A stretch of DNA of 64,000 nucleotides. Source: an uncultured Chloroflexia bacterium (GTDB lineage Bacteria; Chloroflexota; Limnocylindria; Limnocylindrales; CSP1-4). The stretch spans positions 4,559 through 68,558 of the forward strand of contig CAWHCW010000019.1 of NCBI GenBank assembly GCA_963827965.1, given 5' to 3'. The notes below the pieces were generated by a model. That model did not search any database. It was not told the origin of the DNA and saw nothing but the letters and a program-made list of their open reading frames with translations. This document shows, in pieces, positions 1 to 64,000 of this stretch (its first letter is position 1; every line of letters begins with the position of its first letter). Both the position numbers and the translations under genes were made by a program.

Positions 1-481
1 TGGCCGTGGCGTCGCCCTCCAGCGAGGGATTCGTGGCGAGGATCACCTCGGCGATCGGCTCGCCCGCCTGCTCGGCGGTGATGACCCGCGCCAGGAGCTC
101 CCGGATCCGCAGGCGCTCGGGACCGATGCCGTCCATCGGGCTGATCGCCCCGTGCAGGACGTGGTAGCGCCCGCGCCACTCCCCGGTGCGCTCGACCGCG
201 AGCACGTCGAGGGGCTCCTCGACGACGCACAGCCGGGTGGCGTCGCGTCCGGGGTCGCGGCAGATCGGGCAGGCGGGGGAATCGCTGAAGTTGAAGCAGT
301 CGTCGCAGAGGACGACCTCCTCGCGCACGGCGACCAGGGCGGCCGCCAGCGTCCGGGCCTCGGCGTCGGGGGCCCGCAGCAGGTGGTAGGTCAGGCGCTG
401 GGCCGTCTTCGGCCCGATGCCGGGCAGGCGCGCGAAGGCCTCGATCAGGCGGGCGATGGGCTCGATCAGGGGAGTCGACAT
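1..481 (-). CDS. recR: Recombination mediator RecR (3' end outside the window)
   Basis: Manual translation from ATG at 481: MSTPLIEPIARLIEAFARLPGIGPKTAQRLTYHLL...CDDCFNFSDSPACPICRD (Zn finger)...YHVLHGAISPMDGIGP. Follows dnaX-ybaB. Confidence 0.95.
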   Translation of the reverse strand, partial: MSTPLIEPIARLIEAFARLPGIGPKTAQRLTYHLLRAPDAEARTLAAALVAVREEVVLCDDCFNFSDSPACPICRDPGRDATRLCVVEEPLDVLAVERTGEWRGRYHVLHGAISPMDGIGPERLRIRELLARVITAEQAGEPIAEVILATNPSLEGDATA

Positions 482-506
482 GCGACGGATCCGGGGGGCG
501 TTTCGC

Positions 507-812
507 CTACATCCCCGGCAGGCGGAGACCACCGGTGATGGCAGCCATCTTCGACTTCTCGAGGTCCCGGGAAGCACGGACTGCGTCGTTCACCGCGGCG
601 ACCACGAGATCCTGGAGCATCTCGACATCGGCCGGATCGACCGCGTCGGGGTCGAGATGGAGCTCCACGAGCTCCTGCTTGCCGCTGACCACGGCGCGCA
701 CGACGCCGCCGCCGGCCGATCCCTCGAGCCGTGCCGCGTGCAGCTCTTCCTCGACGCGCGCCATGTCACGCTGCATCTGGGCGGCCATCTTCTGCAGGTT
801 GCCAAAGCTCAT
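507..812 (-). CDS. ybaB: YbaB/EbfC nucleoid-associated protein
   Basis: EGSAGGGVVRAVVSGKQEL...VEMLQDLVVAAVNDA motif; lies between dnaX and recR. Confidence 0.93.
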   Translation of the reverse strand: MSFGNLQKMAAQMQRDMARVEEELHAARLEGSAGGGVVRAVVSGKQELVELHLDPDAVDPADVEMLQDLVVAAVNDAVRASRDLEKSKMAAITGGLRLPGM

Positions 813-911
813 CGGGGTCGTCGCCTCCTCGCCCCCCGGGCGTTCGCCCGGGGAGATCGTCTCATCGCGCCCAGTCTGGAACATCCGCGGCCGGCCCGCT
901 GTGCGGCTCGA

Positions 912-2586
912 TCAGCGGACCTCGGGGATCTCGACCAGCTCATCGCCCCAGACATCGCGGGCGGCCCGCAGCACGGCCGCGCTCTCGGGATCGGGGGCCA
1001 CCGGCGACTCGAGCTCGAGGTTCGTGGCCACGCAGCGCACCGAGACCGGACGCCCGAGGACGCGGCCGACGCCGTCCTCGAGGGTGGCCCGGCGCCGGTC
1101 GGCGACGTCGCGGAGGAAGAGCTGGCTCTCGGGAAAGCCGAGGGTGACGATCGCCCCGTCGACGGCGATCGGGCGGCACGCCTCGATGAGCGGCCTGGTC
1201 GGCGGGTGGCGGCTGATGAGGGTCACGATCTCCGGCCAGCGGCGCCGCAGCTCCGCGAGCGCGTCGTCCGCGCCGGGACCCGGGCCCGGCCCGGCTGTCG
1301 CGGGGTCCGCTGCGGGCTCCCCTGCTCCCGGCTGGCGGGCGCGGCGGGCGGGGCGGGCGGGCTGCCGCGGCGGGCGGAGCGGCGGGAGCGCGTCGCGTGG
1401 CGGGCGAACGCGGCGGCGGGCCCGGGACGGCGGCCGGCGATGCCGGCTCGGCGGCGATCGGCAGCGCAGGCGTCGGTGGCGGCGGTGCCACGAGCGCCGC
1501 GATGGGCCCCAGCGCAGATGCCGCTCCACCGCCGGCCCCGAACGGGTCGAAGAGCGCCAGCTCGAGGGCCAGGCGCAGGCCCCCGGGCCCCGGCCGGGCC
1601 GGATCGATGGCCGCCAGGCGGCGGGCGCCCGCTGCCAGCGGGCCCACCCCGAGGGCCGCCAGGGGATCGGCGGCGGGGTGCCCGGACAGGGCCAGGTGGA
1701 GCGCGGCCCGCAGGGCCTCGACGACCTGGTCGGCGAAGCTGCGCAGGTCGCGGCCACGCTCCTCGAGGGCGTCGAGGACGGCGATCCCGGCGGCCGGGTC
1801 GGCGACGACGAGGGCGCGACCGTAGCCGCGCACGGTCTCCTCGTCGGCGAGGCCGAGCAGGTCCCGCACCGCGTCGGCGGTCAGGTCGTCGCCGCCCGCG
1901 GAGAGGAGCTGGTCGAGGATCGACTCCGCGTCGCGCATGCCGCCGCCCGCCAGGCGCGCGACAAGGGCGACGGCCGCGGGCTCGGCGACGCGATCATCCG
2001 CGGCGAGGATGCGGACCAGCTTGCCTTCGATCAGGGGGATCGGGAGGGGCCGGAAGTCGAAGCGCTGGACCCGCGAGAGCACGGCCGGCCGGATCTGGCT
2101 GCTGTCGGTCGTGCAGAAGATGAAGAGGACGTGGGGCGGGGGCTCCTCGAGGGTCTTGAGGAGGACGTCCCAGCCCTGGGTGATCCGCTGCACCTCGTCG
2201 ACGATGAAGACCTTCGTCGGGAGGTCGGCGGGCGCCGTGTAGATCCGCGGCAGGAGCTCGCGGATGTCGTCGACCCGGTTGTTCGAGGCCGCGTCGAGCT
2301 CCACCACGTCGAGGGCCCGTCCCTCGCGGATCGCGTCGCAGGAGGGGCAGGCGTCGCACGGCTCACCGTCCGCGACGTTGGGGCAGTTGACGGCCTTGGC
2401 GACGATGCGGGCGAGTGAGGTCTTGCCCGTGCCCCGGGGCCCGACGAAGAGGTAGGCGTGGGCCGAGCGGCCGACCCTGATCGCGTTGCGCAGCGTCGTG
2501 ACGACCGCGTCCTGGCCCACGACCTCGTCGAAGCGCTGCGAGCGCCAGCGGCGGTAGAGCGCCTGGTGCGACGGGGTCGAGCTCAC
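912..2586 (-). CDS. dnaX: DNA polymerase III subunit gamma/tau (frameshift in the Pro/Ala linker, ~1320-1440)
   Basis: ALYRRWRSQRFDEVVGQ, GPRGTGKTS, CDACPSC, ELDAASN and SRVQRFDF in ORF 940..2643. The C-terminal domain is in ORF 912..1757. GTG start with an upstream GAGGAG. Confidence 0.93.
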
Positions 2587-2616
2587 GAGGCTCCTCTGGG
2601 GCGCGATGAGGTGAAG

Positions 2617-2883
2617 TGCCGTGCACCCACCGTCGATCGGCACGTCCCCGCGCCCTCCGGGATGGACGACTCAGACCAGGCCGTGCCGCGGCACCCGGCG
2701 AACCTCGCTTAGCGCTGCTTCCTTCCGGACCTGACGCGGTTCGCGTGTCGCCGCTGCGCGGGACCCGGTCCTCGGCGCCGTCCAGGCCGGCAGCATTCGA
2801 AGACGGTGACCTCGGGTGGGAATTCAGCCCTGCTGGAGCGGATTGCAGGTACAGGGCACCGCTAGTTCCCCGCCTAGCACGGC
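2617..2883 (-). ncRNA. ffs: Signal recognition particle RNA, large (Alu-domain, Bacillus scRNA-type)
   Basis: Minus strand begins GCCGTGCTAGGCGGGGAACTAGCGGTGCCCTGTACCTGCAATCCGCT, contains helix-8 TCAGGTCCGGAAGGAAGCAGC and ends GTGCACGGC, pairing with the 5' end. Upstream TGcTATCAT extended -10. Confidence 0.95.
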
Positions 2884-2914
2884 AGGGAGATGATAGCAGG
2901 GGTCCCCTTGAAGG

Positions 2915-3002
2915 TGGCGGAGAGGGAGGGATTCGAACCCTCGATGGGTTGCCCCATACCGCATTTCCAGTGCGGCGCCCTAGGCCTCTAGGCGACCTCT
3001 CC
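2915..3002 (-). tRNA. tRNA-Ser(GGA)
   Basis: Anticodon arm CCGCA-CTGGAAA-TGCGG, long variable arm, GTTCGAATC T-loop, encoded CCA. Confidence 0.96.
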
Positions 3003-3062
3003 GCGGGCGATGCGCCGCGGCCCGGCCGGTGCGCGACCTGGACCGTCGGGTCGGGATGGGAG

Positions 3063-3148
<86 letters not shown>

Positions 3149-3312
3149 GCCGCGGAGGATAGCAAAGCAGCGCGGACGGCGGCGGGGAGGCCCCCCGGCG
3201 GGGAGGCGCGCGGCGAGGCGCGCGGCGGGCGACGGCTACGGCGGCGAAGGCGCGCGACGCCGAAGGCGCGGCGGCGATGGCGCGCCCAGCCCGGACTGTA
3301 CGATGCACCGCC

Positions 3313-4089
3313 ATGGACTCGCCGCCACCCGAGAGCAGCCCGCCCGCGCCCGTGCCCCCGGTGGAGCTCGAGCCGGCACCGGTCGCACCGGCCGCACCGG
3401 CCGCACCGTCCCGCCGGATCTCCGACACGACGTTCACGACGTTTGTCGCGGTGGTCGTCACCGTCGTGTCCGTCCTCATCGCGGTGGGCGCCTGGCGCAC
3501 CACGGACGCCGCGAACCGGGCCTCCGATCTCGACAGCCTGGTCATCCAGCAGCTGGCCCGCCGGCAACAGGAGATGGAGGACCTCAACGGGCAGGTCGAC
3601 CTCGACCTGCGCCTGCTGGCCCGCTACCAGGCCTACACCCTTGCCGCAGCCACGCTCGACAAGGCAGCGACCGCAGCCGGCGAGCCGGGCACGATCGACC
3701 GCCAGATCCTCGAGGTGGAGGCGCAGGGCCAGCGCGCCCTCGCCCGCGTGCTGCACCAGTTCTTCCGGGGCGCCCTCCCGGCGGTCGACGCCGAGGGCGT
3801 CGCCGAGTACGACCCCGAGAGGGTGCTCCGCAACCTCGTCGCCGGGTCGACCCGGCTCGCGGACCTGCGGCCGGAGGTGACCCAGGGACGCGCCGACCTG
3901 GCCCACCGGCAGACGGCCGCGTTCGTCCTCCTCGTCATCCTCTTCGCGGCCTGCCTGGTCATGCTGACCCTGGCGCAGGTGGTGCACGGCCGGTCCAGGG
4001 TCCCGCTCGCGGCGGCCGGCACGCTCGTCGCGCTCGGCGGGCTGGTGCTCCTGGTCCTGGTCGAAGCCGCCCTGTTCACGGGCGCCTGA
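3313..4089 (+). CDS. Hypothetical membrane protein (TM, helical loop, two TMs; DUF4337-like layout)
   Basis: ATG at 3313 within ORF 3277..4089; hydrophobic segments at both ends. Confidence 0.7.
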   Translation: MDSPPPESSPPAPVPPVELEPAPVAPAAPAAPSRRISDTTFTTFVAVVVTVVSVLIAVGAWRTTDAANRASDLDSLVIQQLARRQQEMEDLNGQVDLDLRLLARYQAYTLAAATLDKAATAAGEPGTIDRQILEVEAQGQRALARVLHQFFRGALPAVDAEGVAEYDPERVLRNLVAGSTRLADLRPEVTQGRADLAHRQTAAFVLLVILFAACLVMLTLAQVVHGRSRVPLAAAGTLVALGGLVLLVLVEAALFTGA

Positions 4090-4091
4090 CC

Positions 4092-6260
4092 ATGTCGCTG
4101 CCCGAGTTCGACCTGCCCTCCTCCGACGAGCTGGTCAATTCGTTCGCGCGACGGATCGCCGTGGCCATCGCGGTGGCGACGTTCCTGGCCGCCATCGTCG
4201 GGTTCCTGCAGCACCAGGCCTCGGCCGAGAACGGGGCCGCCTCGCTGCGCGCCCAGCGGTACGCGATCGAGGCGACCGGGGCCCTGGTCCTGACCCAGGA
4301 GCGCGCGCGGGTCGGCGTCGACGCCTGGGCGACATCGCTGGAGCAGCGCGTCCAGGCTGCCAACCTCTCCCAGGAGCTCCTGTACGCCCCGGAATCCGAG
4401 ACGGCGCGCCTCGAGGCACGGCGCCAGCAGTGGATCAGCCTGGCCGACCGCACCGAGCAGCTCAGCGGGATCACCCGCGATTCGCCCGATGGCCCGGACC
4501 TGGATCCGACGTTTCCGTCGCGGCTCCTCGTCAGCAGCAGTCGCGAGGCGATCCGGCTGGAAGCCCTCCAGGACGCCGCCAACGAGGTCGGTGGGCTCTG
4601 GTCGAACCAGGCGACGGTCTACACGGCTGTGCTCGCGATTCTCGCGGTCGCCCTCTACCTCCTCGGGTTCTCGCTGACGATCGGCGTTCGCCGAGCCAAG
4701 CGCCTCTTCGCGGTCTCGGGCGTGGTCCTCATCGTCGTCGCCGGCGCCTGGACGGGGACGCAGGTCGCGGCCCGCCCGCACGCGCCGGCGGACGATGCGG
4801 CCGACGCGTACGCGGAGGGGATGGTCGCCCTCGGGACCGCCTTCGACCGGTCCGGCCTGGAGGCCGCCGAGCGCGAGCTGACGCGCGCGATCGAGCTGCG
4901 CCCGACGTTCGCGCGAGCGTACGTGGCTCGCTCCAACGCGCGCTTCCGGCTGGGGTCGCCCCAGCAGGAGGGATTCCTGAGCGTGATCTCCGACGAGGCG
5001 CTGGCGGCGAGCTCCGACGATCTTGCCCGCGCGTATGGGCTGGGGCTCGACGACACCGCGCTCATCGCCGACCTGGGCTTCCAGCGCTTCCTGCAGGGCA
5101 TCCGCGACGACAGCGAGGCGAATCTTCGCGAGAGCATCGACTTCTCCACCCGGGCGATCGCCCGGCAGGACGACAATCCGGTCCCGCGCTTCAACCTGGG
5201 CGTCGCGCTGCTGGCCGCCGGCCGGATCGACGACGCGCGCGCCGCCTACGCCGACGGGATCGCCCGGACCATCTACGTCGACGTGGGGGCGCGGACGCTT
5301 CGCGAGGAGCCGTACACCGAGATGACGTACGTGGCGGGGGCCCTGACGGACCTGGGCATCCTCGCCGGCAGGCGGACCGATCTGCGGGCCGTGGTGGAGG
5401 ACCTGCGCTCCACGATCGTGGGCTCGGTGGCCCGGGGAGCCGCTGGCGCCGCGGGGACGACGGGCGGATCGGCCACCGTGGGCCGCCTGGCGGCGGACGT
5501 CTTCCCGTCCCTGGTCCAGTGGCGCGGCGACGTTGCCGGCCTCGACGACGCGACGGACACGCTGTCCGTCGTCTGGTCGCGGAAGGACCCGGGCGGAACC
5601 GACTGGGCCGTGCTCCCGGAAGTCTCCTCGCTGGATGTCGCGCCGACGGAGAACGTCGACCCGTCCGTCGGGACGCACTTCGGGCTGGCCCGCTACATCG
5701 GCACCACCGTTCCACCGCGCTGCCTCCCCGATGGCACCTACCGGGTCGAGCTCTTCGTGGACGGCCGGCCGGTGGGCACTGCCGAGGCGACGGCGAGCTC
5801 CGGCTCGTTCGAGGCGTTCGCGGCCCGCGACCTCGGGGCGGCGCTCTGCCGACCGGCCGACTGGACGCCCGACCCGGGGCGCGAGCTGGGAACGGCGGCG
5901 GGCTACGTGGGGCCGGCGGGCGACCGGGGGGTGGGGCTCGTCCACCTCCAGGCTCCCACCCTGCCGATCGACGAGGGCGAGATGATCGTCCTGATGATCG
6001 ACGCGGCGATCGATGGGCTGAAGCCGTCGCTTCCCTCCGCCGCGACATACGACGAGGCGTCGGGGACCGACGAGAGCTACTTCATGGGTCTCTCCGCGAG
6101 GCGCTGGCGCTGGTACGACTACGAGGGCGGCTACGTCCGGATCGGGGCCGGCCTCGACCCCGACGGCGGCATCTACATCGGCTTCGCGTACGGACCCGTC
6201 GCCTGGTTCGACGGCGCGGAGTGGAAGCGCATCGTGGAGTCGTTCGAGACGTTCAACTGA
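4092..6260 (+). CDS. Membrane protein with a DUF4337-like N-terminus, TPR repeats and a C-terminal soluble region
   Basis: ATG 2 nt after the previous stop. Three TM segments, then TPR-like AERELTRAIELRPTFARAYVARSNARFRLG and PRFNLGVALLAAGRIDDARAAYADGI. Confidence 0.75.
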   Translation: MSLPEFDLPSSDELVNSFARRIAVAIAVATFLAAIVGFLQHQASAENGAASLRAQRYAIEATGALVLTQERARVGVDAWATSLEQRVQAANLSQELLYAPESETARLEARRQQWISLADRTEQLSGITRDSPDGPDLDPTFPSRLLVSSSREAIRLEALQDAANEVGGLWSNQATVYTAVLAILAVALYLLGFSLTIGVRRAKRLFAVSGVVLIVVAGAWTGTQVAARPHAPADDAADAYAEGMVALGTAFDRSGLEAAERELTRAIELRPTFARAYVARSNARFRLGSPQQEGFLSVISDEALAASSDDLARAYGLGLDDTALIADLGFQRFLQGIRDDSEANLRESIDFSTRAIARQDDNPVPRFNLGVALLAAGRIDDARAAYADGIARTIYVDVGARTLREEPYTEMTYVAGALTDLGILAGRRTDLRAVVEDLRSTIVGSVARGAAGAAGTTGGSATVGRLAADVFPSLVQWRGDVAGLDDATDTLSVVWSRKDPGGTDWAVLPEVSSLDVAPTENVDPSVGTHFGLARYIGTTVPPRCLPDGTYRVELFVDGRPVGTAEATASSGSFEAFAARDLGAALCRPADWTPDPGRELGTAAGYVGPAGDRGVGLVHLQAPTLPIDEGEMIVLMIDAAIDGLKPSLPSAATYDEASGTDESYFMGLSARRWRWYDYEGGYVRIGAGLDPDGGIYIGFAYGPVAWFDGAEWKRIVESFETFN

Positions 6261-6285
6261 CGGCCGCCGGCCCGAGGGGCGGAGG

Positions 6286-6368
6286 CGTGGACGCGGCCGA
6301 CGAGAACCGGGGGCGCGGGCGCGGCCGGCGAGAGCCGGGGCGTGGACGCGGCCGGCGAGAGCCGGGGC
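6286..6368. repeat. About three imperfect 27-28 bp tandem repeats (CGTGGACGCGGCCGGCGAGAGCCGGGG) between convergent genes
   Basis: Units read directly from the sequence: cgtggacgcggccgacgagaaccggggg / cgcgggcgcggccggcgagagccgggg / cgtggacgcggccggcgagagccgggg. Confidence 0.6.
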
Positions 6369-6409
6369 GAGGAGGCGGCGCGGGCGGCCGCGGCAGTTCG
6401 GCGGGCGCG

Positions 6410-6856
6410 TCAGGCCGGGCGAGCGGCCGCCAGGTCGAGGAGCTCGGCGGCGTCGGAGCGGAGGATCCCGCTGATGAGGTCGACCCGGCGCGGGAGAGCA
6501 GGATTGTTCGCCAGCTGGACCACGGATCCGGCCGCTCCCGAGACGGGGTCCGGCAGGGCGTAGACCAGGCAGTCCGCGTCGGCCTCGAGCAGCGCCCCGA
6601 CACACATCGCGCACGGCTCCACCGTGGAGAAGACGGTGACCCCCGCGAGCGAGGTGGTGCCCAGGCGCTTGGCCGCTTCGCGCAGCGTGACCACCACGGC
6701 GTGCGCCGTCGGGTCGTTGAGCGACGCGACCTCCTCGTGACCGCTCGCGACCAGCGCCTCGCCGAGGACCGCCGCCGCGCCGTGGGGGCGCTCGCCCCGC
6801 TCCAGCGCGGCACGGGCCTCCCCGATGGCGGCGCCCATGAACAGCTCGTAGTGCAT
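6410..6856 (-). CDS. tadA: TadA-like nucleoside deaminase with the catalytic Glu replaced (HAE to HAV)
   Basis: DPTAHAVVVTLR, TVEPCAMCVGAL and DPVSGAAGS; lies upstream of tRNA-Ser/ffs/dnaX, the usual tadA neighbourhood in Firmicutes. Confidence 0.8.
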   Translation of the reverse strand: MHYELFMGAAIGEARAALERGERPHGAAAVLGEALVASGHEEVASLNDPTAHAVVVTLREAAKRLGTTSLAGVTVFSTVEPCAMCVGALLEADADCLVYALPDPVSGAAGSVVQLANNPALPRRVDLISGILRSDAAELLDLAAARPA

Positions 6857-6895
6857 GCGTTGATGGTACCGCCGCGGCCAAGGCGCGGGCGGCGC

Positions 6896-7780
6896 CTATC
6901 CCTCCAGGCCCGAGAGCGACCGGATCGCCCGCGCCAGGGCCGACATGTCGTCGTCGGCGTGGCCGCCCGCGACGAGACCCGCCTCGAGCTGCGCCGCCAG
7001 CGCGGCCACGGGGAGGACGGAACCCGTCTCGCGGGCCATCGCCAGGGCGATCCCCAGGTCCTTGAGGTGGAGCGCCACCCGGAACCCGAGCGGGTAGTCG
7101 TTGGCGAGCATGCGGCCGCTCCGGTTCGCCAGGACCCAGCTCTGCGCGGCGCCGGTCGAGAGGGCCGTCACGACCTGCGCGGGGTCGAGGCCCGCCTTGA
7201 TGGCCAGCACGAGGCCCTCGGCCACGCTCGAGGTACGTCCCGGCCAGGATCACCTGGTTGACGGCCTTGGCGGCCTGGCCGGCACCCACCGGGCCGAAGT
7301 GGGTGATCGTCGCCCCGATCGCCGCGAGGACGGGGCGGGCGCGCTCGACGTCGGCCGGCTCGCCGCCGACCAGGATCGCCAGCGTCGCGTTGCGCGCCCC
7401 CTCGCTGCCGCCGGTCACCGGCGCATCGACGAAGCCGATTCGCTGCTCGGCGAGGCGCGCCGCGAAGCCGCGGCTGGCCGCCGGGTCGATCGTGGAGCAG
7501 TCGATGACCAGCGTCCCGGCCGCTGGCGCCCGCGGCCACGCCGTCGGCGGCGAAGAGGACGGCCTCGACGTCGGGCGTGTCGGAGACGCAGACCAGGACG
7601 ACGTCGACGCTCGGCGGCCAGCGCCGCCGGGCTGGCGGCGAGCGCGACGCCCAGCTCGTCCAGCTCCCGCGTCCGCCCGGCCGTCCGATTCCAGGCCGTC
7701 AGCGGGAAGCCGGCCCGGGCGAGGTTGGCGGCCATCGCGCCGCCCATGGTGCCGAGCCCGACGACGCCGATCCGCTCCAT
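6896..7780 (-). CDS. NAD(P)-dependent oxidoreductase, 3-hydroxyisobutyrate dehydrogenase/GlxR family (frameshifted)
   Basis: IGVVGLGTMGGAMAANL, IDCSTI, DAPVTGG, GQAAKAVNQ and FRVALHLKDL, spread over several frames. Confidence 0.88.
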
Positions 7781-7936
7781 CGTCCTCACTCCTTCGCAGC
7801 GACCGCCGCATCGTAGGCGTCGCCGGCGGCGGTCGTCGCGTCGCCGCGCGAGCGACGACGTCCGGTAACCGCTCGACGGATCCGGCCCCGGCGTTCTACC
7901 GTGACGCCTTCGCACCAGCCCTCACGGAGGTCGGCG

Positions 7937-8854
7937 ATGAGCCCGCGCGTCCTGGCGTCCCTCGTCTACTGCGGTGCCGCGTTCGGCGGCGCCTTCCTCT
8001 TCATGCGCCTCGCCGCCCCCGAGCTCCCGGCGCTGGTCGTGGCCTTCGGACGGGTGGCCATCGCCGCCCTCGTCCTCCTCCCCTTCGCCGGCCGCGAGCG
8101 GCTCGTCGCGATGCGCGCCCACTGGCGCGACTACGCCGTGGTGGGGTTCTTCATGGCGGCGGCGCCGTTCGCGCTCTTCGCCTACGCGGAACGCTCCCTC
8201 ACGGCCGGCCTCGGATCGATCATCAACGCCACGACGCCGCTGTGGACGGCGATCATCCTCGCGGCCTGGGTCCGCCAGGCGCCGACCCCGCGGCGGGTCG
8301 CGGCGATCGTCGTGGGCTTCGTCGGCGTGGGGGTCATCGTGGGGCTGGAGGGGCTCCAGCTCGCCCCGGACGCGCTGGTCGGCGTCGTCGCCGCGACGGC
8401 GGGCGCGGCGTCCTACGGCGTCGCGCTCACCTACATCGGGCGGCGCATGGAACCGCAGCCGCCCCTCCAGCTGGCCCTTGGACAGCTGATCGCGGCCGCG
8501 ATCATGCTGGCGCCGCTGGCCCTGCTGTCGGCCGGCGAGGTCGTGCCGAGCGCCGAGAGCGTCGTGGCCATGGGGGGCATCGCCCTCTTCTCGACCGCGA
8601 TCGCCTGGCCGATCCTCTTCGGCCTGAACCGCGACGTCGGGCCGATGGCGACGAGCACGGTCACCTTCCTCAACCCGGTCTTCGGCGCCCTCTGGGGAAC
8701 CCTCTTCCTGGCCGAGACGATCTCCCCGACGTTCGTCGTCGGCGCCCTGCTGGTCTTCGCGTCCCTCGCCCTCATCTTCGGGGTGCGCCTCCCGGCGAGG
8801 TTCTCGGGGGCGCCCGCCGAGGCGGTGGCGGTGCCCGTCGACGCGGGCGACTGA
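7937..8854 (+). CDS. DMT/EamA family transporter
   Basis: About 10 hydrophobic segments; GSIINATTPLWT and TVTFLNPVFGALWG. Confidence 0.88.
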   Translation: MSPRVLASLVYCGAAFGGAFLFMRLAAPELPALVVAFGRVAIAALVLLPFAGRERLVAMRAHWRDYAVVGFFMAAAPFALFAYAERSLTAGLGSIINATTPLWTAIILAAWVRQAPTPRRVAAIVVGFVGVGVIVGLEGLQLAPDALVGVVAATAGAASYGVALTYIGRRMEPQPPLQLALGQLIAAAIMLAPLALLSAGEVVPSAESVVAMGGIALFSTAIAWPILFGLNRDVGPMATSTVTFLNPVFGALWGTLFLAETISPTFVVGALLVFASLALIFGVRLPARFSGAPAEAVAVPVDAGD

Positions 8855-8981
8855 CCACCCCGGCCCTCCGCGCCCAAACGGCACTTCCCGGGGGAAGGCC
8901 ACACCCCAGAATGTTCGGGTGGCGGCAGTGCCGCGCGGCCGGCGACGCCGCGCCACCGAAGACGACGAAGAGGAGGCCACG

Positions 8982-9839
8982 GTGCCCGAGCGCAAGAAGG
9001 TCACCCTGCCCGCGCTGTTCGCGAAGGTGGCGGACGGCACGCCGATCACCTGGCTGACCTGCTACGACTACCCGACCGCCCACCTCCAGGAGCAGGCCGG
9101 CATCGACATGATCCTGGTGGGCGACAGCCTGGGCATGACGATGCTCGGCTTCGACAGCACCCTGCCGGTGACGATGGACGACATGATCCGCCACGCGGCG
9201 GCGGTGCGCCGCGGGGCGCCCACGGCCTGGGTCGTCGGCGACATGCCCTACATGAGCTACCAGCCCTCCGTGGAGTCCGCGATCCGCAACGCCGGGCGCT
9301 TCATGGCCGAGGCCGGCTGCGACGCCGTGAAGCTGGAGGGCGGCGCCGAGATGGCCGACCGGATGGCGGGGATCGCGCGGGCCGGCATCCCGGTCATCGG
9401 CCACCTGGGCCTCACGCCGCAGAGCGTCAGCGCCCTGGGCGGCTTCCGCCTGCAGGGCAAGGGCGCCGCCCAGGCGAAGAAGATCGTGGACGACGCGAAG
9501 GCGCTGGAGGAGGCCGGCGCCTTCTGCATCCTGCTCGAGCTGGTCCCCGACCGGGTCTGCCGGCTCATCACCGAACGGGCGGAGCACTGCATCATCATGA
9601 GCCTGGGCTCGGGCCCGGACGCCCACGGCCAGCTGCTCATCTACCACGACGCGTTCGCCCTCTACCCGAAGTTCACCCCCCGGATGGCGAAGGTCTTCGC
9701 CGACGCCGGGGCCGTGATCCGGGAGGGCCTCGCGGCCTACGTCGACCAGGTGACCGGGCGGACCTTCCCCCAGCCGGAGAACTGGTTCGGGATGAAGGAC
9801 GAGGAGTACGCGGAGCTGCTTCGAATGCTCGAGGGCTGA
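8982..9839 (+). CDS. panB: 3-methyl-2-oxobutanoate hydroxymethyltransferase
   Basis: TCYDY, ILVGDSLGM, DMPYMSY, AVKLEGG, GHLGLTPQS; AGGAGG SD before the GTG start. Confidence 0.93.
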   Translation: MPERKKVTLPALFAKVADGTPITWLTCYDYPTAHLQEQAGIDMILVGDSLGMTMLGFDSTLPVTMDDMIRHAAAVRRGAPTAWVVGDMPYMSYQPSVESAIRNAGRFMAEAGCDAVKLEGGAEMADRMAGIARAGIPVIGHLGLTPQSVSALGGFRLQGKGAAQAKKIVDDAKALEEAGAFCILLELVPDRVCRLITERAEHCIIMSLGSGPDAHGQLLIYHDAFALYPKFTPRMAKVFADAGAVIREGLAAYVDQVTGRTFPQPENWFGMKDEEYAELLRMLEG

Positions 9840-10078
9840 CCGCGACCCTGCTCCGGCCGGCCGGGCGAGGACGGTCGCGACGATCATCGGCGGGCGGGCA
9901 ACGACGCGGAGGCAGCAGGGGCGGGCGCCCGGCGCGATCGGGCTCCTGGGATCGGGGGTCCAACGGCACTTCCCGCGCCCGGTCGGCCCCGGGATGCTCG
10001 GCGCAACAAAGCGCCGGATCGCCTCGAGCCGGCACAGCGTCCCGGCGTGTTCCGACCGGCTCACGACAGGAGACGGCA

Positions 10079-11346
10079 GTGACCGCTGACCTCCGCGAGC
10101 GGCTCGCGATCCCGAGCGCCCGCCTGGACGACCTGAACGCCTTCCTCCTCGACCCGGACTCGCGGGTCGTCAACGACGTGCTGGCGGTCATCGCCCGCTA
10201 CGGGACCCCCGAGGAGATCAACGCCAGGGCCCGCCAGGCCGGCGAGCTGCCGGCGCTCCTCGACCGCGTCAAGGCCGCCCACCCCGCCGTACCTCGCCGA
10301 CCTGGAGTGGCTCGCCGGGGAGCGCGACCGGGGCGCCTTCGTCAGCGTGGCCGACTACCGCCGGGGCGTGCTCGGCGCCCAGGCGGACAGGCGCGGCCTT
10401 CCGGGACGACATGGCGGTGACGCTGGAGGTCAGCGCCCTCCAGTACTTCCCCTGGGTGATCGCGGCGGCGCGCAAGGCGATCGCGGAGCGCTCCCTGATG
10501 CCCGCCCGCTGGATCCAGGTCCGGCGGATGAAGGAGCAGGAGGCCGAGGGCGACCTCCCGGCGATCGCCGCGGCCATGCAGATCATCGGCGCCAGCTACG
10601 TGGAGACGCTGGACACCAAGGGCACCGACGGCTCGAACGTCCACCTCGGCGGCCCGGCCACCATCACCGGCTACTTCGGCGGGATCGGCCAGCCCAACGA
10701 CCACCCGCTCCTGTGGCTCGACGAGTTCCTCCACTACTACACCGAGTACGGCGTGCGCCAGGTCCTCAACATCAACCCGGGGACCGTGCTGGCGGGCTAC
10801 CTCCTCCACCGTCTCGGCGTGGACATCGAGTTCAAGATCTCGGTCTTCATGGGCAACGACAACCCGTACGCCGGGATGTGGACGCTCATCGGGGCCAAGC
10901 TCTTCGCCCGCGACGACGGCACGTCGCCGCTGGTCGGCTTCAACTGGGGCAACTCGGCCAACAACGAGACGCTGGAGATCACGGCCGAGATCCGGCGGGC
11001 GCTCGGCTTCGAGGACGTCATCCGCTTCGAGCACCACATCACCGAGACGTTCAAGAGCATCGTCCTCCAGCCGTACGACCGCCGCGACGAGCTCATGGCG
11101 CTGGCCGACCACGTGCCCAACATCTCGGCCAAGCACGAGGGCGGCGACCCGGGCGTGGACGGCGCCCGGCCCCATCCCTCGGACATCCTGGACTACTTCC
11201 GCGAGGAATCCGAGGTCATCGAGAGCGGCGACTGGGACAACCTGCAGCTCAACTTCATGGACAAGCTGGACGCCACGAACCACACGGCGCGGGCCCTGAC
11301 GGAGCACGGCCTGAGCTTCGTGGCGGCGCGCAACCTGCACCGCTGA
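10079..11346 (+). CDS. Soluble enzyme-like hypothetical protein of roughly 420 aa (frameshifts ~10280-10410)
   Basis: ORFs 10079..10420 and 10411..11346 join; strong GC3 codon bias; AGGAG SD. Confidence 0.8.
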
Positions 11347-11379
11347 CGCGGGGCCGAGACGACGCGACCGCGGTCCGGG

Positions 11380-11718
11380 GTGACACCCGAGGACTTCTTC
11401 CGGGACGATGCCTCGGCCTCTCGCTCTTCGAGAAGGTCCTGGCCGTTCTGTCTGACCACGGCCGGGTCGAGGTTCGCACCTCGAAGGGCCAGGTCGCCTT
11501 CCGGCGACGGCGCGGCTCGCGTACCTGTGGCTGCCGGACATGTATCTGGGCGACCGTGCGGCCGGGATCGTCGTCCTGTCGTTCGCGCTCGGCCGTGTGA
11601 GATACCGAGGTTCAAGCAGGTCACCAAGGTCGCGCCGGCACACTGGATGCACCACCTGAGATCCGCGATCCGTCTGCGATCGACGAGCAGGTTGTTGCTG
11701 GCTTCACGAGGCCGCTGA
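11380..11718 (+). pseudogene. DUF5655-like protein broken by several frameshifts (pseudogene or assembly errors)
   Basis: Fragments MTPEDFF / VEVRTSKGQVAFRRRRG / FKQVTKVAPAHWMHHL in different frames. Confidence 0.55.
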
Positions 11719-11796
11719 TCGCGCCGGCTGACCTGCAGCCCGCCAGCCGAGGAGGGCCAGCGACTCGAGCCTGATCGGTCGAAGGCGTACGGGAGA

Positions 11797-11872
11797 TGGC
11801 GCGCCCGGCGGGACTCGAACCCACGACCTCCAGGTCCGCAACCTGACGCTCTATCCACTGAGCTACGGGCGC
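11797..11872 (-). tRNA. tRNA-Arg(GCG)
   Basis: GCGCCCGTAGCTCAGTGGATAGAGCG-TCAGG-TTGCGGA-CCTGG-AGGTCGTGGGTTCGAGTCCCGCCGGGCGCGCCA; anticodon GCG at 11837-11839. Confidence 0.95.
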
Positions 11873-11880
11873 ACGAGAGG

Positions 11881-11972
11881 TGGCGGAGAGGGAGGGATTC
11901 GAACCCTCGAGGCAGGTTACCCCACCTGGCGGTTTAGCAAACCGCTGCACTAGGCCTCTATGCGACCTCTCC
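11881..11972 (-). tRNA. tRNA-Ser(GCT)
   Basis: Anticodon arm GCGGT-TTGCTAA-ACCGC, long variable arm, encoded CCA; upstream TGgTAGAAT. Confidence 0.96.
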
Positions 11973-12116
11973 GGGCCACGGCGCGGCGCATTCTACCAGA
12001 GAGCGCCCTCCCGGCCGTCGGCGGAAGCCGTGGATCGGGCGCGGCGCGGCGGGTACGGCGGGCACGGCAGCGTGCGGCGCGACGGCGTCGCGGCCGACGT
12101 ACCGGCGCGACGCGCT

Positions 12117-12146
12117 TTGACACCGGGGGGCGCGCCCGGCTATGGT
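12117..12146 (+). promoter_or_regulatory. Sigma70-type promoter of the aro operon
   Basis: TTGACA (12117-12122), 18 nt spacer, TATGGT (12141-12146). Confidence 0.75.
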
Positions 12147-12155
12147 GGCCCGACC

Positions 12156-12194
12156 GTGAGAACGCGCTCCTTCTACTTTCCGAGCCCGGCATGA
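12156..12194 (+). CDS. Putative attenuator leader peptide MRTRSFYFPSPA
   Basis: GTG AGA ACG CGC TCC TTC TAC TTT CCG AGC CCG GCA TGA; Phe-Tyr-Phe codons placed between the promoter and a terminator, upstream of aroF. Confidence 0.75.
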   Translation: MRTRSFYFPSPA

Positions 12195-12239
12195 CCCACC
12201 CCGGAGCCTGAGCTCCGGACGGCGGTCGTGCCGGGTGTG

Positions 12240-12274
12240 AGCAGAGGCCGCAGGACCTCTGCTTTTTTGTTTGT
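12240..12274 (+). terminator. Intrinsic terminator in the aro leader
   Basis: GCAGAGG-ccgcagga-CCTCTGC followed by TTTTTTGTTTGT. Confidence 0.85.
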
Positions 12275-12351
12275 CCGGCGGAGGACGATGGCCGGGACCC
12301 GGGGAGGGTCCCGGGAGCCGCGAAGGCGGCCGGGATGCGAGGCGAGGCCAG

Positions 12352-13426
12352 ATGTTCGTGGTGATGGCGGTCGAGGCGACCGAGGAGCAGCTGAACGCGG
12401 TGCGGGGCGCCATCCTCGAGGAGGGCCTGACGCCCCACGAGAACCGCGGCGGGGCGCGGATCGTCGTCGCCGTCCTCGGCGAGGGCGGCGGCCTGGGCCG
12501 AGCGCCTCGCCGACCGGCTCTCGGTGCCTCCCCGGCGTCGGCCGTCGGTCACGCCAGACGAGCCGGCCCTTCAAGCTCACCTCGCCGCGAGTTCCACCCC
12601 GAGGACACGGTCGTCCACGTCGGCGACGTCGACGATCGGCGACGGGTCGCCTGACCCTGGCCGCCGGGCCCTGCGCGATCGAGTCGCGCGACCAGCTCTT
12701 CGAGACCGCCGAGGCCGTCAAGGCCGCCGGCGCCAACGTCCTGCGCGGCGGCGCCTTCAAGCCGCGGACCAGCCCGTACTCCTTCCAGGGGCTCGGGCTC
12801 CAGGGGCTCCGCTTCCTGGCCGAGGCGCGCGAGCGGACCGGCCTGCCGGTCGTCACCGAGGTGATGGAGCCGGGCCAGGTCGAGCACGTCGCCGAGTACG
12901 CCGACATCCTCCAGATCGGCGCCCGCAACATGCAGAACTACTCGCTCCTCATGGCCGTCGGGCGAGATCGGGCGGCCCGTGCTCCTCAAGCGCGGCCTCT
13001 CGGGCACGATCGAGGAGTGGCTGATGGCCGCCGAGTACGTCATGTCGAGCGGCAACCCCAACGTGATCCTCTGCGAGCGCGGCATCCGGACGTTCGAGAC
13101 GGCCTACCGGAACACGCTCGACGTGACGGCCGTGCCGCTGATCCACCAGCTGACCCACCTGCCCGGTCTGGATCGACCCGTCGCACGCGACCGGGAAGCG
13201 CTGGCTCGTCACGCCGCTCGCCCTCGCGCGGAACGGCCGTCGGCGCCGACGGCCTGCTCATCGAGGTCCACCCGCGCCCGACGAGGCGCTCTCCGACGGC
13301 GACCAGTCGCTGACCCCCGCCCAGTTCGGCGAGCTCGCCGATCGCGGTCCGCGGCGTCCACGACCAGGTCCGCGCCATCCACGCCACGCCGCGGGCCGGC
13401 GATGGCCGCCGACGCCGCGCGCCTGA
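12352..13426 (+). CDS. aroF: DAHP synthase type I-beta with an N-terminal regulatory domain (frameshifted; end approximate)
   Basis: [50 protein letters not shown]. Confidence 0.92.
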
Positions 13427-13438
13427 CGCGCCGGCATC

Positions 13439-14790
13439 GTGCCCCTCGTGTCGCCCGCAGTCCACCGTCGCCGTCGCGCCCCGCCGCGCCGGCTGCGCGG
13501 CGAGCTGCGGCCGCCCGGCGACAAGTCGATCAGCCACCGGGCGCTCCTCCTCGCCCTCCTCGCCGAGGGCGAGAGCCGGATCACCGGCGCGGGCGACGGG
13601 CGGGACGTCCGGGCCACGGCCGGCGTCGCGGCGGCCCTCGGGGCCACCGTCGAGCGCTCGGGCGACGATCCGCGCGCCGTCGACTACCGCGTCGTCTCGC
13701 CCGGCCGCGCACGGCCTCCGCGAGCCGGCCGGCGTCCTCGACTGCCAGAACTCCGGGACGACGTTCCGGCTCATCGCCGGGATCCTCGCCGGGCTGCCGG
13801 TCTTCGCGGTCCTCGACGGCGACGCCTCCCTGCGGGCCGCCCGATGGGCCGGGTCGCCGCGCCGCTGGCCGCGATGGGCGCGACGATCTGCGGGCGCGCC
13901 GGCGCCACGCTGCCGCCGCTGGCGATCACCGGGCGGGCGCCGCTGCCGCCGATCGACCACGCGACCCCGGTGCCCTCGCGCCCAGGTGAAGTCGGCGATC
14001 CTCCTGGCCGGGCTCGCCGCCGACGGGCACGACGACGGTCCGCGAGGCCGTCGCCACGCGCGATCACACCGAGCGGATGCTCCGCGCCCGCGGCGTCGCC
14101 GTGCGGACGGAGCACCTCCCCGGCGGCGGCGCCATCCACGCCCTCGACGGCGGGCCCGGGTCCGCCGCCTCGACCAGCGGGTCCCGGGCGACATCTCGGG
14201 GCCGCCTTCTGGCTCGTCGCGGCCGCGATCCACCCGGACGCGGAGCTGACGCTCCGGAACGTCGGGACGAACCCGACCCGGCGTGCGATCATCGACCTGC
14301 TGCGACGGATGGGCGCCGATATCGACGAGCGCCCCGTCGGCGCGGCGGGCGACGAGGACCGGGCGAGCCGCTCGCCGACCTCTTCGTTCGGAGCAGCACG
14401 CTTCGGGGAATCGACGTGACGGCCGCCGAGGTCGCCGCGGCGATCGACGAGATCCCGGTCCTCTGCCTCGCCGCGGCGGTGGCGAGCGGGCGAACCGTGA
14501 TCCGCGGCGTCGGAGAGCTGCGCCACAAGGAATCGGACCGGGTGGCCGGAATCGCGGCCGGGCTCGGGGCGCTGGGCGCCCGGGTCACGGTCGACGGCGA
14601 CACGATCGAGATCGACGGCGGCCGGATGCTCACGGGAGCGACGGTCGAGACGCATGACGATCACCGCCTGGCCATGACCTTCGCGGTCGCCGGCCTGGCG
14701 GCGCGGGGCGAGACGATCATCCGCGACCCGGGGTCGGCGGAGGTCTCGTACCCGGGCTTCTTCGGAGAGCTGGAAAGGGTGCGAGCATGA
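13439..14790 (+). CDS. aroA: EPSP synthase (frameshifted)
   Basis: [51 protein letters not shown]. Confidence 0.93.
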
Positions 14791-15693
14791 CGAAGCGGGT
14801 CGTCCTCATCGGCCATCCGGTCGCCCATTCGCTCTCCGGCGCGATGCAGCAGGCGGCGTTCGACGCGGCCGGCATCCCGGCGACCTACGAGCTGTGGGAC
14901 CGGCCGCCCCTGGAGCTCGCCGACGCGATCGCCGAGCTGCGCTCCGACGACTTCCTCGGCGCCAACGTCACGATCCCCCACAAGGAGAAGGCGACCGGCC
15001 TCGTCGACCGCCTGACCGAGGAGGCGCACGCCACCGGCGCCGTCAACACGATCACCCGCGAGGGGAAGCGCCTGGTCGGCCACAACACGGACGTGCCGGG
15101 CTTCCGGGTCGCCCTCGAGACCCTCGTCGGGAAGCAGCGGATGCCCCGCACGGCGGTCGTCCTCGGCTCCGGCGGCGGCGCGCGCGCCGTCGTCCACGGG
15201 CTGATCACCGAGGGCTTCCAGCGGGTCGTCGTCTTCAACCGCCACCTCCACCGGGCGGAGGCGCTGGTCCGCTTCTTCGCCAGGAGCGCGGCCCACATGG
15301 AGCTCCGGGCGATGCCCTGGCACGAGTCGATCATCGAGGCCGAGCTGGCCAAGACGAAGGTGCTGGTCAACGCGACCTCGGTCGGCCTCCACGGCGACGA
15401 GAGCCCCGATCCCGGCCGAGCTGATCCCGCCCGACCTCCTGGTGATGGACCTCATCTACAACCCGCCGCGCTCGCGGCTCCTGCGCGACGCCGCGGCGGC
15501 CGGCTGCCAGGTGCTCAACGGCGAGGTGATGCTCCTCCACCAGGGCGCCGCCGCGTTCACGCTGTGGACCGGCCAGCCGGCGCCGGTCGAGCTGATGCAC
15601 GAGAAGCTCGCGGCGGGCCTCGCCGCCACGGACGCGGCCGAGGGCGGGGCGGCCGACGAGGGCGCCGGCACGGCCGGGGAGCCGGGGGCCTGA
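14787..15693 (+). CDS. aroE: Shikimate dehydrogenase (frameshift ~15410)
   Basis: [46 protein letters not shown]; ATGA overlap with aroA. Confidence 0.93.
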
Positions 15694-15701
15694 CGGTCGT
15701 C

Positions 15702-16986
15702 ATGACCGGCTTCCGGTTCCTGACGGCCGGGGAGTCGCACGGGCCGGCGCTCGGCGTCACCCTCGAGGGCCTGCCCGCCGGGATCCCGGTGACGGCGGAC
15801 GCGATCGCGATCGACCTGCGCCGCCGCCAGGGCGGCTACGGCCGCGGCGCCCGCCAGGCGATCGAGCAGGACCGGGCCGAGATCCTGGCCGGGGTCCGCC
15901 ACGGGCGCACGATCGGCTCGCCGATCCTGCTGCTCGTCCGCAACCGCGACTGGGAGAACTGGACCCGGGTCATGCAGGTCGAGCCGCTCACCGACGAGGA
16001 GGCCGCGGAGCTGGCGGCGCTGGCGGAGGGCGGCAACAAGCGGGCCCAGGCCGTGACCCGCGTCCGGCCCGGCCACGCCGACCTGGCCGGCGCCCTCAAG
16101 TACGGCTTCGACGACGTCCGGCCGATCCTCGAGCGCGCCTCGGCCCGCGAGACGGCGGCGCGCGTCGCGGCGGGCGCGGTCTGCCGCGCCTTCCTCGCGG
16201 AGCTCGGGATCGAGGTCTGGTCGTTCACCGCCGAGGTCGGCGGCGTCGCCGTCGACCGGGCGGCATGCACGCGGTCCCGCGAGGAGACGGAGGCGAGCCC
16301 GCTCCGCTGCCCCGACCCGGCGCGGAGGCGCGGATGATCGCCCGGATCGACGAGGCGCGATCGCTCGGCAACACGGTCGGCGGCGTCTTCGAGGTCGTGG
16401 CCCACGGCCTGCCGATCGGCCTCGGCAGCCACGTCCACTGGGACCGCCGTCTCGACGGCGCGCTGGCGGCCGCGATCATGAGCATCCAGAGCGTCAAGGG
16501 CGTCGAGTTCGGGCTCGGCTTCGAGCAGACGCGGCGCCTCGGCTCGGAGGTCCACGACGTCATCGAGGGGCGCGACGCCGCCGGCGGCTGGATCCACCGC
16601 TCGAACAACGCCGGCGGCCTGACCGGCGGGATCACGAACGGCGAGCCGCTCGTCGTCCGCGGCGCCGTGAAGCCGATCTCCACGCTCGCCCGGCCCCTCC
16701 CCTCGGCCGACCTCCTGACCGGCGAGGCGGTCGAGAAGGCGCACTACGAGCGGAGCGACATCTCCGTCGTGCCGGCGGCCGGCGTCATCGGCGAGGCGAT
16801 GGTGCTCCTCACCCTGGCCCGCTTCGTCCTCGAGAAGTTCGGCGGCGACTCGCTGGCCGAGGTGCGCGACAACCTGGACCGCTACCGGGCGCGGATCGCC
16901 GCGGGCCGGCGGCCTCGTCCGCATCCGGCGCGGCGGGGACGCTCCCGCCCGGCTCCGGCGAGGCCGGCTCCGGGGGCGACGACTAG
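15702..16986 (+). CDS. aroC: Chorismate synthase (frameshift ~16320; end approximate)
   Basis: [50 protein letters not shown]. Confidence 0.94.
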
Positions 16987-18638
<1,652 letters not shown>

Positions 18639-18699
18639 GCACGACTGCGGGAGCGCGGGCGTGAGCGCGGATGCTGGGCGCGGCGGCCCCGGCCGGCCG

Positions 18700-19192
18700 A
18701 TGCGGGTCCTCGTCGTCAACGGGCCGAACCTCAACCTGCTCGGCACCCGCGAGCCGGCGATCTACGGCCGCGAGACGCTCGACGAGATCAACGACGCGCT
18801 CCGGGCCCGGGCGGCCGAGCTCGGCGTGGACGTCGACGTTCTTCCAGTCGAACCACGAGGGCGCCCTCATCGACCGCCTCCATCGACGCGACTTCGACGC
18901 CTCCATCGTGAACGCGGGCGGCCTGACCCACACCTCGGTGAGCCTGCGCGACGCGCTCCTCGGCATCGAGCGGCCGTTCGTGGAGGTCCACCTCTCCGAT
19001 CCGGCGACGCGCGAGTCGTTCCGGCGGGTCAACTTCCTGGAGGACGTGGCACTCGCGCGCTTCGTGGGGATGAAGGCCGCCGGCTACCACGGGGCGCTCG
19101 AGGAGCTGGCCCGCCGATGGGCGGCCGGCAAGCTCGCTCCGCTGGCGGTCGAGACAGGGCCCGACGAATCCGAGGACGACCCCGGTGGTTGA
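18700..19192 (+). CDS. aroQ: Type II 3-dehydroquinate dehydratase (frameshift ~18835; alternative GTG start at 18661)
   Basis: [43 protein letters not shown]. Confidence 0.93.
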
Positions 19193-19616
19193 GCGCGACG
19201 AGCCCGACGTGATGCTGGCCGACGCGGCGGCCAACGGCGACCGGACCGGCTCCGCGCTCGCCCCGCTCCGCGAGCGGATCGACGCCATCGACCACGAGAT
19301 CGTGGCTCTCCTCAACGAGCGCGCCCAGATCGCCCTCGAGATCGGCCGGGTGAAGCAGCAGACCGGGCGCCGGACCGTCCGCGACGCCAAACGCGAGACC
19401 GAGGTGCTGGAGCGCGTCACGAGCGCCTCGGCCGGCCTCTTCCCGGAGCCGGAGCTGGTCGCCCTCTACCGGAAGCTGATCGCCGCGACCCGGCGGGTCC
19501 AGCACGCCCAGAAGCGGCAGGCGGCCGGTGCGGCCGGCGCCGCGAACGGCCCTCCGGCACCCTCGGACGACACCACGCCAGCCGGCGGCGGGAGCGCGGC
19601 GCCCAGGCCGCGGTGA
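19185..19616 (+). CDS. Chorismate mutase (AroQ/CM_2 type, stand-alone)
   Basis: [30 protein letters not shown]...[10 protein letters not shown]. Confidence 0.88.
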
Positions 19617-20542
19617 TCCCCCTCGGGCCGCGCGATCCGGGCCCGGTCCGGCCGGACCCGGCGCGGCTGCCGGCTCGGCCCACGACCCGCTTCGCCCCCG
19701 CGCCGACCGGCTTCCTGCACCTGGGCCACCTCGCCAACGCCCTCTACGTGTGGGGGATCGCCCGGGCGACCGGCGGGCGCGTGATCCTGCGGATCGAGGA
19801 CCACGACCGGCAGCGGAGCCGGCGCGCCTTCGAGACGGCGCTCCTCGACGACCTGGAGCGGCTCGGGCTGATCCCGGACGACCCATCGCTCGCGGAGCTG
19901 CGGGCGGGGCGCTCCAGCTACCGCCAGTCCGACGACGGATCGCCGTACGGCGCCGCCGTCGAGACCCTCCGCGCGCAGGGGCGCGTCTACGCCTGCACCT
20001 GCACGCGCGCGGCGCTGCTCGCCTGGCGCGGGCCGGGGTGCCCGGGCGCGTGTCGCGAACGGGCGCTGGCCCACGACGCGCCGGGGTCGGCCCTCCGCGC
20101 CTGGCTCGGCGAGGGCGACGAGCCCTTCGACGACCTCCTCCTCGGACCGCAGGCCGGCGACCCATCCGCCGAGGGCGATCTCACCCTCCGCGATCGGCAC
20201 GGCAACTGGAGCTACCCGCTCTGCGTCGTCGTCGACGACGTCCGCCACGGCGTCGACCTCGTGATCCGCGGCCGCGACCTGCTCGACGCGACCCCCCGCC
20301 AGCTCCGGCTGGGCCGCCTCCTCGGGCGCGCGACGCCGCCGGCCTTCCTGCACCACCCGCTGCTGCGGAAACCCTCGGGCGCGAAGCTCTCGAAGGCCGA
20401 CCGCGACACCGCCATCCGCGACCTCCTCGACGGCGGCGCGGCGCCAGCCGACCTCCTCGGCTTCGCCGCGGCGGCGGTGGGGCTCCTGGACGCAGACCGC
20501 CCGCTCCCCGCGGCCGGACTCGGCGATCTCTTCGCGCCCTGA
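19613..20542 (+). CDS. gluQ: Glutamyl-queuosine tRNA(Asp) synthetase-like protein (GluRS catalytic domain only)
   Basis: TRFAPAPTGFLHLGH, LRIEDHD, YACTCTR, VIRGRDL, KLSK; no anticodon-binding domain. Confidence 0.8.
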   Translation: MIPLGPRDPGPVRPDPARLPARPTTRFAPAPTGFLHLGHLANALYVWGIARATGGRVILRIEDHDRQRSRRAFETALLDDLERLGLIPDDPSLAELRAGRSSYRQSDDGSPYGAAVETLRAQGRVYACTCTRAALLAWRGPGCPGACRERALAHDAPGSALRAWLGEGDEPFDDLLLGPQAGDPSAEGDLTLRDRHGNWSYPLCVVVDDVRHGVDLVIRGRDLLDATPRQLRLGRLLGRATPPAFLHHPLLRKPSGAKLSKADRDTAIRDLLDGGAAPADLLGFAAAAVGLLDADRPLPAAGLGDLFAP

Positions 20543-20592
20543 CGGCCGCGTCGCCCCGCGTGAGACGACGGGCACCTCTGAGACGCCGGGGC

Positions 20593-21144
20593 TCAGGCAG
20601 CACCTCCCCACCGCCCGGCCATCCAGATGCTGCCCAGGATGACGGACGCTGTCACGGCCAGCGCCAGCAGGGTCAGGGCTCGGCCGGGCCGCGCCTCGAA
20701 CCCGTCGAAGGCAAGCAGCGAGAACACCACGCCCGATGCGGCGAACAGGACGAGGTCGCCGGCCAGCGTCTCGGGCACGAGGATGACACGGCTCGCAACG
20801 GCCAGCGTGATCCCGATGAAGAGGCACCACCCGGCCCACGAAGCTGCCCCGAGGACTGATCGAGCGGCGCGCGAGGCTGCCTCGAATCGATGAACGAGCT
20901 CGACGGTGAGAACCATCGCGGGGACCAGGAGGAAGGTGACGAAGGCAAGCCCGCCAGGGCCGAACCGGACGAGCGTGCCGACAGCCGCGACCGGGGCACG
21001 AACGAGATCGCCACCGGACCTCACGTCCTCGGCCGCGATGAAGACCCACAGGCCGAGGGTGACGATCACGAGGTACGCGAGGATCGGTCTCGGCATGCCC
21101 CTGCCGAGGGCCCATCGGCCAAGGATTCCATTCTGCGTCGCCAC
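20593..21144 (-). CDS. Hypothetical membrane protein
   Basis: 183-aa ORF with about five hydrophobic segments; TATCCT -10 lies 7 nt before the GTG. Confidence 0.65.
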   Translation of the reverse strand: MATQNGILGRWALGRGMPRPILAYLVIVTLGLWVFIAAEDVRSGGDLVRAPVAAVGTLVRFGPGGLAFVTFLLVPAMVLTVELVHRFEAASRAARSVLGAASWAGWCLFIGITLAVASRVILVPETLAGDLVLFAASGVVFSLLAFDGFEARPGRALTLLALAVTASVILGSIWMAGRWGGAA

Positions 21145-21206
21145 GGGACGGAGGATAGTCGCCTGAGGGACCGCTTACGCCTGGGAGCGCGTCCACGGCG
21201 AGGTCG

Positions 21207-21718
21207 TCAGGATGGAGGCGGGACCTCGAAGAGCCGGCCGTCCTGTTCGGCAAAGTCCCAGACGTCGATCGCCGGTGGCTCCACGCCCAGCGTCGTGAGG
21301 CCGGTGCAGATCTGGCTTCGATGATCGGTCCCGTGGTGCAGCGCCTGCGCGAGTCGGACGCCCATCGGCGCGTGGCTCTCGGACCCGTCCTCGCGGTGCC
21401 TGACGACGACGAGGTCCGGATCGAGGTCCTGTGGCCAGGAGCGAGGACCACGCGGCGCCGTTCGCCTCCATCGCGGCCCGAAGCTCCGGGAGGTCCATGC
21501 TGGTCCTCGTCGATGGCGGGGACGCGCCCACCGGTCAGGGCGAACAGGTACGAGGAGTCGGCGCCGACGAGGTGGCGCATCGTCTCGAGGATCGAGCCGT
21601 AGGTTCCCGGGACGCTCCTCTCCAGCTGCTCTGGAGTGAGCGAGAGGCACGCGTCGACCAACCGGAGCGTCGCCCACACGTGGTGCGCGAACGGGTCCGC
21701 CAGCAAGGATCTGCTCAT
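21207..21718 (-). CDS. DinB family protein (frameshifted)
   Basis: FAHHVWATLRL, GTYGSILETMRHLV, QALHHGTDHRSQICTGLTTLGVEPP. Confidence 0.82.
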
Positions 21719-21894
21719 CGGTCCACGGTACCATCCCACGTCGCACGGTCCAGCGAGCCGACCGGGCACCTCGCTCAGCCGGTGATGCGCTCGCTCTGAC
21801 AACCGATGGGTCCCATCCCGCCGAAGCGGAGCGGGTGTCGCGAGCGGAGCCGGGGGCCGCGGTGTGTCCAGGGGCGGCGGCGGCCGGATGCGCC

Positions 21895-22143
21895 TCAGAC
21901 TTCGAGCGGGAGCGGGTAGATCTCGGCGGGCGGGATGCCGTTGCGGGTGTGGATCCGCTGGACGGCATCCGCGCTCGGCGCCTCTGAGAGGCAGAACACG
22001 TTCCCGCTCTCGGGATCGGCCCACGCATGCTCGAAGTTCACACCCTCGTCCGCCTGGATGGCCAAGTCGCCAGCGTGTGCCGCGACGAGTGCCTCGGCCG
22101 TGATCCCGACCATGCCGTGATGGACGTCCATGAACTTGGGCAT
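21895..22143 (-). CDS. DUF4242 / SCO4226-family nickel-binding protein
   Basis: MPKFMDVH...AAHAGDLAIQ...WADPESGNVFCLSEAPSADAVQRIH. Confidence 0.85.
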   Translation of the reverse strand: MPKFMDVHHGMVGITAEALVAAHAGDLAIQADEGVNFEHAWADPESGNVFCLSEAPSADAVQRIHTRNGIPPAEIYPLPLEV

Positions 22144-22512
22144 CGGGACGCTCCTTCCTGGGGGCACGCTTGCCCCGCCGGAAGGGTCGGTCTCGCCATT
22201 GGCCCAGTGCGTCGGTTTGGCGACCGTGTTGGGACGCCGCGCTGGTGGAACCCCACGGCTCCGTGCCCCCCTGCCGTCGCGGGAGTGTGCACCATCTGCG
22301 GCCGAATGGATAGAAGGAAGTCACCCGCACCGCCGATCGCGCGAGGGGCCACCCGACCTGACACGGCGTTCGCGGAGGGCACCCGGGCCGGGCGTTACCG
22401 CCTTTCCGCCACCTCCCGCAGGCCGGCGGCGGCTCGGCGCGGTCGCGGCGGTCACCGTCGACGAAGTGCGCATGAGCGCGGCCGCAAGCTCCGGAGCCGA
22501 ACCGGTGGTCTC

Positions 22513-23385
22513 CTACCCGGACCGCGCCGTCGCCCCCCGGAGCGCGCGACCAGCCGCCCCAGCGCCGCGACGTCGCGGCCGTCCGGGACCGAGGGCGTCG
22601 ACGAGCGCCGAGGCGACGATGACGCCGTCCGCGCCGGCCCGCACGAGGGCGCGGACGTGGGCCGGGCGGCTGACGCCGAAGCCGACCGCGACCGGCACCG
22701 GGCGAGGGCCTTCACCTCGCGGACGTAGCGGCCGACCTCGGGCGGGAGGCTGGTCCGGGCGCCGGTGACGCCGACGAGCGAGACGCAGTAGAGGAAGCCG
22801 CCGCTCCGGGCGGCGATCGAGCGCACGGCGGGCCGGCGCCGTCGTCGGCGCGACGAGGTAGACGACGGCGAGGCCGGCCTCGGCGGCCGCGGCCTCGAAC
22901 GGCGCGCCCTCGTCGGGCGTCAGGTCGGCGACGATCGCGCCCGAGGCGCCGGCCGCGGCGAGCGCCCGGGCCGCGCTCCCGGCCGTCCCCGCCGCCGATC
23001 AGCTGGTTGGCGTAGCCCATCGGCACGAGCGGGATCGCCGGGCGGGCGCGGGCGATCCGGCTGACGAGGTCGAGCGAGCCGTCGAACGTGGCGCCGGCGG
23101 CCAGGGCGCCGGCCGAGGCCCGCTGGAGGGTCGCCCCGTCGGCGAGCGGGTCGGAGTACGGGAGGCCGACCTCGAGGAGGTCGGCCCCGGCGTCGATCGC
23201 GGCGAGGGCGATCGCGAGCGACGTCTCGGCGTCGGGGTAGCCGGCGACGACGTACGGGATCAGGGCGACGCGGCCGTCGGCGCGGGCGCGGGCGAAGGCC
23301 GCGGCGATCCGGCGGGCGCCGGCCGTGTCGTTCGTGGAGCCCGTCGCGGCGGCAGCCGAGCCGCGCCCGCGGTGCTCGAGCGTCG

Positions 23386-23389
<4 letters not shown>
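22513..23389 (-). CDS. trpA: Tryptophan synthase alpha subunit (frameshifted; end approximate)
   Basis: [52 protein letters not shown]. Confidence 0.93.
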
Positions 23390-26338
<2,949 letters not shown>

Positions 26339-26342
<4 letters not shown>

Positions 26343-27395
26343 GCGGCGCACCTCGGCGCTGGCGGCGCGGGCCCCGTCGGCGGCTGCCTTCTCGGCTCGC
26401 AGCCGGGCCAGCAGCGCGGTCGCGGAGCCGCCGTCGATGGTCGCGGCGGCCAGCTCGACGCCCTCCCCCAGGTCGGGGGTCCGACCGGCGGCGACGAAGG
26501 CCGCGGCGGCGTTGAGGAGGACGACGTCCCGCCGGGGGCCCCGATCGACGCCGCCGAGGATCGCCTCGAGCATGGCCGCGTTCTCGGCGGCGGTGCCGCC
26601 GGCGAGCGCGCCGAGCGGCGCGACGGCCAGGCCGAGCGCGGCCGGGTCCACCTCGCTGCGGGTCACGCCGGCCGGCGAGACGTCGTGGATCACGCCGCTG
26701 CCGTCGAGCGGCAGCTCGTCCACGCCGGCGCCGTGGACGACGAGCGTCCGCTCGGTGCCGAGCGCCGCACGACCTCGGCGTAGGCCGGGGCGACGGCGGC
26801 CTCCCCGATCCCGAGCACGGCCCGCGTCGCGCCGGCCGGGTTCGTCAGCGGGCCGAGGAGGTTGAAGGCGGTCCGGATCCCGATCTCGCGGCGGGTCGGG
26901 CCGGCGTGGCGCATCGCCGGGTGGAAGGCCGGGGCGAAGAGGAAGGCGAAGCCGAGCTCGCGGAGCGCGGCCGCGGCCGAATCCGCGTCGTGGTCGATCC
27001 GGACGCCGAGCGCCTCGAGCACGTCGGCCGACCCGGCCCGCGACGTGATCGCCCGGTTGCCGTGCTTGGCCACCGGGACGCCGGCGGCCGCGACCACGAG
27101 CGCGGCCGCGGTCGAGATGTTGAACGTCCCGCTGCGGTCGCCGCCGGTGCCGACCACGTCGATCGTGCCCTCGGGCGCCTCGACCCGCAGGACCCGCTCG
27201 CGCATCGCCTCGGCGAAGCCGGCCAGCTCGTCGACCGTCTCGCCGCGCATCCGGAGGGCGACGAGGAAGCGCCGCCAGCTGGGCCGGCGTCGCCTCGCCG
27301 TCCATGACCGCGCCCATCGCGGCGCGCGCCTCGTCGCGCTCGAGCGAGCGCCCGTCGACGATGGCCGCCAGGGCGGCGCGGACCGCCTCGCTCAT
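26339..27395 (-). CDS. trpD: Anthranilate phosphoribosyltransferase (frameshifted)
   Basis: [46 protein letters not shown]. Confidence 0.93.
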
Positions 27396-28105
27396 CGGGC
27401 GCCTCCCGCCGCCGCTCGCCGCGTGCCGGCACGGCGTCCGCCTCGTCCGCCTCGCCGAGGCCGCGCGTCGCGAAGGACCCGGCGGCCGCGTCGAGCAGCG
27501 CCGCCTCGCCCTCGCCCGCCAGGCGGAGGAAGTTGGCCAGGAGGTGCGGCCCCTCCGGGGTCAGGACGGACTCGGGGTGGAACTGGACGCCCTCCATCGG
27601 CAGGGAGACGTGGCGCACCCCCATCAGGACGTCGTCGCCGGCGCTGCTGGGCGGTCACCACGAGCTCGGCCGGGAGCGTCGCCGGGTCGATGCACAGCGA
27701 GTGGTAGCGGGCGGCCATGAAGCGGCGGGCCATCCCGTCGAGCAGGCCCGCGCCGTCGTGCTCCACCGTCGACGCCTCGCCGTGGACGAGCGTCGGCGCG
27801 CGCACGATCGACGCCCCGAACGCCGCGCCCATCGACTGCATCCCGAGGCAGACGCCGAGGAGGGGGATCCGCCGCTCCGCCGCGAAGCGGACGGTCTCGA
27901 TCGAGATCCCGGCGTGCTCCGGGTCCGACGGCCCGGGCGAGATGACGATCCCGCGCAGGTCGGCCGCCGGGTCGTCGGCCAGGGCCTCGAGCCCGCCGCG
28001 GTCGATCGCGTCGTTGCGGACGACCCGGACCTCGGCGCCGGCGGCCTGGAGCGCCTGGACGAGGTTGAAGGTGAAGCTGTCGTAGTTGTCGATCACGAGG
28101 ATCAT
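27392..28105 (-). CDS. trpG: Anthranilate synthase component II (frameshift ~27645)
   Basis: [34 protein letters not shown]. Confidence 0.93.
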
Positions 28106-29769
28106 CGGCCGCTCCCGGGGCCGGCCGCCCGACGCCGGCCTCGGCCGCCGTCTCCGCCGTCTGCCGTCGGCGTCGGGCGCTCCGCCGTCGACGCCGCCAG
28201 CGGGCCGGCCGTGCCTCCGGCCGCCAGCTCGATCGCCCGTCGCAGCGCCGCGGCCTTGTGCTCGGTCTCCTCGAACTCGCGCTCCGGGCACGCTGCCGGC
28301 CACGATCCCGGCGCCGGTGTGGACGTGGGCGACGCCGTCCTTGAGGACGGCGCTGCGGATCGTGATCGCGGTGTCGAGGTTGCCGTCGTAGCCGAGGTAG
28401 CCGACGGCGCCGCCGTAGAGGCCGCGCCGCTCGCCCTCGGCGGCCGCGATCAGCTGCATCGCCCGGACCTTCGGCGCGCCCGAGAGCGTGCCGGCCGGGA
28501 AGACGCTGCGCAGGGCGTCGAGCGCGTCGAGCCCGGGCGCCAGCTTCGCCTCGACGTGGCTCACGAGGTGGAGGACGTGGCTGTAGCGCTCGACCTCCAT
28601 GTACTTCGAGACCCGGACGGTGCCCGGCCGGGCCACCCGCCCCAGGTCGTTGCGGCCGAGGTCGACGAGCATCACGTGCTCGGCGCGCTCCTTCGGGTCG
28701 GCCTGGAGCTGCTCGGCGAGCAGCTCGTCCTCCTTCGGGGTCGCTCCGCGCGGCCGCGTGCCGGCGATCGGGTGGGTCGTCATCCGGTCGCCCTCGACCT
28801 GGAGGAGGAGCTCGGGGCTGGCGCCGACGACCTCGAACGACGGGCGTCCGGACGAAGAAGAGGTACGGGCTGGGGTTGACCTGGCGGAGCGCGCGATAGA
28901 GGGCGATCCCGTCGAGCGGCGTGCCGTCCGGGCGGCGCGGGAGGGCGATGGTCTGGCGGCGGGCGAGGACGACCTGGATCGCCTCGCCGGCCGCGATCGC
29001 GTCCTTGGCGCTGCGGACCGCGGCCTCGTAGGCGTCGCGCCCGAGGGAGGTCTCGGGCGGCTCGGACACGGCGACGGCGCCGGAGCCGGGCGTGCTCGCC
29101 GGCCCGGCCATCTCGGCGGCGCTCGGACGGGCCGTCCGCTCGAGGGCCTCGAAGATCGCCCGCTCGGCGATCCGGTAGCGCTCCTCCAGGCGCGGCGCGT
29201 CGGTGTGGAGCGAGGCGATCGCGGCCAGCGTGTGGGTCAGGTGGTCGAAGACGAGGACGAGGTCGGTCTCGATGAAGCTGGCGAGGGGTACCCCCACGGG
29301 GTCGGCGGCCGGGAGCGGGACCGTGGGCTCGAAGATCGACACCGCGTCGTAGGCGAGGGCGCCGACGGCGCCGCCGGTGAAGCGGGGCATGCCCTCGGTC
29401 GGCTCGACGCGGCGGCGCGGCAGGAACGCGCGGAGCGCGGCGAGCGGATCGTCGGCGGGGAGCTCCGTGACCGGCAGGTCGGGCGCTGTAGTCGACGACG
29501 CCGACCGGACGGTCCTGGATGCGGGCCCGGCCGTCGCGGACCTCGAGCAGCCGCCGCGGCCCGATGCCCAGGAAGCTGTAGCGTCCCAGGCGCTCGCCGC
29601 CCTCGACGGACTCGAGCAGGTAGGCGGGGGTGGTGCCGTCGTCGAGGCGCAGGAAGGCGCCGATGGGGGTCTCGAGGTCGGCGTCGCGCATCGCCCGCAG
29701 GCGGATCGTGTCCGCGTTCCCCGCGAGGCGCTTGACCTCGCCGAGGCTGAGGGGATGCTGGGTGGCCAT
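28102..29769 (-). CDS. trpE: Anthranilate synthase component I (frameshifted)
   Basis: [57 protein letters not shown]. Confidence 0.93.
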
Positions 29770-29784
29770 CTGCGCGAAACCTCC

Positions 29785-30100
29785 GGAAACGAACACGACC
29801 TCTCGTCCTGCCAGGACGAAAGGTCGGACCTTCCGCGGTGCCACCCGGTTTCGGCGTGTGCCGCTCTCACCTGACCGACGGGACGGGGGTCCGTCCGATC
29901 GGCGCTGCCCTCTATCGCTGGCGCTCTGCGCCGGAGCCTACTGGCGGTGGCCGCGGGCCCGGCATTCGGGCACCGAGCGGTTCGCGTTCGGTCCGGAGGC
30001 TCCCGGGTCCATTCACCGTCGTCGCCGCCCCGACTTCCACCAGCCGTCGGGTCTCTCTGCCGGCGCCGCGACGGGTACTCGTCCCGTTCACAGCCACGTA
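29785..30100 (-). promoter_or_regulatory. T-box riboswitch with Trp (UGG) specifier, controlling the trp operon
   Basis: Minus strand: GCTGTGA, AGTA, AGAGA, GGTGGAA, specifier GAA-TGG (30009-30011), T-box GGGTGGCACCGCG (29834-29846), then hairpin GACCTTTCGTCC...GGACGAGAGGTC followed by GTGTTCGTTT. Confidence 0.93.
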
Positions 30101-30116
30101 TTCGGTTGAGGGCGCG

Positions 30117-30146
30117 AGTCTAGGCCCGCACCCGAGGGGCGGTCAA
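30117..30146 (-). promoter_or_regulatory. Sigma70-type promoter of the trp leader
   Basis: TTGACC, 18 nt spacer, TAGACT on the minus strand. Confidence 0.7.
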
Positions 30147-30269
30147 GCGGGCCCGCCCGTGGGTGTGAACGGCCCGCGAATCCGTCGCCCACGCCGGGGC
30201 CGCTCAGCGCCGGCCGCCAGCGGTTCGCCCGGCGCCGGGGAGGGAGCCGGCGAGGGCACCGGCGTGGGC

Positions 30270-32654
30270 TCAGGCGACGGCGCAGGCGTGGGCGGGGGTG
30301 AGCGGTGAGGGCGGCAGGCTCGGGGCGGGCGTGAGCCCCAGGACCTTCGCCAGGGCCCTGTCAAGAGCGGGCGCCAGCGACCGGGCGAACGTCGCGGTGA
30401 GGTGGTGGTTGTCGCGCAGGGTGATCATGCCGCGGACCACGGCGGGGCACGGGTCGGATGGGCAGACGGCCCGCGAGAGGTCCACCAGGCCGGCGCCGGC
30501 ATCGCGAGCGGCAATCCGCTCCCGCGTCACCATCGCCCCCGAGAAGGCGCTCGAGCGCGGGACCGCGCAGGGTCGGATGTCCTTGACGTGGGCCGAGAGG
30601 CAGGCGGGGATGTCGCGATCCGCGGCCGGCGTGTCCGCGACCACCACGACCATCCCGGGAAGGCGCTCGAGCATGCGGGTGAGAGCGGCGGCCTGGCGGG
30701 CGACGGTGCCGTCCTCGGGCCGCACCGGGAACGTCCAGCGGCTGTTGGAGACGATGACGAGGTCGGGCCGGTTCGCGGCCAGGCGGGCCAGGACCGCGGC
30801 CCGCCACGGCGGGCACTCCCGGTACTCGCGCTTGAGGGCGAGGTTGCGCACGCGCAGGTCGATGAACGGACAGGAGACCTTCACGTAGACCTCGACGCGC
30901 CAGCCGTGCCGTTTCGCGACGGCCTCGACCGCGGGAAAGAGGTGGGAGGCGTGCGAGTCGCCGACGAGGGCGACCGTGAAGGTCCCCCGTCGGTTTCCGT
31001 AGACGCAGTCCGGCGGGGCGGTCGCCGGCTCGAAGGCGAGGCAGCCTTCACGCCGCAGGCGCTCGACGTCGTCCCGGGCCCGGGCCAGCGACGGCCGGAC
31101 GTCGCGCGGCAGGACGAAGCTGACCCGCGGGGTCGGCGTCGGACGCGCCGTGGCAGCCGCGGTGGGCGCGATCGGGGTCGCGATCGGGGCTCGGCGACTC
31201 GGCGGGCCTCGCGGTCGGCGCCTCCGAGGGAAGCACGACCCCACCGCCCGCGGCCGGCGCCTCCGGCTCGTCGTCCGTCACCTCCGCGGCGGGCCAGTCC
31301 GCCGTCCAGTCCACCTCGGCCCCGTCGTCGACGGCAGCCTCGTCCGCGGGGATCTCCCCCGCCGAGCTCACCCCGACCAGGTCGAGGTCGCTCGCCTGGC
31401 GGTACGAGAGGCCACCCGCGAAGGCCACGACAAACGCGAGCGCGGCGCCGGCAAGGGCCAGCGTCCGGCCGGGCCGGAGGGCGAAGCGCCAGCTCCCGCG
31501 GCGGAACGGCTCCTCGACGCAGGCCCAGCTCACGGTCGCCACGGCGATCGACGCCACCACGAGCCCGAGCCGGGCGGCCGGCTCGAGCGGCGCCCCGAGA
31601 GCGACCGCCGGCAGCAGGAGGATCGGCCAGTGCCACAGGTAGAGCGAGTAGCTGATCCGCCCGAGGAAGCGGAGCGGGCCGACGGCGAGCAGCGCGGCCG
31701 GGCTCCAGCGGCGCTCTCCCGCGGCGATCAGGCCGCCGCGCCCAGCGTCGGCAGCAGCGCCGCCACCCCCGGGTAGGCGCTCGCCGGATCGATGACGACC
31801 GGCGCGACGAGGACGGCGACGAGGCCGGCCCACCCCAGGGCCACCATCGGCGGGCCCGGGACGCGGGCCAGGGCCAGGGCGCCGATCGCGAGAAGGCCGC
31901 CGGTGGCGAGCTGCCAGGCGCGGGTCGGCAGCATGTAGAAGGCCCAGCTGGGCGCGGCCTCGGTCGCGACGACGGAGACCGCCAGCGAGGCGACGAGCAC
32001 GGCGCCGAGCGCGATCGCGGCTCCCAGGCGCGGCCTCCGGCTGCGAGCGCCCAGCAGCAGGAGGACCGGCCAGACCAGGTAGAACTGCTCCTCGACGCTG
32101 AGCGACCAGAAGTGGAGGAAGGGCGACGGGTTCGTCATCGAGGCGAAGTAGTCGCCCTCCGCCAGGGCGAACCGGACGTTCGCGAAGGAGAGCGCGGCGG
32201 CGGCGCCGTCGAGCGTGACGGCCGGGCGGTCGAGCGGGGCGAGCACCGCCGAGGCTGCCGGGAGGATCACGGCGACGGCCACGAGGGCGGCGGGCAGGAG
32301 CCGCCGCACGCGGCGGGCGTAGAAGCCGGCGAGCGCGATCCCGCCGGTCCGCTCGCGCTCGCGCAGAAGCAGACCGGTGATGAGGAAGCCCGAGATGACG
32401 AAGAAGACGTCGACGCCGACGAAGCCGCCGGCGAGGGGCGCCAGACCGGCATGGAAGAGGAGGACGAACAGGATGGCGATGCCGCGGAGGCCCTCGACGT
32501 CGGGGCGGAACGTCTCGGCGCGGGTCGACGCGGAGGCGGCCGACGTCGACGCGCTCACCTCGAGTTCGGCGCCGGCCGCGGCGGGGCCGGCTCGACGGAG
32601 GCCGGGCCAGCCCAGGCGGCTCGCGCGCCCGATGGCGACCGAGAGGGAGATCAC
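30270..32654 (-). CDS. Acyltransferase-3 plus SGNH domain O-acyltransferase (OafA/OatA-like; frameshifted; ends approximate)
   Basis: FRPDVEGLRG, GVDVFFVISGFLIT, HFWSLSVEEQFY, SYSLYLWHWP, then GDSHA and RDNHHLT. Confidence 0.88.
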
Positions 32655-32666
32655 CTCACGCCTCCG

Positions 32667-34423
32667 TCAAGCCGCGCCCGGGAAGACGAGGGCGCCGTAG
32701 ATGGCGCCCCGCCCCCAGGCCCGGCTCGGGGCCGGGGCCGCCCGACGTCCGTCGCCGTAGACGTAGAAGACGTGCCCGTCCGCCGTGAACTCGGCTCGCT
32801 CGCGGAGACCGGGGCCGTTCACCCCGCGCTCCAGCGCGGCGGCCCGCCAGCGGGTCCTGGTCACCGGCGCCGGCCGTCCGTACGTCCGTCCACCGTCGAC
32901 GGAGACGGCGAAGTAGGTCCCGATGACCGGGCGGCGGGTGGAGGCCGTACCCGATCGCACGTCGGTGATGACGTGGAACCCCACGAAGACGACGCCATCG
33001 CGGGCGGCGACGGTGGGCTTGAACGAGGATCCGAGACCGCCGCCGCTGGCGGCCGAGCCCGGCAACGTGACGGGCGGCAGCGTCCGCCACGCCCACGTCC
33101 GGCCACGGTCCGTGCTCCGCCCGACACGGACGACCCCCCGCGGCTTGCCGGCGGCCGCGGAGGCCCTGTAGTCCGCCACGGCCAGGTAGACGGTGCCCGT
33201 GGCGCGGTCCACGTCGAGGCCGTGGCACCACTGCGGGTCGATCGAGGTCGCGGCCGTCCCCACGGCCGGCGCCCCGTAGACCGCCTGGGAGCTGCGGCTC
33301 ACGCGCGCCGCCATCACGGTCGGCCCGCGGGTGAGCGTCCGCGCCGCCCGGTCGAAGCGGACGCGGGTCACCGTGAACCCGAGCCGGCAGACGTTTGCCG
33401 GGCCGCCCTTCGAGAAGATCCGGCCGGCGTCCCAGCGACGGAGGTCGGCCTGGTAGCCGGAGACGTAGAGGGACCCGTCGGGCGCCGTCCGGGCCCGGTA
33501 GGCGATCCGCCAGGACGCCGCGCAGCCGCTCGGCCGGCGAGCCGGCGGGATCTCCACCGCGGCGCGCCAGGTCCGCCCGTAGTCGCCGGAGGCGATCACG
33601 TGCATGCCCGGTCCCGCGGTCCGGCTGGCCAGCCAGTTGTAGACGACGTAGACGGCGCCGTAGTTCGGGCTGGCCGGATCGCCGTCGACCGTGATCTCCG
33701 GGAAGCCGCCGACCCACGGGGGCGTCCGGCGCTCGACGTAGAGCCGCGACCAGGTGGCTCCCTCGTCGTCGCTGTAGGCGACGGAGACCGCGTGGCTCGC
33801 GTAGTTGCAGCCCGGAACCGTCGTGTCCACCCAGTAGAGGCGAGCCGAGCCCCGGCGCGGCCCGGGCCCCCAGGCGATCACGGCGTGGAAGTTGGGGCCC
33901 CGCCCGGAGCGGGCGTACGGACGACCCTTCACGTCCTTCCAGGTCGCCCCGCCGTCGTGCGAGATCCGCAGGGTCGTGTCCATGCCGCAGGTGCCGCCGC
34001 GGAGCGTAGCGCTGGTAGACGACGGCGAGGCGGCGGGGGTCCGTCGGGTGCGTGGCGACCGCCGGCTCGAACGCGTTGTCGAAGGGGAACGCCAGGCGGT
34101 CGGTGTTCGCGCTGACGCGGACTTCGCGGACGACGCGGGCAGCCGGAAGCGGGGCGGGCGGGGGCGACGCGCGCGGGGCTGGCCGACGGAGCAGGCGATG
34201 CGGTGGCCGCGGGCGACGGCGAGGGCGACGGGGTGGCCGTCGGGGCGGGAGAGGCGCTGGGCACCGGCGTCGGCGTTGCCGTCGGGCTCGGAGCCGGCGG
34301 CGTCGAGCTGGAGCCGCCGGTGCCCGGAGGCGTCGGACCGACGGACGTCCCGTCGCCGCAGCCGACGACGAGGGCCAGCAGGAGCCCTGCCCGCATGATC
34401 GCCGTGGCGCGTGCCCGGCCCAT
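32667..34423 (-). CDS. Secreted/lipoprotein sialidase-like (Asp-box) beta-propeller (frameshift ~34140)
   Basis: LLLALVVG-C lipobox, Pro/Ser/Thr linker, Asp-boxes SHDGGATW, SDDEGATW, SGDYGRTW, STDRGRTW, SVDGGRTY. Confidence 0.75.
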
Positions 34424-34691
34424 GGTCCACCTCAGGCGACACCGCTCGTGTGGCGTGCGACCGCCGAACTGAAGACGCTGGCCCGCCCCCGGGTGTTTCG
34501 GCCCCTGCTCCGGTCGAGCGGCCGGCCCCACGCGCGGAGGTCGCCCACGCCGGGCGGCGGCGCGCCGCGACGCATCGCCCCTCGCCGGCGCGAGGGATGG
34601 CAGGCGGCCCCCTCCCGACGGGCCGTTGGGCCCAAATCGGGGGCCAAGCGGCCGCTGCCCGCGCAGGGGGCGCGTGGCTAGAGTCCAAGCC

Positions 34692-36584
34692 GTGAAGTGC
34701 ATCGTCCTTGTCAAGCAGGTCCCGGACGTCTCGAACATCCCCGAGGAGGCCTGGGACAGGGAGAAGGGCACCCTCCGGCGCGGGCTGCTCGACAGCGTCC
34801 TCAACCCCCTCGACCTCCACGCCCTCACCTTCGCTGACCTCCTCACCCGGGGCGACCCGGAGGCCCGGACGGTCTTCCTCTCCATGGGCCCGCCCCAGGC
34901 CCGCGAGGTCCTGGTCGACTGCCTCTCCCGCGTGCCGGGCGAGGCGATCCTGCTGACCGACAGCGCCTTCGCCGGCGCGGACACCGGCGCGACCGCCTAC
35001 TCCCTCGCCTGCGCGATCCGGAGGATCGAGAAGGAGCTCTTCGGCGGCGACCGCGACTACGCGATCGTCACCGGGATGCAGTCGGTCGACGGCGACACCG
35101 CGCAGGTCCCGCCCCAGATCGCGGAAGAGCTGGGGATCGACCACATCGCCTACGCGAAGGGCCTCGAGACGGAGCCGGAGATCCTGGTGCGCCGCATCGG
35201 CGCCGAGGGGATCGAGGACGTCCGGCCGCTCCGCTGGCCGGTCCTCATCACCGTCACCGCCTGCACGGACCCGCTCTACCGCTCCTTCGAGCGGACGCGC
35301 GACGCGCGGAGCGCCGTCATCCACGAGTGGAACGCGGCCTCGGTGGCCGCCGATCCCACCCGCATCGGCCTCAAGGGCTCGTGGACGCAGGTCTACCGGC
35401 TCTTCTCGCCGTCGGAGGACCGGCCCAAGACCTGCGAGTACATCAAGAACCCCGCCGAGCTCATCGGGAAGATCGCCGCCCGCTACCAGCAGGCCGCGCC
35501 GGGCGCCGAGGTCGAGACCGAGGACGGCTACGAGCTCGGCGACCGCGAGCCCACCTACCACGGCGAGATGTGGGTCTTCGCGGAGCGCGAGGGCGACGGC
35601 GTCCGCCTGGTCTCGCTGGAGCTGCTGGGCAAGCTCCGCCAGCTCGCGAAGAGCCTGGGCGAGCGCGTCGGCGCGGTCCTCCCCTGCGACGCCGCGGGCG
35701 ATCGCCCGGCCCAGCTGATCGCCGCCGGCGCCGACGTGGTCTACGTCATCGAGCATCCGCTCCTGGGCACGTTCGATCCGCTCGTCCACAAGAAGGCGAT
35801 CGCCGACCTCGTGAAGGAGCGCAAGCCGCAGGTCATGCTCTTCGGGGCGAGCCCCCTCGGGCGCGAGCTGGCGCCGCGGGTCGCCTACTCCTGCCGCTCC
35901 GGGCTGACCGCCGACTGCACCCGCCTGGAGATCGGCGACTTCAGCAAGGGCGCCGTGAACCTCGTCGGGATCCTCAAGCAGACGCGCCCGGCCCTCGGCG
36001 GCAACGTCATGGCCACGATCATGACCAAGGACTCCCCCACCCAGATGGCCACCGTCCGGCCCGGCGTCTTCAAGGTGTCCCCGCCCGACCACGAGCGGGC
36101 CGGCGAGATCGTGCCCGTGACGGCCGACCTCGACTCGGACGATGTCGGGCTGGCGGCGACGCCGGTCGAGTCGTTCGCCAGCAAGGTCTCCATTCGCGAC
36201 GCGGAGATCATCGTGGCCGGCGGCCACGGCTTCCGCTCGCGGGCCGACTTCGACACCTACCTCCAGCCGCTGGCCGACGGGCTGGGGCGCCTGCTGGGCG
36301 CCAGCCCGAAGGTGGCCGCCTCCCGGATGGCGGTGGAGGACGGCTTCACGACGCACGACTACCAGGTGGGCCAGACGGGCCAGACGGTGCAGCCGCGGCT
36401 CTACGTCGCGATCGGGATCTCCGGCGCCGTCCAGCACATCACCGGCATGCAGGGCTCGGAGATCGTGGTCGCCATCAACAAGGATCCCAAGGCCCGGATC
36501 TTCAACTACGCGGACTACGGCGTCGTCGGCGACATCGAGACGGTCGTCCCCGAGCTGGTCCGGGCAACGGAGGGACGGGCATGA
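34692..36584 (+). CDS. etfBA: Fused electron transfer flavoprotein beta-alpha (FixAB-like)
   Basis: VLVKQVPD, NPLD and QSVDGDTAQV (beta) are in one uninterrupted frame with GLTADCT, RPALGGN, QVGQTG, GISGAVQH and AINKD (alpha). Confidence 0.92.
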   Translation: MKCIVLVKQVPDVSNIPEEAWDREKGTLRRGLLDSVLNPLDLHALTFADLLTRGDPEARTVFLSMGPPQAREVLVDCLSRVPGEAILLTDSAFAGADTGATAYSLACAIRRIEKELFGGDRDYAIVTGMQSVDGDTAQVPPQIAEELGIDHIAYAKGLETEPEILVRRIGAEGIEDVRPLRWPVLITVTACTDPLYRSFERTRDARSAVIHEWNAASVAADPTRIGLKGSWTQVYRLFSPSEDRPKTCEYIKNPAELIGKIAARYQQAAPGAEVETEDGYELGDREPTYHGEMWVFAEREGDGVRLVSLELLGKLRQLAKSLGERVGAVLPCDAAGDRPAQLIAAGADVVYVIEHPLLGTFDPLVHKKAIADLVKERKPQVMLFGASPLGRELAPRVAYSCRSGLTADCTRLEIGDFSKGAVNLVGILKQTRPALGGNVMATIMTKDSPTQMATVRPGVFKVSPPDHERAGEIVPVTADLDSDDVGLAATPVESFASKVSIRDAEIIVAGGHGFRSRADFDTYLQPLADGLGRLLGASPKVAASRMAVEDGFTTHDYQVGQTGQTVQPRLYVAIGISGAVQHITGMQGSEIVVAINKDPKARIFNYADYGVVGDIETVVPELVRATEGRA

Positions 36585-38164
36585 CCGCGCCGCTCGACGT
36601 CCTGGTCGTCGGCGGCGGCCCGGCCGGCCTCGCCACCGCGATCCGGCTGAAGCAGCAGCTCGCTGCCGCCTCGCAGGAGGCATCCGTCGCCGTCATCGAC
36701 AAGTCGCCGCGACCCGGCTACCACGCCCTCTCGGGAGCCGCCTTCGAGGCCGACTGCCTCGACGAGCTGGTCCCCGGCTGGCGGGACGACCGGCGCTTCA
36801 TGGAGCACATCATCCCCGTCGAACGGGACGAGCTCTACTTCCTGGCCGGGAAGCGCGCCGTCCAGGTCCCGGCGTTCGTGGTGCCCGGCCGCATGCACCA
36901 CAAGGGCGACGTCACCCTCTCCCTCTCGCGACTGGTCGACTTCCTGGCGACCAGGGCCGAGCGCCTCGGCGTGGAGCTCTACCACGGCTACTCGGCCCGG
37001 ACGCTGCTGGTCGAGGGCGATCGCGTCGCCGGCGTCGGCCTGACCGACGTGGGCCGCGACAACCACGGCGGCGAGAAGTCGAACTTCCGGCCGGCCGAGG
37101 AGATCCGGGCCCGCGTGACCGTCCTGGCCGACGGCTCGCACGGGGTGATCTCGACCCAGTTCCACGAGCGCTTCGGCGGCGGCAAGAACCCGCAGGTCTA
37201 CTCCCTCGGCATCAAGGCGGTCGTCCAGTTCGCCGGCGACAACCCGTTCGGGAACAACCGGGTTCTCCACACCCTGGGCTACCCCAACCCGGCCAGCGTC
37301 TTCGGCGGCGGCTTCATCTACAGCCTGGGCGAGAAGACGGCGGCGGTCGGCCTGATCCTGGGGCTCGACTGGAAGCACGGCGACCTGACGCCGCAGCGCG
37401 AGTTCGAGCGCTACCGGGCGCACCCCTTCATCGCCAAGATGCTGGCGGGCTCCGTGACGATCGCCACCGGCGCCAAGACGATCCCCGAGGGCGGCTACTT
37501 CGCGCTGGGCACGCTGACGGCGCCGGGGGCCCTCGTCGTGGGCGACGGGGCCGGCTTCGTCAACATGGAGAAGATCAAGGGGATCAACTACGGGATCCTC
37601 TCGGGGATGGCGGCGGCCGACACGATCGTCGAGGCCCTGGCCGCCGACGACACCGGCAAGGCGGCCTTCGCGGGCTACCGGACGCGCCTCGAGGGACGGG
37701 GCGTCCTCCCGGACCTTCGCCACGCCCGCAACTACCGCCAGGCGTTCCGCCGCGGGATCTACCCCGGTGCACCGCTCTCCCTCATCTCCAGCTGGCTGCC
37801 CGGGCGGCTCGGCATGGAGCCGGACTTCCGGGGGACGAAGCGAGGCGCGCGGATCAAGCGGGCCGATCCGGGGGGCATGGACGGCGCCACCTTCGTCAGC
37901 CTCACGGGCTCCCTCCACCGCGAGGACGAGCCGGCGCACATGACCGTGCTGGATCCCCAGAAGTGCATCACCTGCTCGACCGACTACGCGAACTCGTGCA
38001 CCCACTTCTGCCCGGGGCAGGTCTACCGCTGGGACGGCGAACGGATCGTCCTCTCCGCCTCGAACTGCCTCCACTGCATGACCTGCGCCGTGAAGTGCCC
38101 CCTGGAGAACATCCGCTGGCTGCCGCCCGAAGGCGGCGAGGGCCCCCGCTTCAAGCAGATGTAG
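36581..38164 (+). CDS. ETF:quinone oxidoreductase / FixC with a C-terminal ferredoxin (FixX-like)
   Basis: DVLVVGGGPAGL, AKTIPEGG, GDGAGF; C-terminal CITC...CTHFCP...NCLHCMTCAVKCP; ATGA overlap with etfBA. Confidence 0.9.
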   Translation: MTAPLDVLVVGGGPAGLATAIRLKQQLAAASQEASVAVIDKSPRPGYHALSGAAFEADCLDELVPGWRDDRRFMEHIIPVERDELYFLAGKRAVQVPAFVVPGRMHHKGDVTLSLSRLVDFLATRAERLGVELYHGYSARTLLVEGDRVAGVGLTDVGRDNHGGEKSNFRPAEEIRARVTVLADGSHGVISTQFHERFGGGKNPQVYSLGIKAVVQFAGDNPFGNNRVLHTLGYPNPASVFGGGFIYSLGEKTAAVGLILGLDWKHGDLTPQREFERYRAHPFIAKMLAGSVTIATGAKTIPEGGYFALGTLTAPGALVVGDGAGFVNMEKIKGINYGILSGMAAADTIVEALAADDTGKAAFAGYRTRLEGRGVLPDLRHARNYRQAFRRGIYPGAPLSLISSWLPGRLGMEPDFRGTKRGARIKRADPGGMDGATFVSLTGSLHREDEPAHMTVLDPQKCITCSTDYANSCTHFCPGQVYRWDGERIVLSASNCLHCMTCAVKCPLENIRWLPPEGGEGPRFKQM

Positions 38165-38206
38165 GGGCGGGGCGGGGCGGGGCGGCCGCCGCGGCCGCCA
38201 CGCGCC

Positions 38207-38980
38207 TCAGAGTAGTTCCAGCAACTCCGCCCGCTTGCGCTCGTACTCCTCCACGCTGAGCCGGCCCTCGTCACGAAGCGCGTCGAGCGCCCGAAGCCGA
38301 GAGGCGGCGTCGGTGGCGGGCCGATCGCCGGCGAGGACGAACGACGTCACGGTGGCAGTCACGGCCGAGTAGAGGCCGATGCCGAGGACCATGAGGATGC
38401 CTGCAGCCAGCCGGCCTTCCTCGGTCACGGGGTAGACGTCGCCGTAGCCGACCGTCGTCATCGTCACGATGCCCCACCAGAGCGCATCCAGCGGCTGGGC
38501 AACTGCCTTGTTGATCCCGTGCTCGGCGGCGTAGTAGCCGAGCGAACACAGGATCATGACGCCGACCCACGCGGCCAGGAGCCAGATGAGCCCCTTGTGC
38601 TGCGCCAGTCGCTCGACGGTCGACAGCGCACGGGCGATGCCCGCGAACGCGCGAACAAGCCGGAGCAAGCGCAGGAGCCTCAGGACCCGGAGTCCACGGA
38701 CCGACGGGATCAGCGCAACGAGGTCAATCCAGTGGCCACGCAGGTAGGCGCGGCGATCGCGGGTCGCCGAGATCCGGGCCGCGAACTCCACGACGAACAC
38801 GCCGGTCAGGGCCCAATCGAGAGCATCGATCCAGGGACGCGCCTCCGGGCTGGCGTCGTCCCCAAGGAATCCGGCGACCACATAGAGGATCGCCAGGCCA
38901 GCGAAGGTCAGCTCCCACGCGGCCTCGTGTCGCGCGATGAACGCATTGAACCTGTCGCGGACCATCACATCCGCAGTCAT
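38207..38980 (-). CDS. Voltage-gated-type potassium channel with a short C-terminal SHOCT-like tail
   Basis: S4-like RGLRVLRLLRLLRLVR; selectivity filter TMTTVGYGD. Confidence 0.9.
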   Translation of the reverse strand: MTADVMVRDRFNAFIARHEAAWELTFAGLAILYVVAGFLGDDASPEARPWIDALDWALTGVFVVEFAARISATRDRRAYLRGHWIDLVALIPSVRGLRVLRLLRLLRLVRAFAGIARALSTVERLAQHKGLIWLLAAWVGVMILCSLGYYAAEHGINKAVAQPLDALWWGIVTMTTVGYGDVYPVTEEGRLAAGILMVLGIGLYSAVTATVTSFVLAGDRPATDAASRLRALDALRDEGRLSVEEYERKRAELLELL

Positions 38981-39005
38981 CGCATGCGTCCGGGGCCTGT
39001 CGGAG

Positions 39006-39848
39006 TCATGGTGAGTACACGACGCTCAGGATGCGCGTCGTGTCCTTGTTGTCTTCGACGCGGAAGCGGAGGGCGTTGATCCCCTTCTTCAGCGTGACCT
39101 TCAGCGACCAGGTCCCATCTGCCCCGGCGCGGGTGCTCTGGTCGGGGGCGTTCGAGATGTCGCGAACGATCCGGCTCCCGGCGGGCGCAGTCCCCCGGAC
39201 AACGATCGTCTTCGTCGTCACCGTCGCCCCGTCTTCGGGGGCCAGGAAGTTGACTGGCCCTGCGCCCCAAAGGCCCCGATCGTGCTCCCTGGCATCGACC
39301 TGGGCCGCGAGATAGAGATCGGAGTACTTGACATCCGGCGGATACGTCGAGACGCGGGCGTAGCCGTCTCGGATGAGTTCGAGGTCGACGAGCCGCCAGA
39401 TGCCGTCGCGCAGCCACACGTGGCGGAGGAGGCGCCCGTAGCGGTCGGTCTCGGAGACATCCTTCTCCAAGATGACGGCTCTCCCCTCGACGAGCGCCCG
39501 ATTGGCTGCCGAGGCCTCCCGCCCCATCCACTCCACGGAGCTGCCGGGCTTGACGGTTTCGGGCGTGTCCATCCCGATGTACCGCAACCGCTCGTCGCCG
39601 AGGCCCCGGTCGACGACGATCGTGTCCCCGTCGACGACGCGGACGACCCGGGCCTCCTCCGTGGCCCCCGTGGGAACGAAGTCGCCGGGGCCGGCGCCGG
39701 GCGGCTCGATCGGTGGGGTGGTCGCGCCGGCCACAGGCGTCGATGGGGAGCCTGTCTCGGTCGGGAGCGGCGTCGAGGTTGCCTGCTGTCCACCACAGGC
39801 GACCAGCAAGCCGGCCACCAAGGCGAGTGCAACGAGCGAGTGGCGCAT
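39006..39848 (-). CDS. Thermonuclease (SNase-like) lipoprotein with a C-terminal Ig-like domain
   Basis: LLVA-C lipobox; RVVDGDT, RYIGMDTPE, DRYGRLL. Confidence 0.88.
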   Translation of the reverse strand: MRHSLVALALVAGLLVACGGQQATSTPLPTETGSPSTPVAGATTPPIEPPGAGPGDFVPTGATEEARVVRVVDGDTIVVDRGLGDERLRYIGMDTPETVKPGSSVEWMGREASAANRALVEGRAVILEKDVSETDRYGRLLRHVWLRDGIWRLVDLELIRDGYARVSTYPPDVKYSDLYLAAQVDAREHDRGLWGAGPVNFLAPEDGATVTTKTIVVRGTAPAGSRIVRDISNAPDQSTRAGADGTWSLKVTLKKGINALRFRVEDNKDTTRILSVVYSP

Positions 39849-39920
39849 GAGCGCTTCCTGTCCGCAACCGCCAAACGCCATCCGACGAGTACGAGCACGC
39901 AGTGGTGGAGGGGCTGCTGG

Positions 39921-40139
39921 CTACTTGTGTTCCTTCACGGCACGCTTGTGCGCGGATCGGAGCACGTTGTCGGCGAACCAGGCGACCGCCTCCAGCGCGT
40001 CGTTGAGCGGCTGGTTCGTGCCGTCCGCGAAGACGATGTTGAAGTGGCCGTCCGGGTAGGCATAGATCGTCTTGAGGTCGACCCTGATGCCGCTCTCGGT
40101 CCTCGTGATGGCGGCCTCCGGGATCGTGTGTCCCTTCAA
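39921..40139 (-). CDS. Small hypothetical protein (72 aa)
   Basis: TTG start with AAGGAG SD; composition differs from the GC-driven shadow ORFs. Confidence 0.55.
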   Translation of the reverse strand: MKGHTIPEAAITRTESGIRVDLKTIYAYPDGHFNIVFADGTNQPLNDALEAVAWFADNVLRSAHKRAVKEHK

Positions 40140-40215
40140 CGGAGTCTCCTTCCCGCTTGGGACGCATCGGAGGCGCGCGTCCTCGTCAGCACCTTCAATG
40201 AACGCCGACCAATCG

Positions 40216-40303
40216 TGGCGGAGAGGGTGGGATTCGAACCCACGGGGCGCGAAGGCCCTGCGGTTTTCAAGACCGCTCCGATAAACCGCTCCGGCACCTC
40301 TCC
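40216..40303 (-). tRNA. tRNA-Ser(TGA)
   Basis: Anticodon arm GCGGT-CTTGAAA-ACCGC, long variable arm, encoded CCA. Confidence 0.96.
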
Positions 40304-40364
40304 GCGGTGCGCACGGCGAGCATAGCCGGGCGCCGGGCGGTCGAGGTCGTGAGGCGACCGGACG

Positions 40365-40781
40365 TCAGGGTGCGATGCGCACCAGGGCGACGACCGGGAT
40401 CGTGCGGCTGATCCCGGCCTGGTGGTCGGCGAAGAACGGGTACCGCTCGACGATCGAGGCGAAGAGGCGTTCTCGCTCCTCGCCGGTCGTCACGACGGCA
40501 GTTGCGTCGTAGGCCTCGGCGCCCACCTCGACGCGGACCGCGGGGTTGACGGCGAGGTTGTGATACCAGGCGGGGTGCCGGGCGGCGCCGGCGTTGGAGG
40601 CGATGACGAGCAGGCGATCGCCATCGGGCACGTACATCATCGGCGTGGTCCGACGCTCGCCCGTCCGGGCGCCCGTCGTGGTCAGCAGCAGCAGCGGCCG
40701 ATCCTGCGGTGCGCCGTTGGTGCGGAAGTCCTCGATCAGGGCGCGGTTGTGCTCCCGCATGTCTTCCGGGATCTTGGTCAT
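40365..40781 (-). CDS. Deazaflavin (F420)-dependent nitroreductase family protein (Ddn-like)
   Basis: NRALIEDFR, LLLTTTGARTG, IASNAG, PAWYHNL, RTIPVV. Confidence 0.88.
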   Translation of the reverse strand: MTKIPEDMREHNRALIEDFRTNGAPQDRPLLLLTTTGARTGERRTTPMMYVPDGDRLLVIASNAGAARHPAWYHNLAVNPAVRVEVGAEAYDATAVVTTGEERERLFASIVERYPFFADHQAGISRTIPVVALVRIAP

Positions 40782-40908
40782 CGGGTCCTCAGGCTCGGGC
40801 TCGCCGGCTGCCGACCGCGCTCGCGGCCGGCGACCAGGTGGCGGCATGATGCGCCCGCTCGCCGATTCGGGAGCCGGGCTGAGCTGCGTCAGGTCGGGGC
40901 GGGCCGCG

Positions 40909-42768
40909 TCAGTTCGGGGCGCTCCCGGCCCCCGAGATCGCCGCCACCGGGATCCACGCCAGGGAGAGCGTTGCCGGATCCACCGGGCCGCCGTCCGGCG
41001 GGACCAGGCCGGCCATCACGAGACGGACGCCAGCGGGAAGCCCGGAGAGCGAGAGGTGCACCGCGCCCGGACCGGCGCCGGGAAGCACGACGAGCGTGCT
41101 CGTCGGTGCCGCCTCGCGGCCGGCCTCCGCCGCAAGGGAGCGGACCAGGAGCGCGTGAGGCCCCGGGGCGCCCTCGGCATCCGCCACGGCGTGGCCGACG
41201 GCGGGCGCCTGCCGACCGGCGGCCACGGCGACCTGCAGGGAGCCGGGATCCTCGAGGAGGCGCGGGGCGACCCGAACGGCAGCGGGAGTGCGTCCGAGCA
41301 GGAGGTCATCCCGGGGGCTCGCGACGGCCAGCTGGGTCACGGCGACCCCACCGTCTGCGTCGCGCCCGACCAGCACGGCCGCGGGCGCCATCCGGCCCAC
41401 CACGGCCGGCCCGCCGGCCAGGCGGGCCACGACCACGGCCGGCTCGAGCGGGGCACGGACGGAGACCGTCCACGGCGAGCCCGGGGTCAGGGCGGCCGGG
41501 AGCGGCACCCACGCCAGCGGATAGGCGTCATGCGCTGGATCCAGCGGGAGCGCCCACGCCTCGAGGGTCGCGGGGGCGGCGCCGGTTTCGGAGCTGGCGT
41601 CGCCGGGCGTGCCACGTGCGGTGTCGCCCGAGGCGGCGAGGGTGTCGGCGGTCGCGGCGGCGCTGTCGCCCGAAGCGGCGGGGGCGTCGGCGGTCGCGGC
41701 GGGGACCATTGCCGGCCCGATCAGCCGGACGGTGACCGCGAGGCGGTCATCCCCGAGGGCCGCGACGGCGATGGCGACCTCCCCGGCCGCCGCCACGCGC
41801 ACGGTGAGCGAGGAGATCGGCGCCCGGTCGGTCTTCGGCAAGGGCCGTCCGTCGCTGTCGCGCGCCTCCACGTCCAGCCGCCAGAGGCCGGCCTGCGACG
41901 GCGCCGTCAGCGCCAGGCGCGCCACGCCTCCCGGGCGGTCGGTCCGCTTCACGGCCGTCCATTTCGGGGCCGCGACCACCGCCGGGGCGTCGGGCGACGC
42001 CTCGACGAGGGCGACCGGGGTCCAGCGGGCGGCGAAGCGGATGGCGGGGGGCAGGACGGCCCCCGGCCGGGCGCGCCACGGGACGTCGAGGGCCAGGCGC
42101 TCCCCGACGACGGGCTGGTCGGCGACGGCCGGGCGCCCGAAGCGCAGGCCCCGCTCGCGCAGGGTGACGACCAGGCCGTCGATGACGTTGGCGAGATTCG
42201 CGACCTTGTCGGCCCAGTGCGGGTCGGAGGCGTAGTAGCGGTTGATGGCGCGCAGCGTCGGGAAGCGATACCACCAGCGGCCACCCGGGGTGAGGTAGGA
42301 CCGCTTGACGGCGGCCGCCACGACGGCGATCCCCCTGGCGTGGCTGGGGAAGCGCGAGGCGTAGCGCCACGGGTTGCGATCGTAGGCGTTGAAGCCGAAG
42401 AGGTTGCGCTTGAGGCGGGCGATGTCCGACCCGCCCCAGCCGCTCTCGAGCATCGCGTGGGCGACGAAGTAGCGGGCGTTGATCCCCTCCTCGCGCTCGG
42501 CGCGCAGGAACGCGGCGCCCAGCCGCGGCAGGGGCGTCGTGGGACCCAGCGCCTCGTCGATCATCCAGGCGGCGTAGCCCGAGACGGACAGGACGTCGGT
42601 GTTCGGCGTGAAGGCGCCGCCGACGCGGTACGGGGTCACCCGGCGGGGCTCGATCTTGCGGACCGGCGACCGTGCCTCGACGGGCGCGGCAACGGGCGCG
42701 ACGACGGCCAGCATGGTCAGGAGGGCCAGCGCGCCGAGCGCGACACGCCGTGAGCGGGAAGTTGGCAT
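40909..42768 (-). CDS. Secreted glucosaminidase-domain (GH73-like) protein
   Basis: Signal peptide; AHAMLESGWG, NLFGFNAYD, YASDPHWADKV; long C-terminal region of unknown function. Confidence 0.8.
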   Translation of the reverse strand: MPTSRSRRVALGALALLTMLAVVAPVAAPVEARSPVRKIEPRRVTPYRVGGAFTPNTDVLSVSGYAAWMIDEALGPTTPLPRLGAAFLRAEREEGINARYFVAHAMLESGWGGSDIARLKRNLFGFNAYDRNPWRYASRFPSHARGIAVVAAAVKRSYLTPGGRWWYRFPTLRAINRYYASDPHWADKVANLANVIDGLVVTLRERGLRFGRPAVADQPVVGERLALDVPWRARPGAVLPPAIRFAARWTPVALVEASPDAPAVVAAPKWTAVKRTDRPGGVARLALTAPSQAGLWRLDVEARDSDGRPLPKTDRAPISSLTVRVAAAGEVAIAVAALGDDRLAVTVRLIGPAMVPAATADAPAASGDSAAATADTLAASGDTARGTPGDASSETGAAPATLEAWALPLDPAHDAYPLAWVPLPAALTPGSPWTVSVRAPLEPAVVVARLAGGPAVVGRMAPAAVLVGRDADGGVAVTQLAVASPRDDLLLGRTPAAVRVAPRLLEDPGSLQVAVAAGRQAPAVGHAVADAEGAPGPHALLVRSLAAEAGREAAPTSTLVVLPGAGPGAVHLSLSGLPAGVRLVMAGLVPPDGGPVDPATLSLAWIPVAAISGAGSAPN

Positions 42769-42986
42769 GGAATGGCCCCACCATGGGCGCGCGAGGGTCC
42801 GCGATCCACGACCCGACCGTCCCGTTGCGGACTGGCCCCATGGTCCGGGCGGCCCGGCCCCCAGGAGGTCGATCCGGGGACCGGCGTCGTCCGATATAGG
42901 ATCAGCGGGTCACGACCGTTCCCCGGGATCCGCCACCGGCGCGGACACCCGCGGGGACGCCCGCGCACCAGCTACCCGGAGGCCCC

Positions 42987-43802
42987 GTGCTCCGCCGTTT
43001 CGTGGGCGGCGCGGTCGATCGAGCGTCCGCCGAGACCGCCCCCAGCCGCCACCTCATCGACCTGCGCGCCGTGGTCAAGGACTACCTGACCGACGCGGGG
43101 TCGTTCCGGGCCCTCCGGGGCGTCGACCTCCAGGTCGACGACGGCGAGTTCATCGCGGTCGTCGGCAAGTCCGGCTCGGGAAAGTCGACCCTCATGAACA
43201 TGATGACCGGGATCGACCGGGCGACGGCCGGCGACGTGTGGGTCGGCGGCACGCACCTCAACCACCTCTCGGAGGGCCGGACCGCCGAGTGGCGGGGGCG
43301 GACGGTGGGGGTCATCTTCCAGTTCTTCCAGCTGCTGCCCACCCTCACCGTGGCCGAGAACGTGATGCTGCCGATGGACTTCGCCGGCCTGTGGACGCCG
43401 CGGGAGCGCGAGGAGCGGGCGATGGCGCTCCTCGAGCAGGTCGAGATGGTCGACCAGGCCGCCAAGCTCCCCTCGGCCACGTCGGGCGGCGAGCAGCAGC
43501 GGGTGGCGATCGCCCGGGCGCTGGCCAACGATCCGCCCATCCTCGTCGCCGACGAGCCGACCGGGAACCTCGATTCGGCGACCGCCGAGGCGGTGATCCG
43601 CCTCTTCGACGCGCTCGTCGGGGCAGGCAAGACGATCGTCATGGTGACCCACGACCGGGAGATCGCGGCGCACGCCCGGCGGACGGTCCACATGGTGGAC
43701 GGGCACCTCCTCGACGGCATGCTCCCCGACGAGCCGACCGCGGCGGTCCCGGCGGCCCCGGGCGACCTCGCCGGGGACCAGCGCGAGCCCGCCCGTGCGT
43801 AG
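42987..43802 (+). CDS. ABC transporter ATP-binding protein (LolD/MacB-type)
   Basis: [30 protein letters not shown]. Confidence 0.93.
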
Positions 43803-46181
43803 CGTCCGCTGGCGCAAGGTGCTGCGCGACCTGGGCGTCGCCCGGACGCGCACCGTCCTCGTCGTCCTCTCGATCGCCGTGGGCGTCTTCGCCGTGGGAA
43901 CGATCGCCGGGTCGAACGCGCTCCTGCAGGAGGGGCTGCGCGAGAAGCCTACCTGGCGAGCCGGCCGGCCAGCGCCACGCTCTCGACCTCCGCCTTCGGC
44001 GACGACCTCGTGGAGACCGTCCGGGAGATGCCGGGGATCGCCGACGCCGAGGGTCGGCGCAGCGTCACCGTCCGCCTGCGCACGGGACCCGAGACCTACC
44101 GGGAGCTGCAGCTGACGGCGATCTCCGACTTCGAGGACCAGCGCCTGGACTTCGTCACGCCGGAGGCGGGGGCGGCGTGGCCACCGGCGCGGGGCGAGAT
44201 GCTCCTCGAGCGCTCCAGCCTGACCCTCGCCGACGTTCCGACGGCGGGCGAGGTCGAGATCCAGACCGTGGACGGCGCGATCCACCGCCTCCGCGTCGCG
44301 GGTCTCTCCCACGAGGTCGGAGCCTCTCCGGCGTTCTACATCGGCCGCCTCAACGGCCACATCACCTTCGAGACGCTCTCCGACCTCGGCTACGGCACGG
44401 CCTACGACGAGCTGCGGATCCTCGTCGACGATCCGACACTGGGCCGCCAGGAGGTCCGCGCCGTGGCCGAGACGGTCCGCGAGCGGGTGGAGCGGACGGG
44501 CGTGACGGTGGTCTTCACCTTCGTCCCCCCGCCCGGCGAGCATCCCGCGAACGACCTCCTCGCCGGCGTCTTCCTGGTCCTCGGCTTCCTGGGGCTCCTC
44601 GCCCTCCTCGCCTCGGGCTTCCTGGTGGTGAACACGGTGAACGCGATCATCGCCCAGCAGACCCGCCAGATCGGGGTCATGAAGGCCGTCGGCGCCCGCA
44701 ACCGCCAGGTGGCCGTCCTCTACCTCGGGATGGTCCTGGCGTACGCCCTCCTCTCGCTGGGGGTCGCCCTGCCCCTGGGCGCCCTCGGTGCGTACGGGCT
44801 GACCGTCTTCACCGCCAACCTGGTGAACTTCGACGTCAGCACCTTCTTCGCGCCCCCGGCGGTGCTCGCCCTGGAGGTCGCGGTGGGGCTCCTCGTCCCC
44901 CTCCTGGCGGCCCTCGTGCCCGTCTGGCACGGCGTGCGGGTGACCGTCCGCGAGGCGGTGAGCAGCACCGGGATCGCCGACGGCTTCGGGCGGAGCCGCT
45001 TCGACCGGGCGATCCAGCGCGTCCGCGGCGTCTCCCGCCCGACCCGCCTCTCGATTCGCAACACCTTCCGCCGCAAGTCGCGCCTCCTCCTGACGCTCTC
45101 GGCGCTGACCCTGGGGGCGTCCGTCTTCATGGCCGTCTTCACGGTCCGCTCGTCGCTCTACCGGACCCTGGACGATGCCCTCGCCTATTTCGACTACGAC
45201 GTCCAGGTGGAGCTGGCGGGGCCGGCCCGGGCCGGGCTCCTGGAGACCGAGGCGGCGCGCGTCCCGGGCGTGACCGCGGCCGAGGCGTGGCGCTTCGCGT
45301 CGATCCAGCGCATCCGGGGCGACGGCACGGAGAGCCGTTCCTTCGTCACGTTCGGGCTGCCGCCGGCGACGACGATGGTCCGGCCGAAGCTGCAGGAGGG
45401 CCGCTGGCTCGTCCCGACCGACGGCAACGCGCTCGTGGCGACGGCGAACATCCGCGAGGACGAGCCGGACGTCCGGATCGGCGACACGCTCACCCTGCGG
45501 GTGAACGGGCGCGACGCGCCGTGGACGCTGGTGGGGATCGTGGAGTCGCCCACCCAGCGCCCCTTCCTCTACACGAACGCGGGCCCCCTGGAGCGGGCCG
45601 CCCGCGAGGTGGGCCGGGCGACGGTGGTCCTGCTCCGCACGGAGTCCCGCGACGCCGCGACCCAGGATCGTGTCGGGAAGGCCGCCGCCGACCACCTGGA
45701 GACGGTGGGCGTCCGGGTCGCCGCCACGACGACGATCGCCGAGGTGCGCACGACCCAGGAGCGCCTCTTCGACGTCCTCGTGATCTTCCTCTCCATGATG
45801 GCGCTCCTCCTGGGCGTGGTCGGCGGCCTGGGCCTGACCGGCACCATGAGCATCAACGTCGTGGAGCGGGCCCGCGAGATCGGGGTGATCCGGGCGGTCG
45901 GGGCATCGGACGGGGCCGTCCTGCGGCTCTTCCTCGTCGAGGGCGTGCTCATCGGCCTGATCTCCTGGGCCATCGGGGCGGTCCTCTCGATCCCGATCAG
46001 CAAGACGCTCTCCGACGCCCTGGGGATGGTCTTCCTGTCGCGGCCGCTCTCGTACGCCGTCAGCCCGGAGGGCGTGGTCCTCTGGCTCGTCATCGTCCTC
46101 GTCCTCGCCGCGGCCGCCAGCCTCCTCCCCGCCTGGCGCGCCTCGCGGCTCGCCGTCCGTGAGGTCCTGGCCTACGAATGA
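43795..46181 (+). CDS. FtsX/MacB-like ABC permease with duplicated halves (frameshift ~43945)
   Basis: [11 protein letters not shown] and [12 protein letters not shown]-type motifs; PAWRASRL. Confidence 0.9.
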
Positions 46182-47248
46182 ACGATCAGCTCGCCTCCCC
46201 CGCCGTGCCGCTCGCGCCGCACCCGGCCCAGCCCCGAAGGAGCCCCATGCGCCGCCTCATCGTCGTGCTCGTCGTCGTCCTCGCCGCCCTCGCCGGCGGG
46301 TGGCTGCTGGGCCGAGGCGGCGGTGGCGGAGCGGCCGCGACGCCCCCGCCGTCGATCCCGCCGGTCCCGCCCGCGACGGAGATCGTCGCCGACGGGCGGG
46401 TGGTGCCGGAGCGATTCGCGGAGCTGGGCGCCGCCGTCCCGGGGACGGTCCTGGCGGTGCTCGTCGCCGAGGGCGACGAGGTGGGCGCCGGGGCTCCGCT
46501 GGTCCGCCTGGATCCCGCCGCGGCGCAGGCGGAGGTGGACGCTGCCGCCGCCGCCGTGGCGGCCGCCGCCGCCGGCATGGCCCGGGCGAAGGCCGGCGTG
46601 GCGCAGGCAGCCGCGGCGGTCGATGCGGCCGCGGCTGCCGCCGACCAGGCGACCGCGGGCGTGAGCGGGGCCCGCGCGGCCCGGGATGCGCTGCCCTCGT
46701 CCGCGTCGAGCGCCCAGGAGCGCGTCGCCGACGCCAACATCGACGCCGCCCGCGCGTCCCTCGCGGGTGCCCGGGCGAACCTGCGCGGGGCGAAGGCGAG
46801 CGCCACCGCCGCCGCGGGCGCGGAGACGGCCGCCCAGGCCGAGGCAGACCGGGCGAAGGCGGGCCTGGCCGCGGCGCAGGCGGGGCTCGACCAGCTCACG
46901 ATCGCGGCGCCGTTCGCGGGAACGGTCGCGTCGCTGGACGCCCGCGTGGGCGAGCGAGCCGCGCCGGGGGTCGCGCTGGTCCGGGTGGCCAGCACGGCCG
47001 GCTGGCGGATCGAGACGACCGACCTCGACGAGACGACGGTGGCCCGGGTCGCCGTCGGCGCCGCGGTGAGGGTCACCTTCGACGGCTTGCCGGGCGTGCA
47101 GGTGGACGGGACCGTCGAGTCGGTCGCCCTCTTCGGCGCGTCGGTCCAGGGCGACGTGGTCTACCGGGCGATCGTGAAGCCGGCCACGGCGCCCGAGGGG
47201 CTCCGCTGGAACATGACGGCGACGGTGACGGTGATGACCGGGGACTGA
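46178..47248 (+). CDS. HlyD-family membrane fusion/adaptor protein (alternative start 46247)
   Basis: N-terminal TM, VAEGDEV lipoyl half, Ala-rich coiled coil, IAAPFAGTV. Confidence 0.85.
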   Translation: MNDQLASPAVPLAPHPAQPRRSPMRRLIVVLVVVLAALAGGWLLGRGGGGGAAATPPPSIPPVPPATEIVADGRVVPERFAELGAAVPGTVLAVLVAEGDEVGAGAPLVRLDPAAAQAEVDAAAAAVAAAAAGMARAKAGVAQAAAAVDAAAAAADQATAGVSGARAARDALPSSASSAQERVADANIDAARASLAGARANLRGAKASATAAAGAETAAQAEADRAKAGLAAAQAGLDQLTIAAPFAGTVASLDARVGERAAPGVALVRVASTAGWRIETTDLDETTVARVAVGAAVRVTFDGLPGVQVDGTVESVALFGASVQGDVVYRAIVKPATAPEGLRWNMTATVTVMTGD

Positions 47249-47271
47249 CCCGCGAGCGATGTGGGCCGGGG

Positions 47272-47809
47272 TCAGCGGGTGCTGATCACGCAGGTGCCGG
47301 CGATCAGGTCGTGCCAGCCGCGGCGCCGCTTGTCGACCAGGATCCAGATGAAGCCGAGGTAGAAGACGGCGCCCGAGACCCAGTAGCCCGACGAGGCGCA
47401 GGAGGGCCGGACCCCACCCGATCCGGCTGCCGTCGCGGTCGTTGACCACGCGGATCCCGGCCACCGTCATGCCCGGCGTCGAGCCGCCGCGCGCCCAGAA
47501 GAACGGGAAGTAGAGGAGGGAGAAGACGCCGATCACGAGGGCGCCGAGGATGAAGAAGCCCAGCCCGGCGCCGAATCCGGCCCAGGTGGAAGGGTCCTCC
47601 AGGCTGTCCGGGTTGTTGACGACGTCCCGATCAGCCCGCCGAGCAGCGGAAGGGCGATGACGAGGAAGAGCACGGAGGTGATGAGCCCCGACGATGATCG
47701 CGTCGAGGATGTAGGCGCCGAGGCGGGCCCCATGGCCGGCGAAGAGGACGCCGGGTGCGGGACCCGCGGGCTCGACCGGTGTCGGCCAGCTGGGCGGGGG
47801 CGTGGTCAT
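47272..47809 (-). CDS. RDD family membrane protein (frameshifted)
   Basis: RLGAYILD, STPGM...GIRVV, and a C-terminal RGWHDLIAGT. Confidence 0.82.
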
Positions 47810-47999
47810 GCGAGGTTCCCTCCCTGTGCCTCGAATGAGGCCTCACGCCGACTGGATGTTGACGATGCCCGGCGGAGGGTGGGCACCCCCCGATGCGGCG
47901 CAGCCGGCGCGCGTCGCCGGGCGATGGTAGCGGCTCGCATCGCAGGCGTCACCGGTCCCTTCCGCCCGACCTCCGGGCCGACCGGCCCGCTCGACGAGG

Positions 48000-49526
48000 T
48001 CAGGGTGCCAGGTCGAGCGACGCGAGCGCGGCCCTGGCGTGCTCCCGGGCCAGGTTCCAGGCCGGCCAGGCGGTGAGGCCGGGATCCGTCGCCAGCGCGC
48101 GGCGGCGCTCCTCGAGGTGCGCCCGGACGGCCAGCCGGTCCGGCCCGCCAAGGTCGGGCAGCGCCTCGACCATCGCGGGGACGGCATCGTCGCCGAGCGT
48201 CGCGAGGTAGGCCCCGTCGAGGCCGGCGCGGCCGCCCGGCGGCACCAGCGCCGGGTCGAGCGCGCGCTCCAGGTTGCGCCCCGCCACGTACCCCTGCGGT
48301 CCCACGACGTTGGCGACCACGACGGCGGCGATGCCAAGGGCCCCCAGCACGTGAACCAGGCGACCGGAGCGGCCGCGCGCAACGAGCACGCCAAGGGCGA
48401 GGAGAGCGGCCGCGAGCCAGCCGATCGACAGCAGGACCCAGAACCGGAGCTCCGTCCAGCCGTAGGCGTCCTGGTAGAGGCGGAGGCGCAGGAACGACGA
48501 GACAAGGGTCACGCCCGTCAGGCCGACGAGCACGATCGCGCCCGCCACGAACGCCCGACTGCGCTGGCGCACGCGCGCGTCGAGGGTCGCCACGACGAGC
48601 GCTGCCAGGCCGGCGGCGGCGAGGAGCTCGAAGAAGCCGCGCCGGGCGTAGTCGGCGTAGGTCAGGCCACCGGCTTCAAGGGTGTCCCGGCCGCCGAACA
48701 GGTAGGCAACCTGGAACGCGACGAACGCCGCGAAGAGGGCATCGAGGCACGCCAGCACGACGGTTGCCTCCAGCCCGCCGATCCCGAAGCGGGACGCTCG
48801 CCGGGACGGCGTCGAGAACCGCCGGTGATCGGCCACGTCCCTGGCGACCAGGCGAACCCCGGCCGCGGCGACGAGCACGCCGGCGACCACCCAGGCGACG
48901 GCGACGACGAACACCCCACGGTCGACCACGTCGCCAAACGGCAGTCGGAAGGGAAGGGTCAGGACCTCCCCCGCCGCAGCTGCAAAGACCGCGTCGGCGG
49001 CCGCGAAGAGCGCCGCGAACACCACCAGGAGGGGTGCCGCCACCAGCACACCGCGGAGCACGGGGGCCGCCCATCCGGGCCTCCCGCCCCGCCAGCCGCG
49101 GTCGCCCAGCTCCCGGCGGATCGCCCCCAGCGCCGGGATCGCACCGACGACGGCCGCCAGCGCCATCTCGCCAGCGCTGGCCGCGATGCCGCCTGCATCC
49201 GCGCGCATGAGGCGCCTGCCACCCATCGTCGCCAGGACGGCCCCGCCGAGGATGGCGGCGCCGAGCACGTCGACGGCGACCAGCGCCGGGTCGGCGCGCA
49301 CGGCCGCGAAGGCGGCGAGGACCAGGGCGACCGGGGCGAGCCACGCGTCGAGCCGGTCGATGCGGCGGAGGCGGGTCGGTCCCGCGGTGAGCGCGCCGGC
49401 CGCGAGCAGGAGGGCCACGTCCAGGACGACGTTGATCCCCAGGGCGTTGCCGCGGAACAGGAGGTCCGTCGCCACGCCAACGACGAGGGCCAGGGCGAGC
49501 AGGCGACGGGCGAGGGGTCCGGTCAT
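48000..49526 (-). CDS. DUF4153/DUF4173 membrane protein
   Basis: ALFAAADAVF, FQVAYLFGG, YADYARRGFFEL, YQDAYGWTELR. Confidence 0.85.
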   Translation of the reverse strand: MTGPLARRLLALALVVGVATDLLFRGNALGINVVLDVALLLAAGALTAGPTRLRRIDRLDAWLAPVALVLAAFAAVRADPALVAVDVLGAAILGGAVLATMGGRRLMRADAGGIAASAGEMALAAVVGAIPALGAIRRELGDRGWRGGRPGWAAPVLRGVLVAAPLLVVFAALFAAADAVFAAAAGEVLTLPFRLPFGDVVDRGVFVVAVAWVVAGVLVAAAGVRLVARDVADHRRFSTPSRRASRFGIGGLEATVVLACLDALFAAFVAFQVAYLFGGRDTLEAGGLTYADYARRGFFELLAAAGLAALVVATLDARVRQRSRAFVAGAIVLVGLTGVTLVSSFLRLRLYQDAYGWTELRFWVLLSIGWLAAALLALGVLVARGRSGRLVHVLGALGIAAVVVANVVGPQGYVAGRNLERALDPALVPPGGRAGLDGAYLATLGDDAVPAMVEALPDLGGPDRLAVRAHLEERRRALATDPGLTAWPAWNLAREHARAALASLDLAP

Positions 49527-49635
49527 GCTCCCCTGCGACGGGCGGGCGGCGCGGCGTGTTGCGCGGCCCTCCGCCACGGAGCCGAGAGGCCCGCCGGGCC
49601 GACTCACGCCGAAGCCTCGGGGCCGCCCGCCTGGA

Positions 49636-50979
49636 TCAGCGCGGGCGGATGACGTCGGTGCCGAGCGTGGCGCGGAGCGGCTCGGGGACCACCACGGACC
49701 CGTCCGGCTGCTGGTGGGCCTCCAGGAGCGCCGCGACGACGCGGGCCAGGGCCAGGCCGCTCCCGTTGAGGGTGTGCACGAGCTCCGGCCTGGCGCCGGC
49801 AACGGGCCGGTAGCGGATGGCCATCCGGCGGGCCTGGTAGTCGCGGAAGTTGGAGCAGGAGGAGACCTCCAGCCAGCGCTCCACGCCCGGCGCCCAGACC
49901 TCCAGGTCGTACTTCTTGGCCTGCACGAAGCCCATGTCGCGGGTGGCCATGAGGAGCACGCGGTAGGCCAGCCCCAGGCGCCGCAGGAGGTCCTCGGCCC
50001 GGCCGGTCATCCACTCGAGCGCCTCGTTCGACGCCTCCGGCCGCTCGAAGAGGACCATCTCCACCTTGTCGAACTGGTGGACCCGCAGGATCCCGCGGGT
50101 GTCCTTGCCGGCGGCGCCGGCCTCGCGCCGGAAGCACGGGGTGTAGGCGGCGTAGCGGACGGGCAGCGCGTCGGCCTCGAAGATCTCGTCGCGGTGGAGG
50201 TTCGTGACGGGGACCTCGGCCGTGGGGACCAGGTAGAGATCGTCGCGGGTCACGACGTACATCTGGTCTTCCTTGTCCGGGATCTGGCCCGTTCCCCGCG
50301 CCGAGGCGGCGTTGACCATGGCCGGCGGCCAGATCTCGGTGAAGCCGTTCTCCCGGACGTGGACGCCGAGGAAGAAGTCGATGAGGGCGCGCTGGAGCGC
50401 GGCGCCGGCGCCGCGGTAGACGGGAAAGCCCGAGCCCGTGATCTTCGCGCCGCGCTCGAGGTCGAGGATGCCGAGGGCCTCGGCGATCTCCCAGTGCGGC
50501 TTCCGCTCCCAGGTGCCGGCCGCGGGGTCGGCGTCGGCCCCCACCTCGCCGACCAGCGGCACGACGCGGGGGAGCAGCTCGCCCCAGGTCCGGACGACGA
50601 CGTTCGCCTCGGCGTCGCCGACCGGGACGCCCGGGTCGGCCGGGTTCGGGATCCGCAGGAGCGCATCGTCGAGCCGGGCCTGGACGTCGGCGGCCTCGGC
50701 GTCGAGCGCCCCGATCCGCTCGCCGGCCGCGACCGAGGCGGCCCGCAGGGCGGCGACCTCCGGGCCATCGGGCGCGGCGCCGCCGCGGATCGCCTCGCCG
50801 ACGCGCTTCGAGACGGCGTTCCGCTCGGCCTTGAGCGTGTCGGCATCGCCCAGGAGGCGCCGGCGGCGGGCATCGAGCTCGAGGGCGACGTCGACGAGCG
50901 AGGGGTCCTCGCCCTTGTCGAGCGCGCCCTGGCGGATGACCTCCGGCTCCTCGCGCAGCCGCTGCAGCCCGACGCTCAT
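49636..50979 (-). CDS. serS: Serine--tRNA ligase
   Basis: LVPTAEV, FRREAG, RVHQFDKVE, EVSSCSN, HTLNGSGLA. Confidence 0.97.
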   Translation of the reverse strand: MSVGLQRLREEPEVIRQGALDKGEDPSLVDVALELDARRRRLLGDADTLKAERNAVSKRVGEAIRGGAAPDGPEVAALRAASVAAGERIGALDAEAADVQARLDDALLRIPNPADPGVPVGDAEANVVVRTWGELLPRVVPLVGEVGADADPAAGTWERKPHWEIAEALGILDLERGAKITGSGFPVYRGAGAALQRALIDFFLGVHVRENGFTEIWPPAMVNAASARGTGQIPDKEDQMYVVTRDDLYLVPTAEVPVTNLHRDEIFEADALPVRYAAYTPCFRREAGAAGKDTRGILRVHQFDKVEMVLFERPEASNEALEWMTGRAEDLLRRLGLAYRVLLMATRDMGFVQAKKYDLEVWAPGVERWLEVSSCSNFRDYQARRMAIRYRPVAGARPELVHTLNGSGLALARVVAALLEAHQQPDGSVVVPEPLRATLGTDVIRPR

Positions 50980-52658
50980 GCCCCGGCCTCCTCCCCGCTC
51001 GTGGCTGTCTCGCCCGGGCCGCCGCCGCCCGTCGCCGCGTCGCCGCTCGGGGCTCCGCTGGCGCCGTGATCATGCCAGCCCGCGGCGGCCCGCAGGCGGG
51101 CGATCACGAACGACGCATCCAGGCTCGCCAGGAGCCAGCCGGCGCGCGGTCCGTTGGTGCGGCCCAGGAAGGCCAGGTAGACCGCGCCGAACGCCCGGCC
51201 GGCCGGCAGCGCCGCGTCCCCGGCGACCCGGAAGAGGAGCGCCTGCCAGGCGTCGCCGCCGTGGGGGTCCTCCTTCGCGGCGGCGAGGGCGAGGCCGCCC
51301 AGGAAGACCCGCTGGTCCTCGCCGAGGGCGGCGGCCTCGGCCGGGAGGGCGTCCCGCCGGACGCGCACCACGGCGCTCTCCGGGGCGTAGGCGTCCAGCC
51401 AGGCCCGGGCGGCGGCGAGCCGCTCGGCCAGGGTCCGCTCCTCGCGCGGCGTGAGGGGCGCGCCCTTCTCCTCCGCCACGCGGGCGGCGATCTCCACGCC
51501 GGGGATCTGGGCCAGGAGGGCGAGGTGCCCGAAGGCGGGCCGGTAGGCGGCCGCGGCCTCGGCGGCGGACGCGTCGGCGAGCTGGACGTAGCCGAAGAGG
51601 CGCTCGTGGTCGGGCGGCAGCTCGCCGCGATAGGGGCGGCCGGCGACGGCCGCGGCCAGCCTGTCGAGCTCGTCGAAGAGGCGCGGGATCGCGTCCGTGC
51701 CCTCCGGGTCGAACTCGATCGCCTGGCTCGGGCGGGGCCGCAGGAAGAGGAGGCGGAGGGGCTCCGGGGGCAGCACCTCGGCGATCCGCTGGGCGGACGC
51801 GCCGCGGCCCCTGGAGGTCGACATCTTGCGGCCGCCGATGTTGAGGAACTCGTAGGCGAGGTTGCGCGGCGGCTCGCGGTCGAACACCTCGCGGGCGATG
51901 GCGTCCGCTCGATCGCGCGAGCCGCCGGCCGTGGCGAGGTCCTTGCCGCACGGCTCGATCGTCACCCCGAGGAGGCTCCACTGGGCGGCCCATTCGAGGT
52001 TCCAGTACAGCTTGGCGTTCCCGCCGAACGGCGAGACGCGGCCCGCGAACCCGCAGCCGTGGGCCCAGGTGACGTAGTCGGGACGGCATTCGACCCGCAC
52101 CGTCTCGCCGTCCCAGTCGAGGGCGATCGTCGTGCCGACCTTGCCGCAGACGGGGCAGATCGCCTGGACCGGCAGCCATCCCGCGGGCCGCTCCACCTTG
52201 CTGACGTGCCGGTAGATGTCGCGGACCACCTGGGCCCGGTCGAGCGCGGTGCGGATGAAGGGGTCCACCTCGCCGGTCGGGTAGATGTCGCTCATCCAGT
52301 AGTAGCGGTCGGGGAGGATCCCGAGGCCCGCGAAGATGTCGATGAATGCCTGGGCGTGATGCCGGGCGTACGAAGCGTGGCAGTCGCCCGCCTGGTCGGG
52401 GACCTGCGCCAGCGGGCGGCCCATCTCGTGGTCGACCGAATCCGGCGTCAGGAGCGCCTGGGCGTCCATCGGGTCCATGTCGTCGACGCCGTAGAGGAGC
52501 GTCGTCGGCAGGCCGCGATCGCGCAGGGCGCGGCTGATGACGTCGAGGATCACCGGGCCCCGCAGGCTCCCCACGTGGACCGTCCCGGACGGGGTCTTCG
52601 AGTCGTTGACGACCTGCGGTCCCTCGACCGATGCCGCCAGCTCGTCGGCCCAGTACAT
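50976..52658 (-). CDS. lysS: Lysine--tRNA ligase, class I
   Basis: MYWADE...TPSGTVHVGSLR, CPVCGK, CGKDL, YEF, KMSTSRG, NGPRAG. Confidence 0.93.
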   Translation of the reverse strand: MYWADELAASVEGPQVVNDSKTPSGTVHVGSLRGPVILDVISRALRDRGLPTTLLYGVDDMDPMDAQALLTPDSVDHEMGRPLAQVPDQAGDCHASYARHHAQAFIDIFAGLGILPDRYYWMSDIYPTGEVDPFIRTALDRAQVVRDIYRHVSKVERPAGWLPVQAICPVCGKVGTTIALDWDGETVRVECRPDYVTWAHGCGFAGRVSPFGGNAKLYWNLEWAAQWSLLGVTIEPCGKDLATAGGSRDRADAIAREVFDREPPRNLAYEFLNIGGRKMSTSRGRGASAQRIAEVLPPEPLRLLFLRPRPSQAIEFDPEGTDAIPRLFDELDRLAAAVAGRPYRGELPPDHERLFGYVQLADASAAEAAAAYRPAFGHLALLAQIPGVEIAARVAEEKGAPLTPREERTLAERLAAARAWLDAYAPESAVVRVRRDALPAEAAALGEDQRVFLGGLALAAAKEDPHGGDAWQALLFRVAGDAALPAGRAFGAVYLAFLGRTNGPRAGWLLASLDASFVIARLRAAAGWHDHGASGAPSGDAATGGGGPGETATSGEEAGA

Positions 52659-52735
52659 CCCTGCGTCCTCCGCTCCGGTGGGCCGGGCCGGACAGGCGGC
52701 TCCGGCCGCCCGACCCGGTCCCTCCGGGCGGGCGA

Positions 52736-53200
52736 TCAGCTGATCGAGATGATCGTGTACGCGCAGTCGGTCCCGTTCGGCAGCTTCACGACGACCGTCT
52801 CGCCGGCCTTCCTGCCGAGGAGGGCGCGGCCGACCGGCGACTCGTTGGAGATCCGCCCCTCCGCCGGTCGAGCCTCGGCGGAGCCCACGATCGCGAACGT
52901 CTCCTCGCCGTCGGGCGATTCCACCGTCACCGACGAGCCGAGGGCGACGTGCTCGGAGCCGCTGTTCTCGATGGTCACGGCGGTCTTGAGCATCCCCTCG
53001 AGGGTCTGGATCCGTCCCTCGACGAAGGCCTGCTCGTTCTTGGCCTCCTCGTACTCGGCGTTCTCCGAGAGGTCCCCGTGCTCCTTCGCGTCGTGGATGC
53101 GGGCCGCGACCTCGAAACGGCGGACGTTGACCAGCTGCTCCAGCTCCAGGCGGAGCGCGGCCTCGCCCTCGCGCGAGAGGTAGGTGGGCTTGTTGTTCAC
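52736..53200 (-). CDS. greA: Transcription elongation factor GreA
   Basis: HGDLSENAEYEEAK, ISNESPVGRALLG. Confidence 0.96.
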   Translation of the reverse strand: MNNKPTYLSREGEAALRLELEQLVNVRRFEVAARIHDAKEHGDLSENAEYEEAKNEQAFVEGRIQTLEGMLKTAVTIENSGSEHVALGSSVTVESPDGEETFAIVGSAEARPAEGRISNESPVGRALLGRKAGETVVVKLPNGTDCAYTIISIS

Positions 53201-53337
53201 GGAGGAGCGGCCCCCAGGGTGATCTGCCGCGACGGCCGGCGTCGACGACGCGGCGGGTGGCGACGAGCTGGCTGAGAAGGAAACGAACCCCGGGCAACTG
53301 CCTCGCTGGAGGCGCGCCCGAAGTCCGGCCGGCGGGG

Positions 53338-53367
53338 ATCATAGCCCCGCCCCAGCGGGGGTGTCAA
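53338..53367 (-). promoter_or_regulatory. Sigma70-type promoter upstream of greA
   Basis: TTGACA, 18 nt spacer, TATGAT on the minus strand. Confidence 0.8.
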
Positions 53368-53449
53368 AGCGGGGTCGGCCGGAAGCCAGGCCTCCCGGCG
53401 CCCGGCGGGAACGAGGTGCAGGAACACGCGCCCGCCGGCCGTGGTGCCG

Positions 53450-53918
53450 CTACCCCGCCGCCAGCCGTTCCAGGCGATCGCGGACGCGGCGCAGGGCGCG
53501 GCGATCCGGGCAGGCGACGAAGCACGTGTCGTCGCCCGCGATCGAGCCGACGACCTCGGGCCAGCGGGCGCGGTCCAGCGAGGCCGCGATCGCGTGGGCC
53601 GACCCCGGCAGGGTGACCAGCACGAGCAGCGAGCCCGGCTTCGCGGATCTCGACCGGCAGGTCGCGGAAGAGGCGGCGCAGGCGGTCCTCGCCGGTCGGG
53701 TCGGCGTCGGCGAGGCGCGGCGGCAGGGCGTAGACGCTGACCCCATCGCGGTGGACCTTGACCAGCTGCAGCTCGGCGATGTCGCGGCTGATCGTCGCCT
53801 GCGTCGTCCGGAAGCCGCGGTCGCGGAGCGCGGCGGCGAGCTCCTGCTGGGTCCGGATCGGCCGCTGCTCCACGAGGTCGCGGATCGCCCGCTGGCGGAG
53901 CTGCTTCATCACCTCCAT
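53450..53918 (-). CDS. argR: Arginine repressor (frameshift ~53630)
   Basis: [32 protein letters not shown]. Confidence 0.93.
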
Positions 53919-53935
53919 CGCCGGGCGGCCCCCCG

Positions 53936-54763
53936 CTACGCGTTCAGGAAGTAGACGACGACCACCACCGCGAGGACCAGGCGATAGCCGACGAAGACCG
54001 TCATCGGGTGGCCGCGGAGGTAGCGGAGGAGGCCGGCGATGGCCACGAGCCCGGCGAGCGCCGCGGCGAGGAACCCGACGACGAGCGGGCCCACCTCGAC
54101 CGCGACGCCCGCCTCGCCGGTGAGGAGCTTGCGGATCTCGTAGGCGCCGGCCCCCGCGATGATCGGGGCGGCCATCAGGAAGGAGAAGCGCGCCGCGGCC
54201 TCGCGGGTGAGCCCCAGGGCAAGTGCGGCGCTGATGGAGATCCCGGACCGGCTGATCCCCGGCACCAGGGCCAGCGCCTGGGCGCAGCCGACGAAGAAGG
54301 CGCCGCCAAACCCGAGGTGCTCCATCCCGGCCGTCCGGCGGCCGAGCCGGTCGGTCATCCAGAGGATCGCGGCCCCGATGACGAGCATGACGGCGACGAG
54401 GACCGGCTGGCGGACCTCCTGCTCGAAGAAGTCGTTGAGGAGAAGCCCGGCGGCGATCGCCGGGGGCATCGTGGCCGCGATCATCCAGGCCAGCCTCCGA
54501 TCGGGATCGCCGGCGAACGAGCGGTCGCGAATCGCCGCCAGCCCGGCCGGGACGAGGCGGGCCCAGTCGCGCCAGAAGTAGACGAGCAGCGCGACGAGCG
54601 TCCCCATGTGGAGCATCACCCCGAACGCCAGCGAGGTCAGGAACGGGTCGTTCCAGCCGAGGAGGTAGGGAACGACGATGAGGTGCCCGGACGAGGAGAT
54701 CGGCAGGAACTCGGTGAGCCCCTGCACGATCCCGATGACGAGGGCCTGGAGGATGAGGTCCAT
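53936..54763 (-). CDS. uppP: Undecaprenyl-diphosphate phosphatase
   Basis: GIVQGLTEFLPISSSGH, PGISRSG, ARFSF. Confidence 0.95.
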   Translation of the reverse strand: MDLILQALVIGIVQGLTEFLPISSSGHLIVVPYLLGWNDPFLTSLAFGVMLHMGTLVALLVYFWRDWARLVPAGLAAIRDRSFAGDPDRRLAWMIAATMPPAIAAGLLLNDFFEQEVRQPVLVAVMLVIGAAILWMTDRLGRRTAGMEHLGFGGAFFVGCAQALALVPGISRSGISISAALALGLTREAAARFSFLMAAPIIAGAGAYEIRKLLTGEAGVAVEVGPLVVGFLAAALAGLVAIAGLLRYLRGHPMTVFVGYRLVLAVVVVVYFLNA

Positions 54764-54816
54764 CGAACCTGCGGCGGACCGCGCCCGAGGGCGCGGCCCG
54801 CCGTTCTCGGTCTCGC

Positions 54817-57043
54817 CTAGCGGATGAAGAGCGGCGCGAGGACCAGGGTGATCGTCGCCAGGAGCTTGACGAGGACGTGGAGCGACGGGCCGGCGGTGTC
54901 CTTGAACGGATCGCCGACGGTGTCGCCGACGACCGCCGCGGCGTGCGCGTCGGTCTTCTTGCCGAGGACGTTCCCCGCCGCGTCCTTGAGGTGGCCCGAC
55001 TCGATGTACTTCTTGGCGTTGTCCCACGCGCCGCCGCCGTTGTTGAGGACGGTGGCGAGGAGGACGCCGGCGATCGTGCCGACCATCAGCAGGCCGGCCA
55101 CCGCCTCGTAGCCGAGGAGGACGCCGACGATGATCGGCGTGGCCACGGCCACGAGGCCCGGAGCGACCATCTCGCGCAGGGCGGCGCGGGTCGTGATGTC
55201 GACGACGCGGGCGTAGTCCGGGCGGCCGGTGTAGTCCATGATCCCGGGGATCTCGCGGAACTGGCGGCGCACCTCGACGATGATCGCCTGGGCCGTCGTG
55301 CCGACGGCCCGGATCGCGAGCGAGCTGAAGAAGTAGACGAGCATCGCGCCGATGAGGGCCGCGACGAAGACGTTGACGTTGGCCAGGTTGACCGACGTCA
55401 TGAGCTCCACGCCCGGCTTGCCGGCCTCGATCTGGCGTCCCAGGATCAGGTTGACCTTGTCGATGTAGGCGCTGAACAGGAGGAAGGCGGCGAGCGAGGC
55501 GGACGCGATCGCGTAGCCCTTGGTGAGCGCCTTGGTCGTGTTGCCGACGGCGTCGAGGCGGTCGGTGATCTCGCGGGCGCTCGCCTCGGCCCGGCTGAAC
55601 TCGGCGATGCCGCCGGCGTTGTCGGTGATCGGCCCGAAGGTGTCCATGGCCAGGATGTAGGCCGTGGTCATGAGCATGCCCATGGTCGCGACGGCGGTCC
55701 CGAAGATGCCGCCGACGTTGCGGCCGTTCGCCGTCCACGAGGCCGGCCTGCTCGCCCAGCCAGTGGCTGGCGAGGAGCGCGATGCCGATCGTGATCGCGG
55801 TCACGAAGGTCGTCTCGAAGCCGACCGCCGTGCCGCTGATGATGTTCGTCGCGGGGCCGGTCTTGGAGGCCTCGGCGATCTCGCGGACCGGGCGGAACGA
55901 GCCGGCCGTGTAGTACTGGGTGATGTAGACGAAGGCGACGCTGGTGGCCAGGCCGACGACGCCGGCGCCGAAGAACCAGACCCAGGCCGGGATCCCGTTG
56001 GCGCCGGTCTGGGCGCCGGTCTGCATCATCACGTTCGTGACGAAGCCGAGGGCGACCACGGACAGGATCGTGGTGACCCAGTAGCCGCGGTTGAGGATGT
56101 TCATCGGGTTCTCGTCCTCGCGACCGCGGACGAAGAACATCGCGACGATCGTGGACAGCAGGCCGAAGGCGCGGACGACGAGCGGGAAGAAGATCCAGGC
56201 CTCGGGGTTCGGCCAGCCGGCGTCTGGGCGATCGTGTAGACGCCCACGCCCAGGATCATCGCGCCGATGTTCTCGGCGGCGGTGGACTCGAAGAGGTCCG
56301 CGCCGCGGCCGGCGCAGTCGCCGACGTTGTCGCCGACGAGGTCGGCGATGACGCCCGCGTTGCGCGGGTCGTCCTCGGGGATCCCCGCCTCGACCTTGCC
56401 GACGAGGTCGGAGCCGACGTCCGCGGCCTTGGTGTAGATGCCGCCGCCGAGCTGGGCGAAGAGGGCCACGAAGGAGGCCCCGAAGCCGAAGCCGACGATG
56501 AGGAACGGGGCCTGGTGGATCGTCGTCGTCGTTCAGGCCGCCGAAGGCGGCGAAGATCAGGTAGACGCCGAGGAGCGACAGGGCGACGACGAGGAAGCCC
56601 GAGACGGCGCCGCCGCGCATGGCGACCTGGACCGCCTCGACGAGGCTGCGGCGCGCGGCGGCGGCGGTGCGGACGTTGGCCTTGACGCTGATGTACATGC
56701 CGATGATCCCGGAGGCCATCGAGCAGGCCGCGCCGACGAGGAAGGCGATCGCGGTCCGGCTGCCGAGCTCGGGCCCGAAGATGTTCGTGTCGGCGACGTC
56801 CTTCGTCTCGAAGATCGAGATGAGGATGCCGATCGCCACGGCGCCGACGACGGCGAGGATCGCGATCGTCGTGTACTGGCGCCGGATGAAGGCGACGGCG
56901 CCTTCGAAGATCGTCGCCGCGACGTCCTCCATCTCCTTGGTGCCGGTGTCGCGACGCAGCACGTCGCGGGCGAGGTAGAGGGCGAAGGCGATGGCGATGA
57001 GCCCCGCCGGCAGGATGATCAGCTGGAGCGGATCGGAGCTCAT
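54817..57043 (-). CDS. hppA: Membrane-bound ion-translocating pyrophosphatase, predicted K+-independent H+-pumping type (frameshifted)
   Basis: [60 protein letters not shown]. Confidence 0.95.
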
Positions 57044-57186
57044 GGGCTGGTTCTGCGACCTCCCTGTCAGGCACAGCCGTCCGCGCTGGCGCGACCATCG
57101 CGCCGGGACGAGGGATCGTTGGTGCGCCTGGTCGCGCCGGCCCCTCCCTTCGGGGCAGGACGACGGGACGGCTCAGGCCGTGGGCG

Positions 57187-57216
57187 AGTGTATCAACTGC
57201 CCGCAGAGCGGGTCAA
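57187..57216 (-). promoter_or_regulatory. Sigma70-type promoter of hppA
   Basis: TTGACC, 18 nt spacer, TACACT, with a TGn extension. Confidence 0.7.
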
Positions 57217-57316
57217 ACCCGCATATCGCGCCGTTTATGCAACCCTGCGCAGGCGAGCAGGCTTCCCGAACGGGGCGGGGCGGCAACCGCCGCCGTACCC
57301 CTATACTGCCGGACTT

Positions 57317-57923
57317 GTGACACGACGCCCGCTCGGGTGCCTCTTCGAGATCGTCGAGACGCTCGTCCTCACCCTCATCATCTTCTTCGTCATCCAGACG
57401 TTCGTCGCCCAGCCGTACCACGTCGAGCAGCAGTCGATGGAGCGCACCCTCGAGCCGGACCAGTACGTGCTGGTCGACAAGCTGACGCCCCGCTGGGACG
57501 ACTACACGCGCGGCGACATCGTCGTCTTCGAGCCGCCGCCGGCGTGGGTCGAGGGCGGCCCCCAGACGCCGTTCATCAAGCGGGTCATCGGCCTCCCCGG
57601 CGAGACCGTGGAGATCCGCGACGGCGCGGTCTACATCAACGGACGTCAAGCTCGACGAGCCGTACATCTTCGACCTCCAGCCGACGACGGCGGCCGACGA
57701 GCCGGCCCGCCTGGTCGTCCCCGAGGGCCAGCTCTTCGTCATGGGCGACCACCGGGCAGCTTCGGCCGACTCGCGCGCGTTCGGGCCCATCGAGCAGAGC
57801 ACGATCATCGGCCGCGCCTGGCTCCGCTACTGGCCGGTCTCTGCCCTCGGGGTCCTCCCCACGCCCACCTACCCGGCGCCCGTCGGGAACGGCGACGCGA
57901 GGCCGAGCCCGGCCGTCCCGTGA
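57317..57923 (+). CDS. lepB: Signal peptidase I (frameshift ~57645)
   Basis: QSMERTL, FIKRVIGLPGE, MGDHR...SADSR. Confidence 0.9.
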
Positions 57924-58541
57924 CGGTGCTGCTCGTCGCGGCCGGCGCGCTCGTGGCCCTCGGCGCGGGCGTCGCGACCGGCGCTCGCCAGGCGCGAGCG
58001 GCGGCGGTCGGCGCCCTGGCCTGCCTCGTCTTCGCACCCCTCGTGGCCGAGCCGCTGCCCGAGATCCCGGCCGCCCTCTTCCGGATCGTCGCCGGCGGTG
58101 CTCGCTGCCTTCCTCCTGCTGGTCGCCGGCCGGAGAGCCGGCGACGAGTCCGGATCCCCGCTGGGGCTCCCGGCGACCCTCGCGGCCGCGGCTGCCGCGT
58201 TCGCCGCCGGGCTGGGCGCCACGGCCGTCGGCCTCCCGGCATTCGGGCCCGGGGCCGCCGTCGCCGCCGGGCTGGCGTGCCTCGTGGTCGCCCTGCCCCC
58301 CGTGATCCGCGCCCGCGACGCCTTCCGCATGGGAACCGCGCTGGTGGTGCTCGCCAACGCCGCCCTCCTCCTCCGGAGCGGGCTCGCCGGCACCCCGGCG
58401 ACGATCGAGGTGCTCGTCGGCGGCGCCGCCCTCGTCGCCCTCGCCGCTGCGGTCGTGACGCTCGCCGGGACCGCGGCGACGGCCACGGGCGGCCTCGCGA
58501 TCCCCGGCGACGCGATCGAGCGGCGCCGTCCGCCGGCCTGA
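57920..58541 (+). CDS. Hydrophobic membrane protein (frameshift ~58100)
   Basis: GTGA overlap with lepB; almost entirely hydrophobic helices. Confidence 0.6.
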
Positions 58542-58552
58542 AGGGCTCCCCG

Positions 58553-60135
58553 ATGAACCTTCTCCCCTTCCTCGCCGTGGCGACGAGCGGCGCCGTGCTG
58601 GCGACGCTCCTGCGGGGGCGACGCCGGGCGGGGACGCTCGTCGGGTTCGCCGGGGTTGCCGCCGCCCTCGTCGCGCTCGTCCTGACGGCGCCGGGCGAGA
58701 CGCTCTCTCTTGGCGGTGGCGCCGTCTCGCTGACTGCCTATGCCCGGGTCCTCCTCGGCGTCGGGCTCGCCGGCGGGCTTCTCGTCCTGACGGTGAGCCG
58801 CCTGGCGACCTGGGAGGCCCCCGCGCCGGCCACGCTGCTGGTCGCCGTCGCCGGCCTCACGGTCGCCCTCGGCGTCGGCGGCGCCATCCCCGGGCTCCTC
58901 GCCATCGGGGCGACGTCGGCGCTGGCTGCCGCGGTGGCCCTCGCCCACCCCGCCACGCCGCTCCGCGTCCGCGCCCTGGCGCGAGAGGCGCGCGGGGCGA
59001 CGCTGGCCATGACGATCGGCCTGGTCGCCGTGAGCCTGGCGCCCGAGGCGATCGGCGGCCTGGCCGTCCACCCCCAGGTCGCCGGGCTGGCCGCGGTGGC
59101 CGCCGGGCTGGCCCTCGGCCACCGCTTCGGCGCGATCCCGCTCCACGCCCGCGTCGCCCGCCTGTCCGACGCCGCGCCCGCGTCGGTCCTGCCGGCGCTC
59201 CTCGCCCTGATCCCCGCCGGCTGGGCCGTCGTGCTCCTGGGCTGGGCCCCCGACACGCTGGGGCCCGCGGCACCGGTCCTGGGCTGGGATGGGACGCTCC
59301 TCGTGATCGTCGGGCTCGCGACGCTCGTCCTCGGGACGCTCGCCGCGCTCCTCCAGGATGACCTCCTCCGGATCGTCGCCTACACGGTCGTCCTCGACGC
59401 CGGCGTCGTCCTGCTGGGGTTCTCCTCGCTCGACCCGGCCGGCCGCGATGCGCTCCGGGCCTGGCTCGTGCCCTTCGTCGCCAGCCGGGCCGGGCTCGTC
59501 GGCTGGGTCATCGCCTTCCGCGCGGCCTTCGGCACGACCCGCCTGTCCGAGGCCCGGGGCTGGCTTCGCCGGGCGCCGGCGCTCGGCGTCGGCGCTCGCC
59601 GCGATCGCGGCCGCCACCGTGGGCTGGCCCGGCGTGCTGGTCTGGGATGCCCGGCTGGCCGCGCTCGGGGCCGCCACGGGAGGTCCCGCCCTCCTCGTGG
59701 CGACCTTCGCCGCGTTCGGGACGGCGGTCGCCGTGGCGCGCGTCCTGGGCACGGGCCTCGGCCGCCTCGCGCCCCGGGTCGCCGCCGCTCCCGGCGAGCT
59801 GGCGCGCGTGCCGGCGGGGCTGCGCGCCGCGGCCCGGGCGCTGCGGCACGCCCGGGGGGCGACGCGTCGCGACCCTGCGAGCGGCCTCGCACGAGGCCCG
59901 GCCGCTGCTCGAGATGAACCGCACGCCGCTGCGGGCCCTCGTCGTCGTGCTCCTGGCGGGACTGGCCCTGATGACCGCCGGCGGGGCCTTCGGCATCCGC
60001 AGCGCGGCGGCGGACCTCGACCTGCCGGCGGCGATCCCCGCCGCACCGACCCCGGACATGCCGTCGCTCGCCGGACCGACCCCCTCGCCGGAGGTCCCGC
60101 TCGAGCCGGCAGGCACGGCCGCACCGGCCCCCTAG
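58553..60135 (+). CDS. Divergent NuoN/MrpD-like (Proton_antipo_M) membrane subunit (frameshifts near the 3' end)
   Basis: FGAIPLH...DAAP and LAALLQDDLLRIVAY resemble antiporter-like subunit motifs. Confidence 0.6.
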
Positions 60136-60167
60136 GCCAACGGCCGGTGGCCCGGCCCGTCGCGCGC

Positions 60168-60626
60168 TCAGCCCTCCGGGGCGAGCACCCAGCGGTCGAC
60201 CTCGCGGGCGTACTCCACGATCCCTTCCGGGAACCAGAGCGCGAGCTCGGCGGCCGCGGTGTCCGGCCCGTCCGACGCGTGGATCAGGTTCTGCGAGACC
60301 TCCAGGGCGAAGTCCCCCCGGATCGTCCCCGGAGCGGCCTCCCAGGGCCGCGTCGGGCCCACCATGGAGCGCACGACGGCGATCGCGTTGGGGCCCTCCA
60401 CGGCGATCGCGACCAGCGGGCCCGAGGTGATGAAGGCGACGAGACCGGCGAAGAAGGGTCGCTCGCGGTGGACCGCGTAGTGCTGCTCCGCGAGCTCGCG
60501 GCTCACCGCGACGAGCTTGAGGCCGACGAGCTTGAGGCCCTTGTCCTCGAGGCGGGCCAGGACGCGGCCGACGAGGAGGCGCTGGACGCCGTCGGGCTTG
60601 ATCAGGACGAGGCTGCGTTCGGTCAC
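60168..60626 (-). CDS. ndk: Nucleoside diphosphate kinase
   Basis: [29 protein letters not shown]. Confidence 0.95.
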
Positions 60627-61507
60627 TGGGGACTCCGTTGCGGGCCGGCCTCGGCCGGCCCGAGGGCGAGACGTTCGGCCGAAGCGTAGGCGATCCGGGC
60701 CTCGTCGTGGCGCCCCGCGGCCCGCAGCGCCTCGGCCCGCACGAAGGCGAGGGCGGCGACCGGGTCCGGCTCCGGCGTGGCCGCATCGAGGGCCGCCAGC
60801 ACCGCCTCGGCGGCCGCGCGGTCGGCCCGCAGGGCGAGGGCGAGGACGATGGCGGCGCGGGCCGGCGCCTCGTCGAGGAGCTCCGTGCCGGCCGCCAGGA
60901 GCGAGGCTGCCGACGGCGACAGCGACGCGCCCGCGGCGACGCGCCGGCGTCGCGGCTCCGCCAGCAGCGGGCTGCGCCGGCGCGGGCGGCACCGCGGGTG
61001 GCGACCGGCCGGGCGGCACCGCGGGTGGCGCCGCGACCGGCGCCGGCCGGGGCTCCGTGGTGGCCGCGCCCGCCGCGGGCGCCGGGGCGACCGCTCCTTC
61101 CCACGGCCAGGCCGCGCGGGCCGCGATTCCGGCCAGGATCGCGTCGAGGGATCGGGCGTCGCCGATTCGGGCGGCCGCGGCATCCACGTGGGCGGCGGCA
61201 GCGTCCGGGGCGCCCCGGCCGCGGCGGCCTCGGCGCTGATGACGTGGGCAAGGGCGCCCGATTCGCCGCCGGCATCGCCGTCCTCGAGCCAGGCGGCGGC
61301 CGCGACACCGGCGCCGGCGAGGTCGCCGGTCCGCCAGCGCACCTCGGCGAGGTCAAGGATCCCATCGCGGTCCAGGTCGTCCCGGCCGGCCAGCGCCTCG
61401 AGCTCGGCCCGGGCGAGGGCATGCGACCCACCGCGCAGGTGCAGCCGGGCGATGCGGAGGTCGGCGCCGCGCGTGCTCGCCGCCCGATCGGTCGCGGGAC
61501 TGCTCAT
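60623..61507 (-). CDS. Hypothetical helical (TPR-like) protein (frameshifted)
   Basis: ATGA/GTGA overlaps with both neighbours; [25 protein letters not shown]; [17 protein letters not shown]. Confidence 0.6.
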
Positions 61508-62783
61508 CGGGAGGCCGGGATCCGCAGCGTCGCGCGCCAGGGCCCGCCCCTTGCCGGCCGGGGCCACGACGGCCAGCCGGAGGCCCTCGTCGTGGAAGAG
61601 GCGCCCGGCCAGGTCGGCGACCTGCTCGGCGGTGACCGCCTCGATCGCGGCCAGCGCCTCGTCCGGCGTCATCACCCGGTCGTGGAGCGCCTCCTGCGTG
61701 CCGATCCACGACGCCAGGTAGCGCGTCTCGTCGAGCCGCAGCTCCAGGCGCCCGCCGAGGTAGGCCTTGACCTTGTCCATCTCGGCGTCGGGCACCCGCA
61801 CGTCGCGGAGCCGGGCGAGCTCGTCCAGCACGGCGGCGATCGTCGGCCGGATCTTGGCCGGATCGACGCCGGCGTAGACGGAGACGACGCCCGCGTCGGC
61901 ATAGCTGACGATCGAGCTCCCCACGTCGTAGGCCAGGCCGCGCTCTTCGCGCACCTCGAGGAAGAGGCGGCTCGACATCCCGTCGCCAAGGACGGCGTTG
62001 AGGACGGAGAGCACCCACTGGTCGGGGTGATCGCGCCGCAGGCCCGGCACGCCCACGATGAGCTGCGCCTGGGTGGTGGCGCGGGTGGCCCGCACGAAGC
62101 GCTCCCCGGCCGGGATCGCCGGCGCCGGCGCGAAGGCGGGGGTCACGCCGTTCCCCGTTCCGAACGCCTCGCCGGCAAGGCGCGACCAGGTCCTCGTGGG
62201 CCAGGTCGCCGGAGGCGGCCACGACCACGTTCGCGGGCCGGTAGTAGGTGCCCCAGAAGCGGTGGATCGCCTCCGCCGGGAGGGCCCGGACGCTCTCCTC
62301 GGTGCCGGCGATCTCCCGGCCGAGGGGCGTGTCGTCGAAGACGGCCAGGTCGAAGAGCACGCTGACGTGCTCGGCCGGATCGTCGAGGTAGGAGCGGATC
62401 TCCTCGACGATGACGTCGCGCTCGCTGCTCGATCTCGTGCTCGTCCAGGAGCGGGCCGGACGACGAGCTCGCCGAGCACGGTCATGGCCAGTGGCAACGT
62501 GGCGGACCGGCACGCGGACGTAGTAGACCGTCGTCTCGCGGTCGGTCGAGGCGTTGAAGGTGCCGCCGATCCCCTCCACGGCCTCGGAGAGCGCCCGCGT
62601 CGTCGGGAAGGCCTGCGTCCCCTTGAAGGTGAGGTGCTCCATGAAGTGGGCGCAGCCGGCCTGGTCGGCGCCCTCGTGGCGCGAGCCCGCCAGGACGTGC
62701 GCCTCGATCGTGACCGACCGGGACCCGGGCAGCCGCGCGGAGATGACGCGCGGCCCGTCGGGCAGCGCCGTGCGTTCGAACAT
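61504..62783 (-). CDS. M16 (pitrilysin-family) zinc peptidase (frameshifted)
   Basis: AHFMEHLTFKGT (HXXEH), FNASTDRE, SSRLFLEVREERGLAY. Confidence 0.92.
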
Positions 62784-63027
62784 CGGGCGGAAGGGTAGCT
62801 GAAACGCCGCCGTCACGAACGCCGACGGCCCGGCGGCCGGCCCGCGGGGGACCATCCCGGCCCCCGATGCGGGTCCAACGGCCCTTCGGCGGGGCAGTGC
62901 GCGGGCTATTCTTGGGGGGCGTGATCCGGCCTGGGCCCGGGCCCATCGCCGGTCGATGTGCCGCGACCTCGCGCCCTATGGCCCGCGGCGCCGCAACGCA
63001 TGGTGACCGCTTGGAGGAGAGGACACG

Positions 63028-64000
63028 ATGGCCAGCCGCCTCATGAAGCCGTTGTCGCTGCTCGCGGCAGGTGCGCTCATCGTCAGCGCCTGCTCCTCGG
63101 GCGGTGGCAGCCCAAGCCCGTCGTCGGGTGCCGCCGCCTGCGAGGCCGGTGCCGCCGCCGGCCTGACCCAGATCCCGGAGATCGTCGAAGGCAAGTTCAA
63201 CGTCGCCATGGTCCTCATCGGACCGCACAACGACGGCGGCTGGAGCCAGGCCCACTACGAGGGCCTGGTCTACCTCTGCGAGAACATGCCCGACTCGCAC
63301 GTCGCCTACATCGAGAACGTCCCCGAGGGCGACCGACTCCGAGCAGGTCTTCCGGAGCCTCTCGCGCAAGGGCTTCAACTTCATCATCGGCACCTCCTTC
63401 GGCTACATGGACCCCATGGAGACGGTGGCCAAGGAGTTCCCCAAGATCACCTACCTCCACCTGACGGGCTACAAGTCGAACGGCACCAACTACGGCAACT
63501 TCTTCGGCGCCATGGAGGACTTCAAGTACCTCGCCGGGATGCTCGCCGGATCGCGGGCCAAGCTCGACGGCAACCCGAAGATCGGGTACATGGCCACGTT
63601 CCAGATCCCGGAGGAGATCCGCCTCGGCAACGCCATCATGCTGGGCGTCAAGAAGACCTGCCCCGAGTGCACGATGGACGTCCGGTGGATCAACACCTGG
63701 CACGACCCGGTCCTGGAGAAGGAGGGCGCAGCGTCGCTCTTCGACGCCGGCGCGCAGGTCGTCTTCACCGGCGCCGACACCGGCGCCGTGGCCGACGTGG
63801 CCCAGGAGAAGGGCAAGTGGGGCGTCACCTACGACCACCCGGCGTCCTGCAAGGTCGACGCACTGCCTGACCGCCCCGTACTGGATCTGGGGCCCCGAGT
63901 ACAAGCGCATCGCGGAGCAGGTCAAGGCCGGGACCTACAAGGCCGGCTACGAGTACTTCGACGCCGACTCGAAGGCGATGGGCCTGCTCGGCTTCATGGA
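63028..64000 (+). CDS. BMP-family ABC substrate-binding lipoprotein (frameshifts; 3' end outside the window)
   Basis: IVSA-C lipobox; HNDGGWSQAH, GTSFGYM, YLAGMLAG, NTWHDP. Confidence 0.88.

What the first reader, a model, noticed from the sequence alone, without database searches (positions are those of the whole stretch)
6410..11872. Probably inactive TadA retained next to tRNA-Arg(GCG): a possible exit from inosine decoding
Seen: the deaminase keeps its Zn ligands (His, PCxxC) but reads HAV instead of HAE (codon GTG at 6695-6697). The tRNA-Arg about 5 kb away has anticodon GCG, not ACG. Established: bacterial TadA needs this Glu to convert A34 to I34 in tRNA-Arg(ACG), and a GCG anticodon reads CGC/CGU without inosine. 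Inference: the lineage may have replaced ICG with GCG while keeping an intact tadA orthologue as a pseudo-enzyme, with a possible non-catalytic RNA-binding role. The ORF is intact, has a candidate -10 and sits in the tadA-ffs-dnaX neighbourhood.
Basis: partly seen in the sequence, partly recalled or inferred. Interest (0 to 1): 0.8.

Follow-up and report, generated by a model that had tools for sequence, protein, structure and literature searches.

The report
Dead TadA kept after inosine loss
A group of soil and sediment Chloroflexota no longer uses inosine to read arginine codons, yet it has kept its old tRNA-editing gene as a conserved, apparently inactive protein, much like the dead ADAT3 subunit of eukaryotes.

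Summary
ORF 6410-6856(-) is a 148-aa TadA-fold protein. It keeps His52, Cys82 and Cys85 but has Val54 (GTG, 6695-6697) in place of the catalytic Glu. The tRNA-Arg at 11797-11872(-) has anticodon GCG.

This is not an error or a one-off. All 80 orthologues examined have Val, Ile or Leu at that site. Every neighbouring tRNA-Arg found beside them is GCG. Outgroups with the same tRNA-flanked gene order have HAE and tRNA-Arg(ACG).

A 91%-complete relative has 46 tRNAs: Arg GCG, TCG, CCG, CCT and TCT, and none with A34. The only HAE paralogue is a guanine deaminase. No canonical TadA was found in 5 of 5 near-complete genus genomes.

The protein has also lost the conserved substrate-pocket Asn and the residues of the C-terminal RNA-binding helix, and it is about 5.5 charges more acidic. 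It is nevertheless under purifying selection (dN/dS about 0.1 for close pairs) and has a conserved leaderless-type -10 box.

Verdict: a real, clade-wide exit from inosine decoding, with tadA kept as a pseudo-enzyme of unknown new function. Giving up inosine is already known in other bacteria. The conserved dead TadA appears to be new, and an anticodon-binding role looks unlikely.

The parts
6410..6856 (-). TadA-derived ORF of 148 aa (stop TGA at 6410-6412, ATG at 6854-6856). TadA fold and zinc site are kept; the catalytic Glu is lost.
   Evidence: AF2 model: pLDDT 87.4, pTM 0.86. Foldseek top matches are TadA 7CPH, 1WWR and 2B3J, TM 0.89-0.93.
6695..6697 (-). Codon 54, GTG = Val, at the position of the catalytic Glu (E. 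coli E59).
   Evidence: V/I/L in 80 of 80 orthologues and E in 25 of 25 outgroup TadAs. Other metagenome contigs read GTC, also Val.
6701..6703 (-). His52, a zinc ligand (the H of HAV).
   Evidence: Invariant in both clades.
6602..6613 (-). Cys82-Ala-Met-Cys85 (PCAMC), the two Cys zinc ligands.
   Evidence: C82 and C85 are invariant.
6734..6736 (-). Glu41 (GAG), replacing the conserved substrate-pocket Asn of TadA (E. coli N46).
   Evidence: Alignment to E. coli and B. subtilis TadA. N in 96% of 25 HAE TadAs. D/E in 70 of 75 unique HAV-clade sequences.
6788..6790 (-). Arg23 (CGC), replacing the invariant Val of the GEVP motif. It co-varies with the acid at position 41.
   Evidence: V in 25 of 25 HAE sequences; R in 60 of 75 unique HAV-clade sequences. 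All 60 with R have D/E41. The 5 without an acid at 41 also lack R23.
6863..6868 (-). -10-like hexamer TACCAT, 6 nt upstream of the ATG, with no Shine-Dalgarno sequence. Probable promoter of a leaderless mRNA.
   Evidence: A TAnnAT hexamer lies 6-7 nt before the start codon in 21 of 21 loci printed, across the clade. The consensus scan found no full sigma-70 site.
11797..11872 (-). tRNA-Arg(GCG). Anticodon at 11837-11839; loop U32 U33 G34 C35 G36 G37 A38.
   Evidence: 30 of 30 genus orthologues are GCG. GCG wherever a tRNA-Arg lies beside an HAV gene.
11881..11972 (-). tRNA-Ser(GCT), the conserved partner just upstream of the tRNA-Arg.
2915..3148 (-). tRNA-Ser(CGA) at 3063-3148 and tRNA-Ser(GGA) at 2915-3002. 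These are the conserved downstream neighbours of tadA; here about 3 kb of extra DNA separates them from it.
2619..2882 (-). Large bacterial SRP RNA (ffs).
   Evidence: Rfam RF01854, 166.5 bits.
940..2643 (-). dnaX (DNA polymerase III gamma/tau). The true start is probably downstream of 2619.
   Evidence: Pfam DNA_pol3_delta2 1e-34, DNAX_ATPase_lid and DNA_pol3_gamma3. Downstream of the HAV gene in 45 of 55 related loci.

Best explanation
This is the vertically inherited tadA gene of a Chloroflexota clade. The clade comprises two families, called f1 and f3 here; public record titles name their members Candidatus Limnocylindrales or uncultured Chloroflexia.

The clade no longer makes inosine-34. 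Its CGN arginine codons are read by three ordinary tRNAs: GCG for CGC/CGU, UCG for CGA/CGG, and CCG for CGG. No tRNA with A34 remains. The genome is very CGC- and CGG-rich.

The old enzyme lost its proton-shuttle Glu (to Val/Ile/Leu). Later, in most lineages, it also changed the pocket Asn to Asp/Glu and the pocket Val to Arg; I infer that these two form a salt bridge closing the pocket. It also lost the basic C-terminal helix and other residues invariant in true TadA, and became acidic. It therefore cannot deaminate A34 and probably no longer grips an anticodon loop.

It keeps the TadA fold, the zinc ligands and its own leaderless-type promoter, and it evolves under purifying selection. So it is a pseudo-enzyme with a new role that works at the protein level. 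My best guess is a zinc-stabilised binding or scaffold protein, analogous to the pseudo-catalytic domain of ADAT3.

Shown: orthology, loss of Glu, the tRNA repertoire, absence of another TadA, and selection. Inferred: catalytic death, pocket closure, loss of RNA binding, and the nature of the new role.
For: Orthology by position. HAV loci and outgroup HAE loci share the order tRNA-Ser(GCT), tRNA-Arg, tadA, tRNA-Ser(CGA), tRNA-Ser(GGA). The tRNA-Arg is GCG beside every HAV gene and ACG beside HAE genes (55 HAV loci, 25 HAE loci). Chloroflexota HAE TadAs are also followed by tRNA-Ser(CGA).

Single origin. On a tree of 111 sequences the HAV group is one side of a branch (SH-aLRT 99) with a long stem of 0.59 + 0.26.

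tRNA set.

Co-variation at fine scale within the class:
- HAV with GCG in f1 and f3.
- HAE with ACG in genus g175 of family f69 (4 of 4 genomes).
- No TadA with GCG in f2 and in G355.

No other TadA.

Lost residues (E. coli numbering): V28R, N46D/E, E59V, Y81F, A91V, R98D, G105A, K110 variable, N127 variable, H128R, F148/F149/R152 lost. Passages of the ADAT papers say that the TadA C-terminal helix binds the anticodon stem-loop and that SaTadA Arg149 reads G36 (PMC8216470, PMC7713142).

Charge. Mean net charge is -5.9 in 80 HAV proteins against -0.4 in 25 HAE proteins.

Selection. NG86 dN/dS is 0.02-0.35 in the 12 closest pairs listed (most between 0.08 and 0.19; dS 0.13-0.34). The median is 0.31 over 2748 pairs, against 0.32 for true TadA pairs under the same saturation.

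Other support. The -10 box is conserved. The fold is intact. Codon usage is CGC 50%, CGG 38%, CGA 4.8%, CGT 3.9%.
Against: No activity was measured. Inactivity is inferred from the known need for this Glu: I saw passages of PMC7713142 for ADAT3, and the TadA E59A result is recalled, not checked here.

The pocket motifs DPTAHA, EPCxMC and GAAG are invariant in the clade. That fits a pocket still in use as well as a purely structural zinc site.

The gene was not found in 16 of 16 family f2 genomes searched with the protein, nor with the TadA family model in the 5 of them tested. It was also not found in 3 of 23 f1 genomes. So it is dispensable in some relatives.

G372 carries an HAE TadA as well as the HAV gene.

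G000 itself is only 60% complete, so absences rest on relatives.

No partner or conserved operon was found.

I could not read model coordinates, so pocket closure is untested.
Confidence: 0.62

Rival explanations
1. The protein is a non-catalytic reader of the anticodon loop of tRNA-Arg(GCG). The pocket Asn-to-Asp/Glu change would swap an adenine N3 contact for a carboxylate that accepts the N2 amino group of the flipped-out G34. The protein would then bind, chaperone or mark this tRNA.
For: The gene stays within a few kb of tRNA-Arg(GCG) in many loci. The pocket change N46 to D/E is present in 70 of 75 unique sequences. The tRNA loop also changed (C32 to U32, 31-39 pair to G-C), which could reflect co-evolution. 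New conserved arginines appear at R23, R123 and R133.
Against: The residues invariant in true TadA that lie on the RNA-binding C-terminal helix (FFxxxR), together with K110 and N127/H128, are lost. Net charge falls by about 5.5 units. 5 of 75 unique sequences lack the acid at position 41. Family f2 keeps tRNA-Arg(GCG) without the protein. The linkage to the tRNA is inherited gene order that true TadA loci share.
Confidence: 0.15
2. It is still an enzyme. The zinc-bound water is activated by a different base, such as Asp/Glu41, as in JAB-type members of the deaminase-like fold. It acts on a new substrate: another RNA position, a free base or nucleoside, or a non-deamination hydrolysis.
For: The zinc ligands and the three pocket motifs are invariant. 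An acidic residue has appeared 11 residues before His52 in 70 of 75 unique sequences. Purifying selection is as strong as on true TadA.
Against: The acid is missing in a subclade (N, H or G in 5 of 75), so it is not a universal catalytic residue. It co-varies with Arg23, which looks more like a salt bridge. From recall, the Asn it replaces sits on the far side of the base from the zinc water. Val/Ile/Leu at position 54 interchange freely, as expected for a merely hydrophobic filler.
Confidence: 0.15
3. It is a decaying relic with no function. It was inactivated when its substrate disappeared and has simply not yet been lost. Alternatively, the Val is an assembly error.
For: The gene was not found in family f2, nor in any of 10 GCG-bearing genomes from 10 other Chloroflexota families, where the best deaminase hits are RibD or another family.
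Against: 80 of 80 intact orthologues span 52-94% identity. dN/dS is about 0.1 in close pairs. Clade-specific residues are invariant. The promoter element is conserved. Independent contigs read Val.
Confidence: 0.04

Closest known systems
Bacterial TadA (tRNA adenosine-34 deaminase; E. coli TadA 1Z3A, S. aureus TadA-RNA 2B3J, B. subtilis 7CPH)
   Same: Same fold (TM 0.89-0.93, rmsd 1.5-1.7 A). Gapless sequence alignment at 31-39% identity. Same zinc ligands and the DPTAHA and EPCxMC motifs. Same chromosomal position between tRNA genes. IMG records name it tRNA(adenine34) deaminase.
   Different: The catalytic Glu is replaced by Val/Ile/Leu, and the pocket Asn by Asp/Glu. The C-terminal FFxxxR helix residues, K110 and N127/H128 are lost. 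The protein is acidic. It scores below the NCBIfam equivalog cut-off (97.6 against 150 bits). No A34 substrate tRNA exists in the genome.
Eukaryotic ADAT3/Tad3, the inactive subunit of the ADAT2/ADAT3 tRNA deaminase
   Same: It is a TadA descendant in which the catalytic Glu became Val while the zinc site was kept (PMC7713142, passages). It has a shortened C-terminal helix that cannot bind the anticodon stem-loop, and a negative surface over the zinc pocket (PMC8216470, passages). The window protein matches ADAT3 chains at E 1.3e-10.
   Different: ADAT3 works as a partner of an active ADAT2 and has a large N-terminal tRNA-binding domain. Here there is a single 148-aa domain. No ADAT2- or TadA-like active partner was found in the genome. 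There are no A34 tRNAs to edit. The origin is independent and bacterial.
Loss of inosine decoding in Mollicutes (Yokobori et al. 2013, PMC3711424), and tRNA-Arg(GCG) in Thermotogae, Spirochaetes and CPR bacteria (PMC8007984, PMC8629427; passages seen)
   Same: [quoted passage not shown]
   Different: In the Mollicutes the tadA gene is lost (PMC3711424, passages); the passages I saw on the Thermotogae, Spirochaetes and CPR concern the tRNA genes only. Here the orthologue persists for a family-level span as a conserved protein. The host is a free-living organism with about 74% G+C, not a reduced genome.
CDA-fold guanine deaminase (B. subtilis GuaD, 1WKQ)
   Same: Same superfamily. A true member with HAE is encoded elsewhere in these genomes.
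   Different: The window protein matches TadA (E about 1e-22) far better than GuaD (1.6e-14).

Membership tests
TadA (tRNA adenosine-34 deaminase) | CDA fold with zinc ligands His...Cys-x-x-Cys | tested here: met
   H52, C82 and C85 are present and invariant. The fold matches TadA structures.
TadA (tRNA adenosine-34 deaminase) | Catalytic proton-shuttle Glu in the H-A-E motif | tested here: not met
   Val54 (GTG, 6695-6697). V/I/L in 80 of 80 orthologues against E in 25 of 25 outgroups.
TadA (tRNA adenosine-34 deaminase) | Score above the NCBIfam equivalog cut-off (NF008113, 150 bits) | tested here: not met
   97.6 bits. Genus orthologues score 98-108 bits. True Chloroflexota TadAs score 158-194 bits.
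TadA (tRNA adenosine-34 deaminase) | A substrate tRNA-Arg(ACG) in the same genome | tested here: not met
   No ACG among the 46 tRNAs of G001 or the 56 calls in G000. The ACG pattern matched 0 of 15 f1, 0 of 2 f2 and 0 of 15 f3 genomes.
TadA (tRNA adenosine-34 deaminase) | Residues that hold the anticodon loop (pocket Asn, Lys110, Asn127-His128, C-terminal FFxxxR helix) | tested here: not met
   All are replaced or lost. Which of them contact RNA is partly recalled and partly taken from passages of PMC7713142 and PMC8216470.
TadA (tRNA adenosine-34 deaminase) | Orthology: descent from tadA at the ancestral locus | tested here: met
   Shared tRNA-flanked synteny with HAE TadA loci. The sequences lie within TadA in a tree.
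TadA (tRNA adenosine-34 deaminase) | A-to-I activity on tRNA | not testable with these tools
   Needs an enzyme assay.
ADAT3-like pseudo-deaminase | Glu replaced by a hydrophobic residue with the zinc site kept | tested here: met
   ADAT3 Val218 is from PMC7713142 passages.
ADAT3-like pseudo-deaminase | Heterodimer with an active ADAT2/TadA-type subunit | tested here: not met
   No TadA above the cut-off in 5 of 5 genus genomes. The other deaminases are a guanine deaminase and a weaker third hit. No binding test was run.
ADAT3-like pseudo-deaminase | N-terminal tRNA-binding domain | tested here: not met
   Single domain of 148 aa. The start codon sits directly after the -10 box.
CDA-fold guanine deaminase (GuaD) | HAE motif and closest similarity to solved GuaD structures | tested here: not met
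   The window protein has HAV and matches TadA better than GuaD. The paralogue does meet this feature.

The most novel reading that the evidence does not exclude
Bacteria have independently evolved an ADAT3-like pseudo-TadA. After the switch from tRNA-Arg(ICG) to GCG, the freed tadA gene was not discarded. It was remodelled (E to V, N to D/E, V to R, RNA-binding helix lost) into a zinc protein with a new cellular function. That function could be a reader of G34-type anticodons, a nucleobase sensor, a scaffold, or an enzyme with a relocated catalytic base. A few further Glu-less TadA-like proteins in metagenomes (HAV, HPI, HAA) hint that this may have happened more than once.
Probability: 0.3. 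Interest if true: 0.75.

Novelty: new variant of a known kind. Interest (0 to 1): 0.6.

Why it matters
TadA is treated as a near-universal and often essential bacterial enzyme. Automatic annotation (IMG) still labels this protein an A34 deaminase, which would give a wrong picture of decoding in these abundant soil and sediment Chloroflexota.

The case shows, at fine phylogenetic resolution within one class, three states on the way out of inosine decoding:
- an active TadA with tRNA-Arg(ACG);
- a dead but conserved TadA with GCG;
- no TadA with GCG.

It is a natural bacterial parallel to the origin of ADAT3. It offers a simple system for asking what a deaminase fold does once its catalysis is removed. 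Together with the missing TilS and the tRNA-Ile(UAU) gene, it suggests that this lineage has simplified wobble decoding in general.

Tried and rejected
Second TadA. The HAE paralogue (35-41% identity) was considered as the real TadA. I rejected this because it matches guanine deaminase 1WKQ over residues 17-159 at E 6e-51.

Functional neighbours. A HIBADH-like dehydrogenase lies upstream in 46 of 55 HAV loci and 0 of 25 HAE loci. In the more distant loci a phosphofructokinase gene on the other strand lies between them. I read this as inherited gene order and not an operon.

Promoter scan. No sigma-70 consensus site and no terminator were found in 6250-7050. The -10 claim rests on the alignment of upstream regions by eye.

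Expression. Of three metatranscriptome runs holding a small share of the stretch, I laid two (X18, X19). Only short contig pieces at 90-99% likeness lay on the gene, and DNA carry-over cannot be excluded. This is not counted as evidence.

Phylum-wide ACG/GCG census by pattern. The GCG form matched 89 of 301 genomes (reversed control pattern 0). The ACG form matched 7 of 301. About 205 genomes matched neither, because the pattern fixes the acceptor and D-arm sequence. These are lower bounds, not frequencies. The 89 include G200, an unpublished genome; no claim depends on it.

Relocated catalytic base. Weakened by the 5 of 75 sequences without an acid at position 41.

The careful tree search did not finish, so the quick IQ-TREE tree is reported. 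Supplementary files of the papers were not opened; Table S and Figure S material of PMC3711424 and PMC6063277 may list further lineages without TadA.

Literature. Searches found no description of a conserved Glu-less bacterial TadA or of tRNA-Arg(GCG) in Chloroflexota. The library lacks many subscription papers, and Rafels-Ybern et al. 2019 was not held.

Full report
WHAT IS THERE. The window comes from a Chloroflexota metagenome-assembled genome, G000: 3.0 Mb in 19 contigs, 73-74% G+C, 60% complete. Public titles of the nearest contigs read 'Candidatus Limnocylindrales bacterium' or 'uncultured Chloroflexia bacterium'.

ORF 6410-6856 on the minus strand encodes 148 aa. Read directly from the DNA, it has His52 (CAC), Ala53, Val54 (GTG at 6695-6697) and Cys82-Ala-Met-Cys85. 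So the zinc ligands of a cytidine-deaminase-fold enzyme are present, and the catalytic Glu of the H-A-E motif is Val.

The best family is TadA (NCBIfam NF008113, 97.6 bits), but this is under the 150-bit equivalog cut-off. All of the best solved-structure matches are TadA, aligned without gaps over 135-138 residues. An AlphaFold model (pLDDT 87.4, pTM 0.86) superposes on TadA structures at TM 0.89-0.93 and rmsd 1.5-1.7 A.

The tRNA at 11797-11872(-) is a good tRNA (68.7 bits) with loop U-U-G-C-G-G-A, that is anticodon GCG.

- tRNA-Ser(CGA) and tRNA-Ser(GGA) at 2915-3148.
- SRP RNA at 2619-2882.
- dnaX at 940-2643.

NOT AN ERROR, NOT A ONE-OFF. All 24 genus genomes searched hold an orthologue at 73-93% identity, and all 24 have HAV, HAI or HAL. 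All 30 orthologous tRNA-Arg genes fetched from the genus have GCG.

A scan of one genome per species found 55 loci with Val/Ile/Leu and 25 outgroup loci with Glu. The outgroups are Acidobacteriota, Bacillota, Methylomirabilia and others. The gene order is the same in both sets: tRNA-Ser(GCT), tRNA-Arg, a few kb, tadA, tRNA-Ser(CGA), tRNA-Ser(GGA). Wherever a tRNA-Arg lies in the flank, it is GCG beside HAV genes and ACG beside HAE genes.

Contigs of two other metagenome studies read GTC (Val) at codon 54, with synonymous or conservative changes beside it. None reads GAG.

On a quick maximum-likelihood tree of 111 sequences the Glu-less proteins form one side of a branch with SH-aLRT 99 and a long stem. 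This fits one origin followed by slower change.

THE DECODING SYSTEM. I read every tRNA that Rfam finds in relative G001 (91% complete, 2 contigs). There are 46 tRNAs, with Arg GCG, TCG, CCG, CCT and TCT, no ACG and no anticodon starting with A. G000's own 56 ARAGORN calls likewise have none.

In 569 confidently coding ORFs of G000, arginine codons are CGC 50%, CGG 38%, CGA 4.8%, CGT 3.9%, AGG 2.9% and AGA 0.3%. A G34 tRNA therefore reads the commonest codon by a Watson-Crick pair.

NO OTHER TadA. The only other TadA-like hit in G000 and its genus has HAE. It matches B. subtilis guanine deaminase at E 6e-51 over nearly its full length. In five genus genomes that are 91-95% complete, nothing reaches the TadA cut-off. 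The hits are the HAV orthologue (98-108 bits), the guanine deaminase (74-85 bits) and a weaker third deaminase.

HOW FAR IT REACHES. I searched 81 genomes of the class that are at least 85% complete. Matches to the HAV protein at E <= 1e-25 were:
- 20 of 23 in family f1;
- 26 of 26 in family f3;
- 0 of 4 in family f2, whose genomes are 1.0-1.4 Mb;
- 5 of 26 in family f69;
- 1 of 1 in family f70.

The f69 and f70 matches are ordinary HAE TadAs. Their genus g175 has tRNA-Arg(ACG) in 4 of 4 genomes. Family f2 has tRNA-Arg GCG, TCG, CCG and CCT but no TadA-family match in 5 of 5 genomes at 91-93% completeness. G355 (f69, another genus) has GCG and TCG and no match.

In the wider phylum a GCG-type pattern matched 89 of 301 genomes in many families. 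In 10 such genomes from 10 families outside the class, none has a TadA above the cut-off; their best deaminase hits are RibD or another family. Of 5 genomes with an ACG-type tRNA, 4 have a TadA at 158-194 bits with HAE, and the fifth had no match.

So giving up inosine is common in Chloroflexota and usually ends with loss of tadA. Families f1 and f3 are the ones that kept it in altered form.

One exception: G372 (f3) has the syntenic HAV gene and also an HAE TadA on a 7.6-kb contig. I cannot tell contamination from true co-occurrence.

WHAT CHANGED IN THE PROTEIN. I compared 80 Glu-less sequences with 25 true TadAs; in what follows I use E. coli numbering, which is the window protein's residue number plus 5. 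Positions conserved in at least 88% of the true TadAs (most are invariant) but changed in the Glu-less clade are:
- V28 to R (81%);
- N46 to D/E (94%);
- E59 to V/I/L (100%);
- Y81 to F;
- A91 to V;
- R98 to D;
- G105 to A;
- K110 variable;
- N127 variable;
- H128 to R;
- F148, F149 and R152 of the C-terminal helix lost.

Passages of the ADAT2/3 structure papers say that the TadA C-terminal helix binds the anticodon stem-loop and that S. aureus TadA Arg149 reads G36. The roles of N46, K110 and N127/H128 are recalled from the TadA-RNA structure paper, which I did not see.

Mean net charge is -5.9, against -0.4 in true TadA.

Arg23 and the acid at position 41 co-vary. All 60 sequences with Arg23 have D/E41, and the 5 sequences without the acid also lack Arg23. 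I read this as a salt bridge across the former substrate pocket that arose after the Glu was lost. This is an inference, because I could not read the model's coordinates. The two loops involved are the least confident parts of the model (blocks 41-50 and 101-120).

STILL A WORKING GENE. Clade-specific residues are invariant across 34 diverse members: M1, Y3, E4, M7, the DPTAHA, EPCxMC and GAAG motifs, F76, and others.

Nei-Gojobori dN/dS is 0.02-0.35 in the 12 closest pairs listed, most of them between 0.08 and 0.19 (dS 0.13-0.34). The median is 0.31 over all 2748 pairs with dS below 1.5. True TadA pairs give 0.32 under the same saturation.

A TAnnAT hexamer, often preceded by TG, lies 6-7 nt before the ATG or GTG in all 21 upstream regions printed. 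The surrounding sequence is otherwise unconserved GC-rich DNA with no Shine-Dalgarno sequence. This is the layout of a leaderless mRNA.

HOW IT MOST LIKELY WORKS. The lineage reads CGN with three plain tRNAs and needs no inosine. The tadA descendant cannot shuttle protons and has lost the surface that held the anticodon loop. So it is neither an A34 deaminase nor, probably, an anticodon binder. Selection on the protein, its zinc site and its promoter show that it does something.

I think the most likely role is that of a zinc-stabilised binding or scaffold protein, the same kind of fate as the pseudo-catalytic domain of ADAT3. ADAT3 also has Val for Glu, a short C-terminal helix and a negative surface.

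The rivals, with my confidence in each, are:
- a reader of G34 or tRNA-Arg(GCG), 0.15;
- an enzyme with a relocated base, 0.15;
- a functionless relic, 0.04.

COMPARISON AND NOVELTY. Replacement of ACG by GCG plus UCG with loss of tadA is described for Mollicutes (PMC3711424; abstract and passages). tRNA-Arg(GCG) instead of ACG is noted for Thermotogae and Spirochaetes (PMC8007984; passages) and for CPR bacteria (PMC8629427; passages). Repeated loss of TadA across bacteria is reported in PMC6063277 (passages).

What I did not find in six literature searches is a bacterial tadA orthologue kept for a family-level span with the Glu replaced. A profile search of 1.84 billion representatives gave 42 HAV proteins among the best 150. 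It also gave three singleton Glu-less TadA-like proteins of unknown origin (HAV with GEVP kept, HPI, and HAA with a lost Cys).

IMG names the window's protein cluster 'tRNA(adenine34) deaminase', while NCBI names it 'nucleoside deaminase'.

LIMITS. Nothing here measures activity, binding or expression. G000 is incomplete, so absences rest on relatives. Family and genus labels are anonymous handles. The tree is the quick search. The phylum pattern counts are lower bounds and include one unpublished genome (G200). Supplements of the cited papers were closed.

Noticed in passing
G000 contig C2:136548-136623 (outside the window), and relative G001: The lineage has a tRNA-Ile(TAT). G001 has only two CAT tRNAs. 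The TilS N-terminal family TIGR02432 matched 0 of 5 genus genomes at 91-95% completeness, while the control rang in 14 of 14. ATA makes up 13 of 9656 Ile codons. So lysidine decoding also seems to have been given up. PMC6063277 reports TilS in 98% of bacteria.
   Followed up: partly
window 6896-7915 (-): The HIBADH-like dehydrogenase upstream of the TadA-like gene is split into two frames here (ORFs 6896-7225 and 7415-7915). It is a single 293-aa ORF in L105. Contigs of other runs lack one base at 7228-7232. This is probably an assembly frameshift.
   Followed up: partly
G000 contig C16, locus L002:1371-1990 (outside the window): The guanine deaminase paralogue of G000 changes frame after about 40 codons. 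The copies in relatives are intact, so this is an assembly error or a recent pseudogene.
   Followed up: no
window 3150-6400: About 3 kb lies between the TadA-like gene and tRNA-Ser(CGA); in relatives the two are 70-150 bp apart. It holds a long + strand ORF (within 2616-6260) with no Pfam match and no tblastn match in 80 related loci.
   Followed up: partly
window 22176-22279 (-): A c-di-GMP-II-GAG riboswitch aptamer, just above the gathering score (41.6 against 40 bits).
   Followed up: no
L206 and L207 (genome G372, family f3): One genome holds both the syntenic HAV gene and an HAE TadA. The HAE gene is on a 7.6-kb contig that carries two tRNA-Ser(CGA) genes. This may be contamination or a real co-occurrence.
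   Followed up: partly
proteins P0043, P0054, P0146: Three singleton metagenome proteins, TadA-like but without the Glu, lie outside the main clade. One has HAV with GEVPVGAV kept, one has HPI, and one has HAA with the first Cys lost. Their taxa are unknown.
   Followed up: partly
G000 contigs C4:66956-67044 and C6:59415-59510 (outside the window): ARAGORN calls unusually long 'tRNA-Arg' genes here: CCG at 89 nt and a second GCG at 96 nt. In relatives the CCG tRNA is 77 nt. These may be false calls or interrupted genes.
   Followed up: no

Follow-up and report, generated by a model that had tools for sequence, protein, structure and literature searches.

The DNA just upstream of aroF in the 64,000-nucleotide stretch analysed here (the window) raises the question of whether a very short reading frame, lying between a promoter and a terminator, controls the genes for shikimate and chorismate synthesis behind it. 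We consider it likely that transcription of the shikimate/chorismate operon is under ribosome-mediated attenuation by this element, which would sense charged tRNA-Phe and tRNA-Tyr and, in relatives, tRNA-Trp. The leader would presumably control the operon as a whole and respond to Phe and Tyr. The parts that the original prediction had described, namely a promoter, a reading frame (ORF1) without a Shine-Dalgarno (SD) sequence, a hairpin over its stop codon and a terminator before aroF, were all found in the sequence (Table 1).

Table 1. Features of the aro leader and the start of aroF, in positions of the window.
Feature	Position	Strand	Details
Sigma-70-type promoter	12117-12146	+	TTGACA 12117-12122, 18 nt, TATGGT 12141-12146
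Leader ORF1	12156-12194	+	GTG start, 12 codons (MRTRSFYFPSPA), TGA stop 12192-12194
P1, strand in the control codons	12170-12178	+	pyrimidine tract CUUCU-A-CUU; can pair with 12239-12241 and 12243-12247; extends the rod
Control codons	12171-12179	+	TTC TAC TTT (Phe-Tyr-Phe); end 4 nt short of stem A
Rod (stem A enclosing hairpin B)	12184-12236	+	predicted fold; stem A 12184-12197 with 12222-12236
Mini-ORF2	12191-12211	+	ATG overlaps ORF1 stop (CATGA); 6 codons, MTHPGA; TGA 12209-12211 in hairpin B loop
Hairpin B	12201-12218	+	predicted fold; CCGGAGC 12201-12207 with GCUCCGG 12212-12218, loop 12208-12211
Intrinsic terminator	12239-12273	+	stem 12239-12264, core GCAGAGG with CCUCUGC; T-run 12263-12268, then GTTTG
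Terminator-aroF spacer	12274-12351	+	SD-like GAGG 12344-12347; varies between lineages
aroF start codon	12352-12354	+	ATG, MFVVM...; ATGTTCGT conserved in relatives

The promoter is the sole promoter-like site within 11500-13000 (shuffles 0/50), and the scan of this interval found no second promoter in the spacer between the terminator and aroF. The leader that follows (12150-12275) has a predicted folding energy of -62 kcal/mol (z = -4.5), which none of 200 shuffles equalled. The window's assembly has 73.4% GC and runs of at least five T or A number just 81 in it; hairpin-plus-T-run sites, as defined by our own criteria, number only nine, the aro leader terminator being one of them. When the whole 2.99 Mb assembly was scanned for a TTGAC-type promoter with a start codon 5-12 nt past the -10 hexamer, an ORF of 5-30 codons and then a terminator, a single occurrence was returned, the aro leader, and genome-wide scans found no other leader-peptide attenuator in the assembly.

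We collected the element from 75 genomes, which belong to the window's family (14 genera), to its sister family and, by one weak match, to a third family. It is single-copy in each genome and always lies upstream of aroF. The collected genomes are related, and the counts given below therefore overstate their independence. A DNA match over the leader was present in all 24 genomes of the genus and in 10 of 16 genomes of the sister family, which are about 1.1 Mb in size, and a covariance model matched 41/44 genomes of the window's family and 5/6 of the sister family. For three more families of the class the same model gave matches in 2/50, 0/49 and 0/1 genomes, and one of these two matches (genome G131, unpublished) was left out of the collected set. 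Throughout the set the -35 hexamer reads TTGACN and the -10 hexamer has A as its second and T as its sixth base (75/75). Small parts of the stretch are represented in 12 public RNA runs; the four examined (X1, X2, X4 and X5) contain contigs of relatives at a likeness of at least 90%, mostly over conserved parts of aroF, and one 159-nt contig of X2 corresponds to 12213-12363 with 11 differences. A strict search of four relatives, made with no positive-control validation, found no terminator-like hairpins before trpE-like or pheA-like genes.

Translated by eye, ORF1 reads M/V-R-T-R-S-F-Y-F-P-S-P-A-stop. Its GTG lies 9 nt past the -10 hexamer, which leaves no room for a Shine-Dalgarno sequence, so that judged by its sequence the ORF1 mRNA appears to be leaderless or nearly so. 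The original prediction had named the loss of this small ORF in relatives as grounds for giving up the idea, but it is found in 75/75 collected genomes, 8-13 codons long, with ATG (49) or GTG (26) as start codon, TGA (71) or TAG (4) as stop codon and a start 6-14 nt from the -10 hexamer. Its length varies between lineages by multiples of 3 nt, that is, by indels which preserve the frame. Codons for Phe, Tyr and Trp make up 246 of the 789 codons in the leaders (31%) versus 4.6% in 40 AroF ORFs, at least three of them are present in 62/75 leaders, and in the two remaining frames of this DNA they reach only 10% and 3%. The Phe codons are also chosen differently in the two kinds of ORF, with a TTT:TTC ratio of 71:77 in the leaders versus 10:334 in the aroF genes, so that the rare codon TTT accounts for 48% of Phe codons in the former and 3% in the latter.

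The conservation of Phe and Tyr codons before aroF, which had been proposed as a check, holds across the 75 genomes. The number and identity of the aromatic codons differ by lineage (FYF, FFF, FFFFY.Y, YWY, WYF, FYWY) while the enrichment is kept, and UGG codons occur ten times in total, e.g. in MTRFYWFTDPA and MNARYWYPSPA. The earlier claim that the peptide senses Phe and Tyr stands as far as these codons are concerned, but it is too narrow; the Trp codons of the relatives indicate a sensor of aromatic amino acids generally and not of Phe and Tyr alone. One genome encodes a leader peptide in which FYF directly precedes the stop, from which it follows that the C-terminal residues are dispensable as peptide.

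Beyond the control codons the RNA is predicted to fold into a long rod, formed by stem A and the hairpin B which it encloses, and in the window the stop codon of ORF1 falls on the 5' side of stem A. Where the coding sequence of aroF hardly aligns any more, the rod still keeps a DNA identity of about 77%. In the 75-genome alignment, 91% of cells in the rod pair versus 34-47% when the partners are slid, and changes on both sides were seen in 7/14 pairs of stem A and 7/7 pairs of hairpin B. Over all stems, both-side changes affect 19/32 pairs versus 10.8 +/- 1.5 in shuffled alignments, and none of 500 shuffles reached 19; stem covariation had also been computed earlier, on the first 33 genomes. 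The compensatory stem changes that the original prediction proposed to look for in relatives are thus present in the alignment of 75 genomes, and they were found in three stems. Across 14 genera and two families, the sequence of the outer stem, A, hardly changes, and neither does that of the terminator core.

A second small frame, mini-ORF2, begins on the stop codon of ORF1 and ends in the loop of hairpin B. Its ATG is found at the equivalent place in 66/75 genomes, and 71/75 have a stop codon, in its frame, within or at the apical loop. Of the loop stop codons, 71/72 share the frame of mini-ORF2 despite differing loop sequence and length; TAG, TGA and TAA all occur there and sense codons never do, and variants of five and seven codons stay in frame. 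Such a frame-specific stop in the apical loop argues for ribosomes that truly move through the rod. The invariance of CAUGA can be put down to the stop, the start and the pairing sharing the same bases.

The rod is separated from the terminator by a linker of only 3-8 nt, and the two do not overlap. The 7-bp core of the terminator is almost invariant in the 75 genomes, and its top pairs and closing pair covary. It is present in the minimum-energy fold of at least 74/75 genomes in every modelled state, and in 75/75 in all three states with a ribosome. AroF, which follows right after the leader as had been claimed, starts one position before the 12353 given in the original prediction. It is a DAHP synthase (Pfam DAHP_synth_1) whose catalytic domain is preceded by an N-terminal extension of some 90 residues, and a relative carries an intact AroF of 353 aa. 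Frameshifts break several genes of the shikimate operon in the window's assembly. The Pfam families downstream are DAHP synthase, EPSP synthase, shikimate dehydrogenase, chorismate synthase, shikimate kinase, dehydroquinase II, chorismate mutase and a GluQ-type tRNA synthetase fragment, which agrees with the proposed gene set aroF-A-E-C-KB-Q-CM-gluQ except for the "B" of KB, as no dehydroquinate synthase (aroB) family is among the matches listed.

The locus has features by which an attenuator is recognised, in that an ORF rich in end-product codons precedes a biosynthetic operon (here the shikimate genes), an intrinsic terminator stands between this ORF and the first structural gene, and the position of the ORF1 stop lets a terminating ribosome mask a hairpin strand which stays accessible when the ribosome stalls. 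We propose that transcription begins at the start codon of the 12-codon ORF, or a few bases from it. With plentiful aromatic aminoacyl-tRNAs, the ribosome would pass the control codons and run into the 5' strand of the rod until it reaches the stop; it would then probably restart at the overlapping AUG in CAUGA and halt once more at the rod's apex. With the rod kept open, the terminator would form and transcription would stop before aroF. With scarce aromatic tRNAs, the ribosome would pause on the Phe, Tyr or Trp codons with the intact rod immediately ahead. The geometry of this is borne out by the models, in which the rod survives a stall and is melted once a ribosome reaches the stop. An intact rod would then presumably permit read-through by RNA polymerase; our best guess is that completion of the terminator hairpin in the polymerase exit channel is hindered by the rigid rod, which lies so near and would have a ribosome at its base. 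In untranslated RNA the pyrimidine-rich control codons may also pair with the 5' arm of the terminator.

Folding of alternative structures, which had been suggested as a way to the antiterminator, did not reveal a conserved one. The 5' arm of the terminator found an upstream partner in 0/75 genomes with the ribosome modelled on the first aromatic codon and in 1/75 with the ribosome on the last, counts that come from secondary-structure prediction only and are blind to tertiary or steric effects. An all-against-all, pair-by-pair search for covarying columns in the 75-genome alignment gave no further convincing helix. With the ribosome at the stop, pairing of the 3' arm of hairpin B with the terminator arm was seen in the fold of the window and not in five other genomes, with 23/75 overall; it would have the wrong sign and was rejected. 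What could be at work is an attenuator without an overlapping antiterminator, where the folded, rigid 25-bp rod beside the terminator decides on termination, either sterically together with the stalled ribosome or via the polymerase, and where CAUGA and the six codons of mini-ORF2 carry the unstalled ribosome to the apex, unzipping the rod and halting the ribosome there before it can reach the terminator. We put this forward tentatively, as a possibility that we regard as rather doubtful, and we know of no precedent for a steric role of such a rod. If true, it would be a new wiring of a leader peptide to a terminator, and one of the rare cases in which the switch includes termination-reinitiation; should the simple reading hold, the lineage is new and the attenuator an ordinary one.

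A rival reading takes helix P1, between the control codons and the 5' arm of the terminator, as the true antiterminator, so that untranslated or vacated leaders read through and any ribosome on the ORF terminates. P1 is the sole recurrent alternative for the 5' arm: it is predicted in 63/75 genomes on ribosome-free RNA, before the 3' arm exists, and with the ribosome at the stop the 5' arm is in an alternative pairing in 23/75. Its cells pair in 94.6% of cases versus 52-68% when slid, and it would explain why the terminator arms are nearly invariant, if the 5' arm had to match the 3' arm and the codon tract alike. The control codons are however one strand of P1, so a stalled ribosome would mask it, and taken at face value the operon would be off when aromatic tRNAs are scarce, which is the wrong sign for biosynthesis. 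Aromatic supply would then have to act indirectly, e.g. by ribosomes with very short peptides dropping off at hungry codons during a polymerase pause at the rod, or by less frequent initiation on leaderless mRNA in starvation. Moreover, P1 shows no both-side covariation, its duplex is no more stable than those of shuffled ORFs (with nucleotide shuffling the mean z is +0.3, with codon shuffling -0.08, 69 distinct pairs), and UGG codons within the tract weaken it in several genera. We find this reading unlikely. Less likely again is translational attenuation of the kind found in the leaderless poly-Cys ORFs of mycobacteria, where the vacated tract would pair with the ribosome-binding site of aroF, a stall would free that site and the terminator would only set a basal level. 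In the minimum-energy fold of the window's full leader, the GAGG region before aroF is indeed base-paired to the ORF tract, the account of the mycobacterial ORFs in bioRxiv 10.1101/834739 has sensor codons as a strand of an inhibitory duplex, and PMC7356990, in its passage on aroR, uses the term "translational regulatory leader peptide". Still, the pairing is inconsistent, the minimum-energy fold joining at least four bases of the SD region to the ORF in only 38/75 genomes, a modelled stall barely opens the region (a mean of 7.4 paired bases out of 13 versus 8.1), and the conserved rare terminator and the rod would be left unexplained.

It could also be argued that the RNA is what is conserved, as a riboswitch-like or protein-binding cis-regulatory element with the CCCGGCAUGA/CGUGCCGGG stem as binding site, and that the ORF is incidental. 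The invariance of stem A and the terminator core goes beyond what pairing alone demands, and the identity of the rod outlasts that of the coding sequence behind it, both of which would suit such an element. But an untranslated RNA would not predict start and stop codons, frame-preserving indels, an at least six-fold enrichment of aromatic codons, UGG included, the rare TTT or a frame-specific stop in the loop. Nor did Rfam recognise it. With E values up to 10, the interval 11500-12900 gave just two tRNAs and chance matches; within 12100-12352 there were only two rows, both at chance level (E 2.1 and 9.1) and well under the gathering score, and no match to the Phe, Trp, His, Thr or Leu leaders, to the T-box or to any other leader or riboswitch family; and at the gathering score 20 related loci gave tRNAs only. 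We regard this explanation as very improbable. TRAP-like GAG/UAG repeats, T-box features and a protein-coding continuation from the GUG of stem A were dropped after inspection by eye.

With the attenuator as our preferred reading, the uncultured Chloroflexota of soil and freshwater (Limnocylindria) gain a concrete and testable regulatory element for an entire biosynthetic pathway, an aro leader which gene callers and Rfam alike have missed. Its layout raises a mechanistic question, as it combines the lack of an overlapping antiterminator with a second mini-ORF whose stop lies in a hairpin loop. Aromatic-codon leader ORFs upstream of DAHP synthase are widespread. Among 77 aroF loci of the same aroF type from many phyla, 17 have an aromatic-rich ORF (6-35 codons, at least four F/Y/W in eight codons) followed by a terminator-like hairpin, while the controls gave 0/77 on the opposite strand and 0/77 in coding sequence. 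They occur also in Acidobacteriota, Clostridia, Desulfobacterota and Brachyspira and have no Rfam family. The layouts of an acidobacterial locus (L137) and a clostridial one (L135) look classical, with a post-stop segment that mimics the 3' arm of the terminator and can pair with the 5' arm, whereas the Limnocylindria element is without such a segment.

The leader shares with trpL, pheL and hisL of Escherichia coli the end-product control codons in a short ORF, the terminator before the first gene, a stop codon at which a terminating ribosome sits on the 5' strand of the following hairpin, and the use of a rare codon as control codon. Unlike them, it is near-leaderless and without SD, has only three core control codons, which in relatives mix three amino acids, and its ribosome-dependent hairpin shares no bases with the terminator, while a second mini-ORF overlaps the first and ends in a loop. 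We take the DAHP synthase of C. glutamicum, cg1129, to be of another subtype. In that bacterium a leader peptide with Phe-Tyr-Phe, aroR, is reported upstream of aroF (PMC11802643, PMC4046766), and the passage on it in PMC11802643 has transcription rising when Phe is limiting; the passages on this leader in these two papers and PMC7356990 credit it to Neshat et al. 2014, and the title of Morbach 2000, cited in PMC4046766, concerns other C. glutamicum leader peptides that have no ribosome-binding site. As far as the descriptions of aroR in these sources go, both it and the leader of the window are short ORFs directly before a DAHP synthase operon which encode Phe-Tyr-Phe, and their hosts, Corynebacterium glutamicum and a member of the Limnocylindria (Chloroflexota), belong to different phyla. 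The section of PMC8632094 on the Acholeplasma uORFC-13-1 motif likewise has a uORF with Phe codons and then a terminator upstream of aroF. With the mycobacterial poly-Cys ORFs, as portrayed in the relevant part of bioRxiv 10.1101/834739, the leader has in common a leaderless ORF as first cistron, sensor codons in a stable long duplex and a fold set by ribosome occupancy; in the mycobacteria the partner is there said to be the downstream SD, in a translational mechanism with no terminator, whereas in our leader the terminator is conserved and the SD pairing inconsistent. This kind of attenuator is already known, Phe-Tyr-Phe included, and what is new here is its lineage and its layout only.

The leader predicted upstream of the shikimate operon is present in the sequence with all of its parts, that is, a promoter, a short ORF with Phe-Tyr-Phe codons (ORF1), a hairpin over the ORF1 stop codon, and a terminator with a T-run before aroF, the DAHP synthase gene, and it is conserved in 75 genomes. 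Only 9 nt separate the -10 hexamer from the GTG of ORF1, so the 5' untranslated part can hardly exceed a few bases and a Shine-Dalgarno sequence cannot fit. The RNA from 12150 to 12275 has a fold energy of -62 kcal/mol (z = -4.5), equalled by none of 200 shuffles. Stem A and the hairpin B that it encloses are together called the rod.

Parts of the aro leader, in window positions
Feature	Position	Basis or remark
Promoter TTGACA-N18-TATGGT	12117-12146	sole promoter-like site in 11500-13000; none in 50 shuffles
ORF1, GTG start, 12 codons MRTRSFYFPSPA	12156 to TGA 12192-12194	read from sequence
Control codons TTC TAC TTT	12171-12179	read from sequence
Stem A	12184-12197 with 12222-12236	predicted RNA fold
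Hairpin B, inside stem A	12201-12218	predicted RNA fold
Terminator hairpin and T-run, two bases past stem A	12239-12264	predicted RNA fold
ORF2, MTHPGA	12191-12211	AUG overlapping the ORF1 stop
aroF start	12352	read from sequence

A BLAST search with 12100-12700 against relatives found the leader in all 24 genomes of the genus, and its core (12170-12272) in 10 of 16 sister-family genomes (about 1.1 Mb each; identity about 77%), there too upstream of aroF. A covariance model of 33 sequences, applied to another 150 genomes of the class, matched 41 of 44 in the window's family (13 genera) and 5 of 6 in the sister family, while three other families gave 2/50, 0/49 and 0/1, with one locus per genome throughout. 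One of the two matches in the family of 50 is an unpublished genome (G131), which was left outside the comparison; six loci were dropped because their genomes were already represented (L034, L036, L038, L039, L042 and L043), and 75 genomes were left. The nearest aroF loci are those of Candidatus Limnocylindrales, Limnocylindrus and Aquidulcis, all Chloroflexota. The original prediction had proposed a comparison of relatives, and in the 75 genomes the aromatic codons are kept, the stems carry changes on both sides, and the element stands upstream of aroF. All have TTGACN at -35, position 2 of the -10 is always A and position 6 always T, and the start codon of ORF1 (49 ATG, 26 GTG) always lies 6-14 nt past the -10. 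ORF1 has 8-13 codons, 11 or 12 of them in 71 genomes, and from lineage to lineage its length changes by multiples of three.

The window's own assembly (G000) has 73.4% GC, only 81 runs of at least five T or A, and nine hairpin-plus-T-run sites by our own criteria. Only one place in its 2.99 Mb, the aro leader, has a TTGAC promoter together with a start codon 5-12 nt past the -10, an open frame of 5-30 codons and a terminator. Among the other eight hairpin-plus-T-run sites, two lie shortly upstream of apparent gene starts, one of these two behind a TATACT box (contig C10 near 56196 and 221080, minus strand; contig C7 near 255859), and these could be further attenuators or riboswitch terminators.

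Phe, Tyr and Trp account for 246 of the 789 leader codons (31%), against 4.6% in 40 AroF ORFs of the same loci, and the other two frames of the same leader DNA hold 10% and 3%. At least three aromatic residues occur in 62 of the 75 peptides and a single one in one peptide. The runs vary (FYF, FFF, YFDF, FFYF, FFFYRY, FFFFYRY, YRYF, WFYF, FYWF, YWY, FYWY, WYF, YFWY), the enrichment being constant while the codons change, and a weak match in another family encodes WYY. TTT makes up 48% of Phe codons in the leaders against 3% in aroF. Because Trp codons and extra Tyr codons occur in leaders, we argue that codon identity is under selection, beyond a merely pyrimidine-rich RNA. The proposed sensing of Phe and Tyr would extend to aromatic amino acids in general, since relatives also have Trp codons.

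The alignment of the 75 genomes was fitted to the model, includes three reverse-strand rows and consists of kin, so its figures lean towards structure: 91% of cells pair, against 34-47% with the partners slid, and in 19 of 32 pairs both partners change, where shuffles give 10.8 +/- 1.5 and none of 500 reaches 19. The sequence hardly changes in outer stem A (CCCGGCAUGA paired with CGUGCCGGG) or in the core of the terminator (GCAGAGG with CCUCUGC); it varies in hairpin B, in inner stem A and at the terminator's top. Comparing every pair of columns in this alignment revealed no other helix. Past the terminator, in the region of 12274-12351, many of the relatives' loci L013-L020 and L030-L033 have a second copy of the 5' strand of stem A (CCCGGCACGG) that, by eye, could pair with the 3' strand. 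Again by eye, the stretch that precedes aroF in the window's subgroup (GCCGGGAUGCGAGGCGAGGCC) looks like the 3' strand of stem A plus the terminator 5' arm (GCCGGGUGUGAGCAGAGGCC). These repeats may be a duplication remnant or a second layer of control.

An invariant CAUGA contains the stop of ORF1 and an overlapping AUG, that of a second mini-ORF (ORF2). ATG is found at this site in 66 of 75 genomes, and 60 of these open exactly six codons, with the stops TAG (33), TGA (21) and TAA (6); five- and seven-codon variants preserve the frame. Regardless of which codon stands at the start, 71 of 75 genomes have a stop codon of this frame inside or at the rod's apical loop, and 71 of the 72 apical-loop stop codons are in this one frame, in loops of 3 to 12 bases with differing sequences. 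All three stop codons and no sense codon are used at that position in the 71 genomes, and only in the loop can a stop codon stand without the loss of a base pair. We read this as selection to halt ribosomes at the rod apex, whether they arrive by reinitiation at the overlapping AUG or by slippage on the Phe codons into the ORF2 frame; in both cases it is indirect evidence that ribosomes move along the leader RNA. In one locus (L014, genome G008) the leader ORF ends directly after FYF, so that the C-terminal Pro-Ser-Pro-Ala matters as RNA and not as peptide. Its CAUGA is short of one base and its second frame has no loop stop codon, and this leader may be either a real variant or an assembly error. 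We know of no earlier description of an overlapping second mini-ORF with its stop codon in a hairpin loop.

As modelled, the leader has the geometry of a classical attenuator. When it waits on the control codons, a ribosome extends to the edge of stem A without disturbing it; at the stop of ORF1, and still more at that of ORF2, it occupies the 5' strand of both A and B. No base is common to stem A and the terminator. We folded the 75 leaders in four ribosome states, with a mask that runs from the 5' end to 13 nt beyond the P-site codon's first base, and scored a genome when the core of the terminator 5' arm had an upstream partner at the point where the 3' arm has yet to be transcribed. The antiterminator that the original prediction had left to folding did not appear with the ribosome on the aromatic codons: a partner was found in 0/75 genomes at the first and 1/75 at the last, in 23/75 at the stop codon, and in 63/75 for ribosome-free RNA. 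The minimum-energy fold of the full leader had the terminator in 74 of 75 genomes when ribosome-free and in all 75 in the other three states.

In ribosome-free RNA it is the tract of control codons that serves as the partner (in the window, 12170-12178 with 12239-12247). A rival explanation makes this pairing the true antiterminator, together with ribosome drop-off; a stalled ribosome masks it, and on its own it therefore has the wrong sign. It is kept in 94.6% of cells, against 52-68% slid, with no both-side changes, and the ORF-to-arm duplex, at a mean of -8.2 kcal/mol, does not exceed in strength the duplexes of shuffled ORFs (mean z +0.3 and -0.08, 69 distinct pairs), so that it may not be specific. 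Physically the pairing would still form on naked RNA. Two other rivals, both unlikely, are control at the level of translation, by way of the aroF ribosome-binding site, with which the ORF pairs in 38 of 75 genomes, and an untranslated RNA that binds a protein or a ligand.

We consider an aromatic leader-peptide attenuator the probable identity of the element. Its aromatic codons could then decide only whether the ribosome proceeds to melt the rod, and since the operon is biosynthetic, the intact rod would have to favour read-through, and a melted rod termination. By eye, on printed sequences, 3-8 nt separate stem A's conserved GGG from the terminator's GCAG. With a ribosome at its foot, a rigid, GC-clamped rod might not give the base of the terminator hairpin enough slack to form in the polymerase exit channel. 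Antitermination by the rod in this particular manner is a tentative proposal, and rather doubtful. The original interpretation is right in kind, and the switch step itself is one that we infer.

Downstream ORFs match DAHP synthase, EPSP synthase, shikimate dehydrogenase, chorismate synthase, shikimate kinase, type II dehydroquinase, chorismate mutase and a class I tRNA-synthetase catalytic domain. This bears out the predicted gene list aroF-A-E-C-KB-Q-CM-gluQ except for aroB, as no dehydroquinate synthase match is listed among these ORFs. The frames of aroF and several downstream aro genes are split in the assembly (12352-13400, on to about 19200); single bases at 12584/5, 12631/2, 12650/1, 12965 and 13162 are missing in relatives' RNA-run contigs, one relative has an intact AroF of 353 aa, and the splits are probably single-base assembly errors rather than pseudogenes. 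Divergent from the leader and upstream of it lie tRNA-Arg(GCG) and tRNA-Ser(GCU) (11797-11972, minus strand), a pair that adjoins the leader in other genera as well (loci L044, L059 and L096). A chorismate-binding (TrpE-like) gene is found about 14-16 kb from the leader in three relatives (genome, contig and position G007:C2:351781, G001:C1:966345, G059:C5:1319305), and a strict search, run without positive-control validation, found no terminator-like leader upstream of it in these three.

Of 80 aroF loci of this enzyme type, drawn from many phyla, three were excluded for their short length; 17 of the other 77 have, within 400 nt upstream, an aromatic-rich short ORF and after it a terminator-like hairpin, against 0/77 both on the opposite strand and in a coding window. 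Three of the 17 are Limnocylindria, and the others Acidobacteriota, Bacillota, Desulfobacterota and one Brachyspira. Leaders among the loci L096-L175 include MFFTYAGWFSFRFWRFTPSG and MFGTDASSFWYFTYRYWGFAPSR in Acidobacteriota, MKLNGFYFYGYYFFEPIS in Clostridia and W.WWW in Desulfobacterota; Rfam gave no match for those of other phyla. Read base by base, the segment past the stop codon mimics the terminator 3' arm in one acidobacterial and one clostridial locus (L137, L135). These have the classical layout, whereas the Limnocylindria element has no such mimic.

Among the matches listed in a full-text search, which is not proof of absence, none joined Chloroflexi and leader peptides, and those listed for DAHP synthase leader-peptide attenuators held nothing on the Limnocylindria lineage. 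Passages of a 2005 survey of Actinobacteria report no RNA elements for Phe or Tyr genes (PMC1262725). Like the Limnocylindria element, aroR of Corynebacterium glutamicum encodes a Phe-Tyr-Phe leader peptide upstream of aroF, and according to a review Phe limitation raises transcription while Tyr has no effect (PMC11802643); the same leader appears as a prediction in PMC4046766 and in strain engineering in PMC7356990. An Acholeplasma uORF motif is outlined as Phe codons followed by a terminator, also upstream of aroF (PMC8632094). In the leaderless poly-Cys ORFs of mycobacteria the sensor codons are described as one strand of an inhibitory duplex (bioRxiv 10.1101/834739), but there the partner is the SD, without a terminator, which the Limnocylindria element has. 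The kind of regulator is already known; the lineage is uncultured and the layout is new.
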